Below, piece by piece: positions 1 through 43,415 of a stretch of 43,415 nt of DNA. A model generated the notes under the pieces. That model searched no databases and was not told the origin of the DNA. It saw only the letters and a program-made list of their open reading frames with translations. Numbering within the stretch: the stretch's first letter is position 1; every line of letters starts with the position of its first letter. The stretch is from a virus (taxonomy: Duplodnaviria; Caudoviricetes): IMG/VR virus record IMGVR_UViG_3300038336_000120, positions 1 through 43,415 of that record, one strand, 5' to 3'. Position numbers and translations under genes: made by a program.

Positions 1-852
1 ATGACTTCGCAGACAGCATGGCAGCTTGAGTGGGCGTCGTTCATTTTTTGGGGCGGGGTTGGCGCGATAGTCTTTACCGGCTTTATCCTCTTTTTTTTCG
101 AGAAGGATAATGCGTCCCTGCTACTGGATTTGCACGCGAGTGAGGCATTGGTCGGCGAGCAGTCAGACCATATTCGCTACCTGGAACGACGTGAAGAGAT
201 TCTCCTTTCTTGGCAGTCGGTTACAAAGCTTCTTGCTGAGCTGTTAGATCAGGCGCTTACTACGCCGGATCTCAGCCATGAGAAGAAAAAGGTCTTCTTC
301 ACTGCGGTGGTAGAAATACTTGCCGACTATAAATTCTCGTTGTTTCGAATTGCAGATGAATACTGCAACATTTCGATCTACGAACACTCATCAGAAAAGA
401 ATTACCTAGAATGCATTGCCTGTTATCGATCGCGTCCTTCCGATGCGCTGGGTGACCACAGAACATGGAAAGTCGGAGAAGGGCATGTTGGGAAAGCCTT
501 TGAGTTGCAGCGAGAATTAATTTGCGGAAACTCATCTGCACCTGACATCAAGCCGTGGATCAGCGCATCGCCGAACAATTTCGATGCTCGTGATGATGAA
601 AGATATGTGTCGTTGGCGGCTGTGCCAATCGGAGTAAATGCAGAAGAGCCGGTCGGTGTGTTGATTGTAACAAGCAACGTGCCGATGCGCTTCGCAAACT
701 CCGATGAGAACCACGGGGATGAGAACCTTCGGGAGGAGCGCCGCCTAGCCGTCGCGGCATTGCAAGATTTTGCTGCACAAGTCGGTCAGCTTGTGGCAGT
801 GTTCAGACTAAGAGAGGCCATGCATGCCGAAGGAACCCCTGGCGATGAGTAA
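1..852 (+). CDS. Membrane-anchored GAF-domain protein (accessory; may be 5'-truncated)
   Basis: N-terminal hydrophobic helix (FIFWGGVGAIVFTGFILFFF), helical linker, GAF hallmarks (GEGHVGKAF...SLAAVPI...VGVLIVTS); lower GC than phage core. Confidence 0.7.
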   Translation: MTSQTAWQLEWASFIFWGGVGAIVFTGFILFFFEKDNASLLLDLHASEALVGEQSDHIRYLERREEILLSWQSVTKLLAELLDQALTTPDLSHEKKKVFFTAVVEILADYKFSLFRIADEYCNISIYEHSSEKNYLECIACYRSRPSDALGDHRTWKVGEGHVGKAFELQRELICGNSSAPDIKPWISASPNNFDARDDERYVSLAAVPIGVNAEEPVGVLIVTSNVPMRFANSDENHGDENLREERRLAVAALQDFAAQVGQLVAVFRLREAMHAEGTPGDE

Positions 853-1036
853 GGCGCAGAAATCATTCAGTTCTTTTGCGACTACGCGGATTGGTACGAT
901 CAACCGGGATATCGAAAAGAACATCAAGCTTGTTGTGTCCGGGTCACGTGGGGCTACCGGCGAAGCGATTTCTTCGGTCAAGAAGCGTCAGGCGCTTCTA
1001 TCGGCACGCCCGTTCAAAGCTAAGCAGCCTGCCTGA
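845..1036 (+). CDS. Small basic hypothetical protein
   Basis: ATG at 845 overlaps the end of the GAF gene; K/R-rich 63 aa; its stop abuts the convergent stop at 1037. Confidence 0.45.
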   Translation: MSKAQKSFSSFATTRIGTINRDIEKNIKLVVSGSRGATGEAISSVKKRQALLSARPFKAKQPA

Positions 1037-1420
1037 TCAGCGAAAAGCTCTAACTGCCTGCTCTTCCCAAGCATCGCCCGCCATGAAGCACAAATCATAG
1101 AGGCTGACCGCCGACGCCTCTCGGCCGCAGGTCAGCCGCTTCAGCACCTCCGGTGCCAGATAGGCCAACCGCAGTTGGCGGCTGACATGCCGCTCGGCCA
1201 ACCCCACGGCCTCGGCCAGTTCCTGAATGGTGGCGAACTCACCGGCATCCATGCGCCGTCGCCACCCCCATGCGCGGCCGATGGCACGCAGGATGTGCGG
1301 GTCCTGCGCTTGATCCTCGCTGGGCCGGTAGTTGGCGGGCGGCAGGATCTTCGGCCGCCCGTTCTTCTTGCGCACTTTCAACGGGATCAGCACGCGGATC
1401 GTATCGTCCGGCTTGGTCAT
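1037..1420 (-). CDS. Recombinase-associated small HTH protein
   Basis: ATGA overlap with recombinase stop; HTH-like TIQELAEAVGLAERHVSRQLRLAYLAP, resembling the C-terminal extension of longer serine recombinases. Confidence 0.75.
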   Translation of the reverse strand: MTKPDDTIRVLIPLKVRKKNGRPKILPPANYRPSEDQAQDPHILRAIGRAWGWRRRMDAGEFATIQELAEAVGLAERHVSRQLRLAYLAPEVLKRLTCGREASAVSLYDLCFMAGDAWEEQAVRAFR

Positions 1421-2745
1421 TCAGAAGCCTCCATCTCGCGCGGCGCGACCATTTCACGGATAACGCCCGCGATGCCTTCGCGGCGAATGTCGACCTCAAG
1501 CCCGACGGCAGTGACGGTTACTCGCCGCACCAGCAGCTGGATGATCCGTGCCTGCTCGGCCGGGAAGAGTAGCGACCAGAGGGCCTGGAACTCGTGCAGC
1601 GCCGCGATGGCATCCGCCTCAGATGCTCCGCCGCCGTCGCGTTTCAGAGCAGCCAACACCTGCGTGACGACCTCCGGCGTTTGGAGGATGCGCCGAACTT
1701 CGGTCACGACCGCTTCCTCGACCATTCCTGCGGCGAGCCGCATTGGCGCGGTCTCCTCGCCGGTCTCGCGGTTCCGGATCACGTCCATCGATACGTAGTA
1801 GCGGTAAATCTTCACGCCCTTCTTCGTGCTGGTTGGCGTCATGGCCGCGCCGGAGTCGCTGAAGATCAGCCCTTTCAGCAGCGCGGGTGTCTGCGCGCGG
1901 CTGTTGTTGGCACGCTTGCGCGGGCTTACCTTCAAAATGGAATGAGCGCGGTCCCAGCGGTCCGCGTCGATGATGGCGGCATGTTCGCCCGGATAGGACT
2001 TGCCCTTGTGCAGGGCCTCGCCGCGATAAACGCGGTTGTTAAGCACCCGGTAGAGGTAGCCCTTGTCGATCAGCGTGCCCTGCTTGTTGCGGAAACCATC
2101 GCGGCGGAGTTCCCGCGCCAGCACGGTGGCGGAGCCGAGTTCTATGAACCTCGCGAAGATCTGGCGAACGGATACCGCCTCGGCGTCATTCACCACCAGC
2201 TTGCGATCCTGCACATCGTAGCCGAGAGGCACGTAGCCGCCCATCCAGATGCCGCGCTTGCGCGATGCCGCCACCTTGTCGCGGATCCGCTCGCCGATGA
2301 CCTCGCGCTCGAATTGGGCGAAGGACAGCAGGATGTTTAGCGTCAGCCGCCCCATGGATGTGGTGGTGTTGAAGGACTGCGTCACCGAAACGAAGGTCAC
2401 GCCATTGCGGTCAAACACCTCGACCAGCTTGGAGAAGTCCATCAGCGAGCGCGACAGGCGGTCGATCTTGTAGACCACCACGATGTCGATCAGCCCATCG
2501 TCGATGTCTGTCAGCAACTGCTTCAGGCCGGGCCGGTCAAGAGTGCCGCCGGAAAACCCGCCATCGTCATAGCGCTCTCGCGTGGCGACCCAGCCCTCGG
2601 AGCGCTGGCTGACGATGTAGGCCTCGCAGGCTTCGCGCTGGGCGTCGAGGCTGTTGAATTCCATGTCGAGCCCTTCCTCGCTCGACTTGCGGGTGTAGAT
2701 GGCGCAGCGCAGTCGGCGGTTGGGGCGGGCGTTGATGTCCATCAC
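1417..2745 (-). CDS. Large serine recombinase (integrase)
   Basis: Catalytic motif CAIYTRKS, DDGGFSGG, VVVYKIDRLSRS, followed by recombinase domain (PLGYDV...YRG...H.AII). Confidence 0.95.
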   Translation of the reverse strand: MMDINARPNRRLRCAIYTRKSSEEGLDMEFNSLDAQREACEAYIVSQRSEGWVATRERYDDGGFSGGTLDRPGLKQLLTDIDDGLIDIVVVYKIDRLSRSLMDFSKLVEVFDRNGVTFVSVTQSFNTTTSMGRLTLNILLSFAQFEREVIGERIRDKVAASRKRGIWMGGYVPLGYDVQDRKLVVNDAEAVSVRQIFARFIELGSATVLARELRRDGFRNKQGTLIDKGYLYRVLNNRVYRGEALHKGKSYPGEHAAIIDADRWDRAHSILKVSPRKRANNSRAQTPALLKGLIFSDSGAAMTPTSTKKGVKIYRYYVSMDVIRNRETGEETAPMRLAAGMVEEAVVTEVRRILQTPEVVTQVLAALKRDGGGASEADAIAALHEFQALWSLLFPAEQARIIQLLVRRVTVTAVGLEVDIRREGIAGVIREMVAPREMEASE

Positions 2746-3242
2746 GCTTCCTCCCGTTTCCGCTCGCGCAAACCAAAGAAGCGGTATCCGTTCCAGCGCG
2801 TGCCGGTAATCTCACGCGCCACGGCCGAGAGCGATTTGAACCTGCGACCATTCCAGTCGAAGCCGTCCTTCAGCACGGTGACGGTGTTCTCGACCCCATC
2901 CCATTCGCGGATGAGCTTTGTGCCCACCACCGGATTGCGAGGATCGGCGATCTGGTGCTTGCGCCGATTGTGCCCTTCGACCTCGTCGGCCAGCAGGTCA
3001 AGCATGCGGCGGGTTTCGCGATCAGGGCCGCCGTAGGTCAGCTCCTGCAGCCGATACGCGATCCGAAGCTCCAGAAACGCTCGGCTGTTGTTCGGGGCGG
3101 CGGTGCCGATCAGCTTTTCCCATTCGACTTTCAGCTCCTTCACGGACATGGCTTTCAACGCGGCCAGGCGCGACAGAACCGTCTGATCCAAGCGTGGGTC
3201 TTGGCTTGGTTTCGAGGGAGATATCTTATTGTTTTGCTTCAT
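2742..3242 (-). CDS. DUF2924-family protein
   Basis: LRIAYRLQELTYGG, GTKLIREWDG, SLSAVAREITGTRWNGYRFFGL; ATG at 3242 with GGAGGG RBS; stop overlaps recombinase start. Confidence 0.85.
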   Translation of the reverse strand: MKQNNKISPSKPSQDPRLDQTVLSRLAALKAMSVKELKVEWEKLIGTAAPNNSRAFLELRIAYRLQELTYGGPDRETRRMLDLLADEVEGHNRRKHQIADPRNPVVGTKLIREWDGVENTVTVLKDGFDWNGRRFKSLSAVAREITGTRWNGYRFFGLRERKREEA

Positions 3243-3474
3243 AAATCCCTCCGATGCGGATACGTTTCGCACGACGACCACCGCTCTTTCGGGGCAAGAA
3301 GTCCACGAAACTGTCTCCGCCGTTGGCAGATAAATCACTGGGCTGAGCAGCGTTCAGGCGAACGACGCCAGCGGCCAGGATGCGGCCGATCTCCGCGAGG
3401 CGCGCCTCGGCCGACATCCGGTCGGGGCATAGGGGGTTGGGCCCCGAGATCGGGCCTTCTGATGTGGGTGACAT
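3226..3474 (-). CDS. Small hypothetical protein heading the recombinase operon
   Basis: 82 aa ORF (NPLCPDRMSAEARLAEIGRILAAGVVRL) overlapping the DUF2924 start; positional inference. Confidence 0.55.
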   Translation of the reverse strand: MSPTSEGPISGPNPLCPDRMSAEARLAEIGRILAAGVVRLNAAQPSDLSANGGDSFVDFLPRKSGGRRAKRIRIGGIYEAKQ

Positions 3475-3481
3475 GGCGACT

Positions 3482-3549
3482 TTTCGCGATTGGGATGATG
3501 GTCAAAAGGTATCGCGAAATCAGAAAAACACAAGTATTTCAATAGCTTG
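3482..3549. promoter_or_regulatory. Inverted repeat plus IHF-like site upstream of the recombinase operon
   Basis: TTTCGCGAT (3482-3490) / ATCGCGAAA (3511-3519); TTTCAATAGCTTG matches WATCAANNNNTTR with one mismatch; AT-rich. Confidence 0.4.
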
Positions 3550-3639
3550 TTGACAGTAGCGACTTATGAGAAGCACCGCGTATCCCTGCGCAAGATCGCC
3601 GCCGATTTGTTGACCGCCAAAGGCGATCGCCACGGCGAA

Positions 3640-4557
3640 TCAGCCTGCTTTGCCGCTCATGAACTTGTCGAAGGTGTCGAGAGTGGGTTCTTCCTCGAGT
3701 TCAGCCATCTCCCATCGCGACGGGCCACGGTCGGGATAGAGCAGCAGTGAAATCGACATCTCATTGCCGGGTGAGAACACGGTCATTTCGTGCACGGGTT
3801 CAGCGCCGAGCCAGATGCCAGCCGGGTGCAGACGGCCGTGACGACCGGTGTCCCAGTCCACCTCCTGCGCAGCAAGGGAGGCAGCTGGCAGCTCGACCAC
3901 GGTCTGACGGGCAGCATAGTAGATGCCCGACCTGATCAACGGTTCGCTGGACCATGCCCAGTCGACGAAGCCTTCCTTGCCGACCACGATCATGGCGCGC
4001 TTGTCGGTTATGGTCATCCATTTCAGGATCGCCGCGGTCAGCGACACGGCATAGCGGTCCGACAATTCGGTCATCACGTCGATGTCTATGACCCGTCCCT
4101 TGATTTGCTCACGGAAATCGTCAAGCGGCATCAACAGGTAGGAGGCGAAGATATTGGCCTCCCCTTCGATCCTGTTCCGCGCCTCATCCCAATCAGCCAT
4201 GTTGCGGTTGGTGCATTTGAGGCCGCCGGGATGGGCACGTCTGTGGAGCAGGTAGTGGCCCAGTTCATGCGCCAGCGTGAAGTTGCGCCGACCCGGGGAC
4301 CGGATGGTCTCATTGTAGATGATGCCCCATTCGCCTGATCCGCCCGGACGCGGCATCAACATGCCTTCGACGCCTTTGGAGAGATTCAGTCCCCCGACCA
4401 TCGTGATCGGTGCGTCCGGAAAGACCTGCTGCGAGAAGTCCTGCGCCAACGTGGCCACGTCGGTGGGGAAGCGCGGAAGCCCGTGCACAGCCTGATGCAC
4501 GGACAAGATCTTCGTCAGGCGGTTGGCCCAACTCTGAGGCGTCGCAGGCAGACTCAA
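3640..4557 (-). CDS. ImmA/IrrE (CapP-like) Zn metallopeptidase
   Basis: RRNFTLAHELGH (HExxH), EGEANIFASYLLMP, central HTH (LSDRYAVSLTAA) and a C-terminal GAF-like region; probable TTG start at 4557 overlapping the XRE stop. Confidence 0.9.
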   Translation of the reverse strand: MSLPATPQSWANRLTKILSVHQAVHGLPRFPTDVATLAQDFSQQVFPDAPITMVGGLNLSKGVEGMLMPRPGGSGEWGIIYNETIRSPGRRNFTLAHELGHYLLHRRAHPGGLKCTNRNMADWDEARNRIEGEANIFASYLLMPLDDFREQIKGRVIDIDVMTELSDRYAVSLTAAILKWMTITDKRAMIVVGKEGFVDWAWSSEPLIRSGIYYAARQTVVELPAASLAAQEVDWDTGRHGRLHPAGIWLGAEPVHEMTVFSPGNEMSISLLLYPDRGPSRWEMAELEEEPTLDTFDKFMSGKAG

Positions 4558-4874
4558 TCCTTTTTCCCCCACATGTCGATCATCTGGTTGATCTTGACCT
4601 GATCGTCGGGGTCGAGCTTGCTGAACTTGCGGAAAAAGGCCTCTTTCAAGACCTCTTCGCCGGGCTCTTCACTGTCATTGAGGAGGTAATCGGTCGTGAC
4701 CTCGAGGGCTTGGGCGATGCGGGTCAACTTCTCGCCTGACGGTTTGCGCGTATCGCGGTTCTCCAACTCCCAGATGTAACTCTTGCTCGAGTCGGTAATC
4801 TCGGCGAGCTTGTCGAGGGAGAATCCCTTTTCCTGGCGGTGGCGCTTGATCTTGGCGCCGAGGGACGTGGTCAT
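4554..4874 (-). CDS. XRE-family HTH repressor (ImmR/CapH-like)
   Basis: LGAKIKRHRQEKGFSLDKLAEITDSSKSYIWELEN; short C-terminal helical domain with AFFRKF; no S24 autopeptidase domain. Confidence 0.9.
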   Translation of the reverse strand: MTTSLGAKIKRHRQEKGFSLDKLAEITDSSKSYIWELENRDTRKPSGEKLTRIAQALEVTTDYLLNDSEEPGEEVLKEAFFRKFSKLDPDDQVKINQMIDMWGKKD

Positions 4875-4909
4875 AGGTTCATCCTTGATTTCCTTGGTTA
4901 CAGGAAGCG

Positions 4910-4977
4910 TGTTCGGTATGCCGAACAAAAACGTGCGGCGCAAGTAGACTCGGCGGCTTGTTCGATGTATATCGAAC
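4910..4977. promoter_or_regulatory. Two palindromic operators in the divergent switch region
   Basis: TGTTCGG-TATG-CCGAACA (4910-4927) and GTTCGAT-GTAT-ATCGAAC (4960-4977) share GTTCG/CGAAC half-sites. Confidence 0.65.
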
Positions 4978-5034
4978 GCAAGCGTATCTCGCTGCGCTGA
5001 TTCCTATCTCCTCCCGGCCAAGAAAGGGCCCCGT

Positions 5035-6261
5035 ATGACCGCCATTGCCGCCTTACTCCGTAAGACCCCCGTCACCCGTTTGCACGATTACTTCGCTGCC
5101 GGTGGGTTCACCTCTCTTTCGCCCATCGACTGGACCAAGCCCGAGCCGGACGTCGTCGAGCCGCTGATCAAGGCCGTGGACGGCATGTCCGACGACGAAA
5201 AGCAGCGGGTGGTCCTCGATGCCGGCCGTGTCGCGGTTCTCGCTGATGAACCGGGGCAGAACGCCCTGCAGAACGTCGTGCAGAACCGCGCTGTCTTCGA
5301 CACGCTGGAGGGAGCCAACAATCGCTCGCTGTGGGTTTTTCTGAAGGAGCCTGATCGGTTCCGCCTGGCGGAAGAGGTGCGCTACAACGACGAGCGTCGC
5401 CGGACGCGGTCCTGGAGCGGGTTTGGTGTTGATGCCGATCTGGAGGTGAAGAACGACCCGATCTCGCTCGCGGCGTTTACGGCGGCAATCCGCGCGCGGT
5501 TTGAAACGCCCAACGTCCATGTCGACATCTTCGACCGCCACCGGGTGGTCCTCGAGGGTGAAGAATGTGAGCTCGCCCAGGTCGCGGTCTACCGGGAAGG
5601 ACGCCCTGAGGACATGCTGGGCTTCGATGCCAACAGCACCTTGTCGCGCCGGATCGTGAAACCGGTCTTCGAGGCTGCGCTCACCTACGAGGCCGCGACC
5701 GGCGTGATCGAGGTCGTGGCCAAGACCCGTGAAGACCGGATCGATCTCACCCGCTTTATGGCACGCGATCTGCTGGGCATTACCCTTACAGAAGAGCAGA
5801 CGCTGCCTCTTCGCGAATACGACCTCAGCATGCTGCTCCGGCCCTTCGACTTCCCGACCGACCCTGCCGATGGGATCGAAAGCGTGACGGTCAAGGAATT
5901 GCGCCTGATGGATCTCGGCGATGCAAAGGAGCGTATCACGATTGAATCCATGTCGGGCGCCGACCGCACGATCTGGCAGATGGCGGAACACCGTATCGGA
6001 CTGGACATCGGGGGCGGTGCCCATGTGTTCGGTCACGCAGGTGACGTGCCGGAATGGGTGATTACCCGCGCACGTTTCACCATCAAATTCCATCCCGGCA
6101 CCTCGGGCGGTCGAGGAAAGTCTCTGGCCCTGACCGTGACCATGCCGCATGGCTGCAATCTGAAGGACATGACGCCGCAAGAGCGCCTGATCGGCGAGAA
6201 GTATCTGCGCCTCTGGGGCATTCTGAAAGACGACAATGATGAAGGCGACGTCCTTGAGTAG
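5035..6261 (+). CDS. Hypothetical protein (408 aa), first gene divergent from the repressor
   Basis: Long ORF with coding-like codon usage, AAAGGG RBS; no family recognised. Confidence 0.8.
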   Translation: MTAIAALLRKTPVTRLHDYFAAGGFTSLSPIDWTKPEPDVVEPLIKAVDGMSDDEKQRVVLDAGRVAVLADEPGQNALQNVVQNRAVFDTLEGANNRSLWVFLKEPDRFRLAEEVRYNDERRRTRSWSGFGVDADLEVKNDPISLAAFTAAIRARFETPNVHVDIFDRHRVVLEGEECELAQVAVYREGRPEDMLGFDANSTLSRRIVKPVFEAALTYEAATGVIEVVAKTREDRIDLTRFMARDLLGITLTEEQTLPLREYDLSMLLRPFDFPTDPADGIESVTVKELRLMDLGDAKERITIESMSGADRTIWQMAEHRIGLDIGGGAHVFGHAGDVPEWVITRARFTIKFHPGTSGGRGKSLALTVTMPHGCNLKDMTPQERLIGEKYLRLWGILKDDNDEGDVLE

Positions 6262-7180
6262 GCGGGCGATCGACCTCCTGCTGCGGGCCATGGAGGCCCG
6301 CAGCACGTCTCTGCAGGCATCGACGCTGCATCAGGTTTCGCGACGCGCGACCGACATGCTGCTCGAGGCCAAGCTGCTGGTGGCAAACGGGCATGTCCCA
6401 GTCGTTGCCGGGATGGACGACTACGAAGATGAGCCTATCGAGGCCACCTGGTCGCCCGAGCAAAAGTCATTTGGCTGCCAAGACAGCACTGGCCGCTGGA
6501 TCAAAGTCGACAATCAGGAGATCTCGGCGTGCAGGGTCGACTACGGGTTGGCGCTTGCCAGGATGCTGGTCGCGTTCGAGCGGGCCGGGCCACCACGCCC
6601 AGCTCCTCTGATCCTCGATCTTGTCTGGGACGTTGGCACCATCAAGCTTTCCGGAACGAAGGCCCCCGTGCCGATCTGGTTTGCGCGGCGGCTCGGGGAT
6701 CCTGCGGTCTGGTCACAGCTCGAAGGACTGTTCGTGCGCAGGCCGCCAGAGGAAGTTCGTGTCATCCTGACATCGACGCCGGGCGATCGTATTCCGGTCT
6801 ACACCCAGAAGCGCAATCACGTCATCAGCGCTGCAGACGTGATAGGGACCAGCAAGCTCGCGATCTCACCTCAAATTCTGGGAGCGCTGATCTTCCCCGG
6901 TCAGGTCCAGCGCAGGTTCCCGATCGATCACTCGGACGATTACGGGATCGTCTGGCTGCGAGGTGAGACCATCACCTTCCGCAGCGACAAGCAGCGGCAG
7001 CTGTTGGGCCTTTTGTTCGACTCGTATTGGGCGGGTTCACCCGAGTGTCGCACTTCGGCCGTTCTGTTTGAGGCGGGTTATAAGGATGGCACGAACGCCC
7101 TGGCAAAGGTCTTCAGCGGCCGTGACGATTGGCGTTCATTCATCAAGTACGCTGAGGGAAACTGCTGGATCGAGCCCTGA
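6236..7180 (+). CDS. Hypothetical protein with probable C-terminal winged-HTH
   Basis: Overlaps upstream stop (alternative TTG start 6254); the C-terminus (IVWLRGETITFRSDKQRQLLGLL...ALAKVFS...GNCWIEP) resembles OmpR-type wHTH topology. Confidence 0.7.
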   Translation: MMKATSLSRRAIDLLLRAMEARSTSLQASTLHQVSRRATDMLLEAKLLVANGHVPVVAGMDDYEDEPIEATWSPEQKSFGCQDSTGRWIKVDNQEISACRVDYGLALARMLVAFERAGPPRPAPLILDLVWDVGTIKLSGTKAPVPIWFARRLGDPAVWSQLEGLFVRRPPEEVRVILTSTPGDRIPVYTQKRNHVISAADVIGTSKLAISPQILGALIFPGQVQRRFPIDHSDDYGIVWLRGETITFRSDKQRQLLGLLFDSYWAGSPECRTSAVLFEAGYKDGTNALAKVFSGRDDWRSFIKYAEGNCWIEP

Positions 7181-7203
7181 TCCGAGCAAAAACACACGAT
7201 GAG

Positions 7204-7236
7204 AAAGGCCGCCTTCGGGGCGGCCTTTTACTTTTT
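7204..7236 (+). terminator. Rho-independent terminator
   Basis: AAAGGCCGCC-TTCGG-GGCGGCCTTT stem followed by TACTTTTT. Confidence 0.85.
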
Positions 7237-7244
7237 GTGGCTCT

Positions 7245-7288
7245 CCTACCGGTTGCCCTACCACCCGCCTTCCTGAGCCCTACCACCC
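7245..7288 (+). repeat. Helically phased CCT(A/T)CC direct repeats upstream of the early operon
   Basis: CCTACC 7245, CCTACC 7257, CCTTCC 7268, CCTACC 7279 (12/11/11 bp); GCCCTACCACCC is repeated exactly 22 bp apart. Confidence 0.7.
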
Positions 7289-7340
7289 CGTCGGCCATGT
7301 TGATCCCGCAAGTGTTCGCACAAATCCGAAGGAGGTTCAC

Positions 7341-7550
7341 ATGGCACTAAGACACCTGTCCCAGATCGAGCTGGCGGCTCGCTGGAACATTTCACACCGC
7401 ACGCTGGAGCGTTGGCGGTGGACGGGCGAAGGCCCGAAGTTCATCAAACTCGGTGGCCGGGTCATCTACCGGCTCGAAGACGTCGAGGCATTCGAGGTCG
7501 AGCAGATCCGCGGCTCGGACCACGAGCCCCATCGCCCGATGTCGGCATGA
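7341..7550 (+). CDS. AlpA/excisionase-like HTH protein
   Basis: LSQIELAARWNISHRTLERWRWTGEGPKFIKLGGRVIYRLEDVEAFE; AAGGAGG RBS. Confidence 0.85.
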   Translation: MALRHLSQIELAARWNISHRTLERWRWTGEGPKFIKLGGRVIYRLEDVEAFEVEQIRGSDHEPHRPMSA

Positions 7551-7561
7551 GGGGAGACGAC

Positions 7562-8047
7562 ATGACAATCTCTAACCATATCACCCTCGCGGACATCCAT
7601 CGCATGCCGGTGGGCCAGCTCGCAGCGCTGCCGGCGGATCAACTGGCAATGCTCAAAGACGCGGCCGATCAGCAGCTCACCCAAGCCAAAACGGTCTCTG
7701 ATTGGCTCGATGGTGCCATCTCCCTGAAATACGCTGACCGTGCTGCAGAATGCCGCTTTGAGGCCGGCAAGGACACCGGAACGATCCGCTTTGAGGACGG
7801 CGGCGTCACAGTGATCGCCGACCTGGTGAAGCGGATCGAATGGGATCAGGCGAAACTCGCCCAGATCGCCGAAAACATCGCCTCGGCGGGCGAAGACCCG
7901 GTCGAGTTCATCGAAACCACGCTGAAGGTGTCCGAGCGCAAATACACGGCGCTGCCTGAGTCCTGGCGCAAGGGGTTCGAACCCGCGCGCACGGTCCGCA
8001 CGGGCAAGCCCAAGTTTCGCCTGGTGCTGGGCGAGGAGGTGCGCTGA
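7562..8047 (+). CDS. Conserved phage early protein (recombination module)
   Basis: ATG 7562 after GGGGAG RBS; stop coupled to next start (TGATG). Confidence 0.75.
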   Translation: MTISNHITLADIHRMPVGQLAALPADQLAMLKDAADQQLTQAKTVSDWLDGAISLKYADRAAECRFEAGKDTGTIRFEDGGVTVIADLVKRIEWDQAKLAQIAENIASAGEDPVEFIETTLKVSERKYTALPESWRKGFEPARTVRTGKPKFRLVLGEEVR

Positions 8048-8793
8048 TGGCCATTTCACTCGCATCCCTGCGCACGACCTCGGCGCTGACGCCGCCGCGC
8101 ATCCTGATCCACGGCGTGGCCGGGGTCGGCAAATCCACCTTTGCGGCCGATGCCGACCGACCCGTGTTCATCATGACCGAGGATGGGCTTGGCAAGCTGC
8201 AGGTTCCGCATTTTCCGCTGGCAACCAGTTATGCCGAGGTGGCGGAGGCGCTCGACGCACTGCTGGTTGAGGACCACGATTTCGGGACTGTTGTCATCGA
8301 CAGCGTCGACTGGCTGGAGCCGCTGATCTGGGCCGAGGCGTGCAAGCGCAACGGCTGGCAGTCGATTGAAACCCCCGGCTTTGGCAAGGGCTATGCCGAG
8401 GCTGTTACTGTCTGGCGGGAATATCTCGACAAGCTGAACGCGCTGCGGGACCGCAAGGGCATGGTGATCATCCAGATTGCCCATACCGACATCAAGCGTT
8501 TCGACAGCCCCGAGCACGAGCCCTACGACCGGTATGTCATCAAGCTGCAGACCCGCGCCTCGGCGCTGCTGCAGGAACATTCCGATGTGGTGCTCTTCGC
8601 CAATTACCAGATCTCGGTCGCGAAATCCGATGTCGGCTTCAACAAGAAGGTGACCCGGGCGCTCGGGTCAGGTGCGCGCGCCATGCACACCGAAGAGCGC
8701 CCCGCCTTCCTCGCCAAGAACCGTTACGGCCTGCCGGACACCCTGCCGCTCGAGTGGTCAGAGTTTCTCGCAGCCATGCCCCAATCCGTTTAA
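8047..8793 (+). CDS. Sak4-like AAA_24 ATPase (phage recombinase)
   Basis: Walker A HGVAGVGKST, Walker B VVIDSVDWLE, IAH, AKNRYGLP; adjacent to DUF669 SSB. Confidence 0.85.
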   Translation: MAISLASLRTTSALTPPRILIHGVAGVGKSTFAADADRPVFIMTEDGLGKLQVPHFPLATSYAEVAEALDALLVEDHDFGTVVIDSVDWLEPLIWAEACKRNGWQSIETPGFGKGYAEAVTVWREYLDKLNALRDRKGMVIIQIAHTDIKRFDSPEHEPYDRYVIKLQTRASALLQEHSDVVLFANYQISVAKSDVGFNKKVTRALGSGARAMHTEERPAFLAKNRYGLPDTLPLEWSEFLAAMPQSV

Positions 8794-8812
8794 GCCTTGA
8801 AAGGATAAGACC

Positions 8813-9325
8813 ATGGCACGTTTTGACACGTCCTTTGACGCGACCAGCGTCGAACCCACCACCCCCTACGAGTTGCTGCCCGCTGGCAAATACCGGGCAC
8901 AGATCGTGGAAAGCGAGATGCGCGTCACGCGCAACGGCATGGGCCAGTTTCTCTGGCTCATGCTCGATATCCTCGATGGCGAACACAAGGGCCGGAAGAT
9001 TTTCGATCAGCTGAACCTGGTGAACCCGAACCCGACCACCGTGGAAATCGCGCAGCGCACGCTGTCGGCCATCTGCCATGCGACGGGCAAGATGCATGTC
9101 AGCGACAGCGAGGAGCTGCACCTGATCCCGATGACGATCCAGGTGAAGATCAAACCGCCGAAGAACGGCTACGGCGAGAGCAACGCCATCGCCTACCTGC
9201 CGCCTGAACGTGGGACAGCCGCGGTGCGCGTCGCAAAGCCTGCTGCAACCCCCGCAGCGTCGCCCGCCATGCAGACCGCTGCGCCCGTCAAGATGGCCTC
9301 CGCTCCCTGGAACAAGAAGGGCTGA
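8813..9325 (+). CDS. DUF669-family single-stranded DNA-binding protein
   Basis: LLPAGKYRAQIVESE, GEHKGRKIFDQLNL, Ala/Pro-rich tail ending APW. Confidence 0.8.
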   Translation: MARFDTSFDATSVEPTTPYELLPAGKYRAQIVESEMRVTRNGMGQFLWLMLDILDGEHKGRKIFDQLNLVNPNPTTVEIAQRTLSAICHATGKMHVSDSEELHLIPMTIQVKIKPPKNGYGESNAIAYLPPERGTAAVRVAKPAATPAASPAMQTAAPVKMASAPWNKKG

Positions 9326-9331
9326 TCTGCC

Positions 9332-9366
9332 GCGCCGCCCTGTCCTCCTGACGGACGGGGCGGTGC
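9332..9366 (+). other. GC-rich intergenic hairpin (stability or attenuation element)
   Basis: GCGCCGCCCTGTCC-7nt-GGACGGGGCGGTGC 14-bp stem, no U-tract. Confidence 0.5.
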
Positions 9367-9390
9367 TCAACCCCATCTGAGGAAACTCCC

Positions 9391-9753
9391 ATGACCGATC
9401 TGACCAACGCGGCCCCCGTGGCCGTGATCAACCCCGACTTGCCTGATGACCCGCGCCGGTTGATCGAACTCGACGATGCCATTGCCAAGATCCGGACCCA
9501 GATTGCGACTGCCGATCTGGCGCGTCAGCGGGGCCTCAAGCCCATCGACCCGGACTGGTTCCACCGCGCGCGCACCGCCCTGCGCCATCTCAGCCGCGAG
9601 CGCGCCGAATTGCTTGCCAAGGGGACAGGTCGCCGCCGCCGCGAGAAGCTGAAGGACGCCCTGATCGACGTTTTGCGCGCACGGCACGACCCTGAAACCT
9701 GGAACGGCATTCTGGCCGAGGCACAGGCCCGCAGCGAACGGGAGGGTCTGTGA
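9391..9753 (+). CDS. Hypothetical protein
   Basis: GAGG RBS, helical 120 aa, coupled to the downstream gene. Confidence 0.7.
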   Translation: MTDLTNAAPVAVINPDLPDDPRRLIELDDAIAKIRTQIATADLARQRGLKPIDPDWFHRARTALRHLSRERAELLAKGTGRRRREKLKDALIDVLRARHDPETWNGILAEAQARSEREGL

Positions 9754-10697
9754 TGGCGGATCTTCCTCCTGCAGCGACGCCAACGCTGACGGCGATCCAT
9801 GCCGATTACGAGGCCCGCCAGGGAGATTGCTTTCGCGATCACCTTGGCGCGTCGATCATCGGCAAATCCTGCGCCCGGGCGCTCTGGTATGATTTCCGCT
9901 GGGTGACGCCATCCCATCATTCCGGCCGCCTGCTGCGCCTCTTTGAAACCGGGCAGCTGGAAGAGGACCGGCTGGTCCGCAACCTGCGCGCCACCGGCGC
10001 AACCGTGCTTGAGGTCGATCCGGAGACGGGGCGCCAGTTTCGCGTCGAGGCCCACGGCGGGCATTTCGGGGGCTCGCTCGATGGGGTCGCCATTGGCCTC
10101 TTGGAAGCGCCCAAGACCTGGCACGTGCTGGAGTTCAAGACCCACTCCGCCAAGAGCTTTGCGGATCTGACTGCCAAAGGGGTGGTGCTGTCCAAGCCCC
10201 AGCATGCCGCGCAGATGCAGGTGTACATGCACCTGACGGGCATCACGCGCGCCTTCTATGTCGCCGTCTGCAAGGACACCGATGCTCTGCATATTGAGCG
10301 CATCGAGGCCGACGGCGCGATGGCAGAACGCCTGCTCGAGAAAGCCGGTCGGGTCATCTTCGCCCAGCACCCCCCGGCGCGGATCAGCGAGGACCCGGCC
10401 TGGTTCGAATGCCGGTTCTGCGATCACCATGCCTTCTGCCACGATGGTGGCGGGGCGGCCGTGACCTGTCGGTCGTGCCTGCATTCCACCGCCGTGGACG
10501 GCGGGTGGCATTGCGTCCGTAACGACCGGATGCTCGCGCCGCCTGAACAGCGCGCGGCCTGTCATCGGCATCTTTTCATCCCCGATCTCGTCCCCGGCGA
10601 GGTCATCGATGCGGGCGAGGACGCCGTCTCCTACCGCATGGCCGATGGCTCCACCTGGACAAACGACGCCCGCACTCCGGAGGCCTCCGCATGCTAA
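9750..10697 (+). CDS. Cas4/AddB-like PD-(D/E)XK exonuclease with Fe-S cysteines
   Basis: GKSCAR...GSLDG...LEFKT...QMQVYM...CRFCDHHAFC, plus a second Cys cluster CRSC...C...C. Confidence 0.85.
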   Translation: MMADLPPAATPTLTAIHADYEARQGDCFRDHLGASIIGKSCARALWYDFRWVTPSHHSGRLLRLFETGQLEEDRLVRNLRATGATVLEVDPETGRQFRVEAHGGHFGGSLDGVAIGLLEAPKTWHVLEFKTHSAKSFADLTAKGVVLSKPQHAAQMQVYMHLTGITRAFYVAVCKDTDALHIERIEADGAMAERLLEKAGRVIFAQHPPARISEDPAWFECRFCDHHAFCHDGGGAAVTCRSCLHSTAVDGGWHCVRNDRMLAPPEQRAACHRHLFIPDLVPGEVIDAGEDAVSYRMADGSTWTNDARTPEASAC

Positions 10698-12430
10698 CCT
10701 TGCGCCCCTATCAACAGGCCGCGATCACCGCGATCTACGGCTATTTCCAGAACAGCACCGGCAATCCGCTGGTGGTCATTCCGACGGCGGGCGGCAAGTC
10801 GCTTGTCATGGCTGCCTTCATCGAGGGCGTGCTGAAGGCTTGGCCCGATCAGCGCATCCTGATCGTCACCCATGTCCGCGAACTGATCGCTCAGAACCAT
10901 GCCGAAATGATCGGCCTCTGGCCCGAGGCCCCTGCGGGGATCTATTCGGCGGGCTTGGGCAAGCGCGAGGCGCAGGCCCGCATCCTCTTCGCCGGCATAC
11001 AGTCCATCCACCGCCGCGCACAGGAAATCGGCCATACCGATCTGGTTCTGATCGACGAGGCCCACCTGATACCGGGCAACTCGAGCACGATGTATCGCCG
11101 CTTCCTCGACGGGCTGGCGCAGATCAATCAGGCGCTCAAGGTGATCGGGCTGACCGCCACGCCGTTCCGGCTCGACAGCGGCATGCTGCATGAAGGCAAA
11201 TCGGCGCTGTTCACTGACATCGCCTATGAAGCCCCGGTGCGCGATCTGATCGACGCTGGCTATCTAAGCCCTTTGGTCTCGAAACAGCCCGCGACCCGGC
11301 TCGATGTCTCCAAGGTCGGCACTCGCGCCGGTGACTTCATTCAGCGTGATCTGGCGGCAGCGGTCGACCAGGAGGCCATCACCCGCTCGGCGGTCACCGA
11401 GATCATCGAACACGGGCGCGAGCGGAAGTCATGGCTGGCCTTCTGTTCGGGCGTCGAGCACGCGCGCCATGTGGCCGAGGAGTTCGGCCGGCGGGGCATC
11501 ACCTGCAGCACCATATTCGGCGACACGCCGAAGGAGGAGCGTGATGCGATCATCGCCGCCTTCAAGCGCGGCGAAATCCGCGCGCTGGCCTCGATGGGGG
11601 TGCTGACCACCGGATTCAACGCGCCGGGCGTCGATCTGATCGCGCTGCTGCGCCCCACGAAATCCGCCGGGCTCTATGTGCAGATGGTCGGCAGGGGCAC
11701 GCGCCTTGCGTCTGGCAAGGAGAACTGTCTGGTCCTGGACTTCGCCGGAAATGTCCGCCGCCACGGGCCCATCGATCTGGTGCGTCCGAAACGCCCTGGC
11801 GAAGCTGGCGGCGGCGAGGCGCCTACCAAGGTCTGTCCGGTGTGCGAAAGCATCATCGCGCTTTCGGCGACGGAATGTCCGGACTGCGGCTACGAGTTTC
11901 CGGCCTGCATGGTGAAAATCGCCCCCACCGCCGCCACGCTGCCGGTCCTCTCCCCGAAAGGGCCGCAATGGCTACAGGTCTCAGGCGTTTCCTACAGCCG
12001 CCACGACAAGCTGGGCGGGCTGCCTTCGCTGAAGGTGACCTACAGCTGCGGGCTCACATCCTACAGCGAATGGGTCTGCATCGAGCATCAGGGGTACGCG
12101 CGCCAGAAGGCGGCCGAGTGGTGGCGCAAGCGCGCGCCGGGCTGCCCTGTGCCGCTCAGCGTCGATGAAGCCATCGCGCAAACGGCACGGCTTGCACGCC
12201 CCAGCGACATCTCGGTCCGCCCCTCGGGCAGGTACTTTGAAATCTCTGACCACAGGTTCGCCTCATGCGCCCATCCCACCCCGGTCTCTGCGCCGTCTGC
12301 CACCGGCAACCTCGCGGCTTTGGCTGGTTCAACGCAGGTTATCGGCTCGCCGACGCGCGGCGCGACACCAGCCGCAAGCACCTCTGCAGCCGCGCCTGCC
12401 AGGACATCTGCCATGGGAGGAAGGGCATGA
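10691..12430 (+). CDS. SF2 DEAH helicase (RadD/YejH-like) with Zn finger
   Basis: LRPYQ, PTAGGKS, DEAH, TATP, QMVGRGTR, CPVC...CPDC. Confidence 0.92.
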   Translation: MLTLRPYQQAAITAIYGYFQNSTGNPLVVIPTAGGKSLVMAAFIEGVLKAWPDQRILIVTHVRELIAQNHAEMIGLWPEAPAGIYSAGLGKREAQARILFAGIQSIHRRAQEIGHTDLVLIDEAHLIPGNSSTMYRRFLDGLAQINQALKVIGLTATPFRLDSGMLHEGKSALFTDIAYEAPVRDLIDAGYLSPLVSKQPATRLDVSKVGTRAGDFIQRDLAAAVDQEAITRSAVTEIIEHGRERKSWLAFCSGVEHARHVAEEFGRRGITCSTIFGDTPKEERDAIIAAFKRGEIRALASMGVLTTGFNAPGVDLIALLRPTKSAGLYVQMVGRGTRLASGKENCLVLDFAGNVRRHGPIDLVRPKRPGEAGGGEAPTKVCPVCESIIALSATECPDCGYEFPACMVKIAPTAATLPVLSPKGPQWLQVSGVSYSRHDKLGGLPSLKVTYSCGLTSYSEWVCIEHQGYARQKAAEWWRKRAPGCPVPLSVDEAIAQTARLARPSDISVRPSGRYFEISDHRFASCAHPTPVSAPSATGNLAALAGSTQVIGSPTRGATPAASTSAAAPARTSAMGGRA

Positions 12431-12651
12431 TCGATCCGACTCCTAATGAAGCCGAGGCGATGACGGTCGGCGGCAAACAAGGCGGCGAATACCTCGAAAG
12501 CATCGACAGATCCGATCTCGCCACCCTCACCGAGACCGAGTGGGACCGCTTCATCGACGCGGTTGTCACCGGATATTGCGACCACCTGCGCGCGCTTGCG
12601 GACAAGGACCGCGGTCGGCTCGACGCCATGACACCGGAGGTGCCCTTCTGA
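12265..12651 (+). CDS. DUF6511-like small protein with N-terminal Cys cluster
   Basis: CAVC...CSRACQDIC then MIDPTPNE...EVPF; alternative start ATG 12427; overlaps the helicase tail. Confidence 0.65.
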   Translation: MRPSHPGLCAVCHRQPRGFGWFNAGYRLADARRDTSRKHLCSRACQDICHGRKGMIDPTPNEAEAMTVGGKQGGEYLESIDRSDLATLTETEWDRFIDAVVTGYCDHLRALADKDRGRLDAMTPEVPF

Positions 12652-14969
12652 TGGCTGACACATCCTGGATGGCGCGCTTTGGCGCGCGGCTCGTCACCAA
12701 CGGCTATGCCATTCTGCCGATCGGCCCGGGCACGAAAAAGCCCGGGCAGTTCAAGCGGGGTGCATGGACCGATTACCCGGAATGGAACCGCCACACTGAG
12801 CGCGCCACCACGGATGTTGAGGTCTCGACATGGTCCAGCTGGCCCGATTGCGGGATCGGCATCGTTGGCGGCGCGGTCGCGGCGGTCGATATCGATATCG
12901 TCGAGAATGCCGAACTGGCCTTGCAGATCGAGCAGCTGGCCCGCGCGAGGCTGGGCGATACGCCTGCCTTGCGCATCGGCCGGGCCCCTAAACGGATGCT
13001 GGTCTATCGCGCTGCGCAGCCGTTTCGCGGGATCAAGCGTCATCCGCTGGAAATACTGTGCCTCGGGCAGCAGTTCCTGGCCTATGCCACCCACCCCGAT
13101 ACCGGTGCGCCCTATGTCTGGCCCGATGAGGCGCTGGCGGACATCGACATCAGCGATCTGCCGGAGATCACGGCCGAAGCGGCTGCCGCTTTCCTCGACG
13201 AGGCCTACGCGCTTCTGCCCGAGGCCCTGCGCCAGCGGGGTCTTTCGCTGGTCACATCCGCGACTGACCATCTGCGCAGCCACAGCCAGATCGGCACCTT
13301 GTCCGCCATCAGCGCGGCGCTGGGCTGGTTGCCCAATACAGAACTTGACTACGACAGCTGGATGCGGATCGGCATGGCGCTGAAAGGCGCGCTCGGTGAC
13401 GCTGGCGCAGATCTCTTTGGCGAGTGGTCCGCGCAGGCTGCCAAGGACATGCCCGCGACCACGGCCAAAGCCTGGGCCAGCTTCAAGCCCGACCGGATCG
13501 GCGCGGGCACGATCTACCATCTCGCCATGGAGCGCGGGTGGCAGCCGGAACCTGAGCTACGCCTCGATGGCAGCGTGATGGATGCAAACGAGCACCCTGC
13601 GGCGGGGCTCCTGTCGCGGCTGGACGTCGCGACCGTAGAACCTGCGCTGCCCACACCGGCGCCAGCCTATTCGCTGATCATCCCAGACGGTCTGGTGGGG
13701 AATCTGACCGAGTACATGCTGACCACCGCCCGGCGTCCGCAGCCATTGCTGTCGCTCGGGGCCAGCCTCTGCGCCATCGGCGCGCTGATGGGGCGGCAAT
13801 ACCGGACGGAGAGCAACCTGCGCTCGAACCTCTATGTCGTGGGGATCGCCGACAGCGGATCGGGCAAGAACCACGCCCGCGAGATCATCAACGAGGTCTT
13901 CTTCGAGGCGGGCCTCGCCCATCACCTCGGCGGCAACAAGATCGCCTCCGGTGCAGGGCTTCTGACCGCGCTGCACCGCCAGCCCGCGATCCTGTTCCAG
14001 ATCGACGAGTTCGGCATGTTCCTCGCGGCAGCCGCCGACCGCAAGCGCAGCCCCCGCCACATCACCGAGATCCTCGACAACATGACCGAGCTCTTCACGG
14101 CCGCAGGCGGCATCTTCCTTGGCGCGGAATACGCCAACCGCGACGGCTCGAACGAGCGGCGCGACATCGTCCAACCCTGCCTCTGCGTCTACGGCACCAC
14201 GACCCCGCTGCACTTCTGGGGCGCATTGCAGGGGGCAAACGTGGTCGACGGCTCGCTTGCCCGCTTCCTGATCCTGCCCAGCGACGAGGATTACCCGGAC
14301 GAGAACATCACCGTGGGAATCCGGCAGGCACCGCCAGCGCTGATCCACGGATTGCAGGGCGTGGCCGCTGGGGGTGGCCACCAGAAGGGCAATCTTGCGG
14401 GCAAGACGGCCGATCAGAACACGACTGTAAATCCGACTATCGTGCCAATGACCGATGAAGCGAGGGCGCGTTTCAAGGCGCTGAGTGCCGAATTGACGGT
14501 GGAGTTGCGGGCTGCAGCCGGGACGGCCTTCACGGCGATCCTGGCGCGCATTGGTGAGAACGCGTTGAAGCTGGCTCTGATCGTCGCGGTCGGGCGCGAC
14601 CCGGCAAAACCCGAGATCGACCTCTCGGCAGCGGACTGGGCTATCGACTTCGTGCGCCACTATGCACGGAAGACCATGGAAGCTGTTGAGCGCCATGTGG
14701 CAGATACGGAGATCGAGGCCCACGTGAAACGGCTCAAGGAGGTCATCCGCGCCGCAGGGGCGAACGGGATCACCAAGTCGGAAATCACGCGTGCCTCCCA
14801 GTGGCTGAAATCTCGTGATCGCGACGAGATCCTGCTCACCCTGATCGAAACCGGGGACGTCACGACGGGCATGCGAGGATCATCGACGCGGCAGGCCATG
14901 GTCTACCGGATGGCCCGCTGGATGGGCCCCTGGCGAGATGCTTCAGGGCGCAAAATCAATCAGAAGTAA
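12651..14969 (+). CDS. Bifunctional primase-polymerase / PriCT-2 / DUF3987 helicase
   Basis: Prim-pol AVDID, PriCT-2 YDSWMRIGMALK...WASFK, Walker A GIADSGSGKN, Walker B ILFQIDE; start coupled TGATG at 12651. Confidence 0.9.
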   Translation: MADTSWMARFGARLVTNGYAILPIGPGTKKPGQFKRGAWTDYPEWNRHTERATTDVEVSTWSSWPDCGIGIVGGAVAAVDIDIVENAELALQIEQLARARLGDTPALRIGRAPKRMLVYRAAQPFRGIKRHPLEILCLGQQFLAYATHPDTGAPYVWPDEALADIDISDLPEITAEAAAAFLDEAYALLPEALRQRGLSLVTSATDHLRSHSQIGTLSAISAALGWLPNTELDYDSWMRIGMALKGALGDAGADLFGEWSAQAAKDMPATTAKAWASFKPDRIGAGTIYHLAMERGWQPEPELRLDGSVMDANEHPAAGLLSRLDVATVEPALPTPAPAYSLIIPDGLVGNLTEYMLTTARRPQPLLSLGASLCAIGALMGRQYRTESNLRSNLYVVGIADSGSGKNHAREIINEVFFEAGLAHHLGGNKIASGAGLLTALHRQPAILFQIDEFGMFLAAAADRKRSPRHITEILDNMTELFTAAGGIFLGAEYANRDGSNERRDIVQPCLCVYGTTTPLHFWGALQGANVVDGSLARFLILPSDEDYPDENITVGIRQAPPALIHGLQGVAAGGGHQKGNLAGKTADQNTTVNPTIVPMTDEARARFKALSAELTVELRAAAGTAFTAILARIGENALKLALIVAVGRDPAKPEIDLSAADWAIDFVRHYARKTMEAVERHVADTEIEAHVKRLKEVIRAAGANGITKSEITRASQWLKSRDRDEILLTLIETGDVTTGMRGSSTRQAMVYRMARWMGPWRDASGRKINQK

Positions 14970-15190
14970 CAGTAATGCCGCCTAACTGTATGGAAGATAA
15001 GCGAAAAGCCCATTCCTTCACATTCTTCAATCTTTCAAGAGGATACCTATACCCCTTGCGTGTTTGCGCGCGCGATTAGAAATAGAGAGACACCCTTTAT
15101 GACTATATAATAATTGAATAATTATATATTATAGAGACTAGGCAAGAGGTTAGCGGCTCCAATCCTTCACGGGGGGACCTTGAAGCCCAA
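14970..15190. other. Putative replication origin (AT-rich, short CTTCA repeats)
   Basis: CATTCCTTCA CATTCTTCA ATCTTTCAA tandem at 15011-15038; TATATAAT/ATTATATA inverted repeat 15104-15128; lies right after the primase-helicase. Confidence 0.5.
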
Positions 15191-15320
15191 GAAGTATTCG
15201 CAGCGCGACCCGATCGCCCTGCGCCTGACGTGACCAGACCACCCTTCGGGGCCTGGCGAGACCGCAGCCTTCACCGGCCAGCCCTCTCGCCACGCTCGCC
15301 CAAGCGAAGAGGAGGTCGGC

Positions 15321-15809
15321 ATGGCCGAACCCACACACAACCCGCGCACTATCCTTGCGCTCGATCTTGGAACAACCACCGGCTGGGCCCTGCGCGGCCA
15401 TGACGGTCTGATCACCAGCGGCACCGTGTCCTTCCGCCCCGGCCGCTTCGACGGTGGCGGGATGCGCTATCTGCGCTTCACTGGCTGGCTGACCGAGATC
15501 GACCGGCTGTCCGGCCCGATCGAGGCGATCTGGTTCGAGGAAGTCCGCCGGCATGCAGGCACAGACGCCGCCCACGTCTACGGCGGGCTGATGGCGTCGC
15601 TGACAAGCTGGGGCGAATTGCGCGGCGTGCCCTATCAGGGTGTGCCCGTTGGCACGATCAAACGCCACGCCACCGGTCACGGCAATGCCGACAAGGCCAC
15701 GATGTTCGCCGCTGCCCGGGCGCGGGGCTTCAGCCCTGCCGATGACAACGAGGCAGACGCCATCGCGCTCCTGCTCTGGGCGATCGAAACGAACGGAGGT
15801 GTCGCATGA
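15321..15809 (+). CDS. RuvC-like Holliday junction resolvase
   Basis: ILALDLG, WFEEV, DDNEADAIA acidic residues; GAGGAGG RBS. Confidence 0.8.
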   Translation: MAEPTHNPRTILALDLGTTTGWALRGHDGLITSGTVSFRPGRFDGGGMRYLRFTGWLTEIDRLSGPIEAIWFEEVRRHAGTDAAHVYGGLMASLTSWGELRGVPYQGVPVGTIKRHATGHGNADKATMFAAARARGFSPADDNEADAIALLLWAIETNGGVA

Positions 15810-16006
15810 GATGGCATCCCCACGGTTACGGCGGTCGGCGCCGGGATCCCGAGCAGGTCAAGCGCGAGGGCTGGCAGGAACAGGGCGTCCTCGCGGTCTC
15901 CGCCGATGACGACCGCCTCACCTGGCCCGAGCGTGAACTGGTGCGCCAACTCGGCGAGAAGCTATACGGCCCGCGCCCTTCCGACAGGGAGGCGCGTCAT
16001 GGCTGA
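15806..16006 (+). CDS. Hypothetical protein
   Basis: ATGA-coupled small ORF inside the operon. Confidence 0.65.
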   Translation: MRWHPHGYGGRRRDPEQVKREGWQEQGVLAVSADDDRLTWPERELVRQLGEKLYGPRPSDREARHG

Positions 16007-16376
16007 TCGCGAATGGACCGCCGAGTGCGTCGCCGATCATTTCGAGGAGGCCTTCCGCACGCTGCGCAAGCTGCCCCCCGTGAAGGCGCAGGGCTACTTC
16101 AACACCTGGCCCGACATCGTGCGGACCAGCCGCGAGATCGCGGCGATGGAACCGCAGCCGATGCGGGTCTGGCCCTCGGCCGCCGCGATCACCCGGCTCG
16201 AGCAGACATTCGATTGGGTGCTCTGGATCGAGGAGGCGGAGCGCAAGCTGGTCTGGTCGCGCGCCGCCCGCGTGCCTTGGAAGCAGATCAGTGGCGAGTT
16301 GGGGGTTGATCGTAGCACTGCGTGGAGGAGATGGCAGTTGGCACTCACCAAGATTGCCTCTCGGCTGAATGCATAG
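15999..16376 (+). CDS. DUF6362-like protein, putative late-gene regulator
   Basis: GGGAGG RBS; C-terminal sigma-region-4-like HTH (PWKQISGELGVDRSTAWRRWQLALTKI); last early gene before packaging region. Confidence 0.7.
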   Translation: MADREWTAECVADHFEEAFRTLRKLPPVKAQGYFNTWPDIVRTSREIAAMEPQPMRVWPSAAAITRLEQTFDWVLWIEEAERKLVWSRAARVPWKQISGELGVDRSTAWRRWQLALTKIASRLNA

Positions 16377-16386
16377 CGACTCCAAT

Positions 16387-16421
16387 GTGTTGCAACACTT
16401 TTGTGTTCGACACATGCAACA
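16387..16421. promoter_or_regulatory. Palindromes at the putative late promoter
   Basis: GTGTTGCAACAC perfect palindrome 16387-16398; TGTGT-TCG-ACACA 16402-16414; TGCAACA repeated 24 bp apart. Confidence 0.5.
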
Positions 16422-16445
16422 TATCCGTGCTATCCGTTAGGCATG

Positions 16446-16487
16446 ATGGGGAGAGTGCGTCGGAAGACGGCTCTCCCCGTCCTTTTT
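16446..16487 (+). terminator. Terminator-like hairpin after the putative late promoter
   Basis: GGGGAGAG..CGTC-GGAA-GACG..CTCTCCCC followed by GTCCTTTTT. Confidence 0.6.
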
Positions 16488-16551
16488 GGTGGATACCGGC
16501 ACGGCTTTCTGGCTTCAGCCGGGCATCCAGTCGGCTAACCCACTGATTTTT

Positions 16552-16780
16552 GGTTCCTTCCTAGCCACATTCGTATGCTGGGGGGCGCAGCGCGGCACAT
16601 CGCTAGCGACAGGGCCGGATTTTTGGGAAGCCACCCCCTCGGGAATCCACCCCTGACCACAGAAATATCACAATAAAACAATCGCTTGGCCGGTGGATTC
16701 CGAGGTGGATACCCTGGACTCCCGAAGCCAGAAGAATCCAGCATGGATTCCACAACCGGGGTCCAACCCGGAATCCAGCC
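16552..16780. other. Lambda-like cos packaging region (cosQ/cosN-like + repeats + IHF site)
   Basis: GGTTCCT (16552-16558) about 22 bp before GGGGGGCGCAGCGCGG (16580-16595), mirroring lambda GGGTCCT...GGGCGGCGACCTCGCGG; IHF-like AAACAATCGCTTG 16676-16688; repeated GGAATCCA-type motifs in both orientations. Confidence 0.6.
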
Positions 16781-16804
16781 CATTCTCCAACAGGACGCCC
16801 CAAG

Positions 16805-18127
16805 ATGACCCTCAGCTTCGCCCCGGAGCGCATTGCTCAATGGCCGCTCGCGCGCTTGCAGCCCTATGCCCGCAATGCCAAAACCCATGGCGCGGATCAG
16901 GTTGCGAAGATCGCCGCCAGCATGGCCGAGTTCGGCTGGACCGTGCCCTGCCTCGTGGCCGAGGACGGTGAACTGATCGCAGGGCATGGCCGGGTGCTGG
17001 CTGCCACCCAGCTGGGGCTGACCGAAGCGCCGGTGATCGTGCTGGGGCATCTGACCGAGGCGCAGCGGCGGGCCTACCGGATCGCGGACAATAGATTGAC
17101 CGAGAGCCCGTGGGACGAGGCGCTGCTCTCGGCCGAGTTGAACGACTTGCTGGCCGAGGATTTCGACCTGTCGCTGGTCGGCTTCTCCGATGGCGAGTTG
17201 GACAAACTGCTGGCCTTCGTGCCGGAGGGGGATGGGGAAGAAGGTGGCGCCGGGGGCTCGGTGCCGCCGGTGACCATCCCCGAACCGCCGCGCAACCCGG
17301 CCTCTCGCACCGGCGATCTGTGGATCCTCGGCGATCACCGGCTGCTGTGCGGCGACAGCACCAGCGCACCCGACGTGCGCCGTCTGATGAATGGCGAGCG
17401 GGCAATCCTGTTCGCCACCGATCCACCGTATCTCGTGGATTACGACGGGTCCAACCATCCGACCCGGAACAAGGACTGGTCCGCGTCCTACGGTACGACC
17501 TGGGACGACAGTTCGCAGGGGGCCGAGCTTTACGACGGCTTCATCGCGGCCGCCGTGGCGGAGGCCATCGCCGATGATGCCGCGTGGTATTGCTGGCACG
17601 CGTCGCGCCGCCAGGCGATGCTCGAGGCTTGCTGGGAAAAGGCCGGGGCCTTCGTCCATCAACAGATCATCTGGGTGAAGGACCGCGGGGTTCTGACCCG
17701 GTCGCATTACCTGTGGAAACACGAACCCTGCTTCATGGGCTGGCGCCGCCCGAACCGCCCGCCGAAGGTGGCCGAAGAAACCCTGCCATCGACATGGGCG
17801 CTGCCGAGCTTTGCGAAAGACGACCGCCCCGATCACCCAACCCCGAAACCGCTCGACGCTTTCGGGATCCCGATGCGCCAGCATGTCGCCCGTGGCGGCC
17901 TCTGCTATGAGCCCTTCTCGGGGTCAGGGTCGCAGATCATGGCGGGCGAAACCAACGACCGCCGCGTCTTTGCGATGGAAATCAGCCCGGCCTACGTCGA
18001 TGTCGCCGTGGAGCGTTGGCAGGCCGACACTGGGTTCGAGGCAATTCTCCACGGTGACGGCCGGACTTTCGCGCAGGTGAGGGCCGAGCGGCTGGGTGAT
18101 GCGCCACAAGAGGATGCCGATGCATGA
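16805..18127 (+). CDS. ParB-N-terminal DNA methyltransferase (N6A/N4C, beta class)
   Basis: ParB-like N-terminus (IAGHGRVLAA...IADNRL), catalytic TDPPY, HPTPKP, SAM motif EPFSGSGS. Confidence 0.92.
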   Translation: MTLSFAPERIAQWPLARLQPYARNAKTHGADQVAKIAASMAEFGWTVPCLVAEDGELIAGHGRVLAATQLGLTEAPVIVLGHLTEAQRRAYRIADNRLTESPWDEALLSAELNDLLAEDFDLSLVGFSDGELDKLLAFVPEGDGEEGGAGGSVPPVTIPEPPRNPASRTGDLWILGDHRLLCGDSTSAPDVRRLMNGERAILFATDPPYLVDYDGSNHPTRNKDWSASYGTTWDDSSQGAELYDGFIAAAVAEAIADDAAWYCWHASRRQAMLEACWEKAGAFVHQQIIWVKDRGVLTRSHYLWKHEPCFMGWRRPNRPPKVAEETLPSTWALPSFAKDDRPDHPTPKPLDAFGIPMRQHVARGGLCYEPFSGSGSQIMAGETNDRRVFAMEISPAYVDVAVERWQADTGFEAILHGDGRTFAQVRAERLGDAPQEDADA

Positions 18128-18336
18128 CGCAGTCGCGTGTGATGGCGTTCGTTGAGGCCGCGACCAATGTGATCGTCGGCTATGCGCTGGCAATCGTCAC
18201 GCAGATCGTTGTGTTCCCATGGTTCGGCATCGAGGCCGCACTCACGGAGCACCTGACGATCGGCTTGGCGTTCATGGCTGTTTCGCTGGCGCGGGGGTAT
18301 CTGGTTCGACGGTTATTTGAACGTTGGTGGGCATAG
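18124..18336 (+). CDS. Small two-TM membrane protein
   Basis: ATGA-coupled; EAATNVIVGY...VSLARGYLVRRLF hydrophobic pattern typical after phage MTases. Confidence 0.65.
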   Translation: MTQSRVMAFVEAATNVIVGYALAIVTQIVVFPWFGIEAALTEHLTIGLAFMAVSLARGYLVRRLFERWWA

Positions 18337-18410
18337 CCAGACGCTGGCACTTTCTGCTGTGGTATGATACCTTCATACTGAAGTTGTTGATCGCCACGGG
18401 GAAAAATTCG

Positions 18411-18692
18411 ATGTCTGCCATTCAAAAAAGAACTGTCAGCCTGCCACAGGAGCATGCGGCGTTTATAGATCGCCTGGTGGAATCCGGTGCATATGGCTCG
18501 GCAAGCGAAGTGGTGCGCGCCGGTTTGCGCGCCCTGCAGGAGCGCGATGCCGCCGTGGAACGCTGGCTACATGACGAAGTTACGCGCACCTATGACGAGG
18601 TTGCGGCCAGCCCGGATCGCGTTGTTCCGGCGGAGGCCGTTCGAGAGCGCTTGCGCGCCCGGCACCTTCAGCGTGGTGCCACCGAGCAATGA
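18411..18692 (+). CDS. parD: ParD-type RHH antitoxin
   Basis: TVSLPQEHAAFIDRLVESGAYGSASEVVRAGLRAL; GTATGA-N5-TCATAC palindrome upstream (18362-18378). Confidence 0.85.
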   Translation: MSAIQKRTVSLPQEHAAFIDRLVESGAYGSASEVVRAGLRALQERDAAVERWLHDEVTRTYDEVAASPDRVVPAEAVRERLRARHLQRGATEQ

Positions 18693-18991
18693 AGGAACGC
18701 AAAGTTGTCTTCAGCCTCGACGCCGAGGCTGAACTCCTTGAACTGTATGAGTGGATCGCAAACGCTGCGTCACCGGATGTTGCGTTTGGCTATGTGACGC
18801 GGATCGAGGCCTTCTGCCAGAGGTTGGGCATTGCGTCCGAGCGCGGTCAGTCCCGTGATGACATCAGGCCCGGTTTGCGCATCATTGGTTTTGAACGCCG
18901 CGTCACGGTCGCGTTCAAGGTGGAGCTTGACCGCGTCGTGATCCTGCGCCTGTTTTACGGCGGCCGTGATTGGGAAACACTGATGAGCTGA
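18689..18991 (+). CDS. parE: ParE/RelE-family toxin
   Basis: VVFSLDAEAELLELYEWIA...G.SRDDIRPGLR...VVILRLFYGGRD; ATGA-coupled to antitoxin. Confidence 0.85.
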   Translation: MKERKVVFSLDAEAELLELYEWIANAASPDVAFGYVTRIEAFCQRLGIASERGQSRDDIRPGLRIIGFERRVTVAFKVELDRVVILRLFYGGRDWETLMS

Positions 18992-18994
18992 TCC

Positions 18995-19513
18995 TCAGTT
19001 CGCCCGGTAAACCCGCCCTCTGCCCTCGATTTTCTCGGAGGTGATGGTCAGGCTGAGCTTCTTCTTCAGCGCACCGGAGAGAAAGCCTCTGGTGGTATGC
19101 CCTGCCCAGTTGGTTGCGGCCATGATCTCGGCGACCGTCGCGCCGTCCTTGGCGCGCAGCATGGCGATCACTGCCTCCTGCTTGGTGCCGCTGCGGCGGC
19201 GAATGGGTTCGGGCGCAGTCTCGGTTTCGGCCGGAACCGCGCCGCGCGTGTCATCCGCGATCCCGAGGGTGCTGTAGGTCAGCCGGGTGGCCCGCAGCGT
19301 GATCGGGCCGCGCGCCTCGTCGTGCCGCCAGACGGTGTTGAGGTCGGTGGCTGCGACCTCCTCGATCAGGCCGCGCTTCAGAAGGCTCTTGCAGACATTG
19401 CCGACAGCGCCGCCTTTCAGCTTGGCCGTGATCGGAAACACCATCCCGTCGTCGCGCCCGCAGGCCGTTGAAAGGATGATGGATTGGGTGTCAGTCAGCT
19501 GGATCTGGGTCAT
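18995..19513 (-). CDS. DUF3489-family wHTH protein
   Basis: RSGTKQEAVIAMLRAKDGATVAEIMAATNWAGHTTRGFLSGALKKKL...RGRVYR; GGGAG RBS. Confidence 0.85.
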   Translation of the reverse strand: MTQIQLTDTQSIILSTACGRDDGMVFPITAKLKGGAVGNVCKSLLKRGLIEEVAATDLNTVWRHDEARGPITLRATRLTYSTLGIADDTRGAVPAETETAPEPIRRRSGTKQEAVIAMLRAKDGATVAEIMAATNWAGHTTRGFLSGALKKKLSLTITSEKIEGRGRVYRAN

Positions 19514-19601
19514 CGTCGTCTCCCGTATCGGGGCGCGACAGTCGAGCCCCTTCTACTAGGCCAAGCCCGCCGGTCGGCGGGCGAGTCCGGAAGGGGTGTC
19601 G

Positions 19602-19826
19602 TTACTCGGCGTGTTCGCCTTCCTTGAAGGCGCTGTCGCTGATCTCGCGCAGCTTGGCGCGGTGGTGGTTCAGGGCGCCGACGTGCCCCCAGTGAATCTC
19701 GTCAGGGCTGGTCTCGAAATGGTCGGCGCTCAGGGCGGCGAGCCGCTCCAGCATGGCGTCGATCTCGACCTTGGCGGCGAGGAAGGCGTCTAGGGCTTTT
19801 GTGTTATCCTGTGCGCGGCGGGTCAT
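19602..19826 (-). CDS. Small hypothetical protein
   Basis: ALDAFLAAKVEIDAMLERL...PDEIHWGHVG; GGAG RBS. Confidence 0.7.
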   Translation of the reverse strand: MTRRAQDNTKALDAFLAAKVEIDAMLERLAALSADHFETSPDEIHWGHVGALNHHRAKLREISDSAFKEGEHAE

Positions 19827-19887
19827 TTTGGTGGCTCCGTGGTGAGTTGCATCGTCCTTGTGGAGACATGTTCGCTCTGTCCGGGAC

Positions 19888-19906
19888 GCTTATCAAATCG
19901 ATAAGC
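19888..19906. promoter_or_regulatory. Palindrome in the divergent gap before terS
   Basis: GCTTATC-AAATC-GATAAGC. Confidence 0.4.
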
Positions 19907-19937
19907 ATATGTTTTGGAATGATAATCGGAGCCGTCA

Positions 19938-20498
19938 ATGCAGGGCATGAGCGAGCGCCAGTACGCCGCGCATGTCGGCCTGTCGCGGGGCGCGATCCAG
20001 AAGGCAAAGACGGCCGAACGGCTTGTGATGTTCGCCGATGGCAGCATCAACGCGGCCGCCAGCGATGTGCGCCGGGCGGATACGACCGACCCGTCGAAGA
20101 CCCGGAAGCCGCCCGAGCCGAAGCTGAAGCCGGTGCCCGAGGCGGCCGTTGCTGCCGTCGGCGATACGCTGCGCGAACAGGGTCTGGCGGTGCCAGCGGT
20201 TGGCGGTGGCACGACATACCTGCAGGCCAAGACGGCCAACGAGGTGCTGAAGGCGCAGGAACGTCGGATCCGGCTGCAAAAGCTGAAGGGGGAATTGATC
20301 GAGCGCGCCCGGGCGCTGTCGCTGGTGTTCCGGCTGGCGCGCGAGGTGCGGGACGCTTGGGTGAACTGGCCTGCGCGGTCGTCGGCCCTGATGGCGGCGG
20401 AACTGGGCGTGGAACCGGCCGCGATGCAGAAGGCCTTGGAAAAACATGTACGCGCCCACCTCGACGAGCTTGCCGATGTCCGGCCTGATTTCCGGTGA
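19938..20498 (+). CDS. terS: Terminase small subunit (Nu1-like)
   Basis: N-terminal HTH MSERQYAAHVGLSRGAIQKA, coiled LKAQERRIRLQKLKGELI; directly precedes terL. Confidence 0.8.
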   Translation: MQGMSERQYAAHVGLSRGAIQKAKTAERLVMFADGSINAAASDVRRADTTDPSKTRKPPEPKLKPVPEAAVAAVGDTLREQGLAVPAVGGGTTYLQAKTANEVLKAQERRIRLQKLKGELIERARALSLVFRLAREVRDAWVNWPARSSALMAAELGVEPAAMQKALEKHVRAHLDELADVRPDFR

Positions 20499-22446
20499 CG
20501 ATGATGGCCTGACGGGTTTCGACGGCGCAGCAGAAATCCTGCGCACCTGGGGCGCGGGGCTGACGCCTGACCCCGATCTGACGGTGTCGCAATGGGCGGA
20601 CAAGCACCGGATGCTGTCGGGCCGCGCATCGGCAGAACCCGGGCGCTATCGCACGGCGCGCACGCCCTACATGCGCGAGATTATGGATCGGCTGTCGCCC
20701 GGCGATGTGATGCAGCGGATCGTGTTCATGAAGGCGGCACAAGTCGGCGCGACCGAGGCAGGCAACAACTGGATCGGCTTTGCCATCCACCAGGCCCCGG
20801 GCCCGATGCTCGCGGTCCAGCCCACGGTCGAGCTGGCCAAACGCAACTCGCGCCAGCGGATCGATCCTCTAATTGACGAAAGCCCCGACCTTCGGGAGCG
20901 GGTCAAACCGGCGCGGTCGCGCGACGCGGGCAACACGATGCTGTCGAAGGAATTCGCGGGCGGCATCCTGATCATGACCGGCGCGAACTCGGCGGTCGGG
21001 CTGCGCTCGACCCCGGCGCGATACATCTTTCTCGACGAGGTCGACGCCTATCCGGCCTCGGCCGACGAGGAAGGCGATCCGGTCACATTGGCCGAAGCAC
21101 GATCGCTGACCTTTGCCCACCGGCGCAAGGTGTTCCTGGTCTCGACCCCCACGATTCGGGGTCTGAGCCGGATCGAACGGGAATACGAGGCTAGCGACCA
21201 GCGGCGGTTCTTCGTGCCGTGTCCGCACTGCTACCAGTTCCAATGGCTGAAGTTCGACCGGCTGCGCTGGCAGAAGGGTAAGCCGGAAACGGCGGAATAT
21301 CACTGCGAGGGCTGTAATCAGCCCATCGGCGAGCATCACAAGACGGCGATGCTGGACGCAGGAGAGTGGCGCGCGACGGCCGTCGCCGCCGATCCGACCA
21401 CGGTCGGGTATCACCTGTCGGCGCTTTACTCGCCGATCGGCTGGTTGAGTTGGGAGCGGATCGTGCGGTCATGGGAGGCGGCCCAAGGGTCGGACGAAGC
21501 GATCAAGGCGTTCCGCAACACCATCCTTGGCGAAACTTGGGTCGAAACCGGGGAAGCCCCTGACTGGCAAAGGCTCTACGACCGGCGCGAGCGCTGGAAA
21601 TCCGGCACGGTGCCTGCGGGCGGGTTGTTCCTGACCGCCGGGGCCGACGTGCAGAAAGACCGGATCGAGGTCGATGTCTGGGCTTGGGGCCGCGGGCTGG
21701 AAAGCTGGCTGATCGATCATGTTGTCATAGAGGGCGGGCCTGGCGATCCGGCGTGCTGGCAGAAGTTGACCGACCTGCTCGGACAAACATGGGCTCACGC
21801 AACCGGCACGCATATGACGATTGCCCGGCTGGCCATCGACTCCGGCTTCGAGACCAGCGCCGTCTATGCCTGGTCGCGGCAGGTGGGGTTTGCACAAGTC
21901 GCCCCCGTGAAGGGGCTGGAAGGGTTCAACCGCTCGAGCCCGGTGACGGGGCCCACTTACGTGGACGCGACCATCGCGGGCAAACGCCTGCGCCGTGGCG
22001 CGCGGCTCTGGACGGTGGCCAGCTCAACCTTCAAGGCAGAAACCTACCGCTTCCTGCGGCAGGAACGGCCGACGGCAGAGGATATCGACGCTGGTGCGTC
22101 ATTTCCTGCTGGAACGGTGCACCTGCCGGACTGGGCCGACAGCGAGTGGCTGAAGCAGTTGACCGCCGAACAACTGGTGACGGTCAAAAGCCGCCGCGGG
22201 TTCTCGAAGCTCGAATGGCAGAAGCTGCGCGAGCGCAACGAGGCGCTCGATATCCGCATCTATGCGCGGGCGGCGGCGTGGATCCTTGGGGCGGATCGGT
22301 GGCCGGAAGCGCGGTGGATGGAATTGGAAGGCCAGTTCAAGGTGATCGACGGTGCAGGCAAAGAGGCAGCAGCAAGAACGGAGAAGCCGCGCGCGCCCCG
22401 AAGTTCGGCGCGGCGAAAGACTGTGCGGTCGAGCTACATGGCGTGA
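20476..22446 (+). CDS. terL: Terminase large subunit (lambda GpA family)
   Basis: MKAAQVGATE Walker A, YIFLDEVD Walker B, STPT, CPHC/CEGC, GADVQKDR, RNEALD; start 20446-20476 uncertain. Confidence 0.95.
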   Translation: MSGLISGDDDGLTGFDGAAEILRTWGAGLTPDPDLTVSQWADKHRMLSGRASAEPGRYRTARTPYMREIMDRLSPGDVMQRIVFMKAAQVGATEAGNNWIGFAIHQAPGPMLAVQPTVELAKRNSRQRIDPLIDESPDLRERVKPARSRDAGNTMLSKEFAGGILIMTGANSAVGLRSTPARYIFLDEVDAYPASADEEGDPVTLAEARSLTFAHRRKVFLVSTPTIRGLSRIEREYEASDQRRFFVPCPHCYQFQWLKFDRLRWQKGKPETAEYHCEGCNQPIGEHHKTAMLDAGEWRATAVAADPTTVGYHLSALYSPIGWLSWERIVRSWEAAQGSDEAIKAFRNTILGETWVETGEAPDWQRLYDRRERWKSGTVPAGGLFLTAGADVQKDRIEVDVWAWGRGLESWLIDHVVIEGGPGDPACWQKLTDLLGQTWAHATGTHMTIARLAIDSGFETSAVYAWSRQVGFAQVAPVKGLEGFNRSSPVTGPTYVDATIAGKRLRRGARLWTVASSTFKAETYRFLRQERPTAEDIDAGASFPAGTVHLPDWADSEWLKQLTAEQLVTVKSRRGFSKLEWQKLRERNEALDIRIYARAAAWILGADRWPEARWMELEGQFKVIDGAGKEAAARTEKPRAPRSSARRKTVRSSYMA

Positions 22447-22459
22447 TTTCGGGCTGCGC

Positions 22460-23074
22460 TCAGCGTTGCCGCTTCTCGCGGCTGCGCTGGAAGGCTTCGA
22501 GCGAGACCTTGCGGCGCTCGGCGATCGCGCGGAGGCTTGCCGCAATCTCCGCTGCACCGAAATCGGTGGGATGGAAAGGGCCGCCGTACCAGCGAACCAT
22601 GTCCTTGTGCTGCAGGTGGCTGCGTTTCGCGATGGCTTCCAGAAAGTCCATGAAGCCGGACGGACCGCCGACGTCTTCGGGCGGCGCGCGACGCTCACCA
22701 TCAATGGAGGTGGGATAGTCGATGTCTGGATCAGCAACACCGACGCTTTCCACCGTGATCCGGTGTCGCCAGTCGTCGCCGAAATCGTAGGTATAAAGGA
22801 ACTCCGTGACCCCGCGGTCGATCAACGTGCCAAGCCGCATGGACTTGGCCTGGTAAGTCTTGCGCGCCCAGATTGCGTCATCAGGGCCGGGTTCACCGTA
22901 GTCGCGGCCCGCCACCGTGAACTGGTAGAGGTGATAGCCCTCCCACGGCATCACCGCTTGGATCACCTCATGCAGGACCCGCAGATTGGTGGTGAGGCTG
23001 ACCTCGATGCGCCGCCAGATTCGCGGCTCGATATGTTCGAGCTCAATAATGATCCGGGCGATTTTCTGAGACAT
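22460..23074 (-). CDS. Plasmid pRiA4b ORF3-family protein (moron)
   Basis: PRIWRRIEV, LHEVIQAVMPWEGYHLYQF, YTYDFGDDWRHRI, APPEDVGG; antisense to late operon. Confidence 0.85.
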   Translation of the reverse strand: MSQKIARIIIELEHIEPRIWRRIEVSLTTNLRVLHEVIQAVMPWEGYHLYQFTVAGRDYGEPGPDDAIWARKTYQAKSMRLGTLIDRGVTEFLYTYDFGDDWRHRITVESVGVADPDIDYPTSIDGERRAPPEDVGGPSGFMDFLEAIAKRSHLQHKDMVRWYGGPFHPTDFGAAEIAASLRAIAERRKVSLEAFQRSREKRQR

Positions 23075-23121
23075 GGCGCGACCTGAACGTGGTTTTGGCG
23101 CAAACATAGAAGGCGACGGCC

Positions 23122-23337
23122 ATGGCGACAATCACAGAACTGCGTGCCCGACGCGAGGTGCTGGCCGCGCAACGGTCATCTGGTGTGGCGCGTGTTAGCT
23201 ATGACGGCAAGACCGTGGACTATCGTAGCCTTGCCGAGATCGACCGAGCAATTGAGGTGATTGACCGCGAAATTGCTATGACCGAAGGGCGCAAGATCAT
23301 CCGGCTGGTGCGCGTGACTACCACCAAGGGATTGTAG
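23122..23337 (+). CDS. gpW-like head-tail joining protein
   Basis: SGVARVSYDGKTVDYRSLAEI; lies between terL and portal. Confidence 0.85.
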   Translation: MATITELRARREVLAAQRSSGVARVSYDGKTVDYRSLAEIDRAIEVIDREIAMTEGRKIIRLVRVTTTKGL

Positions 23338-23340
23338 CGC

Positions 23341-24867
23341 ATGGGCTGGCTTGATGCCTTTCGCCGCCGGGGCACCGGCGGCCCTGTCGCTGTGCGCGCG
23401 CGGCTTGAAGGGGCGATGTCGCAGCGCCGATTGCGGGGCTGGCAGCCGCCTTTGGAGAACATCAACTCGCTCGTCGCCTCGGGCGGGCCGCGTCTGTTGG
23501 CGCGATCGCGCGAGTTGGTGGTGACCAATGGTTATGCCGCCAATGCCTGCGAGGCGTTTGCGTCGAACCTCGTGGGCGACGGGATAAAGCCCTCGTCGCT
23601 GATCGAGGATCCGGATCTGCGCGACCTGGTGCAGCGGCTCTGGCTCGCCTGGACCGACGATGCAGACGCGGATGGGCTGACTGATTTCTACGGCCTGCAG
23701 GCGATGGTGGCGCGCGAGATGTTCGTTGCCGGTGAATGCTTCGTGCGGCTGCGACCGCGCCGGGCCGAGGATGGTCTGCTTGTGCCGATCCAGCTGCAAC
23801 TGCTTCAGTCGGAGATGCTGCCGTTCGAGAAGACTGAGGCGGCAGCCAACGGCAACCGCATCCGCTGCGGCATCGAGTTCGATGCCATCGGGCGGCGTCA
23901 GGCCTATCACTTCCGCCGCCGCCATCCCGGCGACAGCACCGATCAGGGCATGGTCGCGTCGGAGACGGTGCGTGTTCCGGCCGAGGAGGTCCTGCACGTC
24001 TACCGTCCCATCGATGCAGGCCAAATCCGGGGCCTGCCGCATGTGGCCCCGGCGATGGTGCGGCTGTTCCTCTTGGACCAATACGACGATGCCGAACTCG
24101 ACCGGAAAAAGACGGCGGCGATGTTCGCGGGCTTCATCACCAAGACAGCACCCGAAGAGCAGCTAATGGGGGAAATCGAAGCCACTGATGACAGTGGCGC
24201 AACCGTCAGTCTTGAGCCGGGCACCTTGCAGGTGCTCTTGCCGGGCGAGGACGTGAAGTTCTCCAGCCCCGCCGATGTGGGTGGCGGCTATGAAGCGTTC
24301 CAATACCGGACGCTATTGTCAGTCTCAGCTTCGCTCGGGCTGCCCTATCACCTCGTCACCGGTGATGTGCGCCAGGCCAACTATTCGTCCTTGCGCGCCG
24401 AACTGGTCGAGTTCCGCCGCCGCGTCGAGCAGTTGCAGCACGGGGTGGTCGCGCATCAGCTGTGCCGTCCGGTCTGGGCGCGCTGGCTGGAAACCGCAGT
24501 GTTGTCGGGCGCGCTGGACCTGCCGGACTTCGCCCGGTCCGCCGCGCGCTATCGTCCGGTGAACTGGATCCCGCCGCGTTGGGACTGGGTCGATCCTTTG
24601 AAGGACATTCAGGCGCAGGTGCTGGCGATGGAGGCCGGGATCATCTCGCGGCGCAAGGTGGTCGAGGCCACCGGCTACGACGTCGAGGAAATCGACCGAG
24701 AGAACGCTGCGGACGTCAAGCGCGCCGGAGACATGGGTCTCACGTATCGCACCAGCCCCGGCGCCACGCAGGGCGCCCGCGCGACACCGCAGAGCTTGCC
24801 GGACACTGGTGCGGCGGGACCCGATCCTGCCGACACGGGCGGCACCGATCCACAACAGGAGGCGTAA
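23341..24867 (+). CDS. Portal protein, lambda family
   Basis: LARSRELVVTNGYA, GIEFD, GQIRGLP, TGDVRQANYSSLR, WDWVDPLKD. Confidence 0.95.
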   Translation: MGWLDAFRRRGTGGPVAVRARLEGAMSQRRLRGWQPPLENINSLVASGGPRLLARSRELVVTNGYAANACEAFASNLVGDGIKPSSLIEDPDLRDLVQRLWLAWTDDADADGLTDFYGLQAMVAREMFVAGECFVRLRPRRAEDGLLVPIQLQLLQSEMLPFEKTEAAANGNRIRCGIEFDAIGRRQAYHFRRRHPGDSTDQGMVASETVRVPAEEVLHVYRPIDAGQIRGLPHVAPAMVRLFLLDQYDDAELDRKKTAAMFAGFITKTAPEEQLMGEIEATDDSGATVSLEPGTLQVLLPGEDVKFSSPADVGGGYEAFQYRTLLSVSASLGLPYHLVTGDVRQANYSSLRAELVEFRRRVEQLQHGVVAHQLCRPVWARWLETAVLSGALDLPDFARSAARYRPVNWIPPRWDWVDPLKDIQAQVLAMEAGIISRRKVVEATGYDVEEIDRENAADVKRAGDMGLTYRTSPGATQGARATPQSLPDTGAAGPDPADTGGTDPQQEA

Positions 24868-24871
24868 GCCC

Positions 24872-25942
24872 ATGAGAAACTGGTACACGATCCGCGCCCT
24901 AAGCATCGGCGCGGAGGTGGTGATCTATGACGAGATTGGGGCTTACGGTGTCTCGGCCAAAGGGTTTCTGGCGGAACTGGCAGCGCTCCCGGATGGCACA
25001 CCGCTTGCCTTGCGGCTGAACAGTCCGGGCGGCTCGGTCTTCGATGCGGTGGCAATCTACAACGCGCTTCAGCGACATTCCGGTACGGTGACGGTCTGGA
25101 TCGACGGCATTGCCGCCTCGGCTGCGTCCTACATCGCGATGGCGGGCGACGAGATCGTCATGCCGGAGAACGCCTTCCTGATGATCCACGACCCGGCCGG
25201 CATGGTCATGGGCACCGCTATCGATATGCGCGCGATGGCCGAGGCGCTGGACAAGATCAAGGGCAGCCTGTTGCAGGGCTATGCGGCCAAGTCGGGGCGG
25301 CCGCAGGAAGAGATTGCCCCCTTGATGGCAGCGGAAACCTGGCTCGATGCCAAGGATGCGCTCGATCTGGGTTTTGCCGACCGCATCGCAGAACCGGTCC
25401 GCATCGCCGCGCGGTTCGATGTGGGTCGGTTTCGCAATGCACCGCCTGCGTTGGTGGAGGGCGCGGATGATGCGGCCGCGGATGAACGCTCGGGCAATGA
25501 TGTGGCGGATGCCGATGATGCCTCAGAAGAGTCCGCGTCCGACGAGGATCCTGAAAGCGGTGCTGCGAACAAAATTCTTGAGAATGAGGATCGGCCCCCC
25601 GCCGAGCCCGATCCGCCCCCTGATCCTGACGCGCCGCCGCTGGCATCTGACGCGGCAAGTGCCGGTGGTGCCGTCACCATTGCCGATGTCGGCAACATTC
25701 GTGCCGAAGCACTCGCTCACGCCCGCGCCGTCGTCGATCTCTGCCGGCTTGCCGGGCAGCCGCAAATGGCGGGCCGGTTACTGGAACGCGACGTAGGTCT
25801 CGACGATGTCCGCGCCGCCCTGCTGGCCACCCGCGCCGAGACGGAACCCGATATCTCCGCCGCCCATCCGCAACCCGGCCGCCCGTCTGGCGCGCGCCCC
25901 TGGGGTGATGTCATCGCCCGCACCTTCCGTTTGAAAGGATAG
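24872..25942 (+). CDS. ClpP-type head maturation protease with acidic scaffold-like C-terminus
   Basis: RLNSPGGSVFD, AASAAS, LMIHDP, AETWLDAKDA; Asp/Glu/Pro-rich linker. Confidence 0.9.
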   Translation: MRNWYTIRALSIGAEVVIYDEIGAYGVSAKGFLAELAALPDGTPLALRLNSPGGSVFDAVAIYNALQRHSGTVTVWIDGIAASAASYIAMAGDEIVMPENAFLMIHDPAGMVMGTAIDMRAMAEALDKIKGSLLQGYAAKSGRPQEEIAPLMAAETWLDAKDALDLGFADRIAEPVRIAARFDVGRFRNAPPALVEGADDAAADERSGNDVADADDASEESASDEDPESGAANKILENEDRPPAEPDPPPDPDAPPLASDAASAGGAVTIADVGNIRAEALAHARAVVDLCRLAGQPQMAGRLLERDVGLDDVRAALLATRAETEPDISAAHPQPGRPSGARPWGDVIARTFRLKG

Positions 25943-25946
25943 AACC

Positions 25947-26312
25947 ATGCCGATCCTCACCGAACCCCCGCACGCGGGCGGCTTCCTCGTCTGGGAAGCA
26001 CTGCGCGACTATTGCCGCAGTACCGTCACTCTTGCCTCTGGCAACCTCCAGCCCGGCACCATTCTGGGCAAGATCACCGCCTCGGGCAAATACGCGGCCC
26101 ACGATCCCGCCGCGACCGACGGCACCGAGACCGCAGTCGCGGTGATCTGGGGCGCGGCCGATGCCGGTTCTGCCGAGGTTCCCGCCGTCGCCGTGATCCG
26201 CGGCCCGGCCATCGTCAACCGGTACGATCTAATCTTCGCGGGCACACCGTCCGAGCCCGAGATCGCCGCCGCCCATGCAGCACTCGCCAACGTCGGCATT
26301 CTCGTCCGCTGA
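25947..26312 (+). CDS. Head decoration protein
   Basis: PGTILGKITASGKY, DGTETAVAVI; between protease and capsid. Confidence 0.85.
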   Translation: MPILTEPPHAGGFLVWEALRDYCRSTVTLASGNLQPGTILGKITASGKYAAHDPAATDGTETAVAVIWGAADAGSAEVPAVAVIRGPAIVNRYDLIFAGTPSEPEIAAAHAALANVGILVR

Positions 26313-26339
26313 ACCCACACCCATCAAAGGAGGCACCCC

Positions 26340-27353
26340 ATGGCCACCATGGACATCTTCGAAGGCGATGCCTTCTCGATCATCGAGCTCACACGTGCTC
26401 TCGAAAACATCCCATTCAAGCCCACGACCCTGTCCGGGTCAGGCCTGTTCGGGCCGCGCGGCGTCCGCTCGCGCACCGTTGTGATTGAGTCCCGCGACGG
26501 CACGCTGTCGCTGATCCCGTTCTCCGAACGCGGCTCGGCCTATGACCAGCAGACCCCGGAACGCCGTGATGTGCGCGCCTTCGTCTGCCGCCAGTTCAAG
26601 AAACAGGACGTGATCTGGGCCTCGGAAATCCAGCAGGTGCGCGACTTCGGGTCCGAGTCCGCCACCCAGCAGGTGCAGGCCGAAGTTGCCCGCAAGCTGG
26701 GTCGTCTGCGCAACGACGCCGAGACCACGTTCGAATATCACCTCTTCAACGGCATCCAGGGGCTGGTGAAAGACCCGCGCGATGGTGCCACGGTGGTGAA
26801 CTACTTCACCGAGTTCGGCATCGCTCCGGCAGCGGAAGTGGACTTTGACCTCGACAACGCCACTCCGGCGTCTGGCGCTCTGCGCAAACGCTGCCAGGCG
26901 CTGATCGAAAGCGTCGAGGACACGATGGGCGGCCTTGCCACTGGTGCCATCGCGCTGCGCGCCGAATGCGGCTCGGCCTTCTTCGCTGATCTGGTGGCGC
27001 ATAAGGAGGTGCGCGAGACCTACCTCAACACCGCCGCCGCCGCCGATCTGCGCTCGCGCATCGCCGACGAGGTCAGCTTCGGCGGCATCACCTTCCGCCG
27101 CTACCGGGGTGGTGCGGGCTTCGGTGTCGCGACCGACAAGGCCGTGTTCTATCCCGAAGCCGTCGATGGTCTGTTCGAGATCTACCACGCCCCCGCCGAC
27201 ACGTTCGAGACGGTCAACACGCTGGGCCAGCCGCTTTACGCACGGATGATCCCCGACCGGGAACGTGATGAGTGGGTCCGGCTCGAGATCGAAAGCAATC
27301 CGCTGCCGATCTGCACCCGCCCGCAGGTGCTGCGCTCCGCGCGGCGGACGTGA
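26340..27353 (+). CDS. Major capsid protein (lambda gpE family)
   Basis: 337 aa, AAAGGAGG RBS, APADTFETVNTLG, ESNPLPICTRP. Confidence 0.92.
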   Translation: MATMDIFEGDAFSIIELTRALENIPFKPTTLSGSGLFGPRGVRSRTVVIESRDGTLSLIPFSERGSAYDQQTPERRDVRAFVCRQFKKQDVIWASEIQQVRDFGSESATQQVQAEVARKLGRLRNDAETTFEYHLFNGIQGLVKDPRDGATVVNYFTEFGIAPAAEVDFDLDNATPASGALRKRCQALIESVEDTMGGLATGAIALRAECGSAFFADLVAHKEVRETYLNTAAAADLRSRIADEVSFGGITFRRYRGGAGFGVATDKAVFYPEAVDGLFEIYHAPADTFETVNTLGQPLYARMIPDRERDEWVRLEIESNPLPICTRPQVLRSARRT

Positions 27354-27664
27354 TGAACGCCTTTGCTGCCGCCATTGAGATGCTCTTCGCCGATCCGAAC
27401 ATCGGCGCGGAGGCGATCTACACATCCGATGACGGCGCGCCGGTTCTGGTGCGCGCCGTTGTGCGGCGGCCGGACGAGGTAACCAACTTTGGCGATGCCC
27501 GGCTTTTGTCGGAAACCACCCGCGTTGATCTGCGCGGGGCCGAGGTGCCAGCCCCACGCCCCGGTGATCGGATCGAAATCGACGGTGCTGTCTTCCTTAT
27601 TCAGGGCGAGCCCGTCCGCGACCGCGAGCGATTGGTCTGGACGGTCAACCTGAGGCCCGAATGA
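27353..27664 (+). CDS. Head-tail joining protein (gpFII-like)
   Basis: TGATG-coupled; PRPGDRIEIDG...VW; position after capsid. Confidence 0.75.
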   Translation: MNAFAAAIEMLFADPNIGAEAIYTSDDGAPVLVRAVVRRPDEVTNFGDARLLSETTRVDLRGAEVPAPRPGDRIEIDGAVFLIQGEPVRDRERLVWTVNLRPE

Positions 27665-28290
27665 AACTGAAGCTCGACATCCATCCTGACATCGTCGCGA
27701 TGATGGCGGACGAGGTCGCAGCAGGAGAACGCGCCGTGACCGCCGCCATGCGCGAGGCCGGAACTGGGCTGAAGACCGCGTGGCGGTTGCAGATCACCGG
27801 CGCCGGGCTCGGCACACGGTTGGCCAACTCGATCCGGAGCCAGAACTTCCCGAGGCCGGGCGAAAGCCTCGACGCTGCCGCGCTGGTCTGGTCCAAGGCG
27901 CCGGTCATCGTCGGTGCGCATGACACGGGGCCGCTGATCCGCTCGAAAAACGGGTTCTGGCTGGCGATCCCGCTGCCCGCCGCAGGCAAGTCCCTGCGCG
28001 GCGGCCGGATCACCCCCGGTGAATGGGAGCGACGACGCGGCCTGCGCCTTCGCTTCGTCTATCGCCGGACGGGCCCAAGCCTGCTGGTGGCTGAGAGCCG
28101 GTTGAACACGAAGGGCCAGGCAGTGGTGTCGCGTTCGAAGACCGGGCGCGGCAAGGTCACCGCGCCGATCTTCCTGCTCGTGCCGCAGGTCAAGCTGCCG
28201 AAGCGGCTGGACCTGGCGCGGGACGCAGACCGGGCGTTGGACAGCGTGCCGGGGCTGATCGTGGCGAACTGGGTGGAGGGGAAGGTCTAG
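27661..28290 (+). CDS. DUF6441-like basic neck/tail-completion protein
   Basis: R/K-rich; LGTRLANSIR, WLAIP, PIFLLVPQVKLPKRL; ATGA-coupled. Confidence 0.7.
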   Translation: MKLKLDIHPDIVAMMADEVAAGERAVTAAMREAGTGLKTAWRLQITGAGLGTRLANSIRSQNFPRPGESLDAAALVWSKAPVIVGAHDTGPLIRSKNGFWLAIPLPAAGKSLRGGRITPGEWERRRGLRLRFVYRRTGPSLLVAESRLNTKGQAVVSRSKTGRGKVTAPIFLLVPQVKLPKRLDLARDADRALDSVPGLIVANWVEGKV

Positions 28291-28323
28291 CTTGCCTCGT
28301 ATTCCCGGCCAATCGTGCAACGA

Positions 28324-28347
28324 AAGGCGGGGAGGTCGCCCCGCCTT
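28324..28347 (-). terminator. Hairpin terminator downstream of the L,D-transpeptidase
   Basis: AAGGCGGGG-AGGTCG-CCCCGCCTT between convergent genes. Confidence 0.65.
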
Positions 28348-28361
28348 CAGAAATTCGAAAA

Positions 28362-29063
28362 TCAGTAAACTGCAGCGAGCTCGGGCGAACGGTGCGACGG
28401 CAGCACACGCACAGTCACACCGTGACGCACGCGCTGATGAAGGTCGATCACGTCCTGGTCCAGAAGACGAATGCAGCCAGATGATACAGCTTTGCCAAGA
28501 TATTCCGGCTCGCATGCTCCGTGAATCCGGTAAAGCGTGTCCACGCCATTCTGGAACAGATAAAGTGCTCGCGCGCCAAGGGGATTTCCCGCGCCCGGAT
28601 CCATGCCGCCGTTTGCTACGGAATACGGCTCCAGTTCGGGTCGGCGCGCGACCATCGTGTCCGGCACCTTCCAGCGTGGCCAGCTTCTGCAGAACTGAAG
28701 CCGGGCGTCACCTTGCCATTCGAACGCCGCAGCCCCGGTACCCGCACCATATCTCATGGCGCGTCCTTCGTCCTCTATCAGGTGCAGGAAACCGGCGTCG
28801 GGATCCACAACGATGGTTCCGGGCTCCTCAAGCGGAAATGGATTGTCAACCTCCTGACGCCAGAGCTTTGGCGGCACAATGCCTTCTGGTACCGCCGGAA
28901 TTGGATAGGGTTCACTCGTAATTGCGCCATAATGCGCGGGAAGCGGCGGAAAGATTTCGGCTTCTGGCTCGACCGGTGGCTGGAGAGAGGCCTGAGGGTT
29001 CATACCGCAAGCCGAAAGCGTCGCCACGGAGCCTCCGGCAACGAAAGCACGACGGGTCATCAT
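28362..29063 (-). CDS. L,D-transpeptidase (YkuD family), Tat lipoprotein
   Basis: TRRAFV twin-arginine signal, LSAC lipobox, PGTIVVD, NPLGARALYL, YRIHG...SSGCIRL catalytic motif. Confidence 0.93.
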   Translation of the reverse strand: MMTRRAFVAGGSVATLSACGMNPQASLQPPVEPEAEIFPPLPAHYGAITSEPYPIPAVPEGIVPPKLWRQEVDNPFPLEEPGTIVVDPDAGFLHLIEDEGRAMRYGAGTGAAAFEWQGDARLQFCRSWPRWKVPDTMVARRPELEPYSVANGGMDPGAGNPLGARALYLFQNGVDTLYRIHGACEPEYLGKAVSSGCIRLLDQDVIDLHQRVRHGVTVRVLPSHRSPELAAVY

Positions 29064-29069
29064 GTGTGT

Positions 29070-29135
29070 GGTCCTTATGTGCTGATGATCGTTGGTGACC
29101 GCGTATGTTGCGCGGCCGCGACAATCAGCAGGACC
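29070..29135 (-). promoter_or_regulatory. Stem-loop sequestering the ldt Shine-Dalgarno
   Basis: mRNA 5'-GGUCC UGCUGAU...GGCCGCG-CAACAUA-CGCGGUC...AUCAGCA CAUAA GGACC-3': the 5' arm is the last codons of the upstream ORF, the 3' arm covers AAGGA. Confidence 0.75.
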
Positions 29136-29496
29136 GGGGAGGATCCAGTGATCCCGCCGGTTTTACCCCAGTGAGCTGCGTTCTACCGGCAGGCAAGACG
29201 GAATCATCAGTAACTGTCAGATCCAGGGAAAGCGCCGATCCAAGAAGTGCGATATCCGGGCCGCAAGGTGAGCCGATCAAAACGGCTGTGCGACAGCGCT
29301 TCGGCTTTGGCGCGACAAACGTCCCATCGCGAAGGCCGCCAATAGAAACTGCAACAGGCGCTGCATCGGAGTCTGCAACGGCAAGTTCCGGACTCTGTTG
29401 GAACCGGGATTGTGAAGCAAGGGCTCCAGAATACGCACCCCATGGCAATACCGCCAAAACGAGGATGAGAATTGCGAGGGATCGAAGCAAGGCCAT
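29125..29496 (-). CDS. CutF/CruR-like exported leader peptide
   Basis: Sec-type signal (MALLRSLAILILVLAVLPWGAYSGALA), C-X9-C, C-terminal DPPRSC; 61 nt upstream of ldt. Confidence 0.65.
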   Translation of the reverse strand: MALLRSLAILILVLAVLPWGAYSGALASQSRFQQSPELAVADSDAAPVAVSIGGLRDGTFVAPKPKRCRTAVLIGSPCGPDIALLGSALSLDLTVTDDSVLPAGRTQLTGVKPAGSLDPPRSC

Positions 29497-29666
29497 TGGC
29501 TTTCGTTGCTGGCTCCGACACCGAAAGTCAAGGAAGCGATTGGCCTCGTGAGATCAATTCGCTGCGAGTTTCGCAGTCCCCTGAGGTTTGATCACTCTGA
29601 GGCGGATGACAATAGCCAAACATCATCGGCCCTTTCTCCCTCGTCTCATAGGATAGTCATTGACCT

Positions 29667-30086
29667 ATGCCCACCCCCCGCGAAACCATCCTCACTGCCC
29701 TTCACGCGGTGCTCTTGACCCTACCCGCTACCACCCTGCGCGGTGACGTGTTGCCCGAACGCGTGCCAACCGCGGGCCTGCTGATCTTGCGCGACGGCGA
29801 TCCGGGCGAGCCTGAGGTTACGCTGTCGCCCCTGCGCTACCATTTCCAGCACCGCGCCGAGATCGAGGCGGTGGTGCAGGGCGCCGATCGGGACGCCGCA
29901 TTCGACACCCTCTGCGCCAGCATCGGCGCAACGATTACAGCCGACCGCACGCTTGGCGGACTTTGCGACTGGGTCGAGGCGGAAGCGCCGCGACCGGTTG
30001 ATCTCGCCGTAGAGGGTGCGGCGGCGCTGAAGGCGGCGGCGATCACCGTCGTGTTGCACTACACCACCGCCGATCCGCTGGGCTGA
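29667..30086 (+). CDS. Tail terminator protein
   Basis: MPTPRETILTAL, ADRTLGGLCDWV, YTTADPL; precedes tail tube. Confidence 0.75.
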   Translation: MPTPRETILTALHAVLLTLPATTLRGDVLPERVPTAGLLILRDGDPGEPEVTLSPLRYHFQHRAEIEAVVQGADRDAAFDTLCASIGATITADRTLGGLCDWVEAEAPRPVDLAVEGAAALKAAAITVVLHYTTADPLG

Positions 30087-30122
30087 TCCCGGCAACCATT
30101 CCCCCCACAAAAGGAGACACCC

Positions 30123-31061
30123 ATGGCACGTGCGCAAGGCGCGCGGGCGCAGATGGCGCTGGCGTTCGAGACCTCTTACGGCACCCCGCCGGTCGGCGGT
30201 TTCACGCGGATGGCCTTTGCCAGCACCACGCTTGGCGCCGAGCAACCGCTCCTGGGCAATGAGCTCTTGGGCTTTGGCCGCGATCCACTAGCGCCGATCA
30301 AGGACGCGGTAACGGTCGATGGCGATGTGGTGGTGCCGATCGACGCGGAGGGCTTTGGCATCTGGCTGAAGGCGGCGTTCGGGGCACCGACCACCACCGG
30401 CATTGGGCCCTACACGCATGAGTTTCGCTCGGGCGGCTGGAGCTTGCCGTCGATGACGATCGAGACGGCAATGCCCGAGGTGCCGCGCTATGCGATGTAT
30501 TCGGGCTGCATGCTGGATCAGCTCTCGTGGCAAGCACAACGCTCGGGGCTTTTGACCGCCACGGCAAAGCTCGTAGCACAAGGCGAGACGGTGGGCACGG
30601 CAACGAGTGCGGGCACGCCTGCCGATCTCGCGCTGCAGCGGTTCGGGCATTTCAACGGCGCGGTCAGCCGCAATGGCGCGGCGCTGGGCAACCTCGTCTC
30701 GGCCGAGATCACCTATGCCAACAATCTCGACCGGATCGAGACAATCCGCGCCGATGGCAAGATCGAAGGCGCGGACCCCTCGATAGCCGCCCTCACCGGT
30801 CGGATCGAGGTGCGCTTTGCCGATAGCATCCTCGTGAGCCAGGCACTGAACGGCGATCCTTGCGAGATCAGTTTTGCCTATGCGCTGCCTTCCGGCGAAA
30901 GCCTCACACTCACTGCCCATGCCGTCTATCTGCCACGGCCGCGACTCGAGATTGCCGGGCCGCAAGGCGTGCAGGCACGGTTTGAGTGGCAGGCGGCGCG
31001 TGATGCCACGATGGGGCGCATGTGCACCGTCACGCTTGTCAATTCCACGGAGGCCTATTGA
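30123..31061 (+). CDS. Major tail tube protein
   Basis: AAGGAG RBS, LAFETSYGTPP, LPSMTIE, ITYANNLD, PRLEIAGPQGV. Confidence 0.85.
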   Translation: MARAQGARAQMALAFETSYGTPPVGGFTRMAFASTTLGAEQPLLGNELLGFGRDPLAPIKDAVTVDGDVVVPIDAEGFGIWLKAAFGAPTTTGIGPYTHEFRSGGWSLPSMTIETAMPEVPRYAMYSGCMLDQLSWQAQRSGLLTATAKLVAQGETVGTATSAGTPADLALQRFGHFNGAVSRNGAALGNLVSAEITYANNLDRIETIRADGKIEGADPSIAALTGRIEVRFADSILVSQALNGDPCEISFAYALPSGESLTLTAHAVYLPRPRLEIAGPQGVQARFEWQAARDATMGRMCTVTLVNSTEAY

Positions 31062-31498
31062 TGCTGCGTCTGAACCTTTCTCGCGAACCGGAATGGCTCG
31101 AGTTGGCGCCCGGGCTGCGATTGCTGCTGGCACCGATGAGCACCGCGCTGATGATGGCGGCGCGCGCCGACCCGGCGGTGCAGGACCTGCCCGAAGATGC
31201 TAGCAACGACCAACGCGGCATGATCTTCGCCCGAGCCCTCGCACGGCGCGCGCTGCTCGACTGGGAGGGCGTGGGCGACGCCGACGGCGAACCGCTACCC
31301 GTCACCCCCGAGGGGATCGACGCGCTCTTGGACATCTTCCCGATCTTCGATGCGTTCCAGACAAACTACGTCGGCAAGGGTCTGATGCTGGATGCCGAGG
31401 GAAACGCCTCTGCGCCCTCGCCGACTGGCAGTTCGGTGGGGGCGATCGCTACTGCGCAGCCTGTGACGGCATCTGCCCCGACTGCCCGGCGCGGTTGA
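31061..31498 (+). CDS. Tail assembly chaperone (gpG-like)
   Basis: LLDWEGVGDADGEPLPVTPE; contains slippery G GGA AAC at 31399-31405. Confidence 0.8.
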   Translation: MLRLNLSREPEWLELAPGLRLLLAPMSTALMMAARADPAVQDLPEDASNDQRGMIFARALARRALLDWEGVGDADGEPLPVTPEGIDALLDIFPIFDAFQTNYVGKGLMLDAEGNASAPSPTGSSVGAIATAQPVTASAPTARRG

Positions 31499-31728
31499 AC
31501 CGGCCGCAAAGTATTGAGGGCGAACAGATCTGGGACCTGGTGGGTCGCATCGGCGGCCAACTGCGCATCGCGGGCTCTGCGGTGATCGGCTGGGACATGG
31601 GCGCGGTCCTGGCCATGGCGGCCGCGCTTAGCGTCAGCCCTCTCGCCGTGGCCGAGTTCCTGCCCGGCATCGAGGCGGTGATGGTGCGCAAGATGAACGA
31701 ACGATTGGGGAGCGGCGAGGATGGCTGA
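31402..31728 (+). CDS. Tail assembly chaperone gpT part (expressed as a -1 frameshift gpGT fusion)
   Basis: The -1 frame is open from the slippery site (KRLCALADWQFGGGDRYCAACDGICPDCPARLNRPQ...) through the 31495-31728 ORF. Confidence 0.75.
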   Translation, partial: KRLCALADWQFGGGDRYCAACDGICPDCPARLNRPQSIEGEQIWDLVGRIGGQLRIAGSAVIGWDMGAVLAMAAALSVSPLAVAEFLPGIEAVMVRKMNERLGSGEDG

Positions 31729-34135
31729 GAAACGGATCAGCGTTCGCCTGTCCGCAGAAGGCGGCAAACAGGTTCGCGCCGAACTCACAGGCATTGGTAC
31801 TGCCGGGGCTGAAGGGTTTGGCCGTGTCTCGCGCGAGGCGGATGCGGCGAATGCGCGGCTGGCGGCCTTCGCGCGCCGCGCCGGGGTGGTTGCGGCAGCC
31901 GCAGCCTCGGCTGCCGCGGCAGCGGGCGTGGCACTGATCCGCTCTGGCCTGCAGGGCGTCGATGCGCAGGCCAAGCTGGCGCAATCGATGGACACGACTG
32001 TCGCGAGCATCCAGACGCTGACCTGGGCGGGTGAGCTTGCGGGCGTGTCGCTCGGCGAGATCGAGCAGGCGGCGGGAATGCTGACCCGGCGGCTCAGCGA
32101 AGCCGCAACCGGCGCCGGGCCTGCAGTCGCGGCACTTGGCAAGCTGCGGCTGGCGGCACAGGATCTGCAGGCGCTGCCGCTCGATGAGCGCATTGCGGCA
32201 ATCCAGGATGCCCTCGTCGCCTATGTGCCGGAAGCGGAACGCGCGGCGGTGGCCTCGGACCTTTTCGGTGATCGGGCCGCGCTCGTCTTCACCCGGATCG
32301 ACACCGCGACGTTGCGGCAAGCCAGCACCGACGTGCGCGCCTTCGGCGTGGTGGTGTCGCAAACCGACGCCGCACAGATCGAACGCACCAATGATGCGAT
32401 CGCGCGGCTGGGCCTGCTGGGCCAGGGGCTTGCCAACCAGCTGGCGGTGGCGGCGGCCCCGGCGCTCGAAAGCCTCGCCGATGCGCTGGCGCGGCTGACG
32501 GCCGTGACCGGCCCGGTCGGTGGTGCGATTGCGGCGCTCCTCGACAACCTCGACCGTTTTGCCGCCTATGCCTCGGTGGCGGCGGTGGCCCTCACGCTGC
32601 GTATGACGCCCGCGGTGATCGCCGGGGCGCTTGCGGTCGGGCGGCTGACGCGGGCACTGGTGCTGACACGCGCGGCGCTCATCCGCACCGGCTGGGGTGC
32701 CGCAGTGGTGCTTGCCGGGGAACTGGCCTACCGCATCGGCAAGTCAGGTGAGGCGGCGGACGCATCTTCTGCGGCGCAAACCCGGATGAACGAAGCACTG
32801 GGGATCTATGCGCAGGTCGGCGGCCCCAATGCGCGGGCCGAGGCGATTGCGGCCACGCAAGCCTATGTCAACGAGGCCGCCTCAAAGCTCGAAAGTGCGG
32901 AAGCCTCGCTCGCACTCCTGCGCGCCATGCAACAAGAAGCGCAGACGCGGGTTCCAGAAGGTTTTACCGCAGGCGCTTTCGCCAATGACATGGCGGCCAA
33001 TGATCTGCGGCTTGCGGTCGAAGCCGCCGAGAAGTTGCAGGGCGAGTTGGCCGAGGCCCGCGCCCGGCTGAAGGAGATCGAAGCCACCGATCCGGCGGCA
33101 CCTCTGGTCGTGGCCAGCAATGCGGCCGCCGCCTTGGGCGGGCAACTGGCAACGGCAACCTCGCGCGCGACGCGCCTGGCGCAAGCGCTGGGCAAGGCGC
33201 CCGAGGCGCTCGCCAGCCTGCAGGATCAGGCGGCGGTAATCTCGGCCGGGCTCAATGCCGCGGCGATGGGCTATGACCGGCTCGGGATCTCGGCGGCGCA
33301 ATACCGCGCCGGGCTCGAGCGGGAATATGGGCTGGCGCAGCTCACGCATTACGAACAGCGGCAGTTGGCGCAAGAACAGATCGATGCGCGCGTGGTGCTT
33401 TATGAGGCGAACCAGCGCCGCCAGGCCGAGCTCGATGCCTATCTCGCGGGGCTGGCGGAGCTCCCCGCTGCGGAAGCCGCCGCTGGCAGTGCCGCAGTGG
33501 CGGCAGCAGAACAGGCGGCGACCGGCTGGGCGGCAGTGACGGCGGCGCTCGGCGATTATGCCAGCACCGCGATGGATTGGGGCAAGGGGCTGGGCGAGAC
33601 CTTGTCCCGCGCGTTCCAGAGCGCGGAATCGGCGTTCCGCACCTTCGCGATGACCGGCAAGCTCGACTTCAAGGGCCTCGTGCAATCGATCCTCGCCGAT
33701 CTCGCCACCCTTGCCTTCAAGAGCGCGGTGCTGGGGCCGATCGCCAAGTGGCTGGGGAGCACCTTCCCGGCGCTCTTTGCCCCCGTGGCACACGCGGGCG
33801 GCATGGTCGGGGCGGCGGGGCCAATGCGTGCGGTGTCGCCGCTTCTGTTCGCCGGGGCGCCACGTTTGCATTCCGGCGGCTGGGCGGGGCTCGCGCCCGA
33901 CGAGGTGCCGACCATCCTGCAGCGCGGCGAGCGGGTGCTGTCGCGCCGCGAGGTGGCGGCGGGGCTGGGTGCCGGAGCTGGCGGTAGCGGCGTCAGCATT
34001 AGCATCGATGCGCGCGGCGCGGTGGCAGGTGTGGCCGAGCAGATCGATGCAAAGCTGCGCGCAGCCCTCCCCGAGATTGCCCGCATCGCCAAAGCCAGCG
34101 TTGCCGATGGGCGGCGGCGTGGCCATGCGATTTGA
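31721..34135 (+). CDS. Tail tape measure protein
   Basis: 804 aa Ala-rich helical; MAEKRISVRLSAEGG start; lambda-like C-terminus (TGKLDFKGLV, HAGG, DEVPTILQRGERVL). Confidence 0.9.
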   Translation: MAEKRISVRLSAEGGKQVRAELTGIGTAGAEGFGRVSREADAANARLAAFARRAGVVAAAAASAAAAAGVALIRSGLQGVDAQAKLAQSMDTTVASIQTLTWAGELAGVSLGEIEQAAGMLTRRLSEAATGAGPAVAALGKLRLAAQDLQALPLDERIAAIQDALVAYVPEAERAAVASDLFGDRAALVFTRIDTATLRQASTDVRAFGVVVSQTDAAQIERTNDAIARLGLLGQGLANQLAVAAAPALESLADALARLTAVTGPVGGAIAALLDNLDRFAAYASVAAVALTLRMTPAVIAGALAVGRLTRALVLTRAALIRTGWGAAVVLAGELAYRIGKSGEAADASSAAQTRMNEALGIYAQVGGPNARAEAIAATQAYVNEAASKLESAEASLALLRAMQQEAQTRVPEGFTAGAFANDMAANDLRLAVEAAEKLQGELAEARARLKEIEATDPAAPLVVASNAAAALGGQLATATSRATRLAQALGKAPEALASLQDQAAVISAGLNAAAMGYDRLGISAAQYRAGLEREYGLAQLTHYEQRQLAQEQIDARVVLYEANQRRQAELDAYLAGLAELPAAEAAAGSAAVAAAEQAATGWAAVTAALGDYASTAMDWGKGLGETLSRAFQSAESAFRTFAMTGKLDFKGLVQSILADLATLAFKSAVLGPIAKWLGSTFPALFAPVAHAGGMVGAAGPMRAVSPLLFAGAPRLHSGGWAGLAPDEVPTILQRGERVLSRREVAAGLGAGAGGSGVSISIDARGAVAGVAEQIDAKLRAALPEIARIAKASVADGRRRGHAI

Positions 34136-34150
34136 GCGAAAGCCGCCCCG

Positions 34151-34744
34151 ATGATCCCGGAATTGCCCCTGAACCTCGTGCAATCGCTTGAGCGCCGCCT
34201 GGTCACCGCCACCTCGCTCGCGACCTCGCCCTTTACAGGATCGGCGCAGCTGCAAGACTGGGGCGGTGAGTGGTGGGAATATCAGATCGAGATGGCGCAG
34301 ACGCAGGGCCGCGACGGCCGCCGCCTTGCGGCCTTCTTTGCCCAACTGGGCGGTGCCCGCGGGCGGTTTTTGTTCCGTGATCCTGCCATCTTGCAGAACC
34401 CCGGCGCAGGCGACCCCATCGTCGATGGCGCCGGGCAGTCGGGCAACTCGCTTGCCACCCGCGGCTGGGCGGAGAATGCGCCCGCGCTTCTGGCAGGCGA
34501 TTTCCTGTCGCTTGGGGCAGATAGTGCAATGCGGCTTTATCAGGTCACCGCCGATGCCATTGCCGATGCAGAGGGGCGCGCAACGTTGGGCCTCGTGCCG
34601 CGGCTGCGCGCCGCCCCGGCTGACGGCGCAGCGCTCGAGGTTGCAGCCCCGGTTGTGCTCTTGCGCCTTGCCGCCCCGGTGCCTGCCCGGATTGGTCGCG
34701 CCGATAGCTACCGCTTTTCCTTCACCGCTCGCGAGGCGCTATGA
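34151..34744 (+). CDS. Distal tail (Dit-like) protein
   Basis: SPFTGSAQLQDWGGEWW, AFFAQLGGARGRFLFRDP; follows TMP. Confidence 0.7.
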   Translation: MIPELPLNLVQSLERRLVTATSLATSPFTGSAQLQDWGGEWWEYQIEMAQTQGRDGRRLAAFFAQLGGARGRFLFRDPAILQNPGAGDPIVDGAGQSGNSLATRGWAENAPALLAGDFLSLGADSAMRLYQVTADAIADAEGRATLGLVPRLRAAPADGAALEVAAPVVLLRLAAPVPARIGRADSYRFSFTAREAL

Positions 34745-35301
34745 GCCGCGATCTCACCTCGGCCTTTGCCGCCGCCCTTGCCGAGGTAGAACTGCGGCCT
34801 GCGCTGTTTTTCGAGGGCCAGTTCGCCACCGGCTGGTTGCGGCTCTGGTCCGGGCTGGGCGAGATAACCTGGAACGGCCACACTTGGGCGGGGGCCGGAT
34901 CGCTGCTCGGCATCGGCGGCATCGACGAGCGCGGTGAGGTGGTGGCCTCGGGCACCACGATCTCGCTCTCTGGCGTACCGCTCGACATGGTGCAACTGGC
35001 GATCGGCGAGGCTCGCCAGGGCCTGCCGGGCCGGATCTGGCTGGCGCTGCTGACAGAGGGCGGCAGCATCATCGCCGACCCGGTGCAGGCTTTTGCCGGC
35101 CGTCTCGATGTACCGCAGATCACCGACGACGCAGAAACCTGCACCATAACCTTGAGTTACGAGAGCCGCCTGATTGATCTCACTACCCCGCGCAGCTGGC
35201 GCTACACGCACGAGAGCCAGCAAACGCTGCATCCGGGGGACAAAGGGTTCGAATATGTCACTGCGATTCAGGACAAGGAGGTGACCTGGGGGCGGGGGTG
35301 A
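34741..35301 (+). CDS. Minor tail / hub protein
   Basis: LRLWSGLGEITWNG, HPGDKGFEYV...WG; ATGA-coupled. Confidence 0.7.
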   Translation: MSRDLTSAFAAALAEVELRPALFFEGQFATGWLRLWSGLGEITWNGHTWAGAGSLLGIGGIDERGEVVASGTTISLSGVPLDMVQLAIGEARQGLPGRIWLALLTEGGSIIADPVQAFAGRLDVPQITDDAETCTITLSYESRLIDLTTPRSWRYTHESQQTLHPGDKGFEYVTAIQDKEVTWGRG

Positions 35302-35329
35302 AGGATGCTTTCGGCTGGTTGAGTGGCTC

Positions 35330-35353
35330 GCGGCGAATGGCGGCAATGAGCCC
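35330..35353 (+). repeat. GC(A/G)GCGAA-type direct repeat, copy 1
   Basis: GCGGCGAATGGCGGCAATGAGCCC aligns with the copies at 36160 and 36207. Confidence 0.5.
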
Positions 35354-35419
35354 TTAGTAACGCGACAACCCAACTAATGTAGGCTTGCGCTTGACCAATT
35401 CATCCACCAAGTTCCATTC

Positions 35420-36091
35420 ATGACAAATTCGAATAAGCAGTTCGTTGAAAGTGCCGCACCAGAATATTGGTATAGTTACGCGCATGAGCTCGCGGATACG
35501 GCCGACTGGATTTACAAAAAGTCGAAAGGTGAGTGGATTGCTTACATTCACAGCTTTGCTGATGGCTCGACGGATACCTACAGCCGACCACTAATATCTC
35601 GCCCAGTCATGCTGATGTATGGTTTAGCCTTCGAGAACATGATCAAGGGGTTGCTGATCTCAGAAGAGCCAACTCTGTTGCAAGGCGGAAAACTTAGTAA
35701 GCATCTGCTGGGCCACGACCTTATCAAATTGGCAGGCCGTTTGCAGTCCATACAACTTGACGACAAGGAGCGCGAATTGCTCGCGCTACTTTCCGACGTC
35801 GTGCCGTACCACGGGCGCTATCCGGTCCCCAGAAACGCGCAAGACCTGAAACCAGAAAAGTACATCAGCGAAGACATATATACTTCTTGCAGGGCGTTGT
35901 TTGTCCGCTTTGAGATGCAGCTTTACAAGCTGAACTTCCAAGGAATTGACGCACCAGAGGGGGTTCGCTTCGCAAATTTACGCTTAACACATCTTGATGC
36001 CAAGGCGGATTTCATAACTGAAGAAGTTGATCTGGAAACGCAAAAACTCATCCGAGGCTTCAAAGATGGCTCGCGCGAAGCATCAAGATAA
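35420..36091 (+). CDS. Stand-alone HEPN-like protein (low-GC moron)
   Basis: GLAFENMIKG...GHDLIKLA...GRYP matches the E..lK / HdL / RYP pattern of HEPN domains. Confidence 0.65.
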   Translation: MTNSNKQFVESAAPEYWYSYAHELADTADWIYKKSKGEWIAYIHSFADGSTDTYSRPLISRPVMLMYGLAFENMIKGLLISEEPTLLQGGKLSKHLLGHDLIKLAGRLQSIQLDDKERELLALLSDVVPYHGRYPVPRNAQDLKPEKYISEDIYTSCRALFVRFEMQLYKLNFQGIDAPEGVRFANLRLTHLDAKADFITEEVDLETQKLIRGFKDGSREASR

Positions 36092-36159
36092 AAGTCAATA
36101 ACCGCATACGCTTTTAAGGATGGAAGCCACAGCCCTCGATTTCCAAAAGTTTAGCAGAT

Positions 36160-36230
36160 GCAGCGAAAGCCCGCTTCGTCCCGCACAGCAGAAGTTGGTG
36201 CCGAGCGCAGCGAAGGTCCGGTTCCCGCCC
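36160..36230 (+). repeat. GCAGCGAA-type direct repeats, copies 2 and 3 (47-bp period)
   Basis: GCAGCGAAAGCCCGCTTCGTCCCG (36160) and GCAGCGAAGGTCCGGTTCCCGCCC (36207). Confidence 0.6.
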
Positions 36231-36457
36231 TGAGTGTCGATCGACGTGAACGGCCCAAACCGGTTTTTCGTGGTTCATGGCAGGCACTTCATGCGAATTT
36301 CTAGAGGTGAGGTTACGCCGCTACGTTCAGCGCAACTTGACTCTACCCTAGATTGTTTTTATTTGATCTTGCCTAGGCCAATAGGTGCAGTCATGACCGA
36401 TGATCAGCATCAGGCCTCCCTTATCAAGCTGCGAGACAACCTATAGGGAATGCAGAC

Positions 36458-36826
36458 GTGATACATCCAGTTGACGCGTATGTTGGAAATCGGCTTCGTG
36501 TCGCGCGCACCTTGGCATCGAAAAGCCAGACCGAACTGGCCGAACACATCGGGGTGACATTCCAGCAGGTCCAGAAGTATGAGACCGGCGCAAACAGGGT
36601 CTCGGCCTCAAGGCTCTGGACAATTTCGAGATTCTTGAACGTCCCAATCGCGGCATTTTTCCCTGGAAATCCGGGGAGCCAGGAACACGAACTGAACAGA
36701 TACAGCCTTCACGACCTAAGAATTCTATCTCAAATCAAAGGATTGGGAGAACCAGAAAAGGCCGCAATGCAAAACCTCTTGGGGGTTCTCGCCAACGCCG
36801 CTGACACCTCTAAATCGCTGATTTAA
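36458..36826 (+). CDS. XRE-family HTH regulator (host-type, moron)
   Basis: HPVDAYVGNRLRVAR...GVTFQQVQKYETGANRVSASRL; GTG start after AGGGA. Confidence 0.85.
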   Translation: MIHPVDAYVGNRLRVARTLASKSQTELAEHIGVTFQQVQKYETGANRVSASRLWTISRFLNVPIAAFFPGNPGSQEHELNRYSLHDLRILSQIKGLGEPEKAAMQNLLGVLANAADTSKSLI

Positions 36827-36995
36827 CAAGCTCAAGTGGCCGGTACTTGGCCCTGTTCAACACTTCGACCGCTTCAGTTTCGCATTGCGCGTCGTAACCA
36901 CCTCTTACAAGAATGATGACCGCAGCGTCCGCAGCGCCTGCCTTGGTGCTCTGAGCGACGAACACCCGTGTCTCGCCCTTAAGGCTATTCCCCCC

Positions 36996-37382
36996 ATGCC
37001 CCGCCACCCCGACTGGCCCCACCGCCTTGCCGCAGCGATCGGAGCCGCCTGGAGCCGCCACGACTGTCCAACCTTCGCCTTTGATGCCCGCCGTGCGCTG
37101 ACCGGCGAGGATGCCGCCGCGCTCTGGCGCGGCCAGTATAACTCCTACCGCGGCGGCTTGCGCCTGATGCGCCGCCTTGGCTGGCCAACGCTCGCAGCAA
37201 TGGGCGATGCGCTCTTGGGGGAACCGCTCGCCGCGCCGCTCCTCGCGCAGCGCGGCGATATCGTACTGTCCTCTGACGGCCACGGTTTCGGCGTCTGTCT
37301 CGGCGCAACGGCAGTCGGCATGGCTCCCAAAGGGTTGATTGCCTTGCCCATTACCACCTGCACCCGGGCCTGGAGAGTCTGA
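36996..37382 (+). CDS. DUF6950 / NlpC-P60-like tail protein
   Basis: PDWPHRLAAAI, HDCPTFA, AQRGDIV, FGVCLG, AWRV; directly before tail tip. Confidence 0.7.
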   Translation: MPRHPDWPHRLAAAIGAAWSRHDCPTFAFDARRALTGEDAAALWRGQYNSYRGGLRLMRRLGWPTLAAMGDALLGEPLAAPLLAQRGDIVLSSDGHGFGVCLGATAVGMAPKGLIALPITTCTRAWRV

Positions 37383-37385
37383 GCT

Positions 37386-39962
37386 ATGCCGTTTCTTGCG
37401 CCGATCATCACCGCCGTGGCGGGCTGGGTTGGCACGACCTTGGCGGCGGGCGGCATTGGCGCGATGCTGCTGCGGCTCGGCGGCTCGCTGCTCTTGAGTT
37501 ACGCCTCGCAAGCGCTGATGCCAAAGCCCAAGACGCCCGCGCGCACGGTGACGGTGCGCGCCCCGGTTATGCCGCGCGATCTGGTTTACGGGCGCGCCCG
37601 CAAGGGCGGGGTGATCGTGTTCCTGCATGCCTCAGGGGCGAAGAGCCAGTTCCTGCATCTGGTGGTGGTGCTCGCGGCGCATCGGGTGAAGGCGATTGGC
37701 GCTGTCTGGTTCGAGGGCGAGATGGCGGTGAATGCTGCAGGCGTCGCGCAGGGGCGCTGGGCCGGGAAGGTCACGCTCGAGAAGCGGCTCGGGGATGAGG
37801 AGCAGACCGCCTTCACTTCGCTGATGGCGAACTTGCCGGAGATGTGGACCGCCGATCATCGCCTCGCGGGTTGCGCCGCGATCTATCTGCGGCTTGCCTA
37901 CGATCAGGACGCCTTTCCGGGCGGCATCCCCAACATCGCGGTCGACATCGAAGGCAAGGATGACATCTATGACCCGCGCACCAACACGCGCGGCTACAGC
38001 GAGAACGCAGCACTTTGCCTCGCGGACTACATGGCGCATCCGCGCTTTGGCATCGGTGCTGCAATCGGCGCGGGCGATGGCATCGAGGCCGAGGCACTGA
38101 TCGAGGCCGCCAACATCTGCGACGAGGCCGTTCCGCTGGCTGCCGGAGGCTTTGAGCCGCGCTATGCCTGCAACGGCGTCGTGTCGCTCTCCCAGGACCC
38201 GAAGACGGTGATCGAGGCGATGCTGAGCGCGATGGCGGGGCGCGTCGCACATGCGGGTGGTGCCTGGCGGTTGATGGCTGGCGCCTATCGGTTGCCCGAG
38301 ATCACACTCACCGCCGATGACGTGCGCGAAGGCGGCATGGTGCTCGCCACGCGTGTGAGCCGCGCCGAGAGTTTCAACGCCGTGCGCGGCCAATTCGTGA
38401 GCCCCGAGAACGACTGGCAGGCGGATGACTTCCCGGCGGTGACCAGCGAGGTCTACCGCGCCGAGGATGGCGGCGACGAGGTCTGGCGCGATCTCTCGCT
38501 CCCCTTCACGATCTCGTCTTCGGCGGCGCAGCGCCTCGCCAAGATCGAGCTTGAACGCGCACGCCGCCAGATGAGCCTGCGCATTGCGGGCAAGCTTTCC
38601 GCTTGGGCGGCGGCGGTGGGCGAGACCGTGATGCTGGATTATGCCCGCTGGGGCTTTGCCGCAAAACCGTTCGAGGTGCAAAGCGTCAACCTCGATCTCA
38701 CCGCCTCGGGCGACGGTGCCGCCCTGCTGCCCGAGCTGATGCTGCGCGAGACATCACCGCTGGTCTATGACTGGGACGCCTCCGAAGAGGCTATCTATGC
38801 CGCGGCACCGCGCACATCGCTGCCCTCGGCTTTTGATGTGCCTGCACCCGGCGTGCCGCAGGTACAGGAGGAACTCTACGTCACCCGCGACGGCGCAGGG
38901 GTAAAGGCGCTCGCGCGTCTGAGCTGGACCGCCGCTCCCTCGGGCTTTGTCAGCCAATACCAGATCGAGGCGCGCCTTGCGGGGGCCGAGGACTGGACCG
39001 ATCAGGGGCGCACCGATGCCACATCGTTCGAGATCCGTGATATCGCCCCGGGCGCATGGGAGTTTCGGGTTAAGGCGCTGTCGGTGCTGGGGGTCTCGTC
39101 CGAGTGGCGCGCGACCTCGGCCGAGATCCTCGGGCTTTCGGCACCGCCCGCCACACTCACCGGTCTCACGCTGCAGACAGCAGGCGGCCTTGCCATTCTC
39201 AAATGGCAGCGCAGCCCGGACGCCGATGTACGGCTCGGCGGTAATATCGTGATCCGGCATTCGGGAGAGGCAGCCCCAAGCTGGGCGGCGAGCTATTCGA
39301 TGGACCGGGTTTCCGGCAACGAGGCGATCGCGGTGCTGCCGCTGAAGCCCGGCGCTTACCTTTTGCGCGCCGAGGACAGCGGCGGGCGGATGGGGCCCAT
39401 GGTCTCGGTCACCACTGCCGGAGCGCAAGCACTTGCCTTCGCCCCGCTGACCCACCTCGAGGCAGCCCCGCAGTTCAGCGGCACCCATGCGGGCACTGCC
39501 ACGCGCGATGGCGCGCTCACTCTCGGGGCGGCGAGACTGTTCGATGACTGGCCGGATGTGGATGCGGTGGCGAGTTTCGACTGGGAAGGCGGCGTGGTGC
39601 CCGAGGGCATCTACAGCTTCGCGGCGGGCATCGACTTTGGCACCGTCACCCGGGCGCGGCTCAGGAGCGTCATCGCGGTTGCGGGCTTTGCCGTTTTCGA
39701 TCGGATTGATGCCCGCGCAGCCCTGCTCGATGCCTGGGAGGATTTCGACGGGGCGGAGGGCGCCGAGGTCGATGTGGTGATGGAATTCCGCGAGACCGAC
39801 GATGACCCGGGCGGCACCCCCACCTGGAGCGGATGGAGCCGGATCGACGGCCACGAGATCGAAGCGCGGGCGGTGCAAGCGCGCGCCATCTTGCGCACAG
39901 CTGACGCCGCCTTCGCACCGCGCGTCAGCGCACTTGGACTTCACGCAGACGGGGTTTCCTGA
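37386..39962 (+). CDS. Tail tip / host-specificity protein (gpJ-like, FN3 repeats)
   Basis: PRDLVYGRARKGG, YSENAALCLADY, RYACNGV, AQRLAKIELERAR, FN3-like LSWTA...WEFRVKA. Confidence 0.88.
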   Translation: MPFLAPIITAVAGWVGTTLAAGGIGAMLLRLGGSLLLSYASQALMPKPKTPARTVTVRAPVMPRDLVYGRARKGGVIVFLHASGAKSQFLHLVVVLAAHRVKAIGAVWFEGEMAVNAAGVAQGRWAGKVTLEKRLGDEEQTAFTSLMANLPEMWTADHRLAGCAAIYLRLAYDQDAFPGGIPNIAVDIEGKDDIYDPRTNTRGYSENAALCLADYMAHPRFGIGAAIGAGDGIEAEALIEAANICDEAVPLAAGGFEPRYACNGVVSLSQDPKTVIEAMLSAMAGRVAHAGGAWRLMAGAYRLPEITLTADDVREGGMVLATRVSRAESFNAVRGQFVSPENDWQADDFPAVTSEVYRAEDGGDEVWRDLSLPFTISSSAAQRLAKIELERARRQMSLRIAGKLSAWAAAVGETVMLDYARWGFAAKPFEVQSVNLDLTASGDGAALLPELMLRETSPLVYDWDASEEAIYAAAPRTSLPSAFDVPAPGVPQVQEELYVTRDGAGVKALARLSWTAAPSGFVSQYQIEARLAGAEDWTDQGRTDATSFEIRDIAPGAWEFRVKALSVLGVSSEWRATSAEILGLSAPPATLTGLTLQTAGGLAILKWQRSPDADVRLGGNIVIRHSGEAAPSWAASYSMDRVSGNEAIAVLPLKPGAYLLRAEDSGGRMGPMVSVTTAGAQALAFAPLTHLEAAPQFSGTHAGTATRDGALTLGAARLFDDWPDVDAVASFDWEGGVVPEGIYSFAAGIDFGTVTRARLRSVIAVAGFAVFDRIDARAALLDAWEDFDGAEGAEVDVVMEFRETDDDPGGTPTWSGWSRIDGHEIEARAVQARAILRTADAAFAPRVSALGLHADGVS

Positions 39963-40681
39963 TGGCACAGACGAGCAGTTTCGCAATCGCCAATGACAGC
40001 GGCGTCGCCGTGCGCGCGCGGATCAACGAGGTACTGGCAGCCCTCGCTTCGAGCAACGCGGGGCCCGTGGCCCCCGCCGTCACCGTGCCGGGCATGCTCT
40101 GGTTTGACACAGGTTCCGTGCCACCCACGCTCCGCCGTCGCAACGCCGCCAATGACGCCTGGGAGGCCGAGCGCGACCCGGTGCGCACCTATATCGACAG
40201 CGCTCGCGTGACCCTGCGCAGCGCCGATGGTGCCGAGACCGTGGCGGATTTCCTGGCCGGGAGCGGCTGCTATCTGCGCCATGCCAACGTCAACCGGATC
40301 TGGACCACCGCCACAGGCGCCGCGATCTATGGCGCGCTCGCGGTCGACACCATCAACGGCGCGGCACTCGCAGGCGGGTTTACCGCGACCGCCGCCAATG
40401 ACGGTAACACCGGCACCTCCTACCGCCCGGATCCCGGCACCGGCAACCTGCGCAAGGTGGCGAACTCCGCCGCCTTCACGCTCGAAGTGCCTACCGTGGC
40501 CGGGGATTACACGATGCTGGTCTTGGTCACCAACAGCGCCACCGCCGGGGCCGTGACAATCTCGGCGAGTTACACCAAGGCCTTCGGCGATCCCTTCACG
40601 ACCACCAATGGGCACATGTTCCTATTAACGGTGGTGAAGATCGGCACCGTGCGTACCGTCACCGTGCAGGCGCTGCAATGA
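39962..40681 (+). CDS. Tail fibre / receptor-binding protein
   Basis: IANDSGVAVRARINEVLAAL...PGMLWFDT N-terminal fibre anchor; beta-rich C-terminus. Confidence 0.7.
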   Translation: MAQTSSFAIANDSGVAVRARINEVLAALASSNAGPVAPAVTVPGMLWFDTGSVPPTLRRRNAANDAWEAERDPVRTYIDSARVTLRSADGAETVADFLAGSGCYLRHANVNRIWTTATGAAIYGALAVDTINGAALAGGFTATAANDGNTGTSYRPDPGTGNLRKVANSAAFTLEVPTVAGDYTMLVLVTNSATAGAVTISASYTKAFGDPFTTTNGHMFLLTVVKIGTVRTVTVQALQ

Positions 40682-41361
40682 TCAGCCAGTTCATGCCAGC
40701 CCCAGCGCCCTATGACATCCTGCGCACCGTCTCGCTCTTAGCCGCCGTCACCTCAACCGTGGCCAGCATCACCATGCCTGCGGGCGTGCGCGCGGGCGAT
40801 CTGGCACTGCTGTTCGATGCCCCGGCGGGTGGCAACTCGCCGCGCGTGGTGCCGCCCGGTTTTACCTCGCTTTATGCGATAGCCACTACCGGCGGCTGGG
40901 GCCGCCATCACGGTGTGGCGCAGCGCCTCATTGCGAGCGCCTCGGAAGGCGGCACCACGCTGACGGGCAGCGCCGGCACGGTCGATGTCGGCACCGGCAT
41001 CGTCAACAGTCGCAAGATCCTCTTGGTGTTTCGCGGTAATGTGCCGTTCAAGACCGCAACCTATGTGCCGGGGGTCAGCGGCGGCACCAACGGCAACCCC
41101 GGCACTATCACGCTTCTCTCAGGCGCGGGCGCGCCGCCGCTGATCCTCTGGGGCTGCCTCTCGACCACCACACATGCAACCACACCGTTCGAGGCTCCCT
41201 GGACCACCCCTGCCTTCGGTGCCGAGGTGTTCGTCGAGGCGCTGCGCGTCGGCTTCACCATCGTCAACCGCGGCAACACACCCGCAAACCAGGCGCTCGA
41301 CATGGCGGATCTTGGGTCCTCGAACATGCTCACCGCCGCCTACATTACCCTGGAGGGATGA
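40678..41361 (+). CDS. Tail fibre-associated beta-rich protein
   Basis: ITMPAGVRAGDLALL; Gly/Thr-rich; ATGA-coupled. Confidence 0.6.
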   Translation: MISQFMPAPAPYDILRTVSLLAAVTSTVASITMPAGVRAGDLALLFDAPAGGNSPRVVPPGFTSLYAIATTGGWGRHHGVAQRLIASASEGGTTLTGSAGTVDVGTGIVNSRKILLVFRGNVPFKTATYVPGVSGGTNGNPGTITLLSGAGAPPLILWGCLSTTTHATTPFEAPWTTPAFGAEVFVEALRVGFTIVNRGNTPANQALDMADLGSSNMLTAAYITLEG

Positions 41362-41362
41362 G

Positions 41363-41830
41363 ATGCTGGAACTGAGAGACAACGGCACCCTGATCGTTCT
41401 CGTCGCCGAGGGCGGCTGGGTTGCATTGCCGAACGGCGACCGCGTCTCGCCCGCGCTTGCGGGCTGGTCGAATGCGGATGGGTTCACGTTAAGCGAGGTG
41501 GCAGAGGCCGAACCAACCGCCCCCACGCCCGAGGCGCTGCGCGCCGCACTCCCCGCGCTCAGCCGCCGTCAGGTGTTCATCGGCCTCGTGGCCTCGGGGC
41601 TCGCGACCGCGCCGGAGGTCCTAGCTATTTCTGCGACAGGGACCGTTCCCGCCGCCATCGAGGCCGCCTTCGCTGCGATGCCAGAGCCGCAGCAGAGCTA
41701 CGCGCGCATCACCTTCGCCGAGTTTACGCTCGCCGAACGTCTTGATCCGACCACGCTTCTGCTGCAAGCGGCGGGTGGGCTGACCGACGCTGAACTCGAT
41801 GCATTCTTTGTGGAGTTCGCTCAGGTGTGA
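41363..41830 (+). CDS. Tail fibre assembly-like protein
   Basis: ATG 41363 after GGAGGG; LSRRQV...GLTDAELDAFF C-terminal motif typical of fibre chaperones. Confidence 0.6.
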   Translation: MLELRDNGTLIVLVAEGGWVALPNGDRVSPALAGWSNADGFTLSEVAEAEPTAPTPEALRAALPALSRRQVFIGLVASGLATAPEVLAISATGTVPAAIEAAFAAMPEPQQSYARITFAEFTLAERLDPTTLLLQAAGGLTDAELDAFFVEFAQV

Positions 41831-41942
41831 AGCGCGGCGCGGCGGTGTCGGGGTGCTGAAGACGCATGCCGCCCACGCGTCGCGCCCCGCCGCATCGCAC
41901 CCCGCCGCCAAACCCTTGCAACCCGACCCCCGGAGACCGCCG

Positions 41943-42206
41943 ATGCTACCCGACTGGGAGACCCTGCAAAAGACCTGGCCGCTGCTTGCCGCCCTTGCCG
42001 GACTCTGGGCCCGTCTCGAGGTTGCCCGGGCCTTGGGCCGCGCCGCTACGGTCCAGAACGCGGCCGAGCTTGCCCGCCTAGAGGCCCGCGTCGAGACAAT
42101 GGACAAGGCCGCGCAGAACCACGCCGTCCAGCTCGGTCGCATTGAAGAGGCGCTGAAGGGCGTCGGCCACACCCTCGAACGGATTGATCGCAAGATCGGG
42201 AACTGA
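41943..42206 (+). CDS. TM + coiled-coil protein (holin/XhlA-like candidate)
   Basis: GGAG RBS; WPLLAALAGLW hydrophobic stretch then coiled coil; upstream of endolysin. Confidence 0.5.
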   Translation: MLPDWETLQKTWPLLAALAGLWARLEVARALGRAATVQNAAELARLEARVETMDKAAQNHAVQLGRIEEALKGVGHTLERIDRKIGN

Positions 42207-42286
42207 AGCCAAGCAATGGCGTGGAGTCGCATTCGACCCACGTGACCGGCGCCGCGCAAATCCACGGCAATCTTGAACCACACCCC

Positions 42287-42314
42287 AACTCGTCGCGCTC
42301 GCGGCGGGTTTTTT
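42287..42314 (+). terminator. Rho-independent terminator immediately before the endolysin
   Basis: AACTCGTCGC-GCTC-GCGGCGGGTT followed by TTTT. Confidence 0.65.
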
Positions 42315-42332
42315 CCATTCATGGAGGACCCC

Positions 42333-43007
42333 ATGACCACCACGATGTATCCGCATTTTCGCGACGTGCCGACCAGCGCCTGGCTCTGGCCGAACTTCTC
42401 CCCCGCCGAGATCGCCAGTCGCGATAGCGGCGCGCTAAAACTCAACACGCAAGCCATGGACAAGCTGCAGGCCCTGCGCGACGCACTCGGCAAGCCGCTG
42501 ATCGTGCTTTCCGCCTACCGCAGTCCCGCGCACAACAAGGCCGTCGGTGGTGCCACTGCCTCGAAACACATGCTGGGCGAGGCCTTTGATATCTCGATGA
42601 CGAACCACGATCCCGTGGCCTTCGAGGCAGCGGCGCGCAAGGTGGGCTTTCTCGGCTTCGGTTTCTATCCGCGCTCGGGGTTCATCCACATTGACCTTGG
42701 CCCGGCACGGTTCTGGGGCGAGCGGTTTCCACCGCGTGCTACGCCGTTCGTGTCCGAAGTGTCGCCAGCGCGCGAGGTACTGGCCGAGAGCCGCACCCTA
42801 AAAGGCAGCGGGGTAGCCGGGGTGGCAACCATCGGCGCCGCCGGGGTCGAGACCGCGCAGCAGATCCTCGGCGAGACCCAGTCCGCGATCCTGCCGCTGG
42901 TGCCGTATCTCGATACCCTGCGCTGGGTGTTCATTGCCGTCGCGCTTGCGGGCATCGCCGTGGCGATCCATGCGCGGATCGATGATTGGAAACGGGGGCA
43001 GAGGTGA
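42333..43007 (+). CDS. Endolysin, peptidase M15 (D-Ala-D-Ala carboxypeptidase-like) with C-terminal TM segments
   Basis: SAYRSPAHN, SKHMLGEAFDI, FIHID Zn ligands; GGAGG RBS; hydrophobic C-terminus. Confidence 0.88.
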   Translation: MTTTMYPHFRDVPTSAWLWPNFSPAEIASRDSGALKLNTQAMDKLQALRDALGKPLIVLSAYRSPAHNKAVGGATASKHMLGEAFDISMTNHDPVAFEAAARKVGFLGFGFYPRSGFIHIDLGPARFWGERFPPRATPFVSEVSPAREVLAESRTLKGSGVAGVATIGAAGVETAQQILGETQSAILPLVPYLDTLRWVFIAVALAGIAVAIHARIDDWKRGQR

Positions 43008-43258
43008 TGGGCTGGATCGCCGCGATCCTCGCGAGCGGCCCGGCGCGCAAGGCGCTGGGCCTGATGCTCGCCACCCTCACCCTCGCCCTGTTCCTCCTCA
43101 ACCTCCGCCGCGCGGGGGAAAGCGCCGGGCGGTTGGCGGAACGTCTCGAAACCGTGGAGAAGACCAGTGAAGCCCAACGCCGGATGCTCGATGCCACAGC
43201 GCGTCGCCCTCGCACTCGCGATGAGCTTGCTCAGCGGTTGCGCGATGGGCGGTTCTGA
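43007..43258 (+). CDS. i-spanin (Rz-like)
   Basis: N-terminal TM (LGLMLATLTLALFLL), helical periplasmic part ending LRDGRF. Confidence 0.65.
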   Translation: MGWIAAILASGPARKALGLMLATLTLALFLLNLRRAGESAGRLAERLETVEKTSEAQRRMLDATARRPRTRDELAQRLRDGRF

Positions 43259-43415
43259 GGGTGGCGCCGGGTTCTGTCCGCCGGTGGTGGAGTACAGTCG
43301 GGCCGAGCAGGTACAGGCGGCGGGTGAGGTCGAGGCTTTGCCAGAGGCGGCGGTGGTGGTCAGGATGCTCGCCGATTACGCGGTGATGCGGGAGCAGGCA
43401 AGGGAGTGCAGGTGA
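43167..43415 (+). CDS. o-spanin lipoprotein (Rz1-like)
   Basis: Lipobox LLSGC, CPPVVEY...CR; overlaps the i-spanin in another frame. Confidence 0.7.
   Translation: MKPNAGCSMPQRVALALAMSLLSGCAMGGSEGGAGFCPPVVEYSRAEQVQAAGEVEALPEAAVVVRMLADYAVMREQARECR

Follow-up and report, generated by a model that had tools for sequence, protein, structure and literature searches.

Why does a phage carry, among its head and tail genes, a gene for an enzyme of the bacterial cell wall, and what might the small reading frame directly ahead of it do? The window, namely the whole stretch of 43,415 nucleotides analysed here, comes from a temperate phage: it encodes a serine-type integrase and has repressor-like genes, together with lambda-like genes for head and tail. 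An antisense insert separates a phrog_6367 gene from the tail terminator, in a region that viral locus comparison delimits as a variable cargo slot (28291 to 29666). The insert holds the two genes that had previously been read there, and ORFs, motifs and Pfam confirmed both: a leader peptide of the CutF type, predicted to be exported, with 123 residues, a pair of cysteines and a DPPRSC end (29125 to 29496, minus strand; ORF reading, homologue family and dN/dS), followed by a Tat-lipoprotein L,D-transpeptidase (LDT) of the YkuD family with 233 residues (28362 to 29063, minus strand). A gap of 61 nt separates the leader stop from the LDT start. A GC-rich, terminator-like hairpin lies 3' of the LDT stop (28323 to 28348; the fold of 28361 to 28310 has -20.4 kcal/mol, z -3.1); it is absent from the list of a terminator scan of the window, and it is the target of the one weak, sub-threshold match given by Rfam on the window.

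The downstream gene is assigned to the YkuD-family L,D-transpeptidases, with a predicted cross-linking or tethering activity. Its product scores 51.6 bits against YkuD (PF03734; E 2e-13), the cut-off being 23.4, has RR at residues 4-5 and an LSAC lipobox, and finds its nearest solved chain in 6v45_A (E 2e-37). The catalytic His181 and Cys197 are kept, within an atypical HGAC that brings an extra cysteine, Cys184. When compared with the motif HG(S/T)-X10-(S/T)XGC-hydrophobic-R, as given in PMC12729407, the His, the Gly, the X10 spacing and SSGCIRL are kept, and the S/T is replaced by Ala. The enzyme thus shares the spacing between His-Gly and the catalytic Cys, as well as SSGCIR, with the alphaproteobacterial Tat-lipoprotein type of YkuD LDTs, yet it belongs to a separate clade. 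Identity is 57-100% within this clade and below 53% to other LDTs, and a quick tree placed 57 rows of the LDT subfamily on one side of one branch (SH-aLRT 98). The clade keeps His181 and Cys197 and reads HG[AGD][CA], in place of the HG[TS] found in all 20 outside LDTs, and 37 of 50 leader-associated LDT rows have the second cysteine at 184, beside the active site.

Comparison of genomes identifies leader and LDT as a conserved two-gene cassette of Rhodobacterales, and not as an invention of the phage. In a search anchored on the LDT, which did not presuppose the leader, the clade was present in 31 of 401 Rhodobacterales genomes. An intact leader was found upstream, at 36-64 nt, in 25 of these 31; two more were partial, one having the leader tail and the hairpin at a contig edge and the other a 5'-truncated leader, and four clade members had no leader. 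None of 20 LDTs with less than 55% identity had a leader upstream, and a sample of 400 more genomes from across the class yielded no member of the clade. Over 49 non-redundant loci, the gap between leader and LDT measured 36-86 nt (median 58 nt), with the gene downstream sharing the leader's strand and lying within 1,000 nt, a limit of the CutF-like filters of Ozturk 2023. When the search was anchored on the leader instead, the LDT or its start came next in 29 of 33 loci, some of them redundant, and in the four without an LDT the leader was frameshifted or a truncated remnant. Such decay of the leader where the LDT is absent is as expected of an element that acts only in cis. One locus (L195) shares a photolyase-LDT-cyclopropane synthase neighbourhood with two others (L014 and L021) and has no leader, an apparent loss. 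Upstream of the leader, three further loci (L177, L183 and L020) have, within 3 kb, a second, distant YkuD gene in divergent orientation.

The phage-borne framing of the earlier note was not borne out: the cassette is mobile host cargo, present in this phage by chance capture. The sole other phage-borne copy that we found belongs to one prophage, which occurs as a contig of a genome and again as an IMG/VR record, and in which the cassette lies beside the same tail genes (87% and 97% identity). All other copies occupy chromosomal or plasmid loci with varied neighbourhoods. None of 80 related viral loci with the tail terminator contained the cassette; 65 of them had both flanks, and all 65 carried other, unrelated cargo of 333-2757 nt, with no empty slot seen among them. 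This cargo includes toxin-antitoxin pairs, transporters, enzymes and defence-like genes (L091-L170). In two possible source samples, contigs span the insert without differences, and a different insert in the same slot reaches about ten times its depth. The INPHARED phage set gave three LDT matches, 45-51% identical, and the one examined has no leader.

Neither Pfam nor NCBIfam nor PHROGs provided a name for the leader. Its N-terminus is hydrophobic, as found by script and by eye in the window ORF, and residues 1 to 23-27, with a conserved LPWGA, make up a predicted Sec signal peptide (29416 to 29496, minus strand). This assignment was made by eye and from SignalP of a family member, for which Sec/SPI with a cut at 22-23 (Pr 0.79) is given in Table S3 of PMC8456105. 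Conservation among homologues marks C68-X9-C78 as the predicted sensor site (29263 to 29295, minus strand), with C78 at 45 residues from the C-terminus, and the register of PP in homologues marks the DPPRSC tail as the predicted stall motif (29128 to 29145, minus strand).

A word search yielded 21 leader homologues; when 1.84 billion cluster representatives were searched with a profile, 209 matched at E 0.001 or better, 150 of which were listed. Motifs were counted in 163 retrieved homologues, all shorter than 200 aa and among the matches listed. In 155 of them the distance of PP from the end is exactly five residues, with Arg directly after PP in 142 of these; in 160, PP falls within 15 residues of the C-terminus. 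The C-X9-C spacing, found in 153 of the 163, is not CxxxC, which upholds the suggestion that the cysteines are spaced unlike those of CutF. The distance from the second Cys to the C-terminus is 45 residues in 135 of the 163 and 44-46 in 156, whereas that to the N-terminus is variable (61-80 residues in the 49 loci). Since the former is fixed and the latter varies, the Cys ruler appears to be set from the ribosome end. Leaders of the 49 loci measure 105-125 aa, and that of the window, with its 123 aa, falls under the 150-aa CutF-like filter of Ozturk 2023. The dN/dS values of six pairs, from 0.30 to 0.39, indicate purifying selection; in pooled pairs, which are not independent, dN/dS is 0.14 for both the Cys motif and the tail, and the linker regions are barely constrained (0.44-0.64).

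To what known system does this leader compare? The expectation had been a CutF/CruR-like leader, and the CutF part of it stood whereas the CruR part did not. The CutF protein of Rhodobacter capsulatus has 118 aa, with C69xxHC73 and PPP114-116 (PMC8456105, PMC9973294, bioRxiv 10.1101/2025.02.05.636593). Common to both are a size of about 120 aa, a Sec signal, here a predicted one, a second Cys that lies 45 residues from the end and 41 before the first Pro, and PP at five residues from the end; common to the cutF-cutO arrangement are the short gap, a hairpin at the SD (in the window) and a Tat substrate encoded downstream. The family differs from CutF in having C-X9-C and a weaker PP, in place of CxxHC and PPP, and from CutF-cutO in its target, here a peptidoglycan enzyme instead of a copper protein, with copper genes usually not nearby. 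A profile of the close family gave no significant score against cutO leaders.

CruR of Bordetella pertussis, through which copper represses by way of Rho, has C93 of 145 residues, 52 residues to the end, RAPP and a gap of 162 nt (PMC9426467). With CruR and DUF2946 (PF11162) the family shares a uORF at the operon head, predicted here to be exported, whose Cys motif is fixed with respect to a C-terminal Pro motif. In contrast with them, the HMM search gave no match to PF11162 in any of 151 leaders (0/1 at E 1; 0/150 at E 0.05; among the matches listed), CxxC with RAPP is absent from the family, RAPP occurring only in three Pseudorhodobacter-like tails, and the gap of CruR is longer. An exported leader, a C-terminal arrest motif and a hairpin over the next SD are also common to SecM, VemP and MifM, but these control the export machinery and do so without a Cys ruler. 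The cassette is CutF-like on every feature testable here except the Cys motif, and it is neither DUF2946 nor CutF proper.

Part of this family had been touched by an earlier screen. The list of CutF-like proteins of Ozturk 2021, gathered with an iterated CutF profile, has 2,938 entries (Supplementary Table 3, PMC8456105), and when its gene order is inferred from the known cutF-cutO rows, at least six rows have CutF directly before YkuD (Table S3 YkuD matches 1-156 of 160). One of those six could be tied to the present family, namely EGN72_12150, our P0168, which stands directly before YkuD and matches the family with an hhalign probability of 97.4% and, in a second comparison, at E 1e-4. Its presence in Table S3 means that the family was touched by the screen and not described: as far as the main text of the list paper goes, the leader family, the ruler, the hairpin, the LDT clade and the promoter are not described. 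The main texts of PMC8456105, PMC9973294 and PMC9426467 contain no match to transpeptidase or YkuD, and YkuD may be one of the neighbour classes tabulated in PMC9973294 (File S1, Fig. 6B). No literature on a leader-controlled LDT was found in a search outside which most subscription papers lay.

Folding placed a hairpin on the leader stop codon (29070 to 29135, minus strand), with its 3' arm running into the LDT ribosome-binding region, where the sequence AAGGA provides the Shine-Dalgarno (SD) of the LDT gene (29072 to 29076, minus strand). These 66 nt, read from 29135 to 29070, fold with -30.4 kcal/mol (z -5.27), and none of 200 shuffles was as stable. In the basal helix, GGUCC of the last leader codons pairs with GGACC, which covers the SD; the two leading A's of AAGGA loop out of the helix. 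In the window, opening the SD costs 3.8 kcal/mol when the RNA is free and 0.1 when the leader arm is masked, and the cost of opening the start region falls from 10.9 to 5.3 kcal/mol with a ribosome modelled at PP, that is, positioned so that the P site holds the second Pro. Throughout the 49 loci, opening LDT positions -22 to +3 has a median cost of 10.5 kcal/mol in free RNA and of 5.6 with the ribosome at PP. The modelled stall lowers the cost by at least 2 kcal/mol in 35 of the 49 loci and gains less than this in 14; in the controls, such a drop was obtained in 5/49 when the ribosome was placed 30 nt further upstream, and in 4/20 control LDTs. The free opening cost was not clearly higher than that of control LDTs (p 0.08).

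The proposal that the last leader codons sequester the SD thus agrees with the window fold but does not extend to the family as such, in which direct pairing of the SD with leader codons occurs in only 16 of 49 loci and the helix more often stops just 5' of the SD. The hairpin has a z below -2 in 18 of 49 loci. In 15 close loci the window structure is 87% paired, and 7 of its 23 pairs are changed on both sides; this covariation exceeds that of almost every shuffle and of every slid control, with the structure taken from the window and the count inflated because the sequences are related. RNAalifold, run on the same 15 loci, kept 15 pairs, five of them changed on both sides. The core conserved by these analyses comprises the helix on the stop codon and two upper helices. 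In the basal helix over the SD, which RNAalifold omitted, 74% of positions are paired and no compensatory change was seen in the 15 loci. Folding and covariation, which had been suggested as a check, spoke for the hairpin core more than for the basal SD helix. PP tail, Cys pair and hairpin are all conserved in homologues, so that the lack of conservation by which the earlier note would have been refuted was not seen. A covariance model built from the 15 close loci found the hairpin in four of five genomes, together with two matches at E about 0.4 that are not tied to a leader; with just 15 true sites recovered in 62 loci, it does not serve to detect the family as a whole.

Conserved positions, of which the earlier note says nothing, were also found ahead of the leader. 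The window has a predicted sigma70-type promoter, recognised by motif conservation, with TTGACT at -35 and A at -11 from the leader ATG (29503 to 29531, minus strand). Counted from the leader ATG, 35 of 49 leaders have T[TCG]GAC at -36 to -34, for a shuffle mean of 0.4 and a maximum of 3, and 33 of 49 have A at -11. A word resembling an SD precedes 6 of 49 leaders, as against 42 of 49 LDTs. Together, the conserved -35 and -11 positions and the rarity of the SD predict a leaderless mRNA starting at the leader ATG, from which the leader looks to be translated. A scan of the window with a strict consensus found no promoter. About 60-80 nt upstream of the leader, close relatives have an inverted GCG-N5-CGC element followed by AATTGAT (29553 to 29575, minus strand, in the window), which we take to be a possible site of a redox regulator, e.g. 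RegA/PrrA or an Fnr half site.

Neighbouring genes bear on the cue to which such a leader might respond. Among 23 LDT-anchored loci with an intact leader, none had a copper-specific neighbour within 4.4-kb flanks, in a scan that covered 207 of 241 ORFs, with long ones cut to 420 aa, at E 1e-15, a strict cut-off at which small proteins may be missed. GTDB loci with the leader showed no copper-specific neighbours either; in the published CutF-like neighbourhoods, copper neighbours are reported for 88%. In two Paracoccus yeei plasmids, leader and LDT lie inside an island with CopA, CueR, copper-storage and multicopper-oxidase genes, and one locus with a truncated leader adjoins a heavy-metal ATPase. 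Four loci are placed among sulfide or persulfide genes (L007, L008, L010 and L011), and two lie beside a peroxidase. Of the four leaderless clade members, three have DsbA/DsbD together with two-component or metal-repressor genes around them, which looks like a hand-over of control to transcription factors. Dsb proteins shield the catalytic Cys of LDTs. LDT genes recur in cassettes of metal islands that combine DsbD/TlpA/DsbA with two-component genes (L190, L191, L194 and L030), and YkuD is frequent in the copper islands of Table S3 (PMC8456105); a role for the LDT in copper islands seems undescribed in the literature searched.

Five of these genomes also contain seven leaders of the CutF/CruR type, with stop-codon hairpins, before PCuAC or multicopper oxidase genes. 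The multicopper-oxidase leaders have the same build, one of them with CxxxC at 45 residues from the end. Against the family profile, all three oxidase leaders scored above 30 shuffled controls and the four PCuAC leaders did not; the oxidase-leader scores are low, and common descent with the family is not proven by them. The seven look unannotated (L205, L208, L209, L212, L219, L220 and L223).

How could these parts work together? We lean, by a little, towards a leader of the CutF type that stalls at PP on copper binding, melts the hairpin and permits translation of the LDT. That the cassette is a cis-acting translational gate is highly probable, and that a stall at PP switches this gate on is probable; whether the cue is copper or some similarly thiophilic metal is an even call. 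By analogy with CutF, the leader would be exported co-translationally by Sec, its periplasmic Cys pair would bind copper, and the ribosome would then stall at the C-terminal PP. The stalled ribosome would melt the stop-codon hairpin and free the LDT start, a freeing that the folding model reproduces, and the outcome, again as in CutF, would be LDT ON. Among the metals tested, only copper is reported to inhibit an LDT of Vibrio cholerae (PMC11390936). Since copper inhibits LDTs, the cell would make more of the clade LDT, and the purpose may be to keep 3-3 cross-links or outer-membrane tethers in the presence of the metal; the LDT could itself be copper-tolerant, given its extra active-site Cys. 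It is possible, and in our view rather doubtful, that leaderless mRNA, C-X9-C and hairpin amount to a mobile copper or thiol switch that needs no transcription factor, serves a copper-tolerant LDT, can be transmitted by phages and would be the first instance of cross-linking controlled by stalling.

The same stall and hairpin could answer to another cue, namely the thiol state of the periplasm, and we regard this, the main rival, as unlikely, though with several observations in its favour. Folding of a disulfide loop would normally pull the chain out of the stall, and a blocked C68-C78 disulfide, whether by sulfide, reductants, oxidant or Dsb overload, or several metals, would turn the LDT on or off. 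A loop of nine residues would suit a metal site and a disulfide equally, copper itself acts by blocking disulfides in the model of the CutF preprint (bioRxiv 10.1101/2025.02.05.636593), and the sulfide, persulfide and peroxidase loci, the leaderless members in Dsb islands and the extra Cys184 all fit. However, the tested relatives of the same build are reported to respond to copper, those Dsb islands are metal islands too, and, given how varied the neighbourhoods are, a chance landing of one lineage may account for the sulfur cases. The sign of the response could also be that of CruR: a default stall would keep the LDT on until a ligand releases it, upon which re-folding of the hairpin or termination by Rho shuts off the LDT, which copper would inactivate anyway. 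CruR works so (PMC9426467), and the direction of a response is not readable from sequence; but the 45-residue Cys distance, the register of the tail and the median gap of 58 nt fit CutF instead, and a location in copper-resistance islands fits induction, which makes a CruR-like sign improbable.

Sensing might be dispensed with altogether if the leader were a small secreted helper, such as a chaperone or redox partner of the LDT, joined to it by ordinary translational coupling. Purifying selection on the leader is compatible with this, and a hairpin centred on the stop codon would be opened by termination alone. A helper, however, would need neither a C-terminal Cys ruler nor a fixed PP, the linker regions of the leader are barely constrained, and translation without copper is described as insufficient for downstream expression in the case of CutF; we therefore hold coupling to be quite improbable. 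Least credible, to the point of being very improbable, is a module selected by the phage for lysogenic conversion or superinfection exclusion, as the earlier note had raised, with the LDT hardening the wall against the lytic transglycosylases of competitors. Overexpression of LdtE did reduce lambda and P2 plaques in Escherichia coli (PMC11390936), and a second prophage has the cassette beside the same tail genes. Against this, there are two phage copies as opposed to over 40 loci outside phages, arbitrary cargo enters the slot, and it is another insert that predominates in the two possible source samples. The cassette may still bring a side benefit to the lysogen.

If the CutF-type stall that we favour, triggered by copper or by a change in periplasmic sulfur chemistry, were true, the cassette would be the first sensor of its kind whose output is the cell wall instead of metal handling. 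The tested leaders of the CutF kind control copper proteins, while here the device would be connected to an enzyme class that copper poisons, linking metal or redox sensing to cell-wall chemistry. It would also give a specific, testable job to one of the many redundant LDT genes of alphaproteobacteria. Furthermore, the 45-residue ruler with its new Cys spacing offers a natural variant for asking how ligand binding beyond the membrane alters ribosomal stalling, and the cassette is small, self-contained and easily tested in R. capsulatus, where CutF assays exist.

Elsewhere in the window, an antisense ORF of 223 aa without a PHROG match lies between the terminase and the head-tail adaptor (22460 to 23131, minus strand), as a second cargo slot. 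A low-GC insert in the tail genes (35420 to 36826) contains a further 223-aa ORF without an assigned function and an HTH regulator, and a toxin-antitoxin-like pair follows a methyltransferase (18324 to 18991).
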